DNA of 64,000 nucleotides from positions 79,174,001 to 79,238,000 of the forward strand of contig OX597823.1 in the NCBI GenBank assembly GCA_951406725.2, given 5' to 3'. The notes below the pieces were generated by a model. The model searched no databases and had not been told where the DNA came from. It saw nothing but the letters and a program-made list of their open reading frames with translations. The translations under genes and the position numbers were made by a program. Source of the stretch: Octopus vulgaris. Lineage: Eukaryota. This document shows, one piece after another, positions 1 to 64,000 of the stretch; the stretch's first letter is position 1, and each line of letters begins with the position of its first letter.

Positions 1-238
1 TGTGTGTGTATGTTTGTGTGTCTGTGCTTGTCTCCCCAACATCGATTGACAACCGATGCTGTTGTATTTTCGTCCCCGTAACTTAGCGGTTCAGCAAAAA
101 GAGACCGATAGAATAAGTACTTGACTTACAAAGTACTAGGCTTACAAAGTCCCGGAGTCGATTTGCTCGACTAAAGGCGGCGCTCCAGGATAGCCGCAGT
201 CAATGACTAAAACAAGTAAAAGAGTAAAAAAGTAAGAG
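1..238 (+). mobile_element. SINE family A, 3' half
   Basis: Matches the 3' half of the copies at 7621 and 30579 (GTCCCCGTAACTTAGCGGTTC...GACTAAAGGCGG...GTAAAAGA tail). Confidence 0.85.
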
Positions 239-1137
239 ACGCACGCAAACACGCACGCAAACACTCACACACGCTGACACACACAGACACACTCACACAT
301 ATATATATACATAGATATATACACATACGTATATATGTATGTATGTACGTATGTATGTATGTATGAATGTATGCATGTATGTATGTATGAACGTAGACAT
401 AAACATATGTGTATATACTATTATATTCACATTTCTACCTTTTCTTTATTATCACATATCCCTCGCCGACATTGTGATTCAAATCCTAGCTTTAGAATTT
501 AAAACAAATTATAGACATTTGACTTCACTGATTAGAATTTATCCCATAATGAGATTTAGTAATTTGCCCAACAAGATAAGTGCATCTATGAATCACAAGC
601 ACATCAGTCATACATGTGTACGCCCACTCTCATACCAACATATCCTAGACCCTCACGTTTGAAAACCTCAACTCCATTCTTAAATCCATATGACTTCACC
701 ACCGACACAACCCTTACAAATCACACACACATTTCCATTATGACACTTTCATACTTTAATGATTTTGATTTTGAATTTACAGAGACTGGCACGTTTCTGA
801 CCTCGCTGTCAATACAATTCAGTTTCATTTCCTATTATTTCAAGAATTAAAATTTCCTTTACTTATTTACATATTTACATATTTCATTTACACGCATATA
901 TTCACAAATATATTGTCCGCACTCTTAAGAATTTAGTTCAAAGTTGATTTCTGAAAATAAAATTCAACTTAAATTTCTAATTGGCCACAGAATTTGCATA
1001 TCAATAAACACGCATAACACATACACACATTCATGTACTAGTTCAGTCATGCACACAAATAGACCAGATCCATTAACTGGTTTCCATAAGCATGCACACC
1101 TATATATATATATATACATACATACATACATACATAC

Positions 1138-1182
<45 letters not shown>

Positions 1183-1233
1183 CACATATATATATATGGC
1201 AGTAACTCGACTGCACAACTGATTTGATTATAG

Positions 1234-1401
1234 CACTGGTTCCCAACCTGGGGTCAGCGGACCCCTGGTAGTCCGGAAAGGCAGTAGTAGAGTCCGTGAA
1301 CTAAATTCAGAATTTCATATATAAATATATACACAAGGATAAGCATATTAAAAGGGGTCCGTTGGAAAACTTATTTTTAATAAAAGGGTTGGTGATAACT
1401 G
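1234..1401. mobile_element. hAT/Charlie-like MITE (degenerate)
   Basis: Ends CACTGGTTCCCAACCT ... GGGTTGGTGATAACTG resemble CAGTGGTTCCCAACCT-type TIRs; internal GGACCCC/GGGGTCC motifs. Confidence 0.55.
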
Positions 1402-1496
1402 GTTTATTGTGTTCAAATTTATGTGCTGCATATTAGCTCCCTCTCTAAATTAAATCGACGTAACTTGGACAGGTGTAGAATGTGCCACCAGGTATC

Positions 1497-1948
1497 AGAT
1501 GTCGAAGTGATGGAAAAACAACATGAGATGAAGTGTTTTGTTCAAGAACACCTACGCACGGCATAATTCAGGAAATGAACCTACGATCTCTCGACCGTGA
1601 CCGCAACACCCTGATCACTAGGACATGCGCCTTACTCCACTCCCCCCAACAAAACTGCGAAACTTAAACACTCAAATTTTCCGTTTCAATAAAGTCACAC
1701 ATAACCCACGTAAATTTGATCTGAAATCTCTGTGCCCTTCACATAGTTCTCGAGAAGATTCTGCGTGACAGAGTGTGACAAGGCTGGCCCTTTGAAATAC
1801 AGGTACTACTCATTTTTGCCAGCTGACTGGACTGGAGCAACGTGAAATAAAGTGTCTTGTTCAAGGACACAACGCGCCGCCGGGAATTGAACTCACGACC
1901 TTACGATCATAAGCCGAATGTCCCTAACCACTAAGCCACGCGCCTTCA
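1497..1948 (-). mobile_element. tRNA-derived SINE family C, two copies (~1497-1632 and ~1730-1948)
   Basis: Minus strand GAAGGCGCGTGGCTTAGTGGTTAGG...GAGTTCAATTCC followed by GTGTCCTTGAACAAGACACTT core. Confidence 0.78.
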
Positions 1949-2012
1949 TAGACACACACATACGCACACACACACTCATACATGTATATATACGCATATA
2001 CTTTTACATATA

Positions 2013-2302
2013 TCACGTGATCACGTGACCGACCAGACCATCAGATGTTGTTACACATCGCTGGTCACAATGCGTTCGCATTGTTTTAGCCTTCGAATGA
2101 CGCCACCCCGCTGGCTAAGCGAGCAGGCCAACAGAAGAAAGAGTGGGAGAAAGAGTGGTGGAAGAGTACAGCAGGGATCACCACCCCCTGCCGGAGCCTC
2201 GTGGAGCTTTTAGGTATTTTTGCTCAATAAACACTCACAAGGCCCGGTCTGGGAATCGAAACCGCGAGTCCGCTGCCCTAACCACTGGGCCATTGCGCCT
2301 CC
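2013..2302 (-). mobile_element. tRNA-derived SINE family D
   Basis: Minus strand head GGAGGCGCAATGGCCCAGTGGTTAGGGCAGCGG...GGTTTCGATTCCC with Pol III A and B boxes. Confidence 0.7.
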
Positions 2303-3201
2303 ACTTTACATATATACATATAAGTATATACAGATATATATTTGTATGCATAAAGGTACGTGTGCTTGTATGTATATATGCATGTATGTATGTATGCATA
2401 TGATAATGTATGTATATGTGTTGCATAACCACAGCTATAACACCTAAAATGCAAGCACAGTTTCCAGTTTCTTGATTTCGATCAACGGGATCATAATCTA
2501 TATAACTATAAAACTGGGCAAACTTTAGCATAGAATAGAACGGTTCGACTTATCTTTGCTGATCGAAAACTGTCATCACAGCGCCAAAAACAGAATAAAA
2601 ATGGAAGACAGCGTATTAAATAGCTTTGATCGTTCGGGCATTAACGTAAGCCAGATCGCATTGTTCAGAAGCCAAATTAAAACGATCCATTTGATGAAGA
2701 TTAACTTTATTACGATAACTCACCTTTTTAAACCACACTTCTGCAATGTAAAGAATTCCCCAGCTGCTATGTAAGTAATTAATTCTCTTCATGACTGTAC
2801 ACCGGCGAAAATATATATTCTGTTATCAGTATTGATTATATAAATTTCTTTAGGTAAGCAGTTATTACGGGGAAATGTAGTTATTCGCAAATAACCTTCG
2901 TCACATTTCCAACCTGGTTGCTGAATGAGATTTTGATAGAAATTAATATCTCATCTAGCAGCTAGATAATGTGTTAATAATGACCATTGATCAACTACAC
3001 TTTATGGGTCAGGTTCTTTTATTAATTTATTTACTTACTTTTACTTTGTCAGACTATTTCCATTTAGTTTGTCTCGCCAACGGAGTCAGTAATAATATCC
3101 TGTTTTGTTTGGTGGTTTCATAATGCTCTCGTCTTCTACACGTCCTCAGAAAATTCTTTCTTTACCACCATCAAAGCGTGTGTGAGAGAGCGTAGTGTGT
3201 T

Positions 3202-3239
<38 letters not shown>

Positions 3240-3584
3240 TGTGCTTGTGAGAGTGTGGTTGCGAGAGAGGTGCGTGCATATGTGTGCATAATACAAACGT
3301 GAGTATCTGGACTACATACACACATGCATATAAACATTACAAACCCATAACTACCTACACACACACACACACACACACATACACACACATATAAATGTAC
3401 CTATATACACCTATGCATATACACATACACACATACACATACACACATACACATGTAAAAGTCTATAAGCACATACATATAAACACACATGAATGTATAT
3501 ATATTAATATATATATAGAAATGAATATATAGAATTGTCAATTCAAATTTAATAATATAATATATTTTTATTATAATATAATGA

Positions 3585-4157
3585 ATATTCTTTTCTACTC
3601 TAAGCACAAGGCCCGAGATTTTGGGAGAGAGGGCCAGTTGATTAGATCGACTCCAGTACGCAACAGGGACTTAATTTACGATACCGAAAGAATGAAAGGC
3701 AAAGTGGATTTCGGCGGAATTTGAACTCAGAACGTAGCGGCAGACGAAATACCTTTTTTTTTTTACTACCCATAAGAGGCTACACACAGAGGGGACAAAC
3801 AAGGACAGAAAAACGGATTAAGCCGATTACATCCACCCCAGTGCGTAACTGGTACTTATTTAAGCGACCCCGAAAGGATGAAAGACAAAATTGACCTCGG
3901 TGGAATTTGAACTCAGAACGTAGTGGCAGACGAAATACCTATTTCTTTACTACCCACAAGGGGCTAAACACAGAGAGGAAAAACGGATTAAGTCGATTAC
4001 ATCGAACCTGGTGCGTAACTGGTACTCAATTTATCGACCCCGAAAGGATGAAAGGCAAAGTCGACCTCGGTGGAATTTGAACTCAGAACGGAACTGCAGA
4101 CGAAATGCCACTGAGCATTTCGCCCGGCGTGCTAACGTTTCTGCCAGCTCACCGCCA
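3585..4157 (-). mobile_element. SINE family B (tRNA head, Meta-like central domain), trimeric composite
   Basis: Three repeats of CCGAAAGGATGAAAGGCAAAGTCGACCTCGGCGGAATTTGAACTCAGAACG; one complete head GGCGGTGAGCTGGCAGAA. Confidence 0.88.
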
Positions 4158-4425
4158 TAATAAATGATAAATATTTAATACAAATTACACACAATTGTTT
4201 CCATTCCTACCCATAATAGAATTATAAAAATTCATTGTTTGTGGGTAAGAATCTCTTCAGTGTAATTTTTGTATATGAGGATTCACAGATCCAAGAAAAG
4301 ACTGAATTCAGTCTCTTTTATAAGTTTCATATATACCCATGTGATTTGTAAGGTTTTTCTCTACAAACTTCGGTATTAAACAGTAGAGTCAATGAAAGAT
4401 TGGATGTTTTCATCCCTATTGTCCT

Positions 4426-4602
<177 letters not shown>

Positions 4603-5091
4603 TTGCATATCCAGTTTAATTTGGATATGTTGTTTTGAATTACATAGGCTGCAGTAATCGTTCTGAGAAATAATCCCACCTCATATAGATGTTAAGTGCT
4701 AAAAGAGAACTCATCGTATCAGCAGACGAGATTTTCTCAGAAGCTGCGGACGGGATCGTTGTTCACGGAAAAATTTGCTCTTCGTCAGCTACATGTACCC
4801 TGCCACCGAATGTCAGATCGAAAATCACCCAAACCGATAGAGTTTAACACATTAAACTGATGTACTTTAACAATGATGTCTCAAAAAGATGGCTGGATGT
4901 GTATATATTAGCTATTTACAACGGAGGCAACTTTTGTAACGAATATCAATTTGAAGTTCCAACTTAACTTGGATGTAGGGAAAAATCCTCAAATGGAATA
5001 TATGCCCTTGATTTAATTTTATAACAACGGCGTGATTTGAACTCAGAATGTAAACAGACACAGCAATTACTAAATGTATTATGTATATATA

Positions 5092-5129
<38 letters not shown>

Positions 5130-5175
5130 TTAGAATATATAGAATATATAGAGAGAGGTAGATAGGCAGACAGAC

Positions 5176-5237
<62 letters not shown>

Positions 5238-5243
5238 TTAGGC

Positions 5244-5293
<50 letters not shown>

Positions 5294-5310
5294 GTAGGTA
5301 GGTAGGTAGG

Positions 5311-5348
<38 letters not shown>

Positions 5349-5412
5349 TACATGTGCGAGTGCATATGTATGTCAGACAAAATCTATCTGTATCCCTCTA
5401 TTTGTCTCACAG

Positions 5413-5445
<33 letters not shown>

Positions 5446-5987
5446 TCCCTCCCTCCCCCCTCTCTCTCTCAAAGAATGTAAGGCTAGAAATAAACCGTGA
5501 CTGTCTGAGGTGAACAAGAAGCGATTGTCTTGGGCAAAAGAACATGAAGATTGGACTTGAACTGATGAATGATCGGGCTTAGAGCTGTTTGATCCGGTGA
5601 AAATAACTTTGAGGTAGGTTCTCCATATTAGTTTCCATTAATTTATTAAGCATAATTGAATTTATTATCTTTCCATTCTGCTTAATACCTTCTCTAATTC
5701 ACTGTGGCTCGGTTCAACAGTATTAGCCATGTACATGTAGATGTAATTTAATATCATCGACCAGAATTCGAAACCAGAGCTTAAATTATACTTGCTAGGA
5801 ATATCTATTATGCTATATCTTTTTAGCTTGCAATGTAGAAACAATGATAAGTGGATTAATCGATTAGTCTGACATTCCTCAAAAGAGTAAAGACCTTTGA
5901 CAAGTTTATGCCAGAGCAAATGAACTGCGAGGAAATAATTATTAAGCTATTGATTTATACAATGTCATTCATACTTATACGCACACA

Positions 5988-6075
<88 letters not shown>

Positions 6076-7620
6076 AACATAAAAACAAAAATAACGTTGA
6101 TCACCAAGATAATTATCACAAGCATATTGATCCGTGATATATGTATTCGTTGTTAATGATAATTCCAATCAATATATTAAAATATGTCGTTGTTAACTAA
6201 TACGATTTTAATCTACAACATCGATCTTAATGACCGGAATGATATATTTTGATGAAGAGAAGGTCAATCTTATCTAGAGGGATATGGCCTCTTTAAATTA
6301 CAGCCAGTACAATGATGTTTTCGAAAGTGCTGTAACATCTTGGTAAAATCTATGCCTCGGCAGTGCTCGATTGAATACATCTTTGGAATGGAGCACATTG
6401 AATAACTAGCATATAGAATGAATGGGGAATCTTAAATACTAATTTTGAAGCTGTACTTGCTTATCAAAAGACTTGATTGTGTTTTGAAACTGAAAGAATT
6501 ACATTATGGAAAGTTCATCTGAGCCATGGCATTTAAAATACGCGCATACTGTTATATCTACTTTCGTTGTGTTTGGACTTGTGTCAGTGACCGTCCACGA
6601 TGACATTAATTGGCGCTTTATTATTTTGAGTAACAACAAGATATAAAATAAAAATGGATAAAATGGTATATGTATGCATTAAATGTCTATCGTACCTCTT
6701 TCCACTATGCAGTTACTTAAATATTAAAGTGCATTCAGAAGGTGTAGTGCATTAGTCCAAAGGCATCGAGATAATACTGGGAGCCATTCAAAAGAGTGTA
6801 TACATAATAATGCATTGAAGAAAACACTTCAATATCTTGAAGTTGTCAGGTTACTGCGTTTTATCTGGCTATTATTCTATAAAACTGTTTGCAGCGGTAT
6901 CAATAACTTTAACATCACACAAAGACGATTTCACTGATAGTTTCCTATAGATTATCAGAAAGCAACAAATGCCTGTAATTTCTCTTGAATTCTCCTCTCT
7001 ATAGACAGATAATGACCAACCCTTATTGTATGGTCGGTGAATACGAACCATTATTTCTGCAGGTATTGCACGTCTCGAGACCAATATCGTTATAAACAAA
7101 ATTTTGAATATAAGAGAGTAATCAATAAAATGCATTTCGAGAAACATAAATTATAATTGAATCATTCATTGATCCCTCGTGATTTTACAATATAATAAAC
7201 TTTGCAGGAGCTTTCGGTATCGGAAACATGACTCAAAGAATAACTGAGTATCGGTTTTGATTTTCCTTCAGGAGCACTATCATCTCTTTCAAAATGATGA
7301 ATTGATAAAGTCAGATCAAAGTGTTCTGCTCAGAAATACAACAAAGCACTTTCAGCATATATGAAGGCAACATCGCCATCATGATTTCATACACACAGAA
7401 TATAGAATACACATAAGCAGATTCTTGATAATTTTTTACTGAAATATGAAATTTTGCTGGTCATGCATTCTCTAAGATTATGACTGGCAAAAGTTAATCA
7501 AAGTAAATTATTGTCGCAATTTCTGAAAAATAGTTACGTTGAATAAAAGTTCCCAACAGTTCGCTCAGTGTCAAATATTTTGTCTCCAAACTACCAGCTT
7601 TTCGCAGATGTTTGCCATAT

Positions 7621-8036
7621 AGGCGTAAGAGTGGCTGTGTGGTAAGTAGTTGGCTTACGAACTGCAGGGTTCTGGGTTCATTCTCAGTGCGTGGCACTTT
7701 GGGCAAGTGTAATCAACTATAACCGCGGGCCAACCAAAGCCTTGTGAGTGAATTTGATAGACGGAAACTGAAAGAAGCTCGTCGTTTATATATATATATG
7801 TGGGGGTGTATGTGCGTGTGTATATGTTTGTGTGTCTGTGTTTGTCCCCCCAACATCTCTTGACAACCGATGCTAGTGTGTTTGCTTCCCCGTAACTTAG
7901 CGGTTCGGCAAAAGAAACCGATAGAATAAGTACTAGGCTTACAAACAATAAGTCCCGGGGTCGATGTGCTCGACTAAAGGCGGTGCTCCATCATGGCCAC
8001 AGTCAAATAACTAAAACAAGTAAAAGAGTAAAAGAA
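7621..8036 (+). mobile_element. tRNA-derived SINE family A, full length
   Basis: A box TGGCTGTGTGG, B box GGTTCATTCT, TTGGGCAAGTG core, internal TA/TG microsatellite, GTAAAAGA tail; more than 10 related copies in the window. Confidence 0.88.
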
Positions 8037-8084
8037 TACTCTTCACGTCTGCTTAACACGCCAGAACCTCTCCTCATTTCTCAA

Positions 8085-8206
8085 CCACATGGTTCCGGGT
8101 TCAATTCCACTGTTTAACACGTTGGGCAAGTGTCTTCTACTATAACTTCACGCCGACCAAAGCCTTGTAAGTGGTTTTGGTAGACGGGAACTGAAAGAAG
8201 CCCTTC

Positions 8207-8280
<74 letters not shown>

Positions 8281-8287
8281 ATATATA

Positions 8288-8323
<36 letters not shown>

Positions 8324-8569
8324 TGTATGTATGTATGTATGTATGTATGTATGTATTTGTGTCTCTGTGTTTGTCTCCCACCGTCGCTTGACAGCAGATG
8401 TTGGCGTGTTTACGTCCCCGTAAGATAGCGGTTCGGTAAAAGAGACTGATAGAATAGGAACGAGGCTTACAAAGAAAAAGAACCGGGTTGATTTGTTCGA
8501 CTAAACGCAGTGCTCCAACATGGCTGCTGTCAAATGACTGAAACAGTTAAAAGAAATGAAAGAAAAAAG

Positions 8570-8570
<1 letters not shown>
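8085..8570 (+). mobile_element. SINE family A
   Basis: Colinear with the 7621 copy; expanded internal microsatellite. Confidence 0.85.
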
Positions 8571-8604
<34 letters not shown>

Positions 8605-8674
8605 GTGACCGCGTATGTACCGTTGGCGATTTTTTTCCTCCGTCTCCCCTTCTCTGGATCTTTCCTTTTCCTAT

Positions 8675-8709
8675 GTTTCTGACGAAGAGCTCCGCTCGAA
8701 ACGTAAAAC
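8675..8709 (+). ncRNA. Minimal type I hammerhead ribozyme inside a ~180-bp (TA)n-flanked insert (8602-8783)
   Basis: GUUU-CUGACGA-A-GAGC-ucc-GCUC-GAAAC-GUA-AAAC; canonical core, palindromic ACGU stem III as in dimer-forming minimal PLE hammerheads. Confidence 0.72.
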
Positions 8710-8780
8710 CCTCCTTTCCTTCTTGAGCGTCCAATAATACTATATTTGTTCCACGTCCTCGCGTTGTTGTGTTTTCTCTT

Positions 8781-8813
<33 letters not shown>

Positions 8814-8816
<3 letters not shown>

Positions 8817-8976
8817 TAAAATACAGTGTACATTATAACACATTAAGACGCTTCCATCATAAGAATCCATTACGCTAGAAAGAACAGTTGAAGTCCAAAG
8901 CACTATTCTTTCTAGCGTAATGGATTCCTATTATGGAAGCCTCTTTATATGTTTTAATGTACACTGTATTTTATAT
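8814..8976. repeat. Imperfect fold-back (~70-bp arms) next to (TA)n
   Basis: ATAAAATACAGTGTACATTA...GAATCCATTACGCTAGAAAGAA is mirrored by TTCTTTCTAGCGTAATGGATTC...TAATGTACACTGTATTTTAT. Confidence 0.88.
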
Positions 8977-9819
8977 GAACATATATATATAATCTATTGA
9001 CTAACTGTTTTTTTTACGCTAGGCTACTGGTAGTAGAAATTTCTAATTTTTTTTTTACCCTGATATTATTAACTATATATGTATATATATATAAACATAT
9101 ACACTCTTTTACTCTTTTAGAGGAATTTTTCAGCACCCCCTCGTACATGTTAATGTCAGTGTTTATTTTAGTGACTTACATTATTACTGAAATGTTTGCT
9201 AATTCTTTCGTGAAATGTCTTCCTGTTGCTGCGTAAAGAATCTACTTTTTATTCAAAAAGCCAAATTCACTTAATCGAGTATGTCGTTAGCTCGACAAAT
9301 AAAAACGCCAATATTTGATCATTCGATCTGTTGGAACATCCTTCTCATCACACCATATCTCTTAAAGAAATAGAACGACATATTAGATAAGGCAGTCTGA
9401 GTTGTACGGGGTCAGATTAGTCGGAGACGGTTGGAACGTATTTGGTCAAAGGTTAGCTTAATCAGAGATGACAACGAGGACAACAGCAAATGGATAGGTG
9501 AGAAGAATTAATAGATGTTTTAGCTAGATCTCATGTATCCAAGTAACCAGTTTACAATTAGGTTAAAGAGCTAATAGAAGACTTAGATGTTACATTGATT
9601 CCAGACGACGAATGAAAAGAGATTTTGTTATCGCAAAACATGCTGCTTTCTCGATTGCACTTGTGGCATTCTATTCCATCATTTATATTTTTTAGACAGT
9701 GTATTGGATAAATTTACCCAATATAACATTAATTTATCCTTTTTATTTTCGGGATGTAAGCTAGGAAGTGTGTTGTATTCTCTATTAAGTTAAGCGTATA
9801 ATCAATAAATTCGTTCGCA

Positions 9820-10045
<226 letters not shown>

Positions 10046-10526
10046 GAGTGAGAGAGCAGTTCATGCCATCAAAGTGACACTGGGGTAAAATATACGAAGC
10101 CCAGTATACCCATCATGACTACCCGTCTGATAAGGGCACACCAGGCACATGCATCACAACCAAATGTGCGCAACACAGTGATCTCATATCAAGATAAACA
10201 GCACATGACCTTGCAGGTGGGGCCCAGTTAGAATTTTCTTCAGGTTGAGTAGCCCATCCCGCTCAAACGGTCCCTGAATAAGGGTTGTTTAAGGATGTTG
10301 AAAAAACCACCCATGTTTCCAGAGGTGAATTATTCAAACCACAACGAATCCCTCTCAACACATGGCTATGATGCTCCCCCACTACTTCTGCTCGTGATCA
10401 GAGATGCACATATCGTCAGCCACTAAGGGACATGCTCAACTGGTTAAGGTCAAACAACTGACAAGCAAATCTGTGGTATTGAGCAGAATATTTGCTGTAG
10501 CCCATCTTTTATACCAAGACAAGACA
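10046..10526 (-). mobile_element. Non-coding ~480-bp insert within an (ATT/TAA)n tract; possibly the 3' end of a TAA-targeting R4/Dong-like retroelement
   Basis: Complex, higher-GC sequence flanked on both sides by pure (ATT)n. Family and strand assignment are inference. Confidence 0.45.
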
Positions 10527-10571
<45 letters not shown>

Positions 10572-10921
10572 TGTTGTTGTTGATCACAGAGGAATGGAAA
10601 TTTATATCGTTTTCCTCGGTCGAGCGGAGAGGAATGAGTGGCGAAATTGAAAGTGCGAGGTTGTAACGCAGAGAAAAAAGAAAGAAAATTGGCCCTGAAC
10701 TTTTACATTGAAAGGTATTTTGTTGCATGCATAAATATTTCTAGCAATCTCCTTGCTCTTAATAAAACGATCATTTTTCTCTCAAAAAGTCATCTGACAT
10801 TCGCACCTACACGCTAGTACACATATACTCATGCACACGCACAAACCACACACACACTCGAACCATACACACACATGAACCACACACACACACATATGTA
10901 TATATATATATATATATATAC

Positions 10922-11299
10922 TATTTTTACTTGTTTCAGTCATTTGACTACGGCCATGCTGGAGCACCGCCTCTAGTCGAGCAAATCTTTGTAAGCCCAG
11001 TACTTATTTTATCGGTCTCTTTGCCGAACCGTTAAGTGACGGGGACGTAAACATACAAGCATCGGTTGTCAAGCAATGCTAGCGGGACAAACACAGACAC
11101 ACAAACACATACACACACATACATATATATATACATATATACGACAGGCTTCTTTCAGTTTCCGTCTACCAAATCCACTCACAAGGCATTGGTCGGCCCG
11201 GGGCTATAGCAGAAGACACTTGCCCAAGATGCCACGCAGTGGGACTGAACCCAGAACCATGTGGTTGTTTAGCAAGCTACTTACCACACAGCCACTCCA
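10922..11299 (-). mobile_element. SINE family A
   Basis: Reverse complement of the family A sequence. Confidence 0.88.
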
Positions 11300-11315
11300 T
11301 GTGAAGAAGAAACTA

Positions 11316-11897
11316 TTGGGTTGTCCGGAAAGTTCGTGCCGATTTTTAAAGGAAAGAAAAAGGTCAATAAATACTTGCCATTACATTTTTAATCAACCAA
11401 ATATGAACCATTTTGTTGCACAATGCGTCTCTATCTTTCCTTTAACTTGAAAATACCCTCTTCTCAGAATTAAGGTGGTTTCATGGCAAAGAATTCACCA
11501 AGGTATCTTTTTACATCATCCAATTGAAATTTTTACCATTAAGACTATTCCGCAGAGACCTGGATAAGTGGAAATCTGAAGGAGCAATATCTGGTGAATA
11601 TGGAAAGTAGGGTAACATATCCTAGCCGAGCTGCAGCAATTTTTGTCTGGTTCTCAAATCATCAAGTGCCGAAAAGGAACTTTCTTATCTTCTATTTTAA
11701 AGGGTTAGCACAGGTTATAGGAACATAAAGAGTTAACACAGGTTATAGGAACATACGGCCTCTTCCACGGAAAGATGGCTGAAGCTGTGCTCTAAATGGA
11801 GGTGTAGTCAAATCCTATTTTATGGATTCAAACATGTTCTAAAATAAGTTGAAAAGCAAGCTACTATAAATCAGCACGAACTTCCCGGACAACCCAA
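11316..11897 (-). mobile_element. Internally deleted mariner element (non-autonomous)
   Basis: TIRs TTGGGTTGTCCGGAAAGTTCGTGCCGATTT / AAATCAGCACGAACTTCCCGGACAACCCAA, TA on both sides; decayed PYSPDIAPSDF motif on minus strand. Confidence 0.9.
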
Positions 11898-12249
11898 TAT
11901 ATTCAAGAAAAAACTATAACGTATAAAAAAGAGCGTTAGTAAACTACAAGGTGAAAGAAGCCGTTGAACTAAATAATGCTAAATATAACTCTGGATATGT
12001 CTTGTATCGTGTGTGCACCGTGTGTGAGCGTGAGTTTATAATTAGATTTGTTGTAATTGTTCTAATGAAAATATTTATGCCATACACACAAGGAATATCC
12101 AAACGAAATAAGAACTGAGAAAGGAATGGTGATCACAATTTGGACACAAGCACTTTGTGTTGACACAATATTTTCGTGTCTCATGATAAAATTCCTTTTT
12201 ATTTCTTTTTGTATAAATGTTTCTTATATAAATTATCACTCCGTCAATT

Positions 12250-12368
12250 GGGGTACTGAAAAGTTCCTGGCTTTGGGTAAAACAAAATACAGGAGGAATA
12301 GTTTATTATGATCGTATTCAAAGTAATCCCCTCTCTGATTCAGACACCTATTGCAGCGGTTCTTCAGT
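12250..12368 (-). mobile_element. Mariner 3' end fragment (different family)
   Basis: Minus strand reads LKNRCNRCLNQRGDYFEY, resembling the mariner C-terminal RWxKCxxxxGDYxE motif, next to a TIR-like GGGTACTGAAAAGTTCC. Confidence 0.55.
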
Positions 12369-13112
12369 AAAAGTACTTGGAAGGTTGAGCCTCCAAGCAG
12401 GTTTTCGCGACACCATAAAAACCAAGATCTTTTCAGCGCCCCATCATATTACGCCTTTCACCTCTCCTCTCGCTTTCTATATTTTCCACGTCTGGTCCTT
12501 CATGTATATATATGCTTGTGTAAGCTTCTTTCAACATGCTACTTTGCATTTTTTTCTGCTTCCCTAACAGCATTTTCACCTAATAATACGAAAATTAATA
12601 TTTTAATTATCATTAATTTCGTCGTTTCGATCATTTCACCCCAGACATCCAATGTAACAGGATTTTGAGCCATGGTGAATATTACATCAACTCTCAACAA
12701 TGAATTTTTTTCATCATGAATGGGAAAATGGCGAACTCGGCATGAGTGAGATTTGAACTCAGAGAGTAAAGAAGCAAACACATTCCACAATATATTGTTC
12801 CTACATATTGAGTCAGACATTCATTGAATATTACACACACACACACACACACATACCCACACACACGCACACACATACCCACACACACACACACGCTCAT
12901 ATAGATAGATAAAGACAGACAGATAGATATACATATGTGTATATATATAAATATATATAAATATGCATATATATGCATATATTTTTTAGGGTAAAATACA
13001 TACATATATACACACATACACACACACACACACTATACTATTTATGCATAATTATACATTTATAACTTTCTTCCATGCTTTCTTTCATGCATATATATAT
13101 GTATATATATAT

Positions 13113-13145
<33 letters not shown>

Positions 13146-13669
13146 AGTATATAGACATACACACACTCGTACACTCATACATACATTTAGAGAGAGGGAG
13201 AGAGAGATAAAGAAAGAGAGTTATACATTTGACTTGGGCGCGTTTTGAAGTGATTAATATAATGATATTTGTATAGAGAACAGATGTCTGGTATAATTTG
13301 CAAGCATCGCCTTGGTAGCTTAACTTTGTAGTTATCATATTTGAGAATAATTATCAACATATGACAGACGTACAAAGTAAAACATTAAATGCATTAAGCT
13401 TGTAATTATTTGCAAGCTTTTTGAACTTTTAATTTTAGAGAATTCTTCGCTTTATTTGAGAAGTAAATAAAAAATATGGATATATTGACAGCAGAGGAAT
13501 TTGAGCATCGATATGAATTCGATAGTTTGCGCACGAAAACACCTCGTGTAAATCACTCATCATAAATGTGTAACTCATTATAGAAGTTAAGCTAAAACAC
13601 AGGTATAGATTAAGATAATCCATATAAAGTGGTAAGAATTCAGCAGAGCGGAAGTAAAGTCTAATATCG

Positions 13670-13875
13670 TTTGTTTTTTGGCACAAAGTCAGCAATTTCG
13701 GAAGTGGGGGGTGGGGTCGAGTCAATCATATAGATTGCTACTTATTTTATTGACCCCGAGAGAAAGAAAGGCAAAGTTTACCTTGGTGACATTTAAGCTC
13801 AGAGCTTTAAGACGGACGAAATGTTGCTGACCATTTTGCACGGGGAGCCAAGAATTCTGCCATCAGGCAGCCCTT
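13670..13875 (-). mobile_element. SINE family B, degenerate
   Basis: GACCCCGAG..GAAAGGCAAAGTT..CTCAGAG..GACGAAATG blocks. Confidence 0.65.
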
Positions 13876-13989
13876 GCTAATATTCTGAAGAGACACCTCG
13901 ATCAATCGCTAGATAGATAGATAGTAACAATTGTGCACAAAGTATCTGGTAATTTCGAAAAAATATAAATTATATGCTATGTATAAAGT

Positions 13990-14270
13990 GAAGGCGCGCA
14001 GGCCAGTGGTTAGGATGTTGCACTCAGAACCTAAAGGTCATTTTTTCGATTCCTGTAACAGATGTTGCTTTGAGTTCTTGCACAAAGAAACACTTCATTT
14101 TACGTCGCTTCCGTTCATTCAGCTGGAAATGAGCTCAGCCAATAGATGGGAAGTTAATATGTGACACGTCTGGTGTCACGTACAGGGTAAAGTGTTGTAA
14201 TCTCAGTCCCATTTACGCCATGGAAACTGAATTAAACATTAACCTTATGACATATGAGGTTCGAGACAGA
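13990..14270 (+). mobile_element. SINE family C, degenerate
   Basis: GAAGGCGCGCAGGCCAGTGGTTAGG...TTCGATTCC...ACACTTCATTTTACGT. Confidence 0.65.
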
Positions 14271-14390
14271 TTTATTACCATACCTGTGTAATATGCATTG
14301 ATTTCTATCTTTTATACACAATTATATTGTATGTACAGAGAAAGAAAGCATGGAAGAAAGTTATAAATGTATAACCATGCATACATAGTA

Positions 14391-14457
<67 letters not shown>

Positions 14458-15210
14458 TGTGTGTGTGAGGGAGTCACTGAACGAAAGGAACTTGGGCAAC
14501 AAAATCGAAAATGCAGTGCATCACGAATGAAATGTCTCTTGAGATATTTGTTCTGCATTAAATAACAACTACTCCCGTCACACCCTTGAGAAACAAGGCA
14601 AAGTAGATAATTGGCTTTATGGAAATCTGTAAGCAATGAAACTGATTTGCACCATCTCTGATATGAAGTAAATAAATATCAACAAAAAAAAAACCAACAG
14701 AAATGCAATTATGAAACCGTGTTGTTACAACATAAACATTTAATCATAGAAAGACTCTATTCTCTAACCAGCAATAATACACTCTATGTCATAGAGTAAA
14801 GCTGCATTCTGTTTGGAGACAGGCCAACTAAAAGTGCTGCATATGTGACACATTGCTGAGATTGAAGGTTGAAGGGATTCCAGATTTGAAGCGTTGCCAG
14901 ATATTGAAGCGGTCAACTTATATCCCGATTTTCGTACTTCCTGCAAACTAAGAGCTAAATATATTTTGAAATGTGCATCGTATGATTTGTATGCGCAGTG
15001 CATAGTGTGTTTGTGTGTGCGTATAATTATGCAGGCGTGTATGTATGTATGTACGTATGTATGTATGTATGTATGTATGTATGTATGTATGTATGTATGT
15101 ATGTATGTATGTATGTATGTATGTATGTATGTATTTATGTATATATATATATATAGATAGATATATATACATATATATATATACGTATGTATATGTGTGT
15201 GTGTCAATGC

Positions 15211-15258
<48 letters not shown>

Positions 15259-16813
15259 ATATCGTGAAGTATATTTGCCATTTATATGAGGCTAACCTTT
15301 AAGGGTTGATGATAATGTAGCTTGTAGCCCCGGGAATACATGTCCTCCAGCTGGCTATTGACACGCTATCCGTGCCCTATATATATATATAGAGAGAGAG
15401 AGACATACAGATAGACAGACAGACAGGCAAACAGACGGACCGAGATGGGGAATTAGAGGATAAACAGGAAAATATTTAAAATTGAGTGTTGATTTGTTAC
15501 AGGAGTATAATTCACAAGGGATCGATATAAGTTCAGTTATAAAATAAGTCTGAATTATTGGTATCATCGAATCTAAAGCTACATCGCAACTGTAATCTTG
15601 ACTGCCGATCATTTCCAGGGAAATTCACTATCTACGTATCTATTCCTGAAACAGCTTGTTAAGACTCTGTGCACACATTCCTTCCGTCCTCCTCTCTTCT
15701 CATTCATCTTTAGATTCTACCTACGGTGATCAGCTTTACTTAATACCAACAATTAGGACTTACCGTATAACTGTTCCGGGAGAATACGAGAATGTACCAT
15801 AATCATTTTGAGCATTCATCCACTGATTGTGTATCGACCCCTTCTGCTCTACACTCTAGTAACCACTCAATCTTAATATTTAAATATATAAATGTTATAA
15901 CCTGACCTGATATCAGATGTTTGTCTGCTGACACTTATAGCATTTAATTTCATGACACATTTTACAACAGAAATCATAGTTTAATAGCGTGCACAGCCAA
16001 GACTTTATCCCATAAAATTCATGAGATAGTTCGGTAGTTTGACTAGAACTTCCCGTATGCATAGCCTACAACTATAACCAAATTGAGCATCAAATTTCAG
16101 AATGTGGATGCTTTGTTCACAGCTGCATATTCAACCTGGAATGATTGAATAAGAAAACACGCCACGGTAGAATATGTATTTGATACGTAAAAATTAACCC
16201 ATAAGTTGAAATTTGAACAAGGAATTTCTGTACCAATCATATTAACTTGTTTCCTCTAAATGTTTCCATTAATTGTATGGCATGTCACACCGTTCCTTAT
16301 TGATATTTTGTAGGGCGTCAGACGGTTGACATACACACCTTTGGAAATGAGTATATGGTCCCACTTTTTCCATCTCCAGCTCGTTACTTTCTCCCTGAGG
16401 TCCTTGTGACAGCCCCTCTCCAGTACTTTAGGATTTCGTGTCAATGGCAACCTACTTCAAAAATTATAGAACCTTTCCGTATACGCTTAAACTCAGCTCC
16501 TTCCAAAATTTAGTTCTTCCCAGTTCTTTACATAGATCTGCGGTTCCTTCATTTTGCATTTTATGCTCTCTTTGTACCCTTTATTGTGGTTTCTGTTGAG
16601 GACGTTTCCCAGTGCGCAATTCACCGTTGTACAACTGCTTTGGAATCCTGTTAACTTCCGTACACACAACATTTCAGAAAATCTTTCTTCTTACATATCC
16701 ACATACACACACATACATGCGCACTTAGTACGTACATATATACATACATACATATACACACTTAAATATACACATACACACAAACACAGAGGGACACTCG
16801 TATATCGGTATAA

Positions 16814-16873
<60 letters not shown>

Positions 16874-17280
16874 GCATGTTTACATTTATGTATGCCATAT
16901 GTATATGTAGGTATATACTCCCCATCAAGTCTTGAATTTAAATTATCCCATTATAAAATCAATGGATTTGAATGAATACGTGTAATGTATGTATATATTG
17001 TATTTGAAATATTCGCCTACTTTTTCCACTGCCAGCACTCTCACACTATATGTGTATGTGTTTATTTTCTTCGGTCAGTGACATGATATACATTCATTTA
17101 TCTACCTATTTATCCGAATAAAATTAATTCACAAACTTCATAAAAGTTTTTCCATCACTTACTTTTTCTTTTTGAGATTTCCAAGTACAACGATGTCCAT
17201 ATATATGCGTGTCTAGATTTGTGTGCGTGTGTGTGTGTGCGCGCGTACATCACGACCATCTGGTCCAGCTTACTCGAACA

Positions 17281-17330
<50 letters not shown>

Positions 17331-17362
17331 GTATATATATATATATACATATATATATACAT

Positions 17363-17458
<96 letters not shown>

Positions 17459-18039
17459 TCTGTATATTATACAAGTATACATATTATTTATATATATATA
17501 TATAGTATGTAGTACTGCCAAGAAATTTTAATGATGAAAACTATTGATACAAATGGAATATATTAAGACAATGAAACGGAAATAAAGTCTACTGAGATAT
17601 AGATTTCTGCGGATTGAATATATATGCTTATAAAATACTGTATTTGTATGCTTTGTGTGCGTATGTATACCTGAATAAATGCAAAAGTGTCTGGCGGAGG
17701 CTTTCATTTTGTTTGTACTATGTATAAGTTCTCAAGTCAACATGCTCAAGTCAGAATGATTTATAATCTGTGCATTTAGGACTTGCTCAGTATATTTATT
17801 TGTCACACAGTTCTGAAGAATCATGTTGAACATGTGCGTTGAAGCATTATTTTCCTGTGGTGAATAACGGGGGAAATTTTACCAATAATGGTCGAAATTG
17901 TCGTTTAAAATTGTAAGATGTGTTATAATGAACTACAATGGAACCATTGTTAATTGAAGTAGTAAAATGGTTTTGTTTTTCTGTTTTTCAAAATATATAT
18001 ATATATATATGCATGTATGTATTTATATATGTATATATA

Positions 18040-18190
18040 GGCTTAGTCGTAGGTAGGTGGTAACAAGCTTGCTTCACGATCGCATGGTTCTGGGTTCAGT
18101 CCCACTGCATGGCGCCTTCTTCTATAGCCTTGGTCTGACTAAAGCCTTGTCAGTGGATTTCCTAGTCGGAAACTGAAAGATGCCCGCCTT
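18040..18190 (+). mobile_element. SINE family A, 5' half
   Basis: GGTTCAGTCCCACTGC...AAAGCCTTGT...GGAAACTGAAAGA. Confidence 0.8.
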
Positions 18191-18336
18191 ATATATATAT
18201 ATATATATATATACATACATACATAGATACATACATACATATATGCATGCATGCATGCATGCATGCATACATACATACATACATACATACATACATACAT
18301 ACATACATACATACATACATACATACATACATACAT

Positions 18337-18950
18337 ACAAGGTGAATTCTATAATCTTTAAAGTTTCCAGTGTTTTTCAGGAGCGACATTTAGTAATTTA
18401 AAAGAAGTACAAACTTCAACCTCCTTCGAAGAAGGATCCTCTGACTTCAAAGGGAAGATCTCAGGACACTTGTCACAACCAACTTCATCTTCGAAACAAC
18501 TGCTCTTGAGATTATGCTCCAGCTAAGGGAACTAAGTCTGGACTGTAAGGAGAAGGTGGGGGACAGTTTTGACGCCAGTTTCTGTCAAGTAATTGGTTAC
18601 CACGACGCTGGTCACTAAGCACCCTGGGAATAAATATTTGCACAAATTCTTACTCATTTTCAGGTCTTCAAGAATAATTCTGTGTATATTTGTCAACAAC
18701 TCCAAACTGTGACATACGACGGTTTCCATCAAGAAAATTGCGTACTTTCACAATCAGCTTAGATATTATGACGTCCCTGTCCTTCCCACACTTCTCATCT
18801 ACTCACCCTCCTTCTCAACCGTCCTTCAACTTCCGCCAGCAAAGAACCTGAGCCATAATGAGTGAGGCGCATTTCATAAGTTTCTGTAACATTTTACTAC
18901 AGTAAATTCTATTGCATAGCGAGCATCCAAACGTCTGGACTGCATTCTGC
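18337..18950 (-). mobile_element. Highly decayed Tc1/mariner remnant
   Basis: TIR-like (TA)CAAGGTG start; minus strand encodes PPSPYSPDLVPL near 18525-18560. Right boundary approximate. Confidence 0.45.
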
Positions 18951-19059
18951 CAACAAGCCAACCGTGACAAAGTAGTTGTTTGTAGGGTGTGTTAAGAGCG
19001 CAAAAGAGCCACCTCCTTCAATCTGGAATAACAAAGCTGGTTGGTCAGCTTATTAGATA

Positions 19060-20040
19060 CTAGCAACATAGCCCGGCGTTGCCCGGGTATGTAAGAGCCC
19101 CTAGAAGGCAACGACTAATCCCAATCTAGTCCTTTCCCTCTAGAGAACGAAGGCGCATGTGTAGGTTGCAATGTCTTCTCTTCACTCCCAAATAACTATC
19201 AAACAGCTATCGATAATTCAACCCAACCAATTCCTACCAGGAAGAAATTACATTCGAGACTTTACCTCCAACACCGCTACTTCTGCTAATTGCTGCTGCA
19301 GCCGCAAGTTATTCGAATACTTTTTTCTGTTTAAACTTTCTTTATAACTACCACCCCAAATGTTTTACCTTAAATTTTTGACGTACCCTAAGGGTCCTCG
19401 GACGCTACTTGCAAACTCTTGGTTTATTATAAACCGCTTTTGTCGTGTGCACCAAAAAACATTTTCCATTCGTTTGTTCAGTTTGGTCACTTTTGACTTT
19501 TTCGTTGTTGTCACTCACATTGCTGCCCGCTTTTTTGCCGTTTTTGTACATTTTTATACATTTTGGGATACTTTGGCAAACCCAGGAGAGCTATAATTGC
19601 CTTATCTAAAGTCTCAAAACATCTGGAATAGCTGCAACTTGAGACACGGAACTTGTACACTAAAGTAAAATATATATTTTCAAAATTTCTTGTTGTAAAT
19701 TATATAACTTACTCAAGAACCGAAAGTTTGGTGCGTTGCAATATCAATATATCAAATGCACGAAATTCTCAGCCTTTGAGTAAATTACCTTGCTTCACAA
19801 CTAAGTGTTTTATGCTTACTAATAAATACGAATGTCTGTGCCGTGTCTGTATAGGTTTTGGCTTATAAACCCGAAGTCAGCGGGATCTACGCCCACAAAT
19901 GGTATACATTCGCAATCCCGTCAGTCCCAAATGTACTTGCGCTATTTTGATTTCATGGGCCGCGACGCCACTTTGCTCTCTTTCTCTCTCTCCCCTTTTC
20001 TCTCACTCTGCTCATTACCTCTCTCTCTCCCTTCTCTCTC
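19060..20040 (-). mobile_element. Non-autonomous Helitron (5' boundary uncertain)
   Basis: CTAG at 19060-19063 preceded by A, then hairpin CCCGGCGTTGCCCGGG, the reverse-strand Helitron 3' terminus. Confidence 0.55.
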
Positions 20041-20046
20041 TCACAC

Positions 20047-20095
<49 letters not shown>

Positions 20096-20137
20096 TATAC
20101 ATATATATATGCGTGTGCGTATATATACTTATATATA

Positions 20138-20184
<47 letters not shown>

Positions 20185-20264
20185 ATATATATATACATAT
20201 ATAAAACAATATATATGCATATATGTATATTTTTATATAAAAATAATATATATACATATATGTA

Positions 20265-20336
<72 letters not shown>

Positions 20337-20342
20337 TGTAAG

Positions 20343-20373
<31 letters not shown>

Positions 20374-20891
20374 ACACCTACACACAGACACACCGATATA
20401 CACACACATGTATGTCCGGTTCTCGTTGGTTAAAGCCGCGCACGTGATGTGATTAGTTTCTGGATACGGAACACCACTCTACTCGAGCAAATATAATTTG
20501 CTACCGGCAATGGAGTCCCTGGTCATTGTTGTTAAAAACAGTAACTCATCGATTTTATTCTGATCCGCCTAAAACCGATGCTTTCGAAATGCATTGCACG
20601 GGCAACGGAAAATTTCCCAAGCTGATCTCTTGTCTGTGCTGACAGTTAGACAATGTTTTTAGTTTCCCATAAAGAATTAACATATGCTTGAGGATATGAA
20701 ATTTATCAAAACTTTAAAAAAACCTATAAAACCTCGGTCTGTTAAATTGCAAAATGGTGTAAGAGTTTTATTTATATCAAATCTCCCTGTCCTGCAAGAG
20801 ACTAAATATTCGACGAAATGCAGTTAGTTTATTATAAAATTACACACACACACACATATATATATATATGCATATACATACATATATATAT

Positions 20892-21055
20892 AGGACGGGC
20901 TTCTTTCAGTTTCCGTCAACTAAATCCACTCACAAGACTCTGGTCGGCCCGAGGCTCTAGTAGAAGACACTTTCACAAGGTGCCACGCAGTGGGACTGAA
21001 CCCGGAACCATGTTGTTGGTAAGCAAGCTATTTACCACACACCCACTCCTACGCT
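20892..21055 (-). mobile_element. SINE family A, 5' half
   Basis: Reverse complement of the family A head and core. Confidence 0.85.
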
Positions 21056-21183
21056 TACAAAATATTTTTTTAATTTTGTACAAGGCCAGCAATTTTTCAG
21101 AGAAGAAGCAAATCGATTACATTGACCCAGTACTTGACAGGTGCCTATTTAATTGAATAAGTGACAGCCCACCACCTTATAAA

Positions 21184-21695
21184 TCTATATATATAAAACT
21201 GTAGTTGTGTGAGTGTCTGTCCCCTTCGATTTAGATTCCTAACTACTCCCACATTTTGCGGTGCAGTTTAACCAAATTCGGATATCTTATAGTCGTGATT
21301 CATATCAAGCCCGTCTGAGTATTAGCGCGCGTCTTCTCTGAGTCTACGATTTTAAAAATAATTTAACATCATTTTTTATTCCATTTTAATGCATAATTTT
21401 TCGTGTGTTGATGGCGGCGGAGTTGGCGTCCATGGTCACACCTGCACCTGTTTGCTTCTCCCCTTCTTCCCTCCCTCGTGAAGCTGTGGGGAAGGGAGTG
21501 TAAGGAAATCAACGTCGTAAAGCGTTGTCAAGGAGACCAGCGTTCTTTTAGAACAACGACTTCATGGCTTGAAGACACCAAAACAGAAATGGCTAAGAAA
21601 GCCCGAATTGGCATCTATAAGGGAAGTAACTCTCTAAAAATGCTTATATAGTTATTTCCCTTACAAACCCGAGCAACGCCGGGCGATACTGCTAG
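21184..21695 (+). mobile_element. Non-autonomous Helitron
   Basis: Inserted between A and T; 5' TCTATATATATAAAA; 3' hairpin CCCGAGCAACGCCGGG followed by CGATACTGCTAG. Confidence 0.8.
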
Positions 21696-21896
21696 TCATT
21701 TATAAATATTATCACTGAATTTTACTTAACCGCTTTATTGATTACGTCCCTATTCAGCGCTATCAGGTCGATCACTATTAAGCGTTATTACAATCTCGTA
21801 TAAATTGGATGAAGGTGATATATGAAAGAAATGTGAAATTTCTGTAGTCTTTGATCTGAATATAAGCATATACCAAAAGTGTTCGAAATTATTCTA

Positions 21897-22461
21897 TTTG
21901 GTTATCCGGAAAGTTCGTGCCGATTTTTAACGAAGAGAAAAATGTAAATAAATACTTGCATTACATTTTTAATCAACCAAATATAAACCGGTTTGTTGCA
22001 CAATGCGTCTCCGTCTTTCCTTTAACTTGAAAATACCCTCTTTCCAGAATTGAGGTGGTTTCATGGCAAAGAATTCATCAAGGTATCGTCTTACGTCATC
22101 CAAGGAATTGAAAATTTTACCATTTAGACTATTCTGCAGAGACCTGAATAAGGGGAAATTCGAAGGAGCAATATCTGGTGAATATGGAGGGTGGGGTAAC
22201 ACATCCCAGCCGAGTTGTAGCAATTTTTGTCTGATTCCCAAAGCATCAAGTTCCGAAAAAGAACTTTCTTATCTTCCATTTTAAAGTGTTACAGAATTAA
22301 TATATGTCATAGGAACATAAACATTCTTCCACGAAAAGATAGCTTAAACTGTGCTCTAAATGGGGGTGTTGTCAAATCCTATTTTATGGGCTTAACCATG
22401 TTCTAAAATAAGTCAAAATGTAAGCTACTATAAATCGGCACGAACTTTCCGGACAACCCAA
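21897..22461 (-). mobile_element. Internally deleted mariner element, same family as 11316-11897
   Basis: Same TIRs and TA flanks; ORF 21969-22241 reads LGWDVLPHPPYSPDIAPSNFPLFRSLQNSL, the mariner transposase C-terminus. Confidence 0.92.
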
Positions 22462-22599
22462 TAGTATGATTTATTTTTAATGTTCAGAATTCTTCTAATT
22501 GCACGATATACTTTCCAATGATGGATTTCGAAAGTAGTCAGTTAAACAGATTCCAATAATTACATTAATGATTGCATGATTGTTTTGAAGAGGGTATTC

Positions 22600-23100
22600 G
22601 TAGCATTTTAAGTGTGTGGCCTATGTTGAACACACAGGCGTACTTGGCATTAATATTGAGTGAGGTGAAGTGCTTAAGGAATTTCCACGTAAGTGTAAAA
22701 TGTTTTATTAGAGTTAGAATGAATATGGATTAGTTGCCGGTAGCTTCCAAATTTTGTTCCTGATATAGTAAACACCTTTCATCCCTAGGTTCTATTGTCT
22801 TATGTGGTTGGTTGAGTTTTATCATTATGAACTAGATTTTCACGTAATTCACTCTTATCTAACATATCCATTATAAGAGATGTTATTGAAGATAAATCGT
22901 ATTCAAAAATGTATCCGAGAGACATCATTCTTTCAACCAGAGATTCATAATTATGATTTGTGGGTGGTTGGAATGTTTCTAGATGTAATTTATTGCCATT
23001 GTTTGGGCTTCTGTAGAAGTAATGTTAAACTCTTATTTAATTTAGTGCTATGTCTAAGGAGTTAACTATATTAGGGGTTTGTGTTTAGCTCCATGTCAAT
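22600..23100 (-). mobile_element. Old decayed Penelope-like RT remnant (different lineage from the neighbouring element)
   Basis: Broken frames NPNIVNSLDIALN and KHSNHPQII correspond to PLE motifs VNFLDVTLNL and HSNHPP. Confidence 0.55.
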
Positions 23101-23195
23101 CGGGTTGTATCAGGCTTATAATCGAATTGAAAATATAATCACACATGCACCCATTTATAAATACATAAATATACATTTAACACACACACACACAC

Positions 23196-23226
<31 letters not shown>

Positions 23227-23314
23227 AGGAAAATTTTTTTTAAAAATGCAGAATGCTCAAATGAAAGAAATTTTTAATAAAATGAGAAATTGATAAAATA
23301 TATAAATATATATT

Positions 23315-23355
23315 TATTCAACCGGTTTTCGTCATTGTATGACTTGTCAAGAATA
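23315..23355 (-). ncRNA. Minimal type I hammerhead ribozyme-like motif in the Penelope 3' pseudo-LTR (U3-A8 variant)
   Basis: Minus strand: UAUUC-UUGACAA-GUCAU-aca-AUGAC-GAAAA-CCGGUU-GAAUA. Stems I and II pair; stem III is palindromic (AACCGGUU); one extra A in the GAAA segment. Confidence 0.65.
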
Positions 23356-23977
23356 TTTATGTTTTAAAAGGTTTTTTTAAAAATTAGAAAGGGGAAAAAA
23401 AGAAAATTGCATTGTTTTTTGCAAAAGAATAATGATAAAAATGTACAAAAATTAAAAAATAATTACTCCGATACATTGTGAGTTCGTTGTGTATCTTGAG
23501 TTTTATGATTGTTCACGAAAAAATTACCTTGAAGTATTAAGATCCAAAGGGATTAAGAGCATGTGTTGTGTGGTTTAATTCAGCATGTTTGCAGGACAGG
23601 AAGTAGTAGTAATTGTGGATCTTCAGTTCCTGTGTTGTGAGTAGGGGGAGACAACTCTTTTAAGTTCTTCAATAAAACCCAAATTATAAAATTATCATTT
23701 TAGCTTCATTTGCGTTATCTTTTTTATATAATTGCTTGTTAACTTAACTTTCAGATTTTAACACTTTATTTATATTATTTTCTAATTATATAAATCTGCA
23801 TAGACAATTGCATTTCAAATTGTCGTATCATTTATAATAAAAATGATAGTAATAACAACAATAGTAAAAATGGTATTTAAAGAATATAAGTTTTAGCTTG
23901 AAGTGATGAATGCATGGTATCTTTATATATTTGTGTTAGTCCATCCATGAAGAGTGAGGTAGAGAAAGGAAGTTTGA

Positions 23978-26077
23978 TCAACGAGGAGTTTGCATATTAA
24001 GTTGTGTTTGGAATTTTTCAATAAAGAGATTCTCCTTGTTAATTCTCTCCTGTGCGGTGATCCCGTCTTTACATTGGTAGAAGGGGAATATATAGAATTT
24101 GGGGTTTAAGTCTTTAGCACATGAGTCTAAGTGGTCACTCAGTGGAATTTGTCGGTATTCCGGGAGATTTATTTGTTCTTTATGCACCGTTACTCGTTTA
24201 CGTAACGGGAGACTCGTTTGTCCAACATAATTATGTTGGCAACCAGCGCATGTGAGAACGTAGATAAGGTTCTCGGAGGAACCGGAGAAGTTAGTCTTGA
24301 TTTTAAACTTCGTACCTTGTTTGAAGGTAAATTCAGAGCCTTCAAGTAGAAAGGGGCAGGTACCACAGTTTGAGCGTGCACATTTTTTTACTGTTGGGGG
24401 TGGATGTGGTGTGTGAAGTTTGGCATTTGTCAAGAGTTTTTTTAAAGATTTGTGTTGCCTTTTACATTTGAGGATTTTGTGTGTATTTATAATGTTTTTC
24501 ATTTTTGGATCTGTTGACAGTAGACTGAGGTTTTGTATGATTGTGGTGTATGCTTCGATATTTTTGGGGTTGTGGGTGGAAATGTATGGAAGTATTTTGA
24601 GGTTGTGTGTGGTGTTAGGTTGGGTGGTTTTCAGTGTAGTGTTGTCTAGTTCTTTGGCGCGTTTTATTCCATACTCTATAAGGGTGGAGGGATATTGACG
24701 TTGTAATAGTGTTTTTTTGAGGTCTTGAAGGCGTATTTTTCGTGTTTTTGGATCCGAGACAATGGTGCATACCCTTTTAGCTAAATTGAAAGGGATATTT
24801 GTCTTGGTGTGTTTTGGGTGGCATGAACTAAAGAGGAGGTATTGTTGTGAGTCTGTAGGTTTGTGGTAGATGTCTGTTATGATTTGGTTCTTAGGTGTTT
24901 TTATAATTAGGAGATCAAGGAATGGGAGATGATGTTTGCTTAATTCCATAGTGAATTGGATGTTGGGATGTATGTTGTTTAGTATGGTTTTGAATTCCAG
25001 GAGTTTTTCATAAGGTTCTTTCCATATGATGAAACAATCATCTAAATACCTTTTCCAGTTTTCCATTAGGTAGGTGTGGAAAACATGTCCAAATTTCTGG
25101 CTTGATATTTCATAGAGTGACAGTTCGAAGTAACCCATTATGAGGTTCGCAAGGACTGGTGCAGCCTTGGTACCCATCGCAATGCCACATTTTTGACGGT
25201 AGTGTGTGTCGTCGAAGAGAAAAAAATTGTTTGACAGAATGAACTTGAGAGATTCTGTAATAAAAGACTTGTTAATGCGGTCAGGGAATGTCTCTGGGTG
25301 TTTTTCTAGCCAGAAGTCAATTGCCTCTATACCATACTCATGTGGGATGTTGGTGTAGAGGTTGATGACATCAAAGGATACCAGGAGTGCCTCCTCGTTA
25401 ACTGTTTTCGGGAGGTGTTTGAGCATGTCCAGATCATCCCTAATGAAACTTTTGATGTGGGTAAGGAAAGGTTTCAAAAGGATGTCTAGGAAGTTACTCA
25501 GGCGGTGTGTTTCACAGGAGGTACCAGCCACGATGGGCCTTAGTTTTAGGTCCTCCGGTGCTTTGATGTTGATGTGGATGTCAGTGGAGAGTTTGCAGGC
25601 TTCGGTGATGTATTTGTTTTTATGGATTTTAGGAAGGCCATAAAAAAGGCTGGGCTTGCATTTGAAAATGGTGATATAATCCCTTTCTTTTTCTGTGAGT
25701 CCCTGACCGTGTTGGTGTATGAGTGTGGTGAGGTTTCTGATTCTTTTTTGCTGTTTGTAGTTGTTAATAACCTCATAGAAAATGTTATTGTTAAGCATGG
25801 AAAACACTAGGTGTTTATAAAATTCCGTGTCCATAAGGACCACAGCACTCTCTTTATCCGCTTCTTTGATGGTGAGGTTTTTATCCAGTTGTATGTCTCG
25901 TAGGTTTTCCCATTCTTCCTTACTGAAATTGGATTTTACCTTGGTTTTGCTTGGGGTAAAGGGGAGACTCTGGATGTGTTTGCAGAAATCGTCCAGTGTT
26001 TTATTTCTCCCTTTTGGTGGTAGGAAGTTGCTTTTATTTCTGATCAATGAATCGTCCCCATTGTTGATATCTGTCAA
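23978..26077 (-). CDS. Penelope-type reverse transcriptase with C-terminal GIY-YIG endonuclease (699 aa open frame; true N-terminus lies upstream across a frameshift)
   Basis: RT motifs YGLPKIHK, LRPIV, SFDVINLYTNIP, QKCGIAMGTKAAP, RYLDDCF, LPFLDL, YHKPT; Cys linker CARSNCGTC (Neptune-like); GIY-YIG motif LIYVLTCAGCQHNYVGQT. Upstream frames read FCRKLRL and, after a 1-bp shift near 26135, INILARGLKFTPTP. Confidence 0.95.
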   Translation of the reverse strand: MTDINNGDDSLIRNKSNFLPPKGRNKTLDDFCKHIQSLPFTPSKTKVKSNFSKEEWENLRDIQLDKNLTIKEADKESAVVLMDTEFYKHLVFSMLNNNIFYEVINNYKQQKRIRNLTTLIHQHGQGLTEKERDYITIFKCKPSLFYGLPKIHKNKYITEACKLSTDIHINIKAPEDLKLRPIVAGTSCETHRLSNFLDILLKPFLTHIKSFIRDDLDMLKHLPKTVNEEALLVSFDVINLYTNIPHEYGIEAIDFWLEKHPETFPDRINKSFITESLKFILSNNFFLFDDTHYRQKCGIAMGTKAAPVLANLIMGYFELSLYEISSQKFGHVFHTYLMENWKRYLDDCFIIWKEPYEKLLEFKTILNNIHPNIQFTMELSKHHLPFLDLLIIKTPKNQIITDIYHKPTDSQQYLLFSSCHPKHTKTNIPFNLAKRVCTIVSDPKTRKIRLQDLKKTLLQRQYPSTLIEYGIKRAKELDNTTLKTTQPNTTHNLKILPYISTHNPKNIEAYTTIIQNLSLLSTDPKMKNIINTHKILKCKRQHKSLKKLLTNAKLHTPHPPPTVKKCARSNCGTCPFLLEGSEFTFKQGTKFKIKTNFSGSSENLIYVLTCAGCQHNYVGQTSLPLRKRVTVHKEQINLPEYRQIPLSDHLDSCAKDLNPKFYIFPFYQCKDGITAQERINKENLFIEKFQTQLNMQTPR

Positions 26078-27347
26078 AGCTTCTGTTAGGCGAAGTTTTC
26101 TGCAGAATTCAGAAACGTCATCCTTGACCTCCGGGGGTTGGGTGTTCTTGGGGTGGGTGTGAATTTCAAACCTCTTGCTAGGATGTTGATTTGGGTTGGT
26201 GTCAGTGTTTTGCTGGAGAGGTTTATAATTTTTGTTTTCTTATTTTGGGTCTGTGTTAGCGGTGGTGTTTGTATTTTTCCCCTCTGTCTAAAAAATGGTT
26301 GTTGAGGTAAGGGGTGTATTCTTTGTTAAAGTTCTGGTTGTATGTGTAGGAGTGTTTTTGGGTGGGGAGGTTGGAGGGGGGTAGGTAGTTGTGGTATTTA
26401 TGTTGGCATGGGATGCGATGGTGTAAGGATTTGTGAGAAATGCGATGGGTTTTTGGGTGTGTCTGGTAGATTGTATGGGGGGATGTAGGGGGGTATGTAG
26501 TTGTGGTGATTGGGTTCGTGTGGGATGTGAGGGTTTGGAGATCTGTAGGAAATGTGGTAGGAATGTGGTTGTTGGATGGGTGGACTATAGGGGGTTCGTT
26601 GGGTGGGTATTATATGTATCGGTGTGGGTAGGATGCCTTGTTTGTTATTAGTGTGAGGGAGAGGAGCCTTGAGGGGGGGATAATTTCTAGTGTATGGGAG
26701 GTTCTTGAAGGTTCTAATCGGTGGGGGAGGGGTGTTAGAGTGATTGGAAGACCAGGTCTTGTTTGAGATGTTTCGGGGGGAAAAGCTTTTTTATATGGTT
26801 GGGGGAGGTTGTGTCCTGTTAGGAGGGGGTTTGGAGAGTATGTGTATTTGAGGTGTGGTTTGGAATGGTGTTTATGGGGTACAGTGGAAGTCTGTGTTGT
26901 GGGTACTTTTATGAATGGGTTTTTGGATTTATGGTTTAATATGAATTGTGTTTCATAGTTGAGGAAGAAATCTTTGTTGTTTTCCCAGCGTTTAAGGGAG
27001 GTTCGTTCTTCCTTTTCACATTCATCTTTCCATAGTTTAATAACAAGTTCGAGGGGCTGTTCGTTGGTGTGTGAGGTTAGTTCTAGAAGTATCTCATCGT
27101 CTATTTTTGTGTATTTTTGTTCGTGGTTTTGTGCTCTGAGTTTTAGAAGTTCTAAAAAAAGAAGTTAAAAAACCTTTTAAAACATAAATGACGAAAACCG
27201 GTTGAATAAATTTATATATTTATATATTTTATCAATTTCTCATTTTATAAAAAATTTTTTTCATTTGAGCATTCTGCATTTTAAAAAAAAAATGTCCTTA
27301 CTTATCATTTCTCCACGTGCGGTCAACACAACCCCACCATTTATTGA

Positions 27348-27405
<58 letters not shown>

Positions 27406-28088
27406 GGCATAAATATGTATATATACGTCATTCGGTATATTTAACAAGTTAAGTATCCAATACAACCATCGTTTTTGAGGCATTAGTGTGAACTAAGCTA
27501 TAATTGGCAGCTATACCTAGCAGATCAACAAATTACATAACGGCTCCTTGGATTTATTATTACTAAATGGTGATTGGAATGGAATTATTCCAATGTTTAA
27601 AATTAATCTTAGCTTAATTAGAAAAGCAGGTATATTCCTGATAATTCTTGTAATTTCCCTATACTATAGAAAATCTGCCTTGTGTGTGTGTGTGTGTGTG
27701 TGTGCGTGTGTACTTATATATATATATATATATATATATACATACATAATACATACTTACATACCTACATACATATCCGCACATATATGTATTATTCACA
27801 CGCACACACACATATATGATCCAGGCGTAGCCAAACTGTCGGCTTTTAGCTTGCTTCTTTTATTAGAATTGCAGATCTGAAGAATTCCCTTGAGGTTTCA
27901 CGTTCTTTTAAAACTGTGTTACGTTAAGACAAAGAAAGAAAGAAAAACAAATCATACACAAAAAAAAAGATGAGAAAATAAAAATAAAAAGACAATGAAA
28001 ATAATAAAATAAAAATTTAATCTACAAGGAAAGATATGGCAAATATTTCGGAAGATAAAAGTATCATCATCATCATAAATCACCATTT

Positions 28089-28089
28089 T

Positions 28090-28148
<59 letters not shown>

Positions 28149-28167
28149 GTTGCTGCTGCTGCTGCTG

Positions 28168-28198
<31 letters not shown>

Positions 28199-28253
28199 AA
28201 CTACTGCCGCTGCTACTGCTGCTGCTGCTACTACTACTGCTACTACTACTTAA

Positions 28254-28288
<35 letters not shown>

Positions 28289-28343
28289 CAAAAACGACAG
28301 CAACGATAATAACAAGTACAATAACAACAACAATAATAATAAT

Positions 28344-28374
<31 letters not shown>

Positions 28375-28393
28375 AAGAATGATGATGATGATG

Positions 28394-28438
<45 letters not shown>

Positions 28439-28440
28439 GT
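28089..28440. repeat. Compound trinucleotide microsatellite (CTA/CTG/ATA/AAG/GAT/AAT)
   Basis: Direct reading. Confidence 0.96.
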
Positions 28441-28871
28441 ACAACCACCGCAGCAACCTTCACCAACGCTACCCTCACAAACACCAGCTACACCACCCTC
28501 ACAACCTCTACCATCTTGTCATCTCTTTCTGCATCAGGGCGTATAATTTCTTTATCTTCTTCTTCTTACCCTCACACGTAATAGTTCAATCGGCAGACGA
28601 CTCAATGCTATAAACTTCTTAGAATTCAAGCGACAACCTTTCATGCACTTTCTCAGTCTCAGAAGGAAAGTATCGACCTGACATATTGCGTTATTGAATG
28701 CTCGCAGCTATTGAACTTTCTCGACGCTTTTGCTCCCACACTTAAAGAAAATACAATTGCTTGTATCCGCTTACCAGTATCGTTTGACCGCTAGATGTAA
28801 CACCTCACGTAATCATATATATATATAGGACGACACGCAAATTCGTGAAGCGTTCCATATTTACTGCATGC

Positions 28872-29025
28872 GCAGGTGTGGCTGTATGGTAAGCAGTTTG
28901 CTTCCCAACCACATGGTCACGAGTTCAATCCCGTTGTGTCGCACATTGAGATGTCTTGCCCTATAGCTCCGGACCATCCAAATTCTTCTAAGTACATTTG
29001 TTAGACAGAAACTGAAAAAAGCCCA
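28872..29025 (+). mobile_element. SINE family A, degenerate 5' half
   Basis: TGGCTGTATGGTAAGCAG...GAGTTCAATCCC...GAAACTGAAAAAAGCCC. Confidence 0.7.
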
Positions 29026-29406
29026 TATATATATATATATATATTTATGTCGTCCCCAGTCGAAAGACACCTGTTGTTATGTCCTGTTATTATTATTTTT
29101 ATTGTATTTATATTGTATTTATATTTGTATAACGTTGTCTGTTTTTCTGTCCTTGTTTTCATATACATTCGATGCTTTCTGCCAAGGAATCTAATGCTCT
29201 TAGTTTAGGTTTTCCTTGGGGCTGGCCAGATTGGAGCAATCTCAAGATTAATCAGCCGAAATTGCGAGGATGATCCGGTTCTTGACTGAGGATAGGAAGC
29301 TTCGAATGACCCGTCTTTGTTTCTTTGTATCGTCTATCTGGATGTTTTGTTGTCCCTTTTTGTATCACCTAGTTGTCCGGATGTTTTGTGTTCTTGTCCC
29401 ATTTTG

Positions 29407-29450
<44 letters not shown>

Positions 29451-30578
29451 TTGCTATTATGTTAAACTGTCGTATGTCCTGTTGGCCTAAAGCAATATAT
29501 ATCATGGTAATGTCTCAGCAAGGGTTAAGATTGTCTTAAAATAAAAAAGAACATAAATCTTGAAATTACATCTGCCCGGGGTTTACTGGGCGAAACAGTA
29601 ATTTATTCCGGCTTGGTGAAAACAAGGCTGTTGGTAAGTTGACTTTTAAGCAGATAATGATTAATCAATAGACGTTTGTATAGAAGAAGACAAAGAGAAA
29701 AAAGACGCAAGGGAGTTAATCAACGTTACAATAATTGGATGTCAAGCCGGCATTAACCTGATGTTACTGGTTTACTAAGTGTCCGGTGGTCTACTTTTGT
29801 ATTCCGACAACATGTGTCTTGGGAAATGCTGACATAAACAAAAGACCTGGTTCTTTGAATTAGCTGTATTCTTTGGAGGCTCTCAAGTCTTTTAAGATAC
29901 AGGGTTTCAAGCGAACACACGGAACATTTTTTTAGACCCGTTAATATAGGCTCAGGATTTAGAGAAGATTTGCCATTTGATATCGAAATTGGTTGCTTCC
30001 TCTATATATTACAGGAAATGAGCGAATTAAATTAACAGAAATCATATCGTGTGGTTGGTGTGTGTGCGTGTATGTAACATTAGTCTATAATGTTTTGCTT
30101 ATATATGTAGTTCATTTTCCGTAATATATTGCCTATTGTTGCAACACGGACGTAGCGTTGTAAACTACTGGACTTCAGATTTCCACCAGATTACAATCTA
30201 TCATTTAAAATTGTCGCGTCGCCATTGTGCAGATTTCTTTGAATGCATAATATTGTATCATACGGCTTCCTTTTCCACCACAAGGAAAATATAAAGTTAC
30301 ACTCTCTTCGCAATGTCCAGAAGTTAAATACAAATACAAATTTAATTTCTTTATACTCCACTATACTTCGCTTCTTCATAACCTCACGTCTGGCTAAATG
30401 ACTGTTTGCTTCTAATAGACATGATTAAATAAATATTCGTAGATCAGATTTTATATGTGTCAAAGAGATCACTATCGAGATGAATGAAACGGCAAAGAAC
30501 AAAGAGATGTCAATATATGCGCTATATCTGGTGTTACATGATGCAAATATATACGCCAATATATATATATATATATAT

Positions 30579-30750
30579 AGGCGTATTAGTAGCTGTGCGG
30601 TAAGTAGCTTGCTTTTTAGTCACATGGTTCTGGGTTGAATCTTACTGCGCGGCACCTTGCGCATGTGCCTTCTACTATAGCCTCGGGTCGACCAAAGCCT
30701 TGTGAGTGGCTTTGGTAGACGGAAACTGAAAGAAGCCCGTCGTATATATG

Positions 30751-30809
<59 letters not shown>

Positions 30810-30961
30810 ATACCTCCTCCTTGAAACCAATGTCGGTGTGTTTACGTTCCCGTAACCTAGCGGTTCGGCAAAAGAGATGGGTAGAATAAGTACCAGGTTT
30901 ACAAAGAATAAATCCTGGGGTCGATTTGTTCGACTAAAGGCGAATAAAAGAATAAAAGAAA
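30579..30961 (+). mobile_element. SINE family A
   Basis: Head, core, microsatellite and most of the tail are present. Confidence 0.87.
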
Positions 30962-31109
30962 ATAATGTATATATGCTGCCTTTATTGTACTATGTATAAT
31001 ACTTTAGTGAATAATTTAGTCTAAGGAAAATGTAGTCAAAACACGAAAAACAAATGTTACTTTTGAAATTATTTCGAATGCCTAACTATATAGAAATAGA
31101 TAGAGAGAC

Positions 31110-31178
<69 letters not shown>

Positions 31179-32635
31179 TAGGTATAGATATAGATATATA
31201 TATACCTACATATACACACATATATGTATATGATTAATGATTTCATCCTTCACAGCACAAACATTGCGAGAGCTAATTCTTCGGATGTTAATCAATTAAA
31301 TAAAAGCAAAATTGTGTCACAGAAACTTCATATACAATAATAAGTGCCAAGAAAATATAATAGACACAGTGTGTCATTCAAAGAAAGCAGCGATGTTTGT
31401 ATTGTAAATGAATGAACAAAGTTGTCAAGAATAATACTAAAGGTCAATTGACTGCTTAATTTATGATAGCCTAAGGAACATAAAATCAAGTGAAATGGAT
31501 TTTATATAGAGCTCAATAGAAAGGAAAGGAAAACAAAAGCTTGAGAGATATAATATTGACAGAACGATAAAATATATACCGAAGTACAAATGTATGGAGA
31601 CATACTCCTACACAAACAAGTAATGTAAAAATATTAATGTATTCCCATATACACCCACGTACACACAGCGAGTGTTCATATATATGTGCACATAGGATAG
31701 AAATAGAAGCGTTATATATTTATATTTATTTTGTTTAGCTGCAGAGATGCATAAAAACCTGCAAAGAGTTATAGAGCATTCGCCTGCGAGAAGGCATAGA
31801 GCATTCGTTAAATCACTATACTGTTAAACTAAATATAACTTTTCTTGTATTCGAACTTTTCTTGTATGTAAACTCTAACTAATGTTGACGTATGGCGGCG
31901 TGGTTAAGAAGCCCGCTTTACAACCGTCGAACTTCGTGTTCAGTCCTTGAGTAAGTGACTTCTACTATAGCTTCAGAACAACCAATGCCTTTTGCATAAA
32001 TGCGGTAGATAGAAAACGTGTGGAAGCCCTTCGCGTATATGTGTATTAAGTAAGAATGACAAGGTGAGTTAAGATTTTAACTCTTGGCGGCGGAGAAATG
32101 GGTTGCTGATGAATATTAATAAAATCTGACATCATTGAAGATATCACTCTATCTGACTTGCCGTGGGGAGCTTCTCTTCTTTGTCAGTCGTTAGAAAAGC
32201 GCGTGGCTAAGAGCTGTTTTGGCTGTTATTTCTAGCAATGCAGGGACTATACTTCTGTCTTTCGGTTCTAAATTGCGAATACCCACCTTCATAATTCATT
32301 TGCTATATACATATATATATTTCATACATATTTGATTAATTATATTAATCATATTTGATATACGTTTGATTAATTGATTAATTAAATTCGATTAAAGCTT
32401 GTATTAACCTCATAAAGACATGGTTTCATCCAAGAAAATACTTGCTCAATACCTAGTATTTGGTGGGGAGATTAATATCCTTATTGAATACCTATTCATA
32501 TGACCTGAGCATAATATCTTTAGAGAGAAAAAATATACCCTTCGATGTTTTATAAATGTTTATGTATTCATTACACCAGTCGAAGGTTTTATTTACCCCC
32601 TCTGAAGCTATTATGCCCAGGTCATATAGATATAG

Positions 32636-32700
<65 letters not shown>

Positions 32701-32705
<5 letters not shown>

Positions 32706-33412
32706 AATATTAAAATTACTAAGTCTCTCTAAAAGAGAACACGGCAGCGTTCCTGGAAATTAATAGTTATCGCCATACTAATATGGCATTCTTATAAAAA
32801 TAAGAATAAAGCTGTCCGCTTATTAGCTCCATGAGGCCAGCGCCTTAAGTTAGCTATTTGTATCCATATGACCCCGAAACGCGTCTGTAGCTGTCGATCA
32901 AGTAGTGTGGAGCGACTGACCTCCCTTGTTCGAAGGTTATATGGATACAGTTTGTGTATCAAATAGCTAACTTAAGGCGATGGCCTCATGGAGCTAATAA
33001 GCGGACAGCTTTATTCTTATTTTTATAAGAATGCCATATTAGTATGGCGATAACTATTAATTTCCAGGAACGCTGCCGTGTTCTCTTTTAGAGAGACTTA
33101 GTAATTTTAATATTTCTATTATTGGAAACAAGTGGATGTATTCCACCGAAACTAGGTAAATAAAACCTTCGAACAGAGATAGTCGGAAGCGACACCTACT
33201 GGTCTGACTACGCTACATTGACAAGGGGCAATACCCCGAAACGCGTCTGTAGCTGTCGATCAAGTAGTGTGGAGCGACTGACCTCCCTTGTTCGAAGGTT
33301 ATATGGATACAGTTTGTGTATCAAATAGCTAACTTAAGGCGATGGCCTCATGGAGCTAATAAGCGGACAGCTTTATTCTTATTTTTATAAGAATGCCATA
33401 TTAGTATGGCGA

Positions 33413-33418
<6 letters not shown>
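32701..33418 (+). mobile_element. Non-coding (TA)n-inserted element: inverted partial copy plus about 1.5 tandem copies of a 362-bp hammerhead-containing unit (retrozyme / PLE pseudo-LTR-like)
   Basis: About 32705-32860 is the inverted copy of about 32960-33115; 32871-33056 is directly repeated at 33233-33418; GAAACGCGTC ends at 32885 and 33247 (362 bp apart); (TA)n on both flanks. Confidence 0.85.
33212..33253 (+). ncRNA. Type I hammerhead ribozyme, U3-A8 core variant
   Basis: GCUACA-UUGACAA-GGGG-caaua-CCCC-GAAAC-GC-GUC-UGUAGC; stem I extends with internal loops to AACCUUCGAACA (33164) / UGUUCGAAGGUU (33300). Confidence 0.85.
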
Positions 33419-33444
<26 letters not shown>

Positions 33445-35295
33445 AGTGTAGATGTTTCCACATGAGTATAAGTATAAAGAAAAAAACTTGTATATGCACT
33501 TGAATAAAATATATTTACAGTAATTTAGCCGGATTCAAAATTAACAAAATTTTCAAAAGAGAAACAGCCATGCGCAAATAGAGGCACTGCGCCTACTTTG
33601 ACAGTTAGCACTCTCAAGCAAATATGAAGAATCCTGCACTAGCATTCTGTTACAAATACCCACTAAAACTTTAGAATTTTGATTAAATTCCGCCAGGACT
33701 CTCTATATTCCGTTATATTTGAAAATCACGAATTTTCTGAAACCGGTTAGGCATTTGTAATTACATTTTCCTACAGAGCATTTTCCGCTTATTTTCTTTC
33801 CGGAATTGTCAGTCATTAATGCCGGATAAAATGCTTTGTGGTATCAGTTCCGATTCTATTTTACCTCAAAGTAAATCCATCCGATTCAATCTTGCTCCTC
33901 TTACTTTTGAGATCGATAAGTTAAATGCAGCTTGAGAACAGTAGATTGCTTCAGTTATAAAAACGCTGGAGAGGATACTCTTCAGCATCGTTTTCGTCTC
34001 TGTACTGAGGAGAAAGTAGAAATCTTATTTCCTGTCATGTTACTGGAATAAATCCGTGACCTTTCTGTCAGATATGTTTGGTGTGAGATATGAGCCACAT
34101 ATAAATATAAAAGAAACACGGATTCTTAGGTTCGACAGTAAAGTTCATTCGGATACACCGATGTATATGTGTATATGCGTATACATACATACGTACAAAT
34201 ATACATATATACATACGTAAATACGTGTTTTGTGTGTGAACTGCAATGTACTCGAACCAATGAAGTTAACTTTTTTTAAATTCTCGTCATTCTTGTCTAA
34301 ACTATCACTTCTTAAATGTCATATGTGTGCATCTTCGTATATATATAGATGTATGTTTGTACGCATGCCTGTGTGTAAGTGTGTATTTATGAGTGCATTT
34401 GCGTGCTTGTGTGCATGCGTGTATGTGTCTGTTTGTGTGCTTGTGTGTGTATGTGAGATAGCATACATACACGCGCGTGAATATATGTATATATGTATGC
34501 ACACACACAGGCATATATATATATATAGTAACTGTGTGTTTCTGTGTCTAGGTGATTTTGTATATATATTTATATGTACACATGTTCACTTGTTTGCCTT
34601 TCCTTTCACCATATGATTTAAAACTACAATGTCATGCGGTGTATTACTAAATGCTACAAAGAAAAGTGTCTGTATTCTTGAAAACATGATGAAAATGAAA
34701 ACAAAAGCAAAAAAAAAAAATAAATAAAAATAAGGAAGAATTTCAAAACTAGTTTTGTTGTTTATTTCGTGAACCAAATTTATGAAAGATTATTTGGAAA
34801 CATCAAAGCTCAGGAGCTGAAAACTGAGGATTAAGAGTGAGGTGAGTGGATTAATGTTAAATCGAATACGAACTCGTGATAAGGAATTATGGCGAGTTGT
34901 AGGCGTTGTTATGGTTATTTGGTAATGTTCTATATAATGGTGAGGCAGAGGATATGTTGATGTGGAAGGCTAGAAAGAAGTTGGTTGACTAAGAGACTAT
35001 TTCAGCTATATCGACAGAAGGACCCGAATGCGTTGAAACAAAAATAGATACTTTCATTAATGAATGTAGTTTTCTATTAATTGAATTTCTAAATTTGCTT
35101 TTCAGTTGCCATAGCGGGATTTAAGTAAATTACGTAATTATTGAGTGGATGAAGTAAAGGAGTGGTATAATGAGCACAGAGACATGCGTGGGCAGACTAA
35201 TCCGTAAATTGATTCGTAAGGTGGTTGGTTAATTGACTGCGTTGAAGAATAGAGAGAAGAATAACGAATAAGTGAATATATGAGGATGCTGATAT

Positions 35296-35710
35296 TCTTT
35301 TACTCTTTTACTTGTTTCACTCATTGACTGCGGCCATGCTGGAGCACCACCTTTTGTCGAGCAAATCGACCCCAGGATTTATTCTTTGAAAGCCTAGTAC
35401 TTATTTTATCGGTCGCTTTTGCCGGACCGCTAAGTTACGAGGACGTAAACACACCAGCATCGGTTGTCAAGCGATGTTGGAGGACAAACAAAGACACACA
35501 AACATACACAAACACACACACACACACACGCATACACATATATATATACATATACACGACGGGCTTCTTTCAGTTTTCGTCTACCAAATCCACTCACAAG
35601 GCTTTGGTCGGCCCGAGGCTATTGTAGAAGACACTTGCCCAGGGTGACACACAGTGGGACTGAACCCGGAAACATGTGGCTGGTAAGCAAGCTACTTACC
35701 ACACAGCCAC
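35296..35710 (-). mobile_element. SINE family A
   Basis: Reverse complement, full length. Confidence 0.88.
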
Positions 35711-35894
35711 TGATAGATAAAAGAATAAGGGAAAGAAAATGTTAAAATAAGAATATATGATCTTGTAGGGAATGATTTACTGAAAACATGAGAGAGAGAG
35801 AGAGACAGAGACAGAGAGAGACAGAGAGGGTAAACCTCCAAATGTGTGTACTTCTTATGTTAAATCATAAATTGTTATGAGGGAGAAATATATT

Positions 35895-36108
35895 GGTTTC
35901 AAAGTTTGGTACTAGGCCGGCAATTTCGAGGAAGGAGTTAAGTCGATTACATCGCCTCTAGTACTCAAGTACTATTTATTTCATCGATCCCCACCCCGAA
36001 AGGATGAATGTCAAAATCGCCCTCGGCAGATTTTGAACTGGGAGGGAAAAAACGGACGAAACACTGCCAAGCCTTGTGTGCTAACGATTCTGCCAGCTCG
36101 CCGCTTTA
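35895..36108 (-). mobile_element. SINE family B
   Basis: CCCGAAAGGATGAA...CTAACGATTCTGCCAGCTCGCCGC. Confidence 0.78.
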
Positions 36109-36244
36109 CGGGGGAGAAATTATTACTGTACTAAGATGTACGACGGAGATGGAGAAGATAATGGGCAAGGAAGCGGCTGAGGAATTTGAATTTGACATAG
36201 TGTGTTGGTAACGGTTAAAGCTCTGATTAGATAAATAGATAGAC

Positions 36245-36305
<61 letters not shown>

Positions 36306-36322
36306 TATAGATAGATAGATAT

Positions 36323-36376
<54 letters not shown>

Positions 36377-36719
36377 GGAGAGATGGAGAGAGAGAGAGAG
36401 AGAGAGAAAGAGACGTTTTAGTGATTAGAGACAGTTGTGGATGAATGAAAGACAAGAATGTGTGTATGAGAATATAGAGGGAAACATCTGTGTAAATAAA
36501 TATGATGCTGACTCAATAGATAGCTGTCGGTAAGGGAAGCAAATGAAGGTGTACGTAAATATAGATATTAATGATAGTACGTGCAAATTACTACTTGCGA
36601 ATTAGTGCGTACTTTCTTATAATTTCTACATATAAACATTCCTGTAGTTCACCTACCAACTTCTTCGAAATTCTTAGTTTACTGTTTCTGCAATTAATTT
36701 GGACAGTCTATTCAATAGA

Positions 36720-37265
36720 CTTTTCTACTCTAGGCACAAGGCTCGAAGTTTTTGGGGAGGGGCCCAGTCTATTAGATCGACCCCACTACGCAACTGGTAC
36801 TTAATTTATCGACCCTGAAAGGATGAAAGGCAAAGTCGACCTCGGCGGAATTCGAACTCAGAACGGAAAGACAGACGAAATACTGCTAAGCATTTCTCCC
36901 GGCGTGTTAACGTTTCTTATTTCTTTATTGCTCACAAGGGGCTAAACATAGAGGAAAGAAACAAGAACAGACAAGCGGATTAAGTCGATTACATGGACCC
37001 CAGTGCACAACTGGTACTTAATTTATAGACTCCGAAAGGATGAAAGGCAAAGTCGACCTCGGCGGAATTTGAACTCAGAACGTAACGGCAGACGAAATAC
37101 TTATTTCTTTACTACCCACAAGGGGCTAAACACAAAGAGGACAAACAAGGACAGACAAACGGATTAAGTCGATTATATCGACTCCAGTGCGTAAGTGGTA
37201 CTTAATTTATGGACCTCGAAAGGATGAAAGGCAAAGTCGACCTCGGCGGAATTTGAATTCAGAAC
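36720..37265 (-). mobile_element. SINE family B, trimeric composite
   Basis: Same three-unit arrangement as 3585-4157. Confidence 0.88.
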
Positions 37266-37803
37266 CTAATATACATATTAGAGACAGGGAGAGAGTATAT
37301 AGGAATGCTGGATACTTTCGTTGTATGCAAACTGACAATGACAACTTAATGTACTCGGGGAAGAGAATAATATGTTAAACTATGGGGCTATTTCGACGAA
37401 AAGAAGGGAAACCTAGGTTATTTAGTAAATTAGTAAGATTATAAATAAGTTAGTAAATTCGTCAATAAGAATAATTCACCTTTTTCAGGCACTCGAAGAA
37501 TATGTGAATTAGTAAATTTAATTAATGGGTTGCTATGTAAATTGATTTACAAATTAATTCATGAATTAGCTAGTAAGCTGAATGCGTAAATTACTGTATA
37601 AATGCATGTCTGATGGAATGAGTGAATTAAGGAAGGTGAGAAGAAGAGAAGGGATGAAAGAAAGGAAGGAATGCATGAACGATCGGATGTAGAAATACAA
37701 TATGACAAGGAGAGAGGGATTTCCCTGAAGGTGGCTCGAAATAAGGTTGGGTCAGATAAAATTGAATTTTTTGGGGCGCTAGATCAAGAATTTAAATGAA
37801 TCT

Positions 37804-38018
37804 TCAATAAATGAATTAATTTGTAAACATGCTAATTAGCACGCTGACATGTAGTAGATTGAATGTGCAAGGACAGAGGAATGCAAAAATAGGATATGAA
37901 GAAATGAGAATCATCAATAAATGAATTAATTTGTAAACATGCTAATTGGCACGCTGACATGTAGATTGAATGTGCAAGGACAGAGGAATGCAAAAATAGG
38001 ATATGAAGAAATGAGAAT
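37804..38018 (+). repeat. 110-bp tandem duplication
   Basis: TCAATAAATGAATTAATTTGTAAACATGC...GAAATGAGAAT occurs at 37804 and 37914. Confidence 0.9.
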
Positions 38019-39647
38019 TTAAACTGCCATTCAATCAAATATGTATACCCTTATTTATTTTGGTAGCCTGATGAAGCTGGGTTGGGATTTATGTAAAATA
38101 TTACCCCTATGCCGCTGTATGGCACGCGGCAAGCATAAATAGGACTACCTAAGATAGACATTAAATGATATTTCATATTATATCCATTCATTGGGCCCCT
38201 TCGCCCACTCATGTAAAGAGTTATTTTCTGCAGATTTATATCCGAGTGTTAGTGTTCTATTTGGAAATTGTTGGAGATATTCATCCAAGAACTGCTTGAA
38301 TTCCATGAAATCTTTTTCTTCATTTATGTGTCTTGGCATGATTTAAAAGAGAGCAACGCCAGATGACGTGAAGCAGTTCTGCATTAATGTTGTGTTGTGA
38401 CGTTAGTATGATTTTGATTTTTGTGCAGGACGGATGGCACAGGAAAGGACCAGAACTAGGGGAAAATATGAAGTTGATGACGATACCATTTAGGCAACGT
38501 TGTTAGAATATTTTCCGCATCATACAAATAATATAATATTCAGGCAGCCTTGGAGAGAATAAATTTTGAGCCTCTCGATCCGGCCTCAAAAATCAAGTCC
38601 TGTTATATCGATTTTTGTGATTGACCGCTGGTGTGTTTCAAGTTTTATAATACTTTGTTTCGTCAGGAGAAACCACGACTAACAACTTTATTCAAGATAG
38701 GCGACCAAAGGTAGAAAAGGTAGAAAAGGGAAGTATAATATTGGGAGCCTCTCCCGCCCAGGGAGTCCTGAAGAACTAGCAGCACGCTTTGAGAGCTACA
38801 TCTAGCTACTCTGGGGTCCCTAGTGGTGTTTGATACGATGTGGTTTTAGCCACGGGGTAAGAGTGTATGGCAGCTTAAGTGCAGCTTCTTTACTGAAGTG
38901 GGTTGATTCAAATCTATTCTCGTTCAGTGGTATGTTGTATTTTCCGTTGATTAGATAGCAACAGGTAGATCCGATTGGAGATTTGTCCTATCTCCCACTC
39001 TATCGACGCCTTTCAGAAACTTATAATTATCCGTGATAGATAGATAGATAGATAGATAGTTAGATAGATAGATACATACATACATACATACATACATACA
39101 TACATACACACATATACATACATACATACATACATACATACATACATACATACATACATACTTACACACATACACATATATGTCTGTGTACATGTGCGAT
39201 GTGTGTTTCTAAGTGTGTGTGTGTGTGTTTGTGCAAGTGTGTTTGTGCATGTGTCTGTGTTTGTGCGTGTGTTTGTGCATGCGTGTGTGTGTGTGTGTGC
39301 GTGCGTGTCTGCGTGTGTTTCTGTGTGTTATAGACCCAATCCGATATGCAAGTTCAGTGTCGGCTCAAAATAAAGCCGAAATATTTAAAATCAAAGTGTA
39401 CTCTTTTGATTACAATTTACTCAGAAAGTTTCTTGAAAATTATTTCGTTCTTTCGTTAAAATACACCTTCCCAATGCAATTTCAGAAACACTAGACTTTA
39501 GAAAACAGGCCCAGAGTGGTAGTTGAGCTGCAGGATAAAATTTGTATTGTTCTTTGCCGAAAGATCATGAAGGCAATGTGTTGCCGCAGTGCATCATCCA
39601 GCCTTGATTCCTCCGTGTCACACACTTATCCATCGTATTGCCTTTCT

Positions 39648-40035
39648 TAGTTAGTTAGTTAGTTAGTTAATTTTTTGGCTCAAAAAGCAAAAAGCAAGGC
39701 CATGTAGGGAGACATGGAGCTATGTACAGGGTGGTGTTCAGGTAAAGAGTTCAGGCCACTTGAGGTCAAGGGAGACCTTGAACCGAGCGGTCGTCGGCAT
39801 CTTCACCATCTCGTCTGGCAGCTTATTCCACGGAACCGCAACCCGGACGGAGAAAGCCCCTCTCCTTCGATTGAGATGAAATCGTCGCAGATAGAGCTTT
39901 TCGGAATGACCCCGCAGCCGACGCTCTGGAGCAGGAGTGAAGAACAGTTCTTTCGAGAGGTTACACTTTCCGCTTATGATGTGAGCAAGAATGAGATCTC
40001 CACGGTGTCGTCGTTTTTCTAGAGAATATTCCAAG
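39648..40035 (-). mobile_element. 5'-truncated CR1/L2-group LINE 3' end
   Basis: ORF2 C-terminus SLEKRRHRGDLI...LRGHSEKL...FSVRVAVPWNKLP...FKVSLD, short 3' UTR and (TAAC)n tail. Confidence 0.88.
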
Positions 40036-40990
40036 ATACCATCGCAAACTGTTTATTCATCGGCTATTCACGTGGAGCGAACTCACGATGAATGGTACCA
40101 TATTAGAATAAAAAAAGAAAGAAAGAATATTATGATCAACATCAACTTCGCATTTGTGCAACTTTGCCTCCAAGCATATGCTATGACTGTCCTTTTATTA
40201 TCAGATCTTAGAAGAAATAGCCTCGTTTCGTCGCTTGTTGTAAGAATTTTTCAAATTCTTCTTTCAGATATCGACTGATGGAATATCACGTCAACGATTG
40301 TGATCAATTCTCTTTCAGTTCATTAGACGGAAATCGCATTTGAAATGACACGATTTTTTTCAATTCATACAAAATCATAGCAATTGAATTGCTGTTGTTG
40401 TTTAATTCAGTGTATAGTCCAGCGACAAATGATAGCACGCATAGTCGACATGTCTTCATTCAAAGTTTGAGTTGAAGGATGTCGATATTTCAAACATCTT
40501 CGGTGTATATTCTTAGCGATTTGAAATTAATTCAAGCACGACACGGAATATTGAATACGCCTTAGACATTCTTCCTATATCTATCTTTATTGCAAAATTA
40601 AAAAAATTTCCCTAAATATTTTGCACCCTTTGAAACAAATATTCATACAAACACGAAAAAGTATACAAAAGAGTTTCCAAATTTGAAAGAACATTTCAAG
40701 CAGGTACGTTTCTCTCCCAGATTCTTCAGCCTTCCAGTAGAACAAATCACCCACTGCAGTAAAGTTGTGATGTGCAAAAAGGTGTTCAAGGTTTCCAAAT
40801 TTCTGGCATGTTGAACTGTGTCATGTTCTTCTTTTCTGACAAACTGTGCCCAACTGACCATACTATACTGTGTAGGGGACAAAATAATGCGCATGCGCAA
40901 AATAAAAAAATACTGAGGGGCGACAATTTACCCATCGCACACGGCATGTGCGTGCGTGTGTGTTTGTGTCTGTATGTGTGACTGTGCGTG

Positions 40991-41026
<36 letters not shown>

Positions 41027-41181
41027 ATAAAGGGTGGAATATAATTAATTTAATAAAATTAATCAATTTCACCTAGTAGATTTATCGGTATGGAAAAGAC
41101 CATATTTGGTAAGGGTTATAATAATTATAAATAAGGGTTAAATGAAACAAGTTGCTCAAAACCGCATACCGAATAGGAAAT

Positions 41182-41239
41182 ATTATATTGACAAGGAAAT
41201 GAACCTTCGGTTCTAATCCAGAAACGAGTCGTCTATAAT
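41182..41239 (+). ncRNA. Type I hammerhead ribozyme, U3-A8 variant (copy 1)
   Basis: AUUAUA-UUGACAA-GGA-aau-GAACC-uuc-GGUUC-uaa-UCC-A-GAAACG-agu-CGUC-UAUAAU; predicted cleavage after C41233. Confidence 0.75.
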
Positions 41240-41739
41240 TAATCCATAGGCTGGGATTTCGTTATTTTCTGCCTTTTTTGCCATATACAGCTTGCAAATT
41301 CTGTTTGTTTGTGGAGACTTTTTACTAGTAGAGGAAATGGTGACCAATTTTGGCTGCTATTTCTAATATTTTCGGTATGCGGTTTTGAGCAACTTGTTGC
41401 ATTTAACCCTTATTTATAATTATTATAACCCTTACCAAATATGGTCTTTTCCATACCGATAAATCTACTAGGTGAAATTGATTAATTTTATTAAATTAAT
41501 TATATTCCACCCTTTATTGCATATTGAATACTTTTGCTCCCTTACAAGTTATCTACGAATTTTTCGTTTCGTTGGTAACGTTTTTGTAGCTCACGTGGTA
41601 AATTTTGGAGGGAAATATGAATTCGCATGTCGGTATAGGTGTAGGAATGCTAGCAGTTCTGTTAGACCGTCCGATGTCGCTGATCGTATTGGTGTAACGG
41701 GTGAGTTTTTCCCCTAGCATTTCTAGATCTATAGGAAAT

Positions 41740-41797
41740 ATTATATTGACAAGGAAATGAACCTTCGGTTCTAATCCAGAAACGAGTGGTCTATAAT
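41740..41797 (+). ncRNA. Type I hammerhead ribozyme, U3-A8 variant (copy 2)
   Basis: Same as copy 1 except GAGTGGTC instead of GAGTCGTC in stem III; predicted cleavage after C41791. Confidence 0.68.
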
Positions 41798-41876
41798 TAA
41801 TCCATAGGCTGGGATTTCGTTATTTTCTGCCTTTTTTGCCATATACAGCTTGCAAATTCTGTTTGTTTGTGGAGAC

Positions 41877-41951
<75 letters not shown>

Positions 41952-42002
41952 GTATATACATAAAAGATAGGTTGATAGAAAAGCAGACAGATGGATAGAC
42001 AT

Positions 42003-42037
<35 letters not shown>

Positions 42038-42410
42038 GACATACCCGCCTTTGGCCAGTTAATTAAGGCTTCATTTTATACCTTATTTTGTTTTTCAAAT
42101 TCACGTTAACACTGTGTAAATATCCAACATCAAACACAATAATTAATTTCTAAGAGATATACGCTTTTATTTTGACGATAAAAGTTTCACTTGTATTTCA
42201 GTAACACGTTAGAAAAAGGGAAAAAAAAAAAGAAAACTACAATTATAGACGCAGACACTCAGACATAAAAATATGAATAAGTACCATGCAGACATATCTT
42301 TAACGGAATAGAACATGAAGTTGAAGCAGACAAAAGCAGACATGAACAATTACGAGACGAGAGAGAGCGATATATAATGTACATATATATATCTGTACAT
42401 ATATATATAA

Positions 42411-42457
<47 letters not shown>

Positions 42458-42540
42458 TTTGTATGCATATGTATATGTATATATTGTATATATATATTTA
42501 TATATACATATATGTGCATGTATGTATATGTATATGCATG

Positions 42541-42601
<61 letters not shown>

Positions 42602-43166
42602 ATGTGTGTATGTTAAACAGTTTTCTCTCTCAATCTGTCTATCAATCTGCATACATATATATACTTAAAAGTTAGATTTACAGACAGATAGACAAACATT
42701 AGATAGACAGACAGATATATATATATATATATATTGTTTTGTGTGTGTGTAAGTATATATGTATATATGTATACACATATATTTGTTTGTATGTATATGC
42801 ATATATACCTATATACATATATACACAGGTATAAACACACAATGTATGTGTATATGTATGTGAGTGTATGTGTGTATGTGTGTATGAGTATTTGTGTGTG
42901 TGTGTGTGTGTGTTTGTATTTGCCTCTATATGTATTATGTAATCTTCGAAAGAAAGTGAAATATTTCTCTCTTTGGAATGGTGGAAAACTATAGATAATT
43001 GCCGGTAAACAGAACAAAAAAAATGACTCTATGTAGCGTTGGTTTAGTATAATTTATTAGAAACAGAATCTTCGCCATTGTTATTCGGAGTTTTACATTG
43101 TTACATACTGAAACAATAGGAAGTGAGAAGCTCTGAAAAACTATGTAAGCAAATACATTCATAAAG

Positions 43167-43207
<41 letters not shown>

Positions 43208-43457
43208 GGTGAAAACTTCGCGTGAGAGAGATAGGGTGAAGTGAAACAGTGTCACATTATGCGTTCCAGCAGGTGTGTCTATGAATGTATATCTCTTGCA
43301 GTACCACCCCATAACTTCGACGGCCTTTGAAGCAGAGATCTGAAAGGTTCTTACATCAACGTGCAATGTGAAGTTTCTAACATTTGGAAGATGAAAATAA
43401 AAAGATTTCTTTTGACACAGTAAATATAGGCGTAAACAAGAAGCGTTGTGTCATTCA

Positions 43458-43841
43458 TCTCTCTCTATATAAACGACAGTTTGTCTGTGCGTGTTTCTGT
43501 GTGTCTGTTTGCTTGTACCCTCACCCTGACCACGGCTTTCAACCGATTCTGATGAAACTTGACACACACATAGCCCAATGTCATAATTCAAAACTAACGC
43601 AGCGAACATTTTGAAAAGTTCCCCCAGTTCTGAAAAAAATCGATAAATTCGACATGGGGTCGAGAATCAGAAACACAAACCGCAAACTGTCTAGGGGACG
43701 CAACTCCACCTTTTTTTACTCTCAAAAAAATTTACCATCATTTTTTTCCATTTCTTTTGCTATTTTTTGGTTATAACTCTCTAAAAATGCTTTATAGTTA
43801 TTTCCCTTACAAACCTGAGCAACGCCGGGCGATACTGCTAG
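43458..43841 (+). mobile_element. Non-autonomous Helitron sharing the 3' end of the 21184 element
   Basis: A|TC start, same ~70-bp 3' end with hairpin and CTAG|T; different internal sequence. Confidence 0.8.
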
Positions 43842-43937
43842 TATGTACTAAACGTATGCTAAACACTCGCCACCTTGTTTTTATGTTTTCTGTTAATGCA
43901 CGAACTCGTCCCTTAAGTTTTTTTGTAACGTCTGCAG

Positions 43938-44028
43938 ATTGTTGTTGTTATTATTACTATTATTATTATCAGTATTATTATTATTATTATTGTTGCTGTT
44001 GTTGTTGTTGTTATTATTATTGTTATTA

Positions 44029-44083
<55 letters not shown>

Positions 44084-44440
44084 CATTATTATTATTATTA
44101 TTATCATTATTATTATTATTATTATTCATATTATTATTCATATTATTATTATTATTATTATCGTCACTCATTGTTATTATCACCATTGATAGTGAGGTTG
44201 TTGTTTTTTATTATTAAGTTATTAAGGCGGTGAACTGGCAGAATCGTAAGCACGCCGGCCGAAATGCACAGCGGTATTTCGTCTGCCGCTACGATTTGAG
44301 TTCAAATTACACTGAGGTCACCTTTGGCTTTCATTCTTTCGGGGTTGATTAACGGAGGACCAGATGCGCACGGTGGTCGTTGTAATCGACTGTTCCCTTC
44401 ATCCAATATTTCACTCCTTGTGCCTATAGTAGAAAAGATT

Positions 44441-44524
<84 letters not shown>

Positions 44525-44597
44525 CTTATTATTATTTTTATCATTATGATTATTATTATTATTATTATTATTATTAATATTATTAATATTATTAATA

Positions 44598-44649
<52 letters not shown>

Positions 44650-44690
44650 CATTATTATTATTATTATTATTAATATTAATCATTGTGATT
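43938..44690. repeat. (TTA/TTG)n tracts interrupted by a SINE
   Basis: Direct reading. Confidence 0.93.
44225..44440 (+). mobile_element. SINE family B
   Basis: GGCGGTGAACTGGCAGAATCG head, GAGTTCAAAT B box, CTTTCATTCTTTCGGGGTTGAT core, TTGTGCCTATAGTAGAAAAG tail. Confidence 0.85.
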
Positions 44691-44729
44691 ATTATCGTTG
44701 ATATTGAGGTGGCTGTTTTTTTTTATTAT

Positions 44730-44945
44730 TAAAGCGGTGAGCTAGCCGAATCGTTAGCATATAGAGCAAAATGCTTAGCGGAATTTCGTCCGTGTTTACG
44801 ATCTGCGGCCAAATTCCGCCGAGGTCGACTTTGCCTTTCATCCATCTCGGTGTCAATTGAACGGCTACCAGTTGAACACTCTGCCCTGCACCCCGCCCCC
44901 ATCAAAAAATCTGCTGGCCTTGTGCGAAAATTTAGAATCATATTA
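44730..44945 (+). mobile_element. SINE family B
   Basis: Colinear with the 44225 copy. Confidence 0.8.
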
Positions 44946-45127
44946 ATACACACTCTCACAACCATACAAACACACACACACACACACACACATATGCATA
45001 TTGGTGGGAGATGAAGATGATGACGAATATGTGCTTATGTTTCGACTTCTATCTTTATGTTTACATCAACAAACCTATGAATATATCACGTCTTTGCACA
45101 TAGAATTTGAATAGGTTAATAAATAGG

Positions 45128-45429
45128 CAGTGCTACTCAAAGAGGTGGTCTGCGGACCGGTGCCGGTCCGCGAGCCATCAGCTACTAGTACGTGGCAAGT
45201 TTCCAGAAAAGAAAGAAACATTAGAAAATTCTTATAAAATCCTTATGCAGTATTGTATTATTTGTTTACAAAATAAATATAAGATTAAAAAAATTGTCAA
45301 TTTTTATTATATTCGTTATATATATTGTTTCCACTCTAAATTAATATTACTAAGAAATATTACTGGTTCCTGGCACATTGGAAAAAAATGTACGTCGGTA
45401 CTCCACATCAAATAGTTTGAGAAGCACTG
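45128..45429. mobile_element. hAT/Charlie-like MITE
   Basis: 14-bp TIRs CAGTGCTACTCAAA / TTTGAGAAGCACTG with one mismatch; subterminal GCGGACCGG..CCGGTCCGC palindrome. No clean 8-bp TSD seen. Confidence 0.75.
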
Positions 45430-45721
45430 GGTTAATCTATAACGCATTTGTTACGTTTTATGTTTTAAGTAGTATGTGAACCGCTAATCATATTTCGTTG
45501 TTTTTACATATAATTTCACTTAAGTATATAATGCAACGTTTCTTCTTTAATTCAATCCTTTGAATTGGCACCGTGAATCTTTAAGCTTCAAGTGCTATGC
45601 ATATATGTATGAGTCATTGTGTCAATGTACATACATGTTTGTGAAAGTGCACGCACGTATGTGTGTGTATATATATATATATATGTATGTATGTATGTAT
45701 ATGTGTGTGTAGGTATATATA

Positions 45722-45774
<53 letters not shown>

Positions 45775-47368
45775 TGTATGTGTTGTGTGTGTGTCTATAT
45801 TTTCTTATTTATACATTTTGCGTGTGTTTCCATGCTTGTGTCTGTATGTAGTCTGTGTATATTTTTCTGAACAGATGTTGAAGCAAAGAACAAGAAAAAA
45901 TTTAACAAGAGCGAAGTTAGATGAGAACCAATAACTCGATGAGTCCGCAAGTTTCAGAACCGAAAGGAACTGAATATTTTATTCACTGTACAAAGAAACA
46001 GGAATTATAATTTCATCAACAATTCTGTGAACAGATAAAAAGGTTGTGTTCTACTAAAACCTAAGAATAATTCAATAAATGATGTACGTTTCCTGTCAGG
46101 AAATAAGAGTCTTTTTTTTTTATTTCAGAGATTTTTCTCTGAGGAATGAAGAACGTTAACACATCATCATACACACGCACGAACGCTCTCGAGCAAACAC
46201 ACGCACGCGCACACGCACACACAAACACACATGTATATATGCGTGCATATATGCGTGTGTGTGTGTATGCGTGTGCGTCACGCATATGTACTGGCAAAGA
46301 AATTTGTTTCGTATTTTACCCATTTTTTCTGTTAACCCTTTCCAATGCAGTTTGAATTAACTTGAAAAATATTTATTACGGAATGTTTTTATTTATAATT
46401 TTTTTATTTGTTTCCATTTTTGCTTTTGGAACAGTCATCTTTCTCTACAAATTCTATTTATCATTTTCGAAATTTGAATAAATTTTACTTCTTTTTAGAC
46501 GTATGACGTTGTGCCAAGTGGATAAAAAAAAAACGAACGAATTTATCTGACAACCTAATACATACATACATGTATTCATCCATGTATGCTTGCATACATT
46601 CATACATACATATATACATACATGCATACATATGCATATACATATACATATAAATTCGTGTGTGTGCGTGCATGTGTGTGCGTGCATGTGTGTGCGTCTG
46701 TGTGTGAATAAGCGTGTGAAAATGGATATAAATAGAAAAATATCTTAAACACACACACACATGCATATACACACTCCGATATATATACTATTATATTTAC
46801 ATTCACATATCAATAACGTCATAATGTAGAATATATGACATTTCAAATATACATACTGACTTTAGTTCATATGGTTGCTTGATTTGCTACAAAGCAGTAA
46901 CCACATCTCCTTCGAATCATAAATATACCGTTTCGCAATGAACATTTTGGTTTTTCGAGCTAACCATTGAAAGAAAAAAAAAAAACATGAATAACAAGAA
47001 GATGAAGATTTGGTTTATTCTGGGTATGATGTAAACCATAATCTTTATCGTTAAGCTGAAATATTTTCGATCACAGATCTGCTGGATCAGGCTGACAAAC
47101 AACAGAATAACAAAAACACATAACAGAATACATATCACACAAATACACCCACGCATACACACACACACACATACCTACATGCACTCGCTCACTAGTACAC
47201 TCACGCATTCTTCCAGTCACTGGATAGTTACACCCCCCATATAAAACAAACAAACACTTGTCTAGTCAACCACCACCTTGTCTTTTTATCATACTCACAT
47301 TCATACCCTCACAAGCTTTACTCTACACAGTCTCTCTCTCTCCGTCCCTCTGTCACTCTATATCTCTT

Positions 47369-47414
<46 letters not shown>

Positions 47415-47999
47415 ATTCTTTCACTGTTTGGCTCTCATTTGGATTCAAACCTTTGGTTTACCCCCGTGTTACTTTCATTTCCACAGTCACTTCTACTTGA
47501 CCGCCGCTCACTTTACAGTCAGATAACCCCTGCGCTTAGTTGTTTCCGATTACCCCCCCCCCTTTGTCTTCTCTTTAAAAAAAGAAGGATCACCTTTATA
47601 CCTCTTCCCTTCTAGTTTTCCTATTTCCCTCAGCACGTATATATAAGTGTCTTAGGTTTCCTTTACTATCTCCCCTCACTTTTCTATCTCCCCTAGTTTT
47701 ACTAGCTGCAGGAACCTTTTACCATTTTCTCATAGGTTTACTAATTTCTAGGACTTTTTTATTATCTTCTAAAAACTTTCTTTTTAATACGACATTTAAC
47801 CATCTAAAATTATTTTCTCTCATTTCCGAATTTCAGTATTTCGAAAATCTTTAGTCCGTCCCCTGTTTTTTGATGTTCGGAGACTAGAAAAATTACCATT
47901 TCCACCCCCTACTTCGGCTTCTTTATACACCTTCACACATGTAAATTATATATTTTACCAAAATTTCACCATATTACAGCGCTTTGTTAACAAATTTAT

Positions 48000-48370
48000 C
48001 CAGGTGTAACTCTGTGATAAGATGTTTGCTTCCAAACCATGTGACTCTGAATTCAGTCCCATTGCATGAAACCTTTGTCTGAGGTCGATTAAAGCCTTGT
48101 GAGGGAGGTTTGGAGACAGGAGCTAAACGAGAGTAGTGTACGTATGCGTGCGTGTGTGTGTACGTGTACGTGTATGTGTGTCACTACTGCTTGACAACCG
48201 GTGCAGGTCTATCTACGTCCCCGTAACTTACCAGTTCCGCAAAAGAAACTGATAAAATAAACAACAGTCTTAAAAAATAAATAGTTGTGTCGATTTGTTC
48301 GACTAAACTCTCCAAAACAGTACCACAACATGGTCGCAGTCCAATGACTGAAGCAAGTAAAAGTTTAAAG
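48000..48370 (+). mobile_element. SINE family A, degenerate
   Basis: Recognisable AAAGCCTTGTGAG, GTCCCCGTAACTTA and GATTTGTTCGACTAAA blocks. Confidence 0.72.
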
Positions 48371-49097
48371 ATAAAAGATACACACACAGAGGCAGAAACA
48401 CCCACGCATACACATACAAACACGGTGCCCCAGCATGGCCACAGCTCAAGAGCTGAAACTGGAAAACATTTTCATAAACACAGTCGCACAGTTACGTGCG
48501 CACACGTACACGCTTGCACTTATGCTCTTACAGCCTTATATACATGCTTCCACACAATCCATCTACAAATTACACACGCTCAAACATCCCCCTAACTCTA
48601 CGAACCAACGCTGCAATACTTCCACACCTGTACACATTTATTCACATACACACAGCACACCTGTACAAACGCTTTCAGCCTTAAACTTTACGTCCGCTTC
48701 CATACTGGGAACCATTTCGATACGTGAAGTTATATCAACCTCATCCTCCGTCCTCATCCCGTCCACTGATTTTTCAGGTTCCTCATACATTCTTTTCTCC
48801 GTTTCCTTTGTTTTTAAATGCATGTAGCTTTGTAATAATTGTTAAGATTGCACATTTCCTAATCTTTTTCTCTTCTTTCTATACCCGTACTTTTTCACCC
48901 TAACTACCCTTCAAAACGCATTTGATTTTTCTTTTGCTTTATGATGAGCGACCAATTTTCGAAACGTTAAATCACTTCTCAAAAACATTTAACTCCTACC
49001 ACATTCCTCATCTCTTAAATATAGAACTGTATTACCACATGTTTATCCCCATTCTCTCTCTGCATCTCTCTTTCTCCCCACATAGATATATCTATTT

Positions 49098-49130
<33 letters not shown>

Positions 49131-50851
49131 ATCAGACCCCAGTTGCCGAATACAAGCCACACTCTTGAAACTCACAGTACCAAGGATATATATATATATA
49201 TATATCGCTGTAAGTATGTAAGTATGTTCTGTACAGAAAGTTACAGTTGGACACATAAACGAAGATTCGACAAGGATAAATCTTAGTTGCTTTTTTAAAG
49301 AAGCCTTTTCATAAAGTTTGATTTTTTTTTAAAGTATCTCATTGATCGCAGTTTGCATTAATGTTTGCTGACCATTTTATACACGTGTATGTAAAGTATC
49401 TTTAATCTAGAAAAATAATGTATGGATAAACAATTACAGTAAATCGAATCGTGTGTAGATCGCTATTGTTTTCAACTGATGCCATGTATAAACTTTGTTT
49501 GTAAACATGAGCTTACTATTTTCTTAATTTGAGCAACTTTTCTATTGTAAATGTTTAACTTTTAAAGTTAGGAATCCTATTCTGTTATCACATTGAATTA
49601 TCACATGTGTAAATTGGAACTGACACTGCGAACTTTGAATGTGCGTGTGCATTTCAAGAAATATAGAAAATTATTTCTGAATGTGTTTCGTATGAATAAA
49701 AAATTGATTTTGTGCGTGTCTTTTTTTTAATAAAAATATTTGTCTCATTCCTTTGGACGATATTGTAAAAATCGTATTTTACATTCTAAATATGTCACGT
49801 TCAATTATACTTTGTATTCCGGGTAATATCACCTACAGGGTTCAGTAAAATTCTATAGCAGACCAAGAAAACGGATTCATGGAATAATTAAAGTATCAGA
49901 CGCCAAAATTAGCAGTATTTTGTTTAGGTTCTATGGCGTCTGGGTTCAAATACCATTAAAGTCAATGTGGCCTCTAATCTTCTTAGGACCGATAAAAAGT
50001 ACCTGTTTCGTAGGTTGGATTAACGGAATTTTAAGAACATCAAACGAAAATTCCTTATCGTATTTCTTCAAGTCGGTTTCATTCTGAATTCTTGTGTGGT
50101 AAACTTAATCCGTCATGCGGTTTAAGACCACCACCTACTCATTCTGGGCCTTTTACGAAGTTCAAACTGTTGCAAGCATTCGGGTCAGGTATTCAGTTCC
50201 TCTTTCCTCCCACCAGTCACAGAAGCCCTGAAAAATAAATGGTCATGGGCGCTCCCCTTAATTTATGCTACAGAGCAATTTAACATTGTAGTTTTTAACG
50301 GTAAAAATCTTATAGAATATCCTATTGCTCTTAATGAGTTAAAACGAACCTACACACAATATTCATATTTATATTTTGGTGAAGATTGCAACGTAAGAAC
50401 ACCATATTTTCTGATCTCTATGTTTTAAACTTTGGAAATTGCGATTCTAATTACGAAATGAAATTCATGGTGAGGCTTTATGAATATGGTTCGAGTGTAT
50501 CACTTGAATAAAGGTTTAAATATAAACTTTGATGATCAATGAGACGAAAATATTTAATTTAGGAGCAATTTTTTCTATACTTGTTATCGCCAAAGTTTAA
50601 AGCATAGATTTCGAGATAACTTTCTAAAACAAAACAAAAAAAAAATCATTTTAAAATCACATGAAAATAAGAATTAAAAAATACATATAGAGAGATTGCT
50701 TATTGCACAACTCAGGACTTTTTATTTGTTTCTTTGCAACATTGCTATTATGTCTAAAAAAATGTGTATAATCTTTTTTTCTTTATATCGCTGGTTTCGT
50801 AACACTGGCGCTAATCTAGCAGAATTGCCAATGTAATTTGAACATCTAATT

Positions 50852-51248
50852 TGCATTCTATAACTGCTAAACATCCTTTGCTAATGATCAGAGCGTAAGA
50901 TTACATAACTATATATTTTATGAAGAAAAATTCTTCTTATTGTATTTTACACGGTTTTGTGTCTATATGAATGATATGAATGTACGCACACACTCACACA
51001 TACCTGCAAGCACACACTCATCACACACATGTATACTTGCAGATATCTGCATAAATATATATATACATATATGCATACATACATGCATATATATATATAT
51101 ATATATAAATATGCGTACATTCATATCATTCATATAGACACAAAACCATGTAAAATACAATAAGAAGAATTTTTCTTCATAAAATATATAGTTATGTAAT
51201 CTTACACTCTGATCATTAGCAAAGGATGCTTAGCAGTTATAGAATGCA
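50852..51248. repeat. 137-bp inverted repeat with 123-bp microsatellite-rich spacer
   Basis: Arms 50852-50988 and 51112-51248, three transition mismatches seen; right arm runs into (TA)n. Confidence 0.93.
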
Positions 51249-51276
51249 TATATATATATATATGTGTGTGTGTGTT

Positions 51277-51330
<54 letters not shown>

Positions 51331-52321
51331 ACTACGGCAGTATTTGCATAATATTATGGTCGCAATTTACTCATACGCAGCATATTTCAGAGCTTGTCCC
51401 AGATAGTTCTTAACCAAATTCAAAGGTGTTAAAAGTTTTGAAGTGGTCTGGTCCCTAGCTACATTTTGGCCTAAAAAATTGTGATTTGATCCAGTAGAAA
51501 AAAGTTTATATCAAAATTGGTAGCAACCTTATAGGAGAGTATATAACGGCCACCAATCAAGTTTATATCTAAATAACTTTAGGTAAATATATTTACCTTA
51601 GCTTCAACGTAGAAGAAAGCGTGAAGAATTTCATAGTTTTGTTACCATGCAGCAAAAGTTTGTATCAAAAACGTTGTAAGATAAAATATCGTGAAAGGAA
51701 ATATAAGGCAAAAATTTGGATTTAAGTATAATTAAATTTTTATTTTAAAAACAAACTATATTTTAATTAATCTTATATGATAGAGCTCAATTCGAGGAAT
51801 TTCATGGTATCAATCTTATGCAATGAAGACTTAAAAGAAAAAAGTTATGAGTGTTTATTTCTCAAATTTGAGGGTGATAATATAGTTCTATACTTTTTTT
51901 ATGAATATAGTTTTATAATGGGACTTTTCGTATATGTCATCTGCGTCATTGAGATAAGGAAAAAAATTATAAACAACTCTGCTAATTGGCATATTTGATA
52001 CCTTATTAATTAGCATAATACCAGGAAAAACCATGGATTACATGAAAAATGCCGGCAAGAGGAATATTATTCTCAAGATGATAAATCTGAAGAATTACAG
52101 GGCAAGTTTTTACACTTGGAAAAGTTCAGCACAGCTTATTACATCTGATAAAGTACAGACCAAAAAAGTATTTTACTTAAAATATTGCAGCTAAGGATAA
52201 AATTTGAATATTAAATTTTAATTTAGAAAATAACATTATAATTAAAAAACAAGTACCGTCATTTTGTTAAAATATCGACCCACTAGAATACTTGAAAAAC
52301 GTACTAATATAGCTAACGGTT

Positions 52322-52455
52322 TCCTCGGCCGTCGATTTTCCCTTTCATCCTTTCGGGGTCGATAAATTAAGTACCATTTGTGTGCTATGGTCGATCTAAT
52401 CGACTGGCTCCCTCCCCCAAAATTTCGGGCCTTGTGCCTAGAGCAGGAAAGAATA
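52322..52455 (+). mobile_element. SINE family B, 3' part
   Basis: CCTTTCATCCTTTCGGGGTCGATAAATTAAGTACC...GGCCTTGTGCCTAGAG. Confidence 0.82.
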
Positions 52456-53561
52456 TAGCTAAAGTTTTATGCAAAGTAAAGTAGTATATATGGAAGGCAA
52501 ATTCATTATGTACAAAATGGGTATTGGGTCAAGACTAAAATTTGAAGACTTGGCAATAATTTAGACAATAGCTCAAGCAAATTTTAGTGTGAATTTGTTG
52601 TTATGGGTAGATTTTACTGTAATATATAACTAATTTTTGTAGTATTCTATTTGTTGTACTAACTAATTATGTACTACTATTATTTTTATAACATATTTTC
52701 AAATTTCTAATTATTAATTAATTTTTTATTATTATTATTTTTTTTTTGAAAGGGAAAACATTTTGAGTTATTTTTTATTTTTAATAGATGTAACAAGCAA
52801 TACCAAATAGAAGTAATAACTTGTAATAGAATATTTAGTTTTAATAATAGTTTTACATAATTTCTGAATCTAAATATTTTATTTGAAATTTTATCCTTAG
52901 TTGCAATATTTTAAGCAAAAATTTTCTTGTTCTATATTTCGCCAGTTATCCTAAAATTTTCCAAGTGAAATAACTGTTTCTGTCATTTTCCATTCTTACA
53001 TTGCACTTCCACTAAATATATCTACTTCCATTCCTTTAAGCTTTATTCTAATTCACCTATTGCTCTGTATCACTCTACTATTAGTTTTCTGCTAATTTCT
53101 TTCTTTCTCTTCCATCTCTTTCTATAAACTACCTTTGACGTTATATATAGTAACAGTTTAAAAGAAAACTTGATATGGTTCCCTTCATCATATATGCAGT
53201 CATCACAGTCTGGTAAAATGTCATATTGATGTGTTTGGTTTCTTTCGTTCCCTGATGAGAAGATTGCATTGTTTACAACATTTTATTCCTTCGGGAATAA
53301 TGCCAATGTTGTCTTCGAAACATATGTCGGAAGTAAAATAATTTGAATAACACCTGCGTTTATCCCCATTTATTTATTTATCTATATTTTACAAAACATT
53401 TCACCTAAACTTGGAGTTTGTACTTTTATAAATAGGCAGCTACATCCTTGTTACTTGTGTGAATTTTTGCTACCCTGGTAACTATTCATTTATCTTTTCT
53501 GTGTTATTTGTAAATACTGGAAAAAAAACCCACATACATTTATATATATATATATGTATAT

Positions 53562-53701
53562 GGGTACAGAAGTGGCTGTATGGTAAGTAGCATGCTAACC
53601 AACCACAGCGTGGTACCTTGGGCAAGTGTCTTCTACTATAGGCTCGAGCCGACCAAAACCTTGTGGATAGATTTGGTGGACGGAAACTGAAATAAGCCTG
53701 T

Positions 53702-53741
<40 letters not shown>

Positions 53742-53950
53742 TGTGTGTCTGTATTTGCCCCCCCCCCGACCATCACTTCACAACCGACGTTGGCGTGTTT
53801 ACATCCCCATAACTTAGAGGTTCGACAAAAGAGACCGTTAGAATAAATACAAGGCTTACAACAAATAAGTCGTGGGGTCAATTTGTTCGACTGAAGTCAG
53901 TGATCAAGCATGGCTGCAGTCAAATGACTGAAGCAAATAAACGAATAAAG
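53562..53950 (+). mobile_element. SINE family A
   Basis: Colinear with the other copies; small deletion over the B box. Confidence 0.85.
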
Positions 53951-53954
53951 GAAA

Positions 53955-53985
<31 letters not shown>

Positions 53986-54995
53986 TTCATACATCTGTCT
54001 GTGCAGGTAGCATTCTACCAAACCTATTAGTTTGATAGAAGGAAACCGCATAAATAGAAATCAATACATGATTATATGTGCATGTGTGTGTGCGTGTATG
54101 TATATATATATATGTATATATATAGAGAGGGAGAGATACTCAGAAACACACACATACACACATATATATATATATATGTATATATGTACGTATATATGCA
54201 AGCGTGCATGTATGTATCTATGTACTTATACCCGTATGTATGTATGTATGTAAGTATGTATGTATGTATGTATGTATGTATGTATGTATGTATGTATGTA
54301 TGTATGTATACGTATGCAGCCAAATACTAATGTCGATTATGGACACTTTAGTCAATTATAATCTGCCTCCCTGTAAGAGCAGCTTGCTCCGTCGTAAGAA
54401 ATTAATGGACTTACACGAAGAAAACAGCCTACGCACACAGCTTTGAACATAGATATATGGTATATTTTGACAATGTGCAAATGAACATATGCAATACCAA
54501 TTAATGTGGCGCCCGACTTGGCAGAAACAGCAGCGAATCTTCTTAAAATCAAACCTGACTGACTTAGAGTATAAACGCCTTTGACTCTCTGCTGTGTGTG
54601 AGAAAATAATATTGTCTAATATATGAACAAAAATCTAGGCTTCATAACTTGTACTTTTATAAGACAAGACGCCAAATGGTCTTCAAAGAATTCTGAAGCA
54701 TTCTGAAGGTGCGCAATGTAGCTTTAGTATATCAAAAACAGTTTTTATTCCTTTTACCTTACTTCCTTACTCTCTCTCTCTATAACCGAAATCTCTGAAT
54801 TTTCCATCTTTTACAGTATCTTCATCTCACACACAAGCGCGTGCGAGTAAGCATAGAGATGCGCAAGTAACCATAGAAATGCAAAAAAATAGTACTCGAA
54901 TACCGAAGGGGGATTAATATGGTTTTATTAAAGCTGCAAAATTCTTCACGAACTGTTCGTGAAAGCCTTTGCAGGTTTAATAGAAGTGTGTCTGC

Positions 54996-55067
<72 letters not shown>

Positions 55068-55198
55068 TCAGTTGTTCATATGTCTACAAAAGAAGCACAC
55101 CCTAAAACATTAGTGTAGTAATATATTTTTAGGAATTTAACTGTTATACACATACATATATATTTACATATACATATCTTTACATATATGTATACATG

Positions 55199-55306
<108 letters not shown>

Positions 55307-55411
55307 AGAAGAAATGAGGTAATCAGAAGATCGGATGGTTCATATTTATATATATTTATTTATATATTACATTTTTACATATATATATCATATTCAGATC
55401 ATATCGTTCAG

Positions 55412-55455
55412 ATTATTAGCGCTTTCTCCCATTCTAGTGGGGTTTTCAAATCAAT
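55412..55455 (-). ncRNA. Probable minimal hammerhead (U3-A8), slightly degenerate, in a (TA)n-flanked insert
   Basis: Minus strand: AUUGAU-UUGAAAA-C-CCCA-cuagaa-UGGG-A-GAAA-GCGC-UA-AUAAU; palindromic AGCGCU stem III; bulged stem I. Confidence 0.5.
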
Positions 55456-55488
55456 ATAAATATATGTATATATATATATATGTATATG

Positions 55489-55565
<77 letters not shown>

Positions 55566-55592
55566 ATATATATGTATGTATATATATGTATA

Positions 55593-56854
55593 CAGGGTGA
55601 GGAAGCAAAATTTACAATGAACGTTAAGTTGCTTTTTCTCAGGAGGCACTAGGTCAATTGTTTTGAAACCTAGCATATACTGATGTCATACTCATACCTA
55701 ACACTATTATCCTTACCTTTTCAGAAACTTTTGCCCATATGAGTAATCAGGAAAGCAAACGTCAAAGAGTGTGTGATTTGCTGAATGCACTCGTCACACC
55801 AAAGGAGATTTCAAGGATAGTTGGAGTGTCCATAAAGACTGTTTATAATGTAAAGAATAGAATGACTATGAGCAAAACTATTACGAGGAAGTCTGGAAGT
55901 GGAGGAATCATCAAAAAACGTACCAAAGCTTTTATTCAAGCTCTCAAATCCAAAATCCTAAAGGATGGCAATTGAACTTGAGGTAGACAAGAAGACCATT
56001 AGAAATGCAGTAAAATATGATTTGAGGTTAAAATCTTACACAAGAACACCAAAACATTTGTTGACAACAGCTATGAAGGAAAAGAGATTGGAGAGGTGCA
56101 AGAAAATTATTACATGGTTCAAGAAAGAGTCCTCCATTGTAACAATCTTTTCAGATGAAAAGATCTTCACTGTCGATGCTGTTCTGAACCGCAGAAATGA
56201 CAGATTTATTTCAAAATCAACAGCTGAGGTTAAGGGGACATTCAAAACAAAACATCCTGTACAAGTTATGGCTTTTGGTGTTGTGGCTTCCGATTGAAAG
56301 AAAATGCCTATAAAATTCTACAAAGCTGATGAAAGGATCAATGTTAATACTTACTACAAGACTCTGAGATACCAGGTATTGCCATGGCTTAAAGCAAACT
56401 ACCCAGATGGTAATTATGTATGGACACAGGATGGTGCTCCAGCCCACACAGCCAGAAAAATACAAGATTTCTCCAAATCCAACTTTAGAGAATTTTGGGA
56501 ATCATGTTTATGGCCGCCTTCTAGCCCAGATCTAAACCCTCTGGATTATGCTATTTGGAGCATTTTAGAACATGCTACCAATAGAACATCACACAGCAAT
56601 GTCGACTCTCTTAAAGATACTATTACAGAAGAATGGGAGTTGTCTCCCGAATATTTGAGGAACACTTGTACAAGTTTCAGGAAGCGTGTGAAGGCAGTTT
56701 TTGAGAAAGAAGGAGGACACAGAATAAAAACATTTTCTATTACGTAAATTTTCTTGTGGCAAATAAATTCTCATAACTTTCAATAAAATAATTGGTCATA
56801 CACTGTCTTTCAATCCCTGCCTCAAAATATTGTAAATTTTGCTTCCTCACCCTG
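55593..56854 (+). mobile_element. Tc1/mariner superfamily DNA transposon, DD37D (maT/mori-type), full length with disabled transposase
   Basis: Perfect 26-bp TIRs CAGGGTGAGGAAGCAAAATTTACAAT (55593-55618 / 56829-56854), TA on both sides, transposase motifs inside. Confidence 0.95.
55739..56747 (+). pseudogene. DD37D transposase pseudogene (frameshift near 55965, stop at 56295-56297)
   Basis: HTH-like N-terminus; FSDEKIFTVD; WTQDGAPAH; WPPSSPDLNPLDY with 37 residues between second and third Asp; split across three ORFs in the track. Confidence 0.92.
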
Positions 56855-56856
56855 TA

Positions 56857-56912
<56 letters not shown>

Positions 56913-57121
56913 GGAAAAATTATACAAAATGTATAAATAGATGATGAGTAAAGCACCGGCACAGTTTCGATTACCTGTTGTTATCAGAATAAAAACATTT
57001 TCTATTACGTAAATTTTCTTGTGGCAAATAAATTCTCATAACTTTCAATAAAATAATTGGTCATACACTGTCTTTCAATCCCTGCCTCAAAATATTGTAA
57101 ATTTTGCTTCCTCACCCTGTA

Positions 57122-57167
<46 letters not shown>

Positions 57168-57241
57168 TGGAAAAATTATACAAAATGTATAAATAGATGA
57201 TGAGTAAAGCACCGGCACAGTTTCGATTACCTGTTGTTATC
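56721..57241 (+). repeat. Tandem duplication (~260 bp x2) spanning the transposon right end and its flank
   Basis: 56721-56985 is repeated at 56986-57241, differing mainly in the (TA)n tract; creates a second right TIR ending at 57119. Confidence 0.9.
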
Positions 57242-57336
57242 TGTAGAGTTATGGCTAGAACTTCGTAGTAGTGTTTGGGGTAACAGTATTAAAAAATATG
57301 TGAAAATAGAAAGAGAGAGAAAATGGTGAGGCATTC

Positions 57337-57387
<51 letters not shown>

Positions 57388-57846
57388 CTATTTATCTATT
57401 TCATATTTCATTCCTTATATTTGACGATTCTCGGGATTAGTTTCGGTTCACAGCGAAGTTAATAAAACATTTAAAATACATTAGAAGCAGATAAAGACCT
57501 CATAAGTATGCAAGAACTTATATCAAATGGACACTGTATACAAAACTCATTATCACTGTTAAATAAGTATGTCTTTCTTACTCTGTATCACCATCGAACC
57601 TCAGAATTACTGTGAATTATACTTAAAATTTGATATTAACAAGTGATATTTGACCCTGTTATGGCTATGTAGAATTGTGATATACTAGCGGGAGCCTTGT
57701 ATATTTCACAGAATTAATGGTAACGCTAATGGATTATCTCTGAAAACTTTATCCCAAAAACCTGAATGTGTATCCTGTGTTGTGTCTGTATAGAATGATA
57801 GTCGCTCATCTGCTACTCATAGAAAAATGGCAGAAACTAGAATACG

Positions 57847-57993
57847 TATTTCTTTATTACCCACAAGGGGCTAAACATAGAGGGGACAAACAAAGACAGG
57901 CATAGGTATTAAGTCGATTACATCGACCCCAGTGCGTAACTGGTACTTAATTTATCGACCCCGAAAGGATGAAGGCAAAGTTGACCTCGGGTC
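57847..57993 (-). mobile_element. 5'-truncated SINE family B variant with 12-bp target-site duplication
   Basis: Direct repeat AACTAGAATACG at 57835-57846 and 57994-58005 brackets the alternative-tail unit. Confidence 0.88.
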
Positions 57994-58412
57994 AACTAGA
58001 ATACGATGAGTATCTTATGCACTTCATATATATATATATATACACACACTTTATGCACAATTTATAAACTTCATACACCGCACTCATATAATAAATATTC
58101 AATCTTATTTTTCCATTTTTCCCATAAGCAAACCAAAAAAATATTCCGTACATATTATACAACCTTTAGTTAAATTGTATACATTTGTCACGTAAACAAG
58201 CGCAAATATTTCACGGATTTACACTTATACGCATGCGTTAAGTGACAGGCAAGATGAAAAAAAACTTAGTGCAATGAAAAAAATGCATTTTTGACTATTC
58301 AATCCCCATCGCCACATCATCTCTCTCCACCTCACTCTCTCCTCTCTCGCTCCCCCTCTCTCACCCCCCTTTCCTCTCCCTCCACTCTCCTCTTTATCTC
58401 CCTCCTCTCTCC

Positions 58413-58506
58413 CAATGAAAACCTGGTATAAGTTCATATCCTGATCTATGCACTTCTCTTCCATCTGTCTAGTTGAAAATATATCCATAGTACTCCTACT
58501 AAACCC
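58413..58506 (-). mobile_element. RTE-type LINE reverse transcriptase fragment
   Basis: GFSRSTMDIFSTRQMEEKCIDQDMNLYQVFI matches the RTE pattern GFRxGRSTxDxIFxxRQLQEKCxEQxxxLYxxFVD. Confidence 0.7.
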
Positions 58507-58689
58507 AGAGAGAGAGAGAGATAGTGTGTGTGTGTACGTGCATATGTGTGTGTGTGTGCGTTTGTGTCTCTGTGTGTGTATGTCTGTGTTTGTGTACGCA
58601 ATAGTATGAAAGCGTCTGGATATGCCTGAGTTTACCACATCGTGCCTTCTCACGCCACATCATTTTATTTTCTCTCTTGTTTCATTATT

Positions 58690-59125
58690 TTAGCACAAGG
58701 CCAACAATTTCTAGTGAGCGCTCAACTGATACTTGTTTTATCGATACCGAAATGATGAAAGGTTAATTTGACCTCGGAGAGATTTGAACTCAGAAAGTGA
58801 AGACGGAGGAAATGCCTTAAGCATTTTATCCGGCATCCCGACGAGTTTGCAAGCTCGCCGCCTTAAATCATAACACTAATTTATTATCTCGCTCCATGAA
58901 GCGATAAGATGGTAGACTCTTTACGGCACCGGACAGAATACTAAGTGACATTTATTTCGACTCATTACGTTCTGAATTCAAATCACTCTGAGATCAGCTT
59001 TGCCATTCATTTTTTTTTTCAGAGTCGATGAAATAAATTCTAGTAAAATACTTGGGTTGATGAAATCGAATAACCCCGTCTCCCAAAACTTCAGGCCTTG
59101 TGACTATGGTCAAAAGGATTATCTA
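58690..59125. mobile_element. Two degenerate SINE family B copies head-to-head (minus ~58690-58865, plus ~58905-59125)
   Basis: Family B core and tail blocks in opposite orientations. Confidence 0.7.
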
Positions 59126-59337
59126 ACCTTCTGTTATTCTCTGTTTTTCTGAAGCATGCTTTCCTGTGCATGACTCCACTACACAAGAGCATGCAACAAA
59201 CAGCAGATGCTGAAAAAACGTACCAGTTGGCTTAGGAAACGCAGATAAGCTACATGAAGATTAAAATTACCACTTACGTTTTCCGCATTCGCCATTACGA
59301 TACATATGTGTGTTTGTACGAGCATATAAATGCATAC

Positions 59338-59448
<111 letters not shown>

Positions 59449-59519
59449 TGTGAGTGTGTATGTATATATATATATATATATATAATTGATCAAAATAAAA
59501 ACATGATGCGAAGGATTCA

Positions 59520-59597
59520 GCGGTACATATGTTTCGGGCCTTTATTAGACAGATTTATAACAATGCATAATGTATGTCTGTGGCCTTCTTCAGCCGC
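59520..59597 (-). ncRNA. Type I hammerhead ribozyme inside a fold-back insert (59484-59730)
   Basis: Minus strand: GCGG-CUGAAGA-A-GGCC...(long stem II)...GGCC-C-GAAAC-AUAU-GUA-CCGC; palindromic ACAUAUGU stem III; perfect 59-bp inverted repeat 59484-59542 / 59602-59660. Confidence 0.75.
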
Positions 59598-60467
59598 GCA
59601 CAAGGCCCGAAACATATGTACCGCTGAATCCTTCGCATCATGTTTTTATTTTGATCAATTTACTCCACCACCTACACCACCAAACGGCATACACAGGTGC
59701 TTAGAATTATCAAGTACTCACCCCGAATTTCTATATATATATATATATATTACATATGTTTGTATATGTATATAATACATATGTATACATATTCAAACAC
59801 ACATACATACTATACATGCACATACACACTTGTATGTGTGTGTGTGTGTTATGCCCAGTTCATTTATATAACAGCAGGCCTACACGCGAGAGTAATTTCT
59901 AACACGGTAAATATATTCCTATTCTGCTTCTGATACCAGAGAAAAAGTAGGTAAGACTACTGACGGAGGGTTCCTTCCTCAATTGACCAATCCTTGATGG
60001 AGCAGTACCCGATTTCCTTCCCTCATCCTTTTTTAAAATGTACTCTCCTCATAGATAACGCTGTGAAAAATCAAAATATCACCCTGCCAGATAATTTTGC
60101 ATATTTGATGTTTAGACAACACGTCATTGATTATACTTTACATATTTTATACACAGTACAGTGTGAACCAAAAAGAAGGAAATAAATTTAAATATTAGAA
60201 AGGTTAGTTGTTAGTCGAAATTACAAGCACATACTTAAGCTAAAGAAATCGTGCACTCCTCCGTTGAAAATCTGTCAATGAACAGTAGAACTGTACGTCA
60301 GGAAACAACCCAAATATTTATTCACACGCATTGAACGAAAAGATGATGCCTGTTTAATTCTTGCGAACATTTTGTGCAATAAATATTTACCAAAAACTCC
60401 AAAGTTTTTGTAAGATGTTTGTTAAAAGAATAAATCGTTTATGTTTATGATGTTTACATCATCGACC

Positions 60468-60660
60468 AACGTTATTTGAGGCTGTTTAGGGCTTAGCATT
60501 TCAGTCCTGTCATCTATGTTTAGATTATGAGTGATTTTTCTGTCCTTGGAAGTTAATCTCATTAAGGATACTACAATTTGTATCTTGTAAGTTTTCGTAA
60601 TGTAATTAGAGACAAGTCTGTGATAGGAGTTGTTATTTACATCAAACAAGTTCTTCGTTT
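60468..60660 (-). mobile_element. Decayed Penelope-like RT N-terminal remnant
   Basis: SYHRLVSNYITKTYK...NLNIDDRTEMLSPKQPQITL resembles the PLE pre-RT segment YxKLLxxNITKTYKK...LxIDDRIE...AFITLKDHK. Confidence 0.6.
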
Positions 60661-61418
60661 ACTCAGATTAAATTAAAATATTTTCCAATATTTTTTCTTT
60701 ACATTTTTCTTCATGTAACTTAGTAGTTAAATATATATACTATATATTATTTTTATCAAAAACTAAGTCACAGTTTTCTTTTAGTGTATATATACTTAAC
60801 TTAATTTATCAAAACATAATTCTGTCCGTATGTACAGGGATTTAAAGTAGCTAAATTTATCATACGGCTTCATTATCTGTCTTACTTTATCAATTGTTAG
60901 AGTATTTTTCTACATATTTATTTCATTGATATTATCAAACTCTACCGCTAATATTTTATATAGATTTAATTCATTTATTACAGTCTGGTTCATTATGCCG
61001 TCTCCTAATTTATACTGTCATATTTTGTCTTATTTTTCAAAGTTAATCAACAATGTACTCGTATACTTTAATCTTTTACTTTTCCTATCTTATTTTCATT
61101 CACTTCAAATCCACTTATTTCACAGTATTGTATGTTTCACCTTTTTTATATATATAATCTTTATATTTACGATGCATTTACCCATTCAAAGTCTACACCC
61201 ATGTTCCTCACTTCATCATTGCCAATCATTCTTATTGCTCTTTCCACTTTTGTCACCCCCGGCAAAACCAGTGCTTTGTGAGAGCATATGACAGACGGAA
61301 ACTGTGTGGTAAACGTTCATCTGTATGTATATATGAGTGCGTGGGTGTGTGGGTGGGTGGGTGTATGTATGAGTGTGCGTGTCTGCATGTGTGTAAATAT
61401 GTGTTCGTATGTGTTTAG

Positions 61419-61450
<32 letters not shown>

Positions 61451-61472
61451 CTCTTTCTCTCTCTCTCTCTCC

Positions 61473-61511
<39 letters not shown>

Positions 61512-61519
<8 letters not shown>

Positions 61520-61655
61520 ATAGAGGGCATTATTACACATAAATGCCTCACACTAAGAGAGACATAAGTCATTACTACCAAAATTTTGGTAGTAATGACT
61601 TATGTCCCTCTTAGTGTGAGGCATTTATGTGTAATAATGCCCTCTATACAATATA
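61512..61655. repeat. 144-bp near-perfect palindrome with no spacer, adjacent to (TA)n
   Basis: Centre AAAA|TTTT at 61583/61584; 72-bp arms with one mismatch. Confidence 0.95.
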
Positions 61656-61779
61656 AATTAATATTTTCAAAAGAAAAAAATTATTTTCGAAATTTTTTTC
61701 TCTTATGAGGTTTTTCACGCTAACTACCTGATAATTTCTTGTTAAGATTCCTTATTAAGAAGTTATCCTTAATTGTTAA

Positions 61780-61815
<36 letters not shown>

Positions 61816-61868
61816 AGAATGAGATAAAATTCCAAGGTTGTGAAAGATTTCAGAACATTTATAAATAA

Positions 61869-61916
61869 GTCTTACAGCTGTTTCCGGGATATTTTATAGA
61901 TCCCTTGATTGGAGAC
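61869..61916 (-). ncRNA. Decayed hammerhead motif in a (TA)n-flanked insert
   Basis: Minus strand: GUCU-CCAAUCA-A-GGGAU-loop-AUCCC-G-GAAAC-AGCU-GUA-AGAC; all three stems intact, but the core has 3 substitutions relative to CUGAUGA. Confidence 0.5.
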
Positions 61917-62035
61917 GGTGTGAGAAAATGGTTAAGCAATAGTTTTATACATATTTATATATATGTGTGTGTGTATGTATGTATGTATGTATGTATGTAT
62001 GTATGTATGTATGTATGTATGTATGTATGTATGTA

Positions 62036-62705
62036 CTAGCTGAGGTACCAGGTATTAAATTACCTTTAATAAGATAGCTGTTTATACCTATGAAACATTT
62101 TTCGTCAAATTTCGACATTTTTCAAAAATTTTACATCTATATTAATGGGTAGGAGCAATGTGTCGAAAAATTGAGCAGCGTCTGGTAGCGAACCTGTGTC
62201 GTCGTCACTTTTGTGCATGTGTGTAAAATGGCAAAGTTTTACGTTTTGGGGCAGATTTCGTCAAATTGATGTCAAAACGGCTAGCGTACAAAATGTCTAA
62301 ATTTTGCTTGAGAAATAAAATCCGCTTACCTAATCAAAACCTAAAACGCTGTCGAATTAAAACAATGAATAGAAATAATAAGCTTAAGCAAATCAAAACA
62401 ATTCGCATTGAAATGCAATATTAGCAAATGGTAAATAGATTACCGTTAATAAGCTGTCTGGTTATACCCATGAAACATTTTTCGTTAAATTTCGGCATTT
62501 TCCGTCAAGTTGATGTCACAGTGGCTAGTACCAAAAATGTCGAATTTTTACGATTTTTTAAAAATCGATGCTGATATAAAATTAATGTTTTTAAAATTTC
62601 AAGTGCATAAGTGACCGCATGGGCATAAGCCAAGTTTCATCAAGGTCTGTTGGATAGTCTCGGAGGAGTTAAAGTAAATTCATAAACACACAAACTTGCC
62701 ATTTA
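62036..62705 (-). mobile_element. Possible non-autonomous Helitron-like element with internal direct repeats
   Basis: Starts A|CTAGCTG as in the other Helitron ends; internal imperfect repeat (about 62060-62125 vs 62440-62500). Terminal hairpin not clear. Confidence 0.4.
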
Positions 62706-62714
62706 TTATTATTA

Positions 62715-62802
<88 letters not shown>

Positions 62803-62807
<5 letters not shown>

Positions 62808-63120
62808 TAGATAAACTTAGATATGTTTCGACCAAAGATTGGTCCAGGCCATGTCTAACTTAATAGCATCACCTGATAGGATTATCTAAATCCTGTTTAA
62901 GTCAATTTTGTTCAAGTTTTGTTTTGTGGTCCATTCAAGTAGTGAGTTTTTGTTGGGTGAGTTGTATCCAATTATGGGTGGCTTATCTGGTATTCCTTGG
63001 AGGAATCTATCCAGACTCCGTTTAAAGTTGATAGGATCCTTTTCCTCTTTGATCTCTTTCGGGACGATATTAAATAGGGCAGGGCCTGTTGAGGAAAAGA
63101 AATTATGTTGCAGTGTACAT
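62803..63120 (-). mobile_element. 5'-truncated L2/Crack-like LINE 3' end
   Basis: Minus strand reads HNFFSSTGPALFNIVPKEIKEEKDPINFKRSLDRFLQGIPDKP..GY...NSL; 3' stem-loop GACCAA-TCT-TTGGTC and duplicated TATCTAAGTT tail. Confidence 0.75.
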
Positions 63121-63148
63121 ATATGCTGTTATCCTGAATTGGGCAGGG

Positions 63149-63179
<31 letters not shown>

Positions 63180-63189
63180 CATAGCTGCA

Positions 63190-64000
63190 CCTTCGTTACA
63201 CAAGAAAAGCCATTGCCAAAAAGACTTACTGAAATGCTTTATTATTGATGCCATGCGATGCCCTCATATGACTTTTAAGCCTAGCCAAATTTTTGCACAT
63301 ATATTTTTTGTTGTGGCTGATTCTTGAAAGTAAGTCGTGTTGCAGCGTGTATATTACTTATGAGGTTTTTATAGTAATGGGTGTTGTGTGACATGTTGAT
63401 GTTGCGGTTGTTGTTCTGATGTCGGTACTAAGCGCTCAATATAGAAGTCACTGCCAGGCAGTCACCTCTATATTGTGTTGCATATAACTGGACACTAGTT
63501 TTATGTCTTGTTTTTCTACGATATATTTTTGTTTTGCTTTCTATGGTGGTTTAAGGCTTTTTCATTTGTTGTGTATGTTCTAGAAGTATGGCTTTAGACG
63601 TTGTTCTGTGCTTTGAAGAATTTGGCTATTTCATGTGTATAACAGGTTGCATTTTTGAGTTGCTTCGTAGGATACATCTTTTAGATGTAGCAATAATGAT
63701 TTTATTAAGTATATGTCAAATATATATACAGAAACACCATTAAAGTCGAATTCTGAAAACCTAGGCTCTGCCTTTTACTACCTTTCGTTTCAGACAATTT
63801 TTTTAATAATCTAAAAGTGCTCTTGCTTCCTTCATTAATGCACGCATGCGTAGTGAATGAAATATGCTTCCGAATAAAGTTACGCAATTTTTAGTCAAGT
63901 TTATTTAGCAGATAGGAGTGTTAAGCAGAATGTTTTGTCTTAGGAAGAGTTGTAGTTGGCTCGTTAAGGTATCTGTTTGCTTCTAGTATTGTAAATATAT
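63190..64000 (-). mobile_element. Highly decayed LINE remnant, possibly RTE-type 3' region
   Basis: Broken minus-strand frames QHNIEVTAWQ and NLARLKSHMRASH resemble RTE C-terminal motifs; many stops. Confidence 0.35.

Follow-up and report, generated by a model that had tools for sequence, protein, structure and literature searches.

The 863-bp element between the (TA)n tracts 40995–41023 and 41881–41962 of the DNA analysed here (64,000 nt from Octopus vulgaris, hereafter the window; AT-rich animal DNA, dense in microsatellites) is best read as a new family of a known class, the non-LTR retrozymes. It consists of an inverted 154-bp arm followed by 1.27 head-to-tail copies of a non-coding 558-bp unit (Table 1). 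We consider it moderately probable that this locus was invaded recently by a non-autonomous Penelope-like element (PLE) that exists in many copies and whose hammerhead ribozyme cuts as a dimer. Mobilisation of the family by a Penelope-type machinery is very probable, and cleavage by the family hammerhead under some condition is reasonably probable; release of the 558-nt RNA in cells from this particular locus appears unlikely.

The direct repeats that define the unit, R1 and R2, are identical at 151 of 152 positions and are spaced by 558 bp, with a 406-bp middle between them and no Pfam-matching reading frame, so that the non-coding 558-nt unit proposed in the initial annotation stands. The inverted copy reported upstream of it is present as well; however, it is not a separate feature, being an inverted copy of the unit interior, and its outer end corresponds to the second 3′ terminus of the unit. 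The arm meets the forward part at 41173 with 1 nt of microhomology. As arm and repeats together contain only two mismatches in 306 aligned positions, the insertion at this locus is probably recent. The tail starts with a hairpin (about 41330–41367), which is retained in family variants. Furthermore, the predicted monomer folds better than its shuffled counterparts, both as a linear (z –4.6) and as a circular molecule (z –4.8, compared with –1.9 to +1.2 for six control stretches).

Table 1. Features of the 558-nt element and of the related elements in the window (positions as counted in the window; TRF, tandem repeats found with this program).
Feature	Position	Strand	Remark
Left (TA)n tract, putative insertion target	40995–41023		TRF, period 2, 14.5 copies
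Inverted 5′-truncated arm	41020–41173	–	Copy of 41371–41524, 153/154 identical
Repeat R1	41173–41324	+	Hammerhead plus the 91 nt that follow the cut
Hammerhead-like motif 1, type I	41176–41245	+	Predicted cut after 41233
Predicted cut-to-cut 558-nt monomer	41234–41791	+	35% G+C; no Pfam-matching frame
200-nt tail	41325–41524	+	Between the two 3′ termini
Terminal motif	41507–41518	+	Common to PLE arm outer end (27334–27345); also at 41026–41037 (–)
Repeat R2	41731–41882	+	Ends at TA continuous with the right tract
Hammerhead-like motif 2	41734–41803	+	Predicted cut after 41791
Right (TA)n tract	41881–41962		TRF
PLE, candidate helper type	23225–27350	–	Between (TA)n tracts
Minimal U3-A8 hammerhead of the PLE	23320–23350	–	At the 3′ end; palindromic stem III
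PLE frame, RT and C-terminal GIY-YIG	23978–26239	–	Uninterrupted, 753 aa; Cys-rich linker
Sister element, 362-nt unit	32698–33419	+	Same plan; 65-nt tail
Single whole U3-A8 hammerhead of the sister element	33218–33247	+	

Both motifs contain the U3-A8 core UUGACAA (from 41188 and 41746), GAAA, and a GUC ending at 41233 and 41791, and the U3-A8 cores with predicted cuts 558 nt apart are thus where they had been placed. Motif 1 comprises a stem I of 6 bp with a 3×3 loop and an outer helix, a 3-bp stem II with an inner hairpin, and a palindromic stem III. All core nucleotides (3–9, G12–A15.1, U16.1, H17) are present in both copies, and stems I and III can be formed, stem I with 6 bp and stem III with 3 bp (copy 1) or 2 bp (copy 2). 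The earlier description as "two complete hammerheads" was not confirmed: in both motifs, an extra A (41220, 41778) separates C11.1 from G12, i.e., stem II from GAAA, so that stem II does not close directly on A9 and G12, and the base of stem II is only 3 bp long in both. In addition, copy 2 has G for C at 41788, leading to a G·G mismatch in stem III and breaking the palindrome ACGA-G-UCGU. The extra A counts against a canonical hammerhead, though not against hammerhead-like function. An alternative stem II register with G10.1·A11.1 was rejected on inspection, as it offers one standard pair followed by a mismatch. Note that stems I and II of the motif (41176–41245) each contain the same GGA-AAU/UAA-UCC helix-and-loop, which permits alternative pairings; these units may form a loop-loop contact.

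As monomers, both motifs favour a non-hammerhead register, by 2.9 (–14.8 vs. –11.9 kcal/mol) and 2.0 kcal/mol. The predicted stem III duplex is strongest between two copies 1 (–11.0 kcal/mol), compared with –7.6 kcal/mol for copy 1 with copy 2 and –4.2 kcal/mol for two copies 2. If the hammerhead works, the best reading is that it does so as a dimer. Hammerheads with palindromic stem III are known to act as dimers, with low activity (PMC4209133; PMC6765202). Because of the mismatch in its copy 2, the locus is probably a poor source of monomers. The expectation that any plus-strand transcript would release the 558-nt RNA is accordingly doubtful, given the extra A, the favoured non-hammerhead register and a copy 2 mismatch that is rare in the family.

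A relaxed hammerhead descriptor, devised after the motifs had been seen, matched three times in the window, whereas 40 block shuffles gave 0.075 matches on average (three of the 40 with one match, none with more). Rfam hammerhead models gave no match in the window at the gathering threshold, and none at E≤10 in 40900–42000 (15 matches, no ribozyme); this test is insensitive, since the more canonical motif of the 362-nt unit also scores below the gathering threshold. Plant-type LTR retrozymes were rejected as a class for this element, because the motif is of type I rather than type III and the repeats form a partial tandem accompanied by an inverted arm.

The 558-nt element is one of many. The stretch 41325–41882 was found, whole or in part, in 20 of 24 listed runs from nine studies with four organism labels. 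Contigs of four of these runs were aligned to the unit: three of DNA type (three organism labels; 832, 761 and 267 contigs fitting the unit) and a fourth, X7, with 23. Their identities extend from above 99 to below 90%. In one DNA-type run (X1), 217, 260, 261 and 94 contigs fall into the identity bands above 99, 95–99, 90–95 and below 90%, respectively. The joint between repeat and middle is present in all four runs. Family members, for which a search of sequence data had been suggested, were thus recovered in large numbers from public-run contigs; pattern scans for them gave no match in metagenome_contigs or viral_contigs. A "second, larger retrozyme-like family", as it had been called, is supported by the hundreds of diverged contigs and the family-wide joint, although its size is unremarkable: published non-LTR retrozyme units measure 51–972 bp (10.64898/2026.07.22.740005). 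Like the non-LTR retrozymes, it is a multi-copy family of low G+C with one type I motif, here a variant, per non-coding head-to-tail unit.

The extra nucleotide before G12 is a trait of the family. No deletion of 41778 occurs among the best 12 of the 14 insertions and deletions, and six of the seven listed pieces that cross this nucleotide (32 of 1,919 pieces were listed) are ungapped. C at 41788, in turn, accounts for 99.7, 98, 94 and 96% of the depth in the four runs, which makes the G of copy 2 rare in the family. Single contigs omit 88 or 165 nt of the middle (one each), so 558 is only one of several unit lengths. Among the 24 loose-end entries listed out of 198, those at 41517 (14, 19 and 9 contigs) have five letters in common, beyond which agreement drops to 0.59–0.66; this fits a putative family 3′ terminus at 41517 amid varied flanks. 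In every DNA-type run, blocks 41349–41383 and 41465–41517 break off into loose ends whose flanks differ, which suggests that these blocks are modules common to further repeat families; a match of 17/18 to the first of them is found at 32217–32234. The contigs of run X7, taken to be RNA by guess, reach all 30 bins and include the repeat-to-middle joint; in its main pieces, 6 of 347 letters depart from this locus. It informs on neither the expression of the locus copy nor a circle, since the letters differ and contigs carry no strand, ends or circles. None of the listed carriers of the unit is an RNA-labelled run.

The main rival explanation accepts the same Penelope-mobilised family but holds that its hammerhead no longer cuts: the extra A would have been fixed by descent in a successful lineage, uncut read-through multimers would have been the source of its copies, and the fold would persist solely for protein binding or as a structural element. 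We regard it as possible, though not probable. G12 is the general base in hammerhead chemistry, and the extra A beside it, found in both copies and across the family, could disable the core; the non-hammerhead register is ahead by about 3 kcal/mol, and the cDNA of this insertion crossed two cut sites. Furthermore, only one of nine predicted Xenopus retrozyme dimers is reported to have cleaved in vitro, leaving eight candidates without cleavage, and cleavage was dispensable for insertion in vitro by an anole PLE protein, as hammerhead mutants left insertion unaffected; the hammerhead of the anole PLE cut only in the presence of protein (PMC11167929). The substitutions found in the family point the other way. 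Among the best 40 of the 58, five fall into 41729–41807 and all five are compatible with the fold, including the dimer palindrome: a C-G to U·G and an A-U to G·U change, N7, the centre of the palindrome, and C at 41788. The two unpaired variants fall on the sole free positions of the core and the palindrome. Statistically this argument is weak: four neutral changes out of four give P of about 0.03 in a rough model from an alignment in which heavily changed contigs may be missing, and the lack of substitutions in 14 core positions compares with 1.0 expected (P(0) = 0.36; again 40 of 58).

In the reading that we prefer, i.e., a non-autonomous PLE with a working hammerhead, tandem copies elsewhere in the genome would be transcribed, and the hammerhead, weak as a monomer, would cut at GUC as a dimer via its palindromic stem III, perhaps aided by protein. 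The unit-length RNA produced by this cleavage would possibly be circularised. An RT-GIY-YIG protein of Neptune/Nematis type would then nick a (TA)n tract and reverse-transcribe either the circle or an uncut multimer, initiating inside the unit and proceeding in this case for 710 nt across two cut sites, whereas the inverted arm would arise from a second priming or a template switch, beginning 200 nt beyond the first start, at the tail terminus. As the forward part crosses two cut sites, it is compatible with a circular and with an uncut multimeric template alike. The unit is best read as a passenger of a Neptune-type enzyme, since the partial tandem, the adjacent inverted truncated copy, the tail and the microsatellite target are the published signature of PLE insertion (PMC8557442; PMC11167929). 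The PLE tail reflects two internal starts of reverse transcription (PMC11167929).

A PLE of the type expected for such a helper lies in the same window. Its 753-aa frame has an RT match, and its relatives are annotated as GIY-YIG proteins; among the named ones are oyster proteins (46–47%). The invariant linker cysteines (620/625/628) and the CCHH residues (664/667/686/703) place it with Neptune or Nematis according to the description of these groups in PMC8557442, an assignment made from the residue pattern. At its 5′ end, the PLE has an inverted arm reaching 50 nt beyond the element's own 3′ end (50-nt tail). This arm omits most of the 5′ half of the hammerhead at a short direct match; in the hammerhead itself, N17 is apparently missing, or a G stands there. 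The PLE also has an upstream 184-aa frame without a Pfam match and a C-rich spacer. Relatives of the PLE protein were found at two loci in metagenomes and ten in genome_contigs. The hammerhead descriptor gave no match in these 12 loci, even though two hammerheads were seen by eye in the two inspected, and it is therefore too strict for short stems I. These two related elements from other sources both have C3-G8 cores (read by eye), located in the 3′ regions of the PLE RT-endonuclease (L003, about 3650–3700; L004, about 1850–1890); in that of L004, stem II has a U·U at its base. Both contigs are filed as bacterial genomes and are probably host DNA within the assemblies.

A third hammerhead-bearing element of the window is built around a 362-nt unit. 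The 558-nt and 362-nt units show no significant similarity (best blastn match 12/13 nt, E 0.76, common core included), as had been noticed by eye, and their architecture is indeed the same, with TA target, inverted arm, tail and U3-A8 core in both. The upstream hammerhead of the 362-nt element is truncated inside stem II at the inversion junction, where a few letters match neither template; the circular fold of its unit has a z of –7.4. U3-A8, TA target, and inverted arm with tail are common to all three elements including the PLE, their tails measuring 50 (PLE), 65 (362-nt unit) and 200 nt (558-nt unit), and in each of them the terminal TA of the template merges into the TA target. The inversion junctions (41173; 32861–32871; about 27165) lie in or just past the hammerhead in all three, as if reverse transcription stalled or switched there.

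The outer ends of the 558-nt element arm and the PLE arm match at 12 of 13 nt. Among 200,000 random stretches, no more than 23 match as well, some of them probably self-overlaps, and a pattern built post hoc from the motif occurs three times in the window, only at these sites, compared with 0.04 expected. Outside the terminal motif, unit and PLE share the 7-nt core but no significant similarity (best E 0.10). As the motif was spotted post hoc and there is no significant similarity elsewhere, the local PLE need not be the helper. Only tentatively do we combine these observations into one proposal, according to which an active U3-A8 core with the extra A, missed by standard searches, would be mobilised by the local Neptune/Nematis-type protein via the short terminal signal and two internal starts 200 nt apart.

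Three further explanations are less probable. The repeats could be non-coding pseudo-LTRs of an unseen autonomous PLE, left behind by 5′ truncation; truncated PLE copies with hammerheads and inverted arms are common (PMC4209133, PMC8557442), yet in our element only 406 nt without a Pfam-matching frame lie between the repeats, both junctions of the unit lie internally, the whole family shows the repeat-to-middle joint, and shorter forms join across the middle, which makes this origin improbable. Still less probable is that the copy sits in sense orientation in a host intron and cuts pre-mRNA, as the initial annotation had considered. Large introns would be conceivable in such a genome, but no support for this idea was found: among the 290 stop-to-stop frames with a length of 45 aa or more, only a transposase exceeded the Pfam cut-off and none gave a host exon, a test of low sensitivity that short exons would escape. 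Moreover, the insertion appears recent, copy 2 is weakened, and retrozymes are depleted in introns and exons of Xenopus (10.64898/2026.07.22.740005). Finally, a product of DNA-level processes (foldback or MITE-like element, duplication-inversion, or microsatellite assembly artefact) with a chance look-alike of a hammerhead is highly improbable, because, even though many inverted repeats of the window adjoin (TA)n and none of the contig pieces listed covers the stretch from end to end, the motif exceeds shuffles and the family is dispersed over nine studies with its junctions within contigs. Terminal inverted repeats of a DNA transposon were ruled out, as the right end has no counterpart in the arm.

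Other repeats are also present in the window. Long inverted repeats without a hammerhead match adjoin TA tracts at 8799–8991, 50849–51251, 59484–59660 and 61503–61664 and are possibly further non-autonomous Penelope-type inserts. Degraded pieces of Tc1/mariner-type transposons (21894–22463, 11313–11899, 55667–56747) were found as well, a mariner fragment having mixed animal matches (best 55–69%), and a 265-nt direct duplication with TA tracts (56720–57241) lies beside a mariner-type remnant. A tRNA scan gave no genes, and a bacterial promoter scan nothing relevant.

The way in which non-LTR retrozymes move is still a hypothesis, argued from common hammerheads, co-occurrence and trees. A retrozyme-type unit that bears PLE insertion marks and shares its uncommon core pair and end motif with an autonomous-type PLE lying beside it turns this into a testable link. 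If the core with the extra A cuts, the hammerhead consensus widens next to the catalytic G12, and animal hammerhead counts would be too low; if, in addition, the helper is matched, a helper-passenger pair would be at hand for rebuilding retrozyme mobilisation in vitro. If the core is inactive, what remains is an ordinary insertion of a repeat whose class is known.

We found no report of ribozymes or retrozymes in cephalopods in the literature searched, and the paper on Octopus vulgaris repeats does not mention ribozyme, hammerhead or retrozyme in its main text or supplement (PMC13282606). Among known systems, the element resembles the metazoan non-LTR retrozymes (PMC7229834; 10.64898/2026.07.22.740005) in its head-to-tail non-coding unit with one type I motif each, a G+C content under 50%, the lack of recognisable LTR features, a structured predicted monomer, the co-occurrence of an autonomous PLE, and a length within their range. 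In contrast to them, it has a core with U3-A8 and an extra A before G12, and comprises only 1.27 units. Retrozyme repeats yield linear and circular monomers (PMC7229834); no counterpart of its inverted arm and 200-nt tail is described in the available parts of these two papers.

The core itself has parallels elsewhere. Natural hammerhead variants likewise show U3-A8 covariation and insertions of one base in the core (A6a, U13a, 2a/2b); the effect of the natural core insertions that were tested varies between tolerance and low activity (PMC3088659). Section 8 of that paper mentions no insertion at 11.1/12 in its text, and none was found in the text of the literature searched. While unit length and U3-A8 are already published, the extra A at 11.1/12 thus appears to be new and is a probable core variant. 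With the PLE pseudo-LTR hammerheads (PMC4209133), the motif shares type I, a palindromic stem III suited for dimers, and the G10.1-C11.1 pair; the U3-A8 covariant also occurs in Schistosoma pseudo-LTR hammerheads (about 1,300 matches). Their extra nucleotide is usually located between 9 and 10.1, whereas that of the 558-nt unit is on the opposite strand, at 11.1/12, and their stem I is of a short minimal form, whereas the unit has a canonical 6-bp stem I with an internal loop. Compared with the EN+ PLEs of Neptune/Nematis type (PMC8557442; PMC11167929), the unit differs in having no reading frame and a tail of 200 nt instead of 30–40 bp, but it shares with them the partial tandem, the inverted 5′-truncated copy, the tail at one end, and the AT-rich or (TA)n target.
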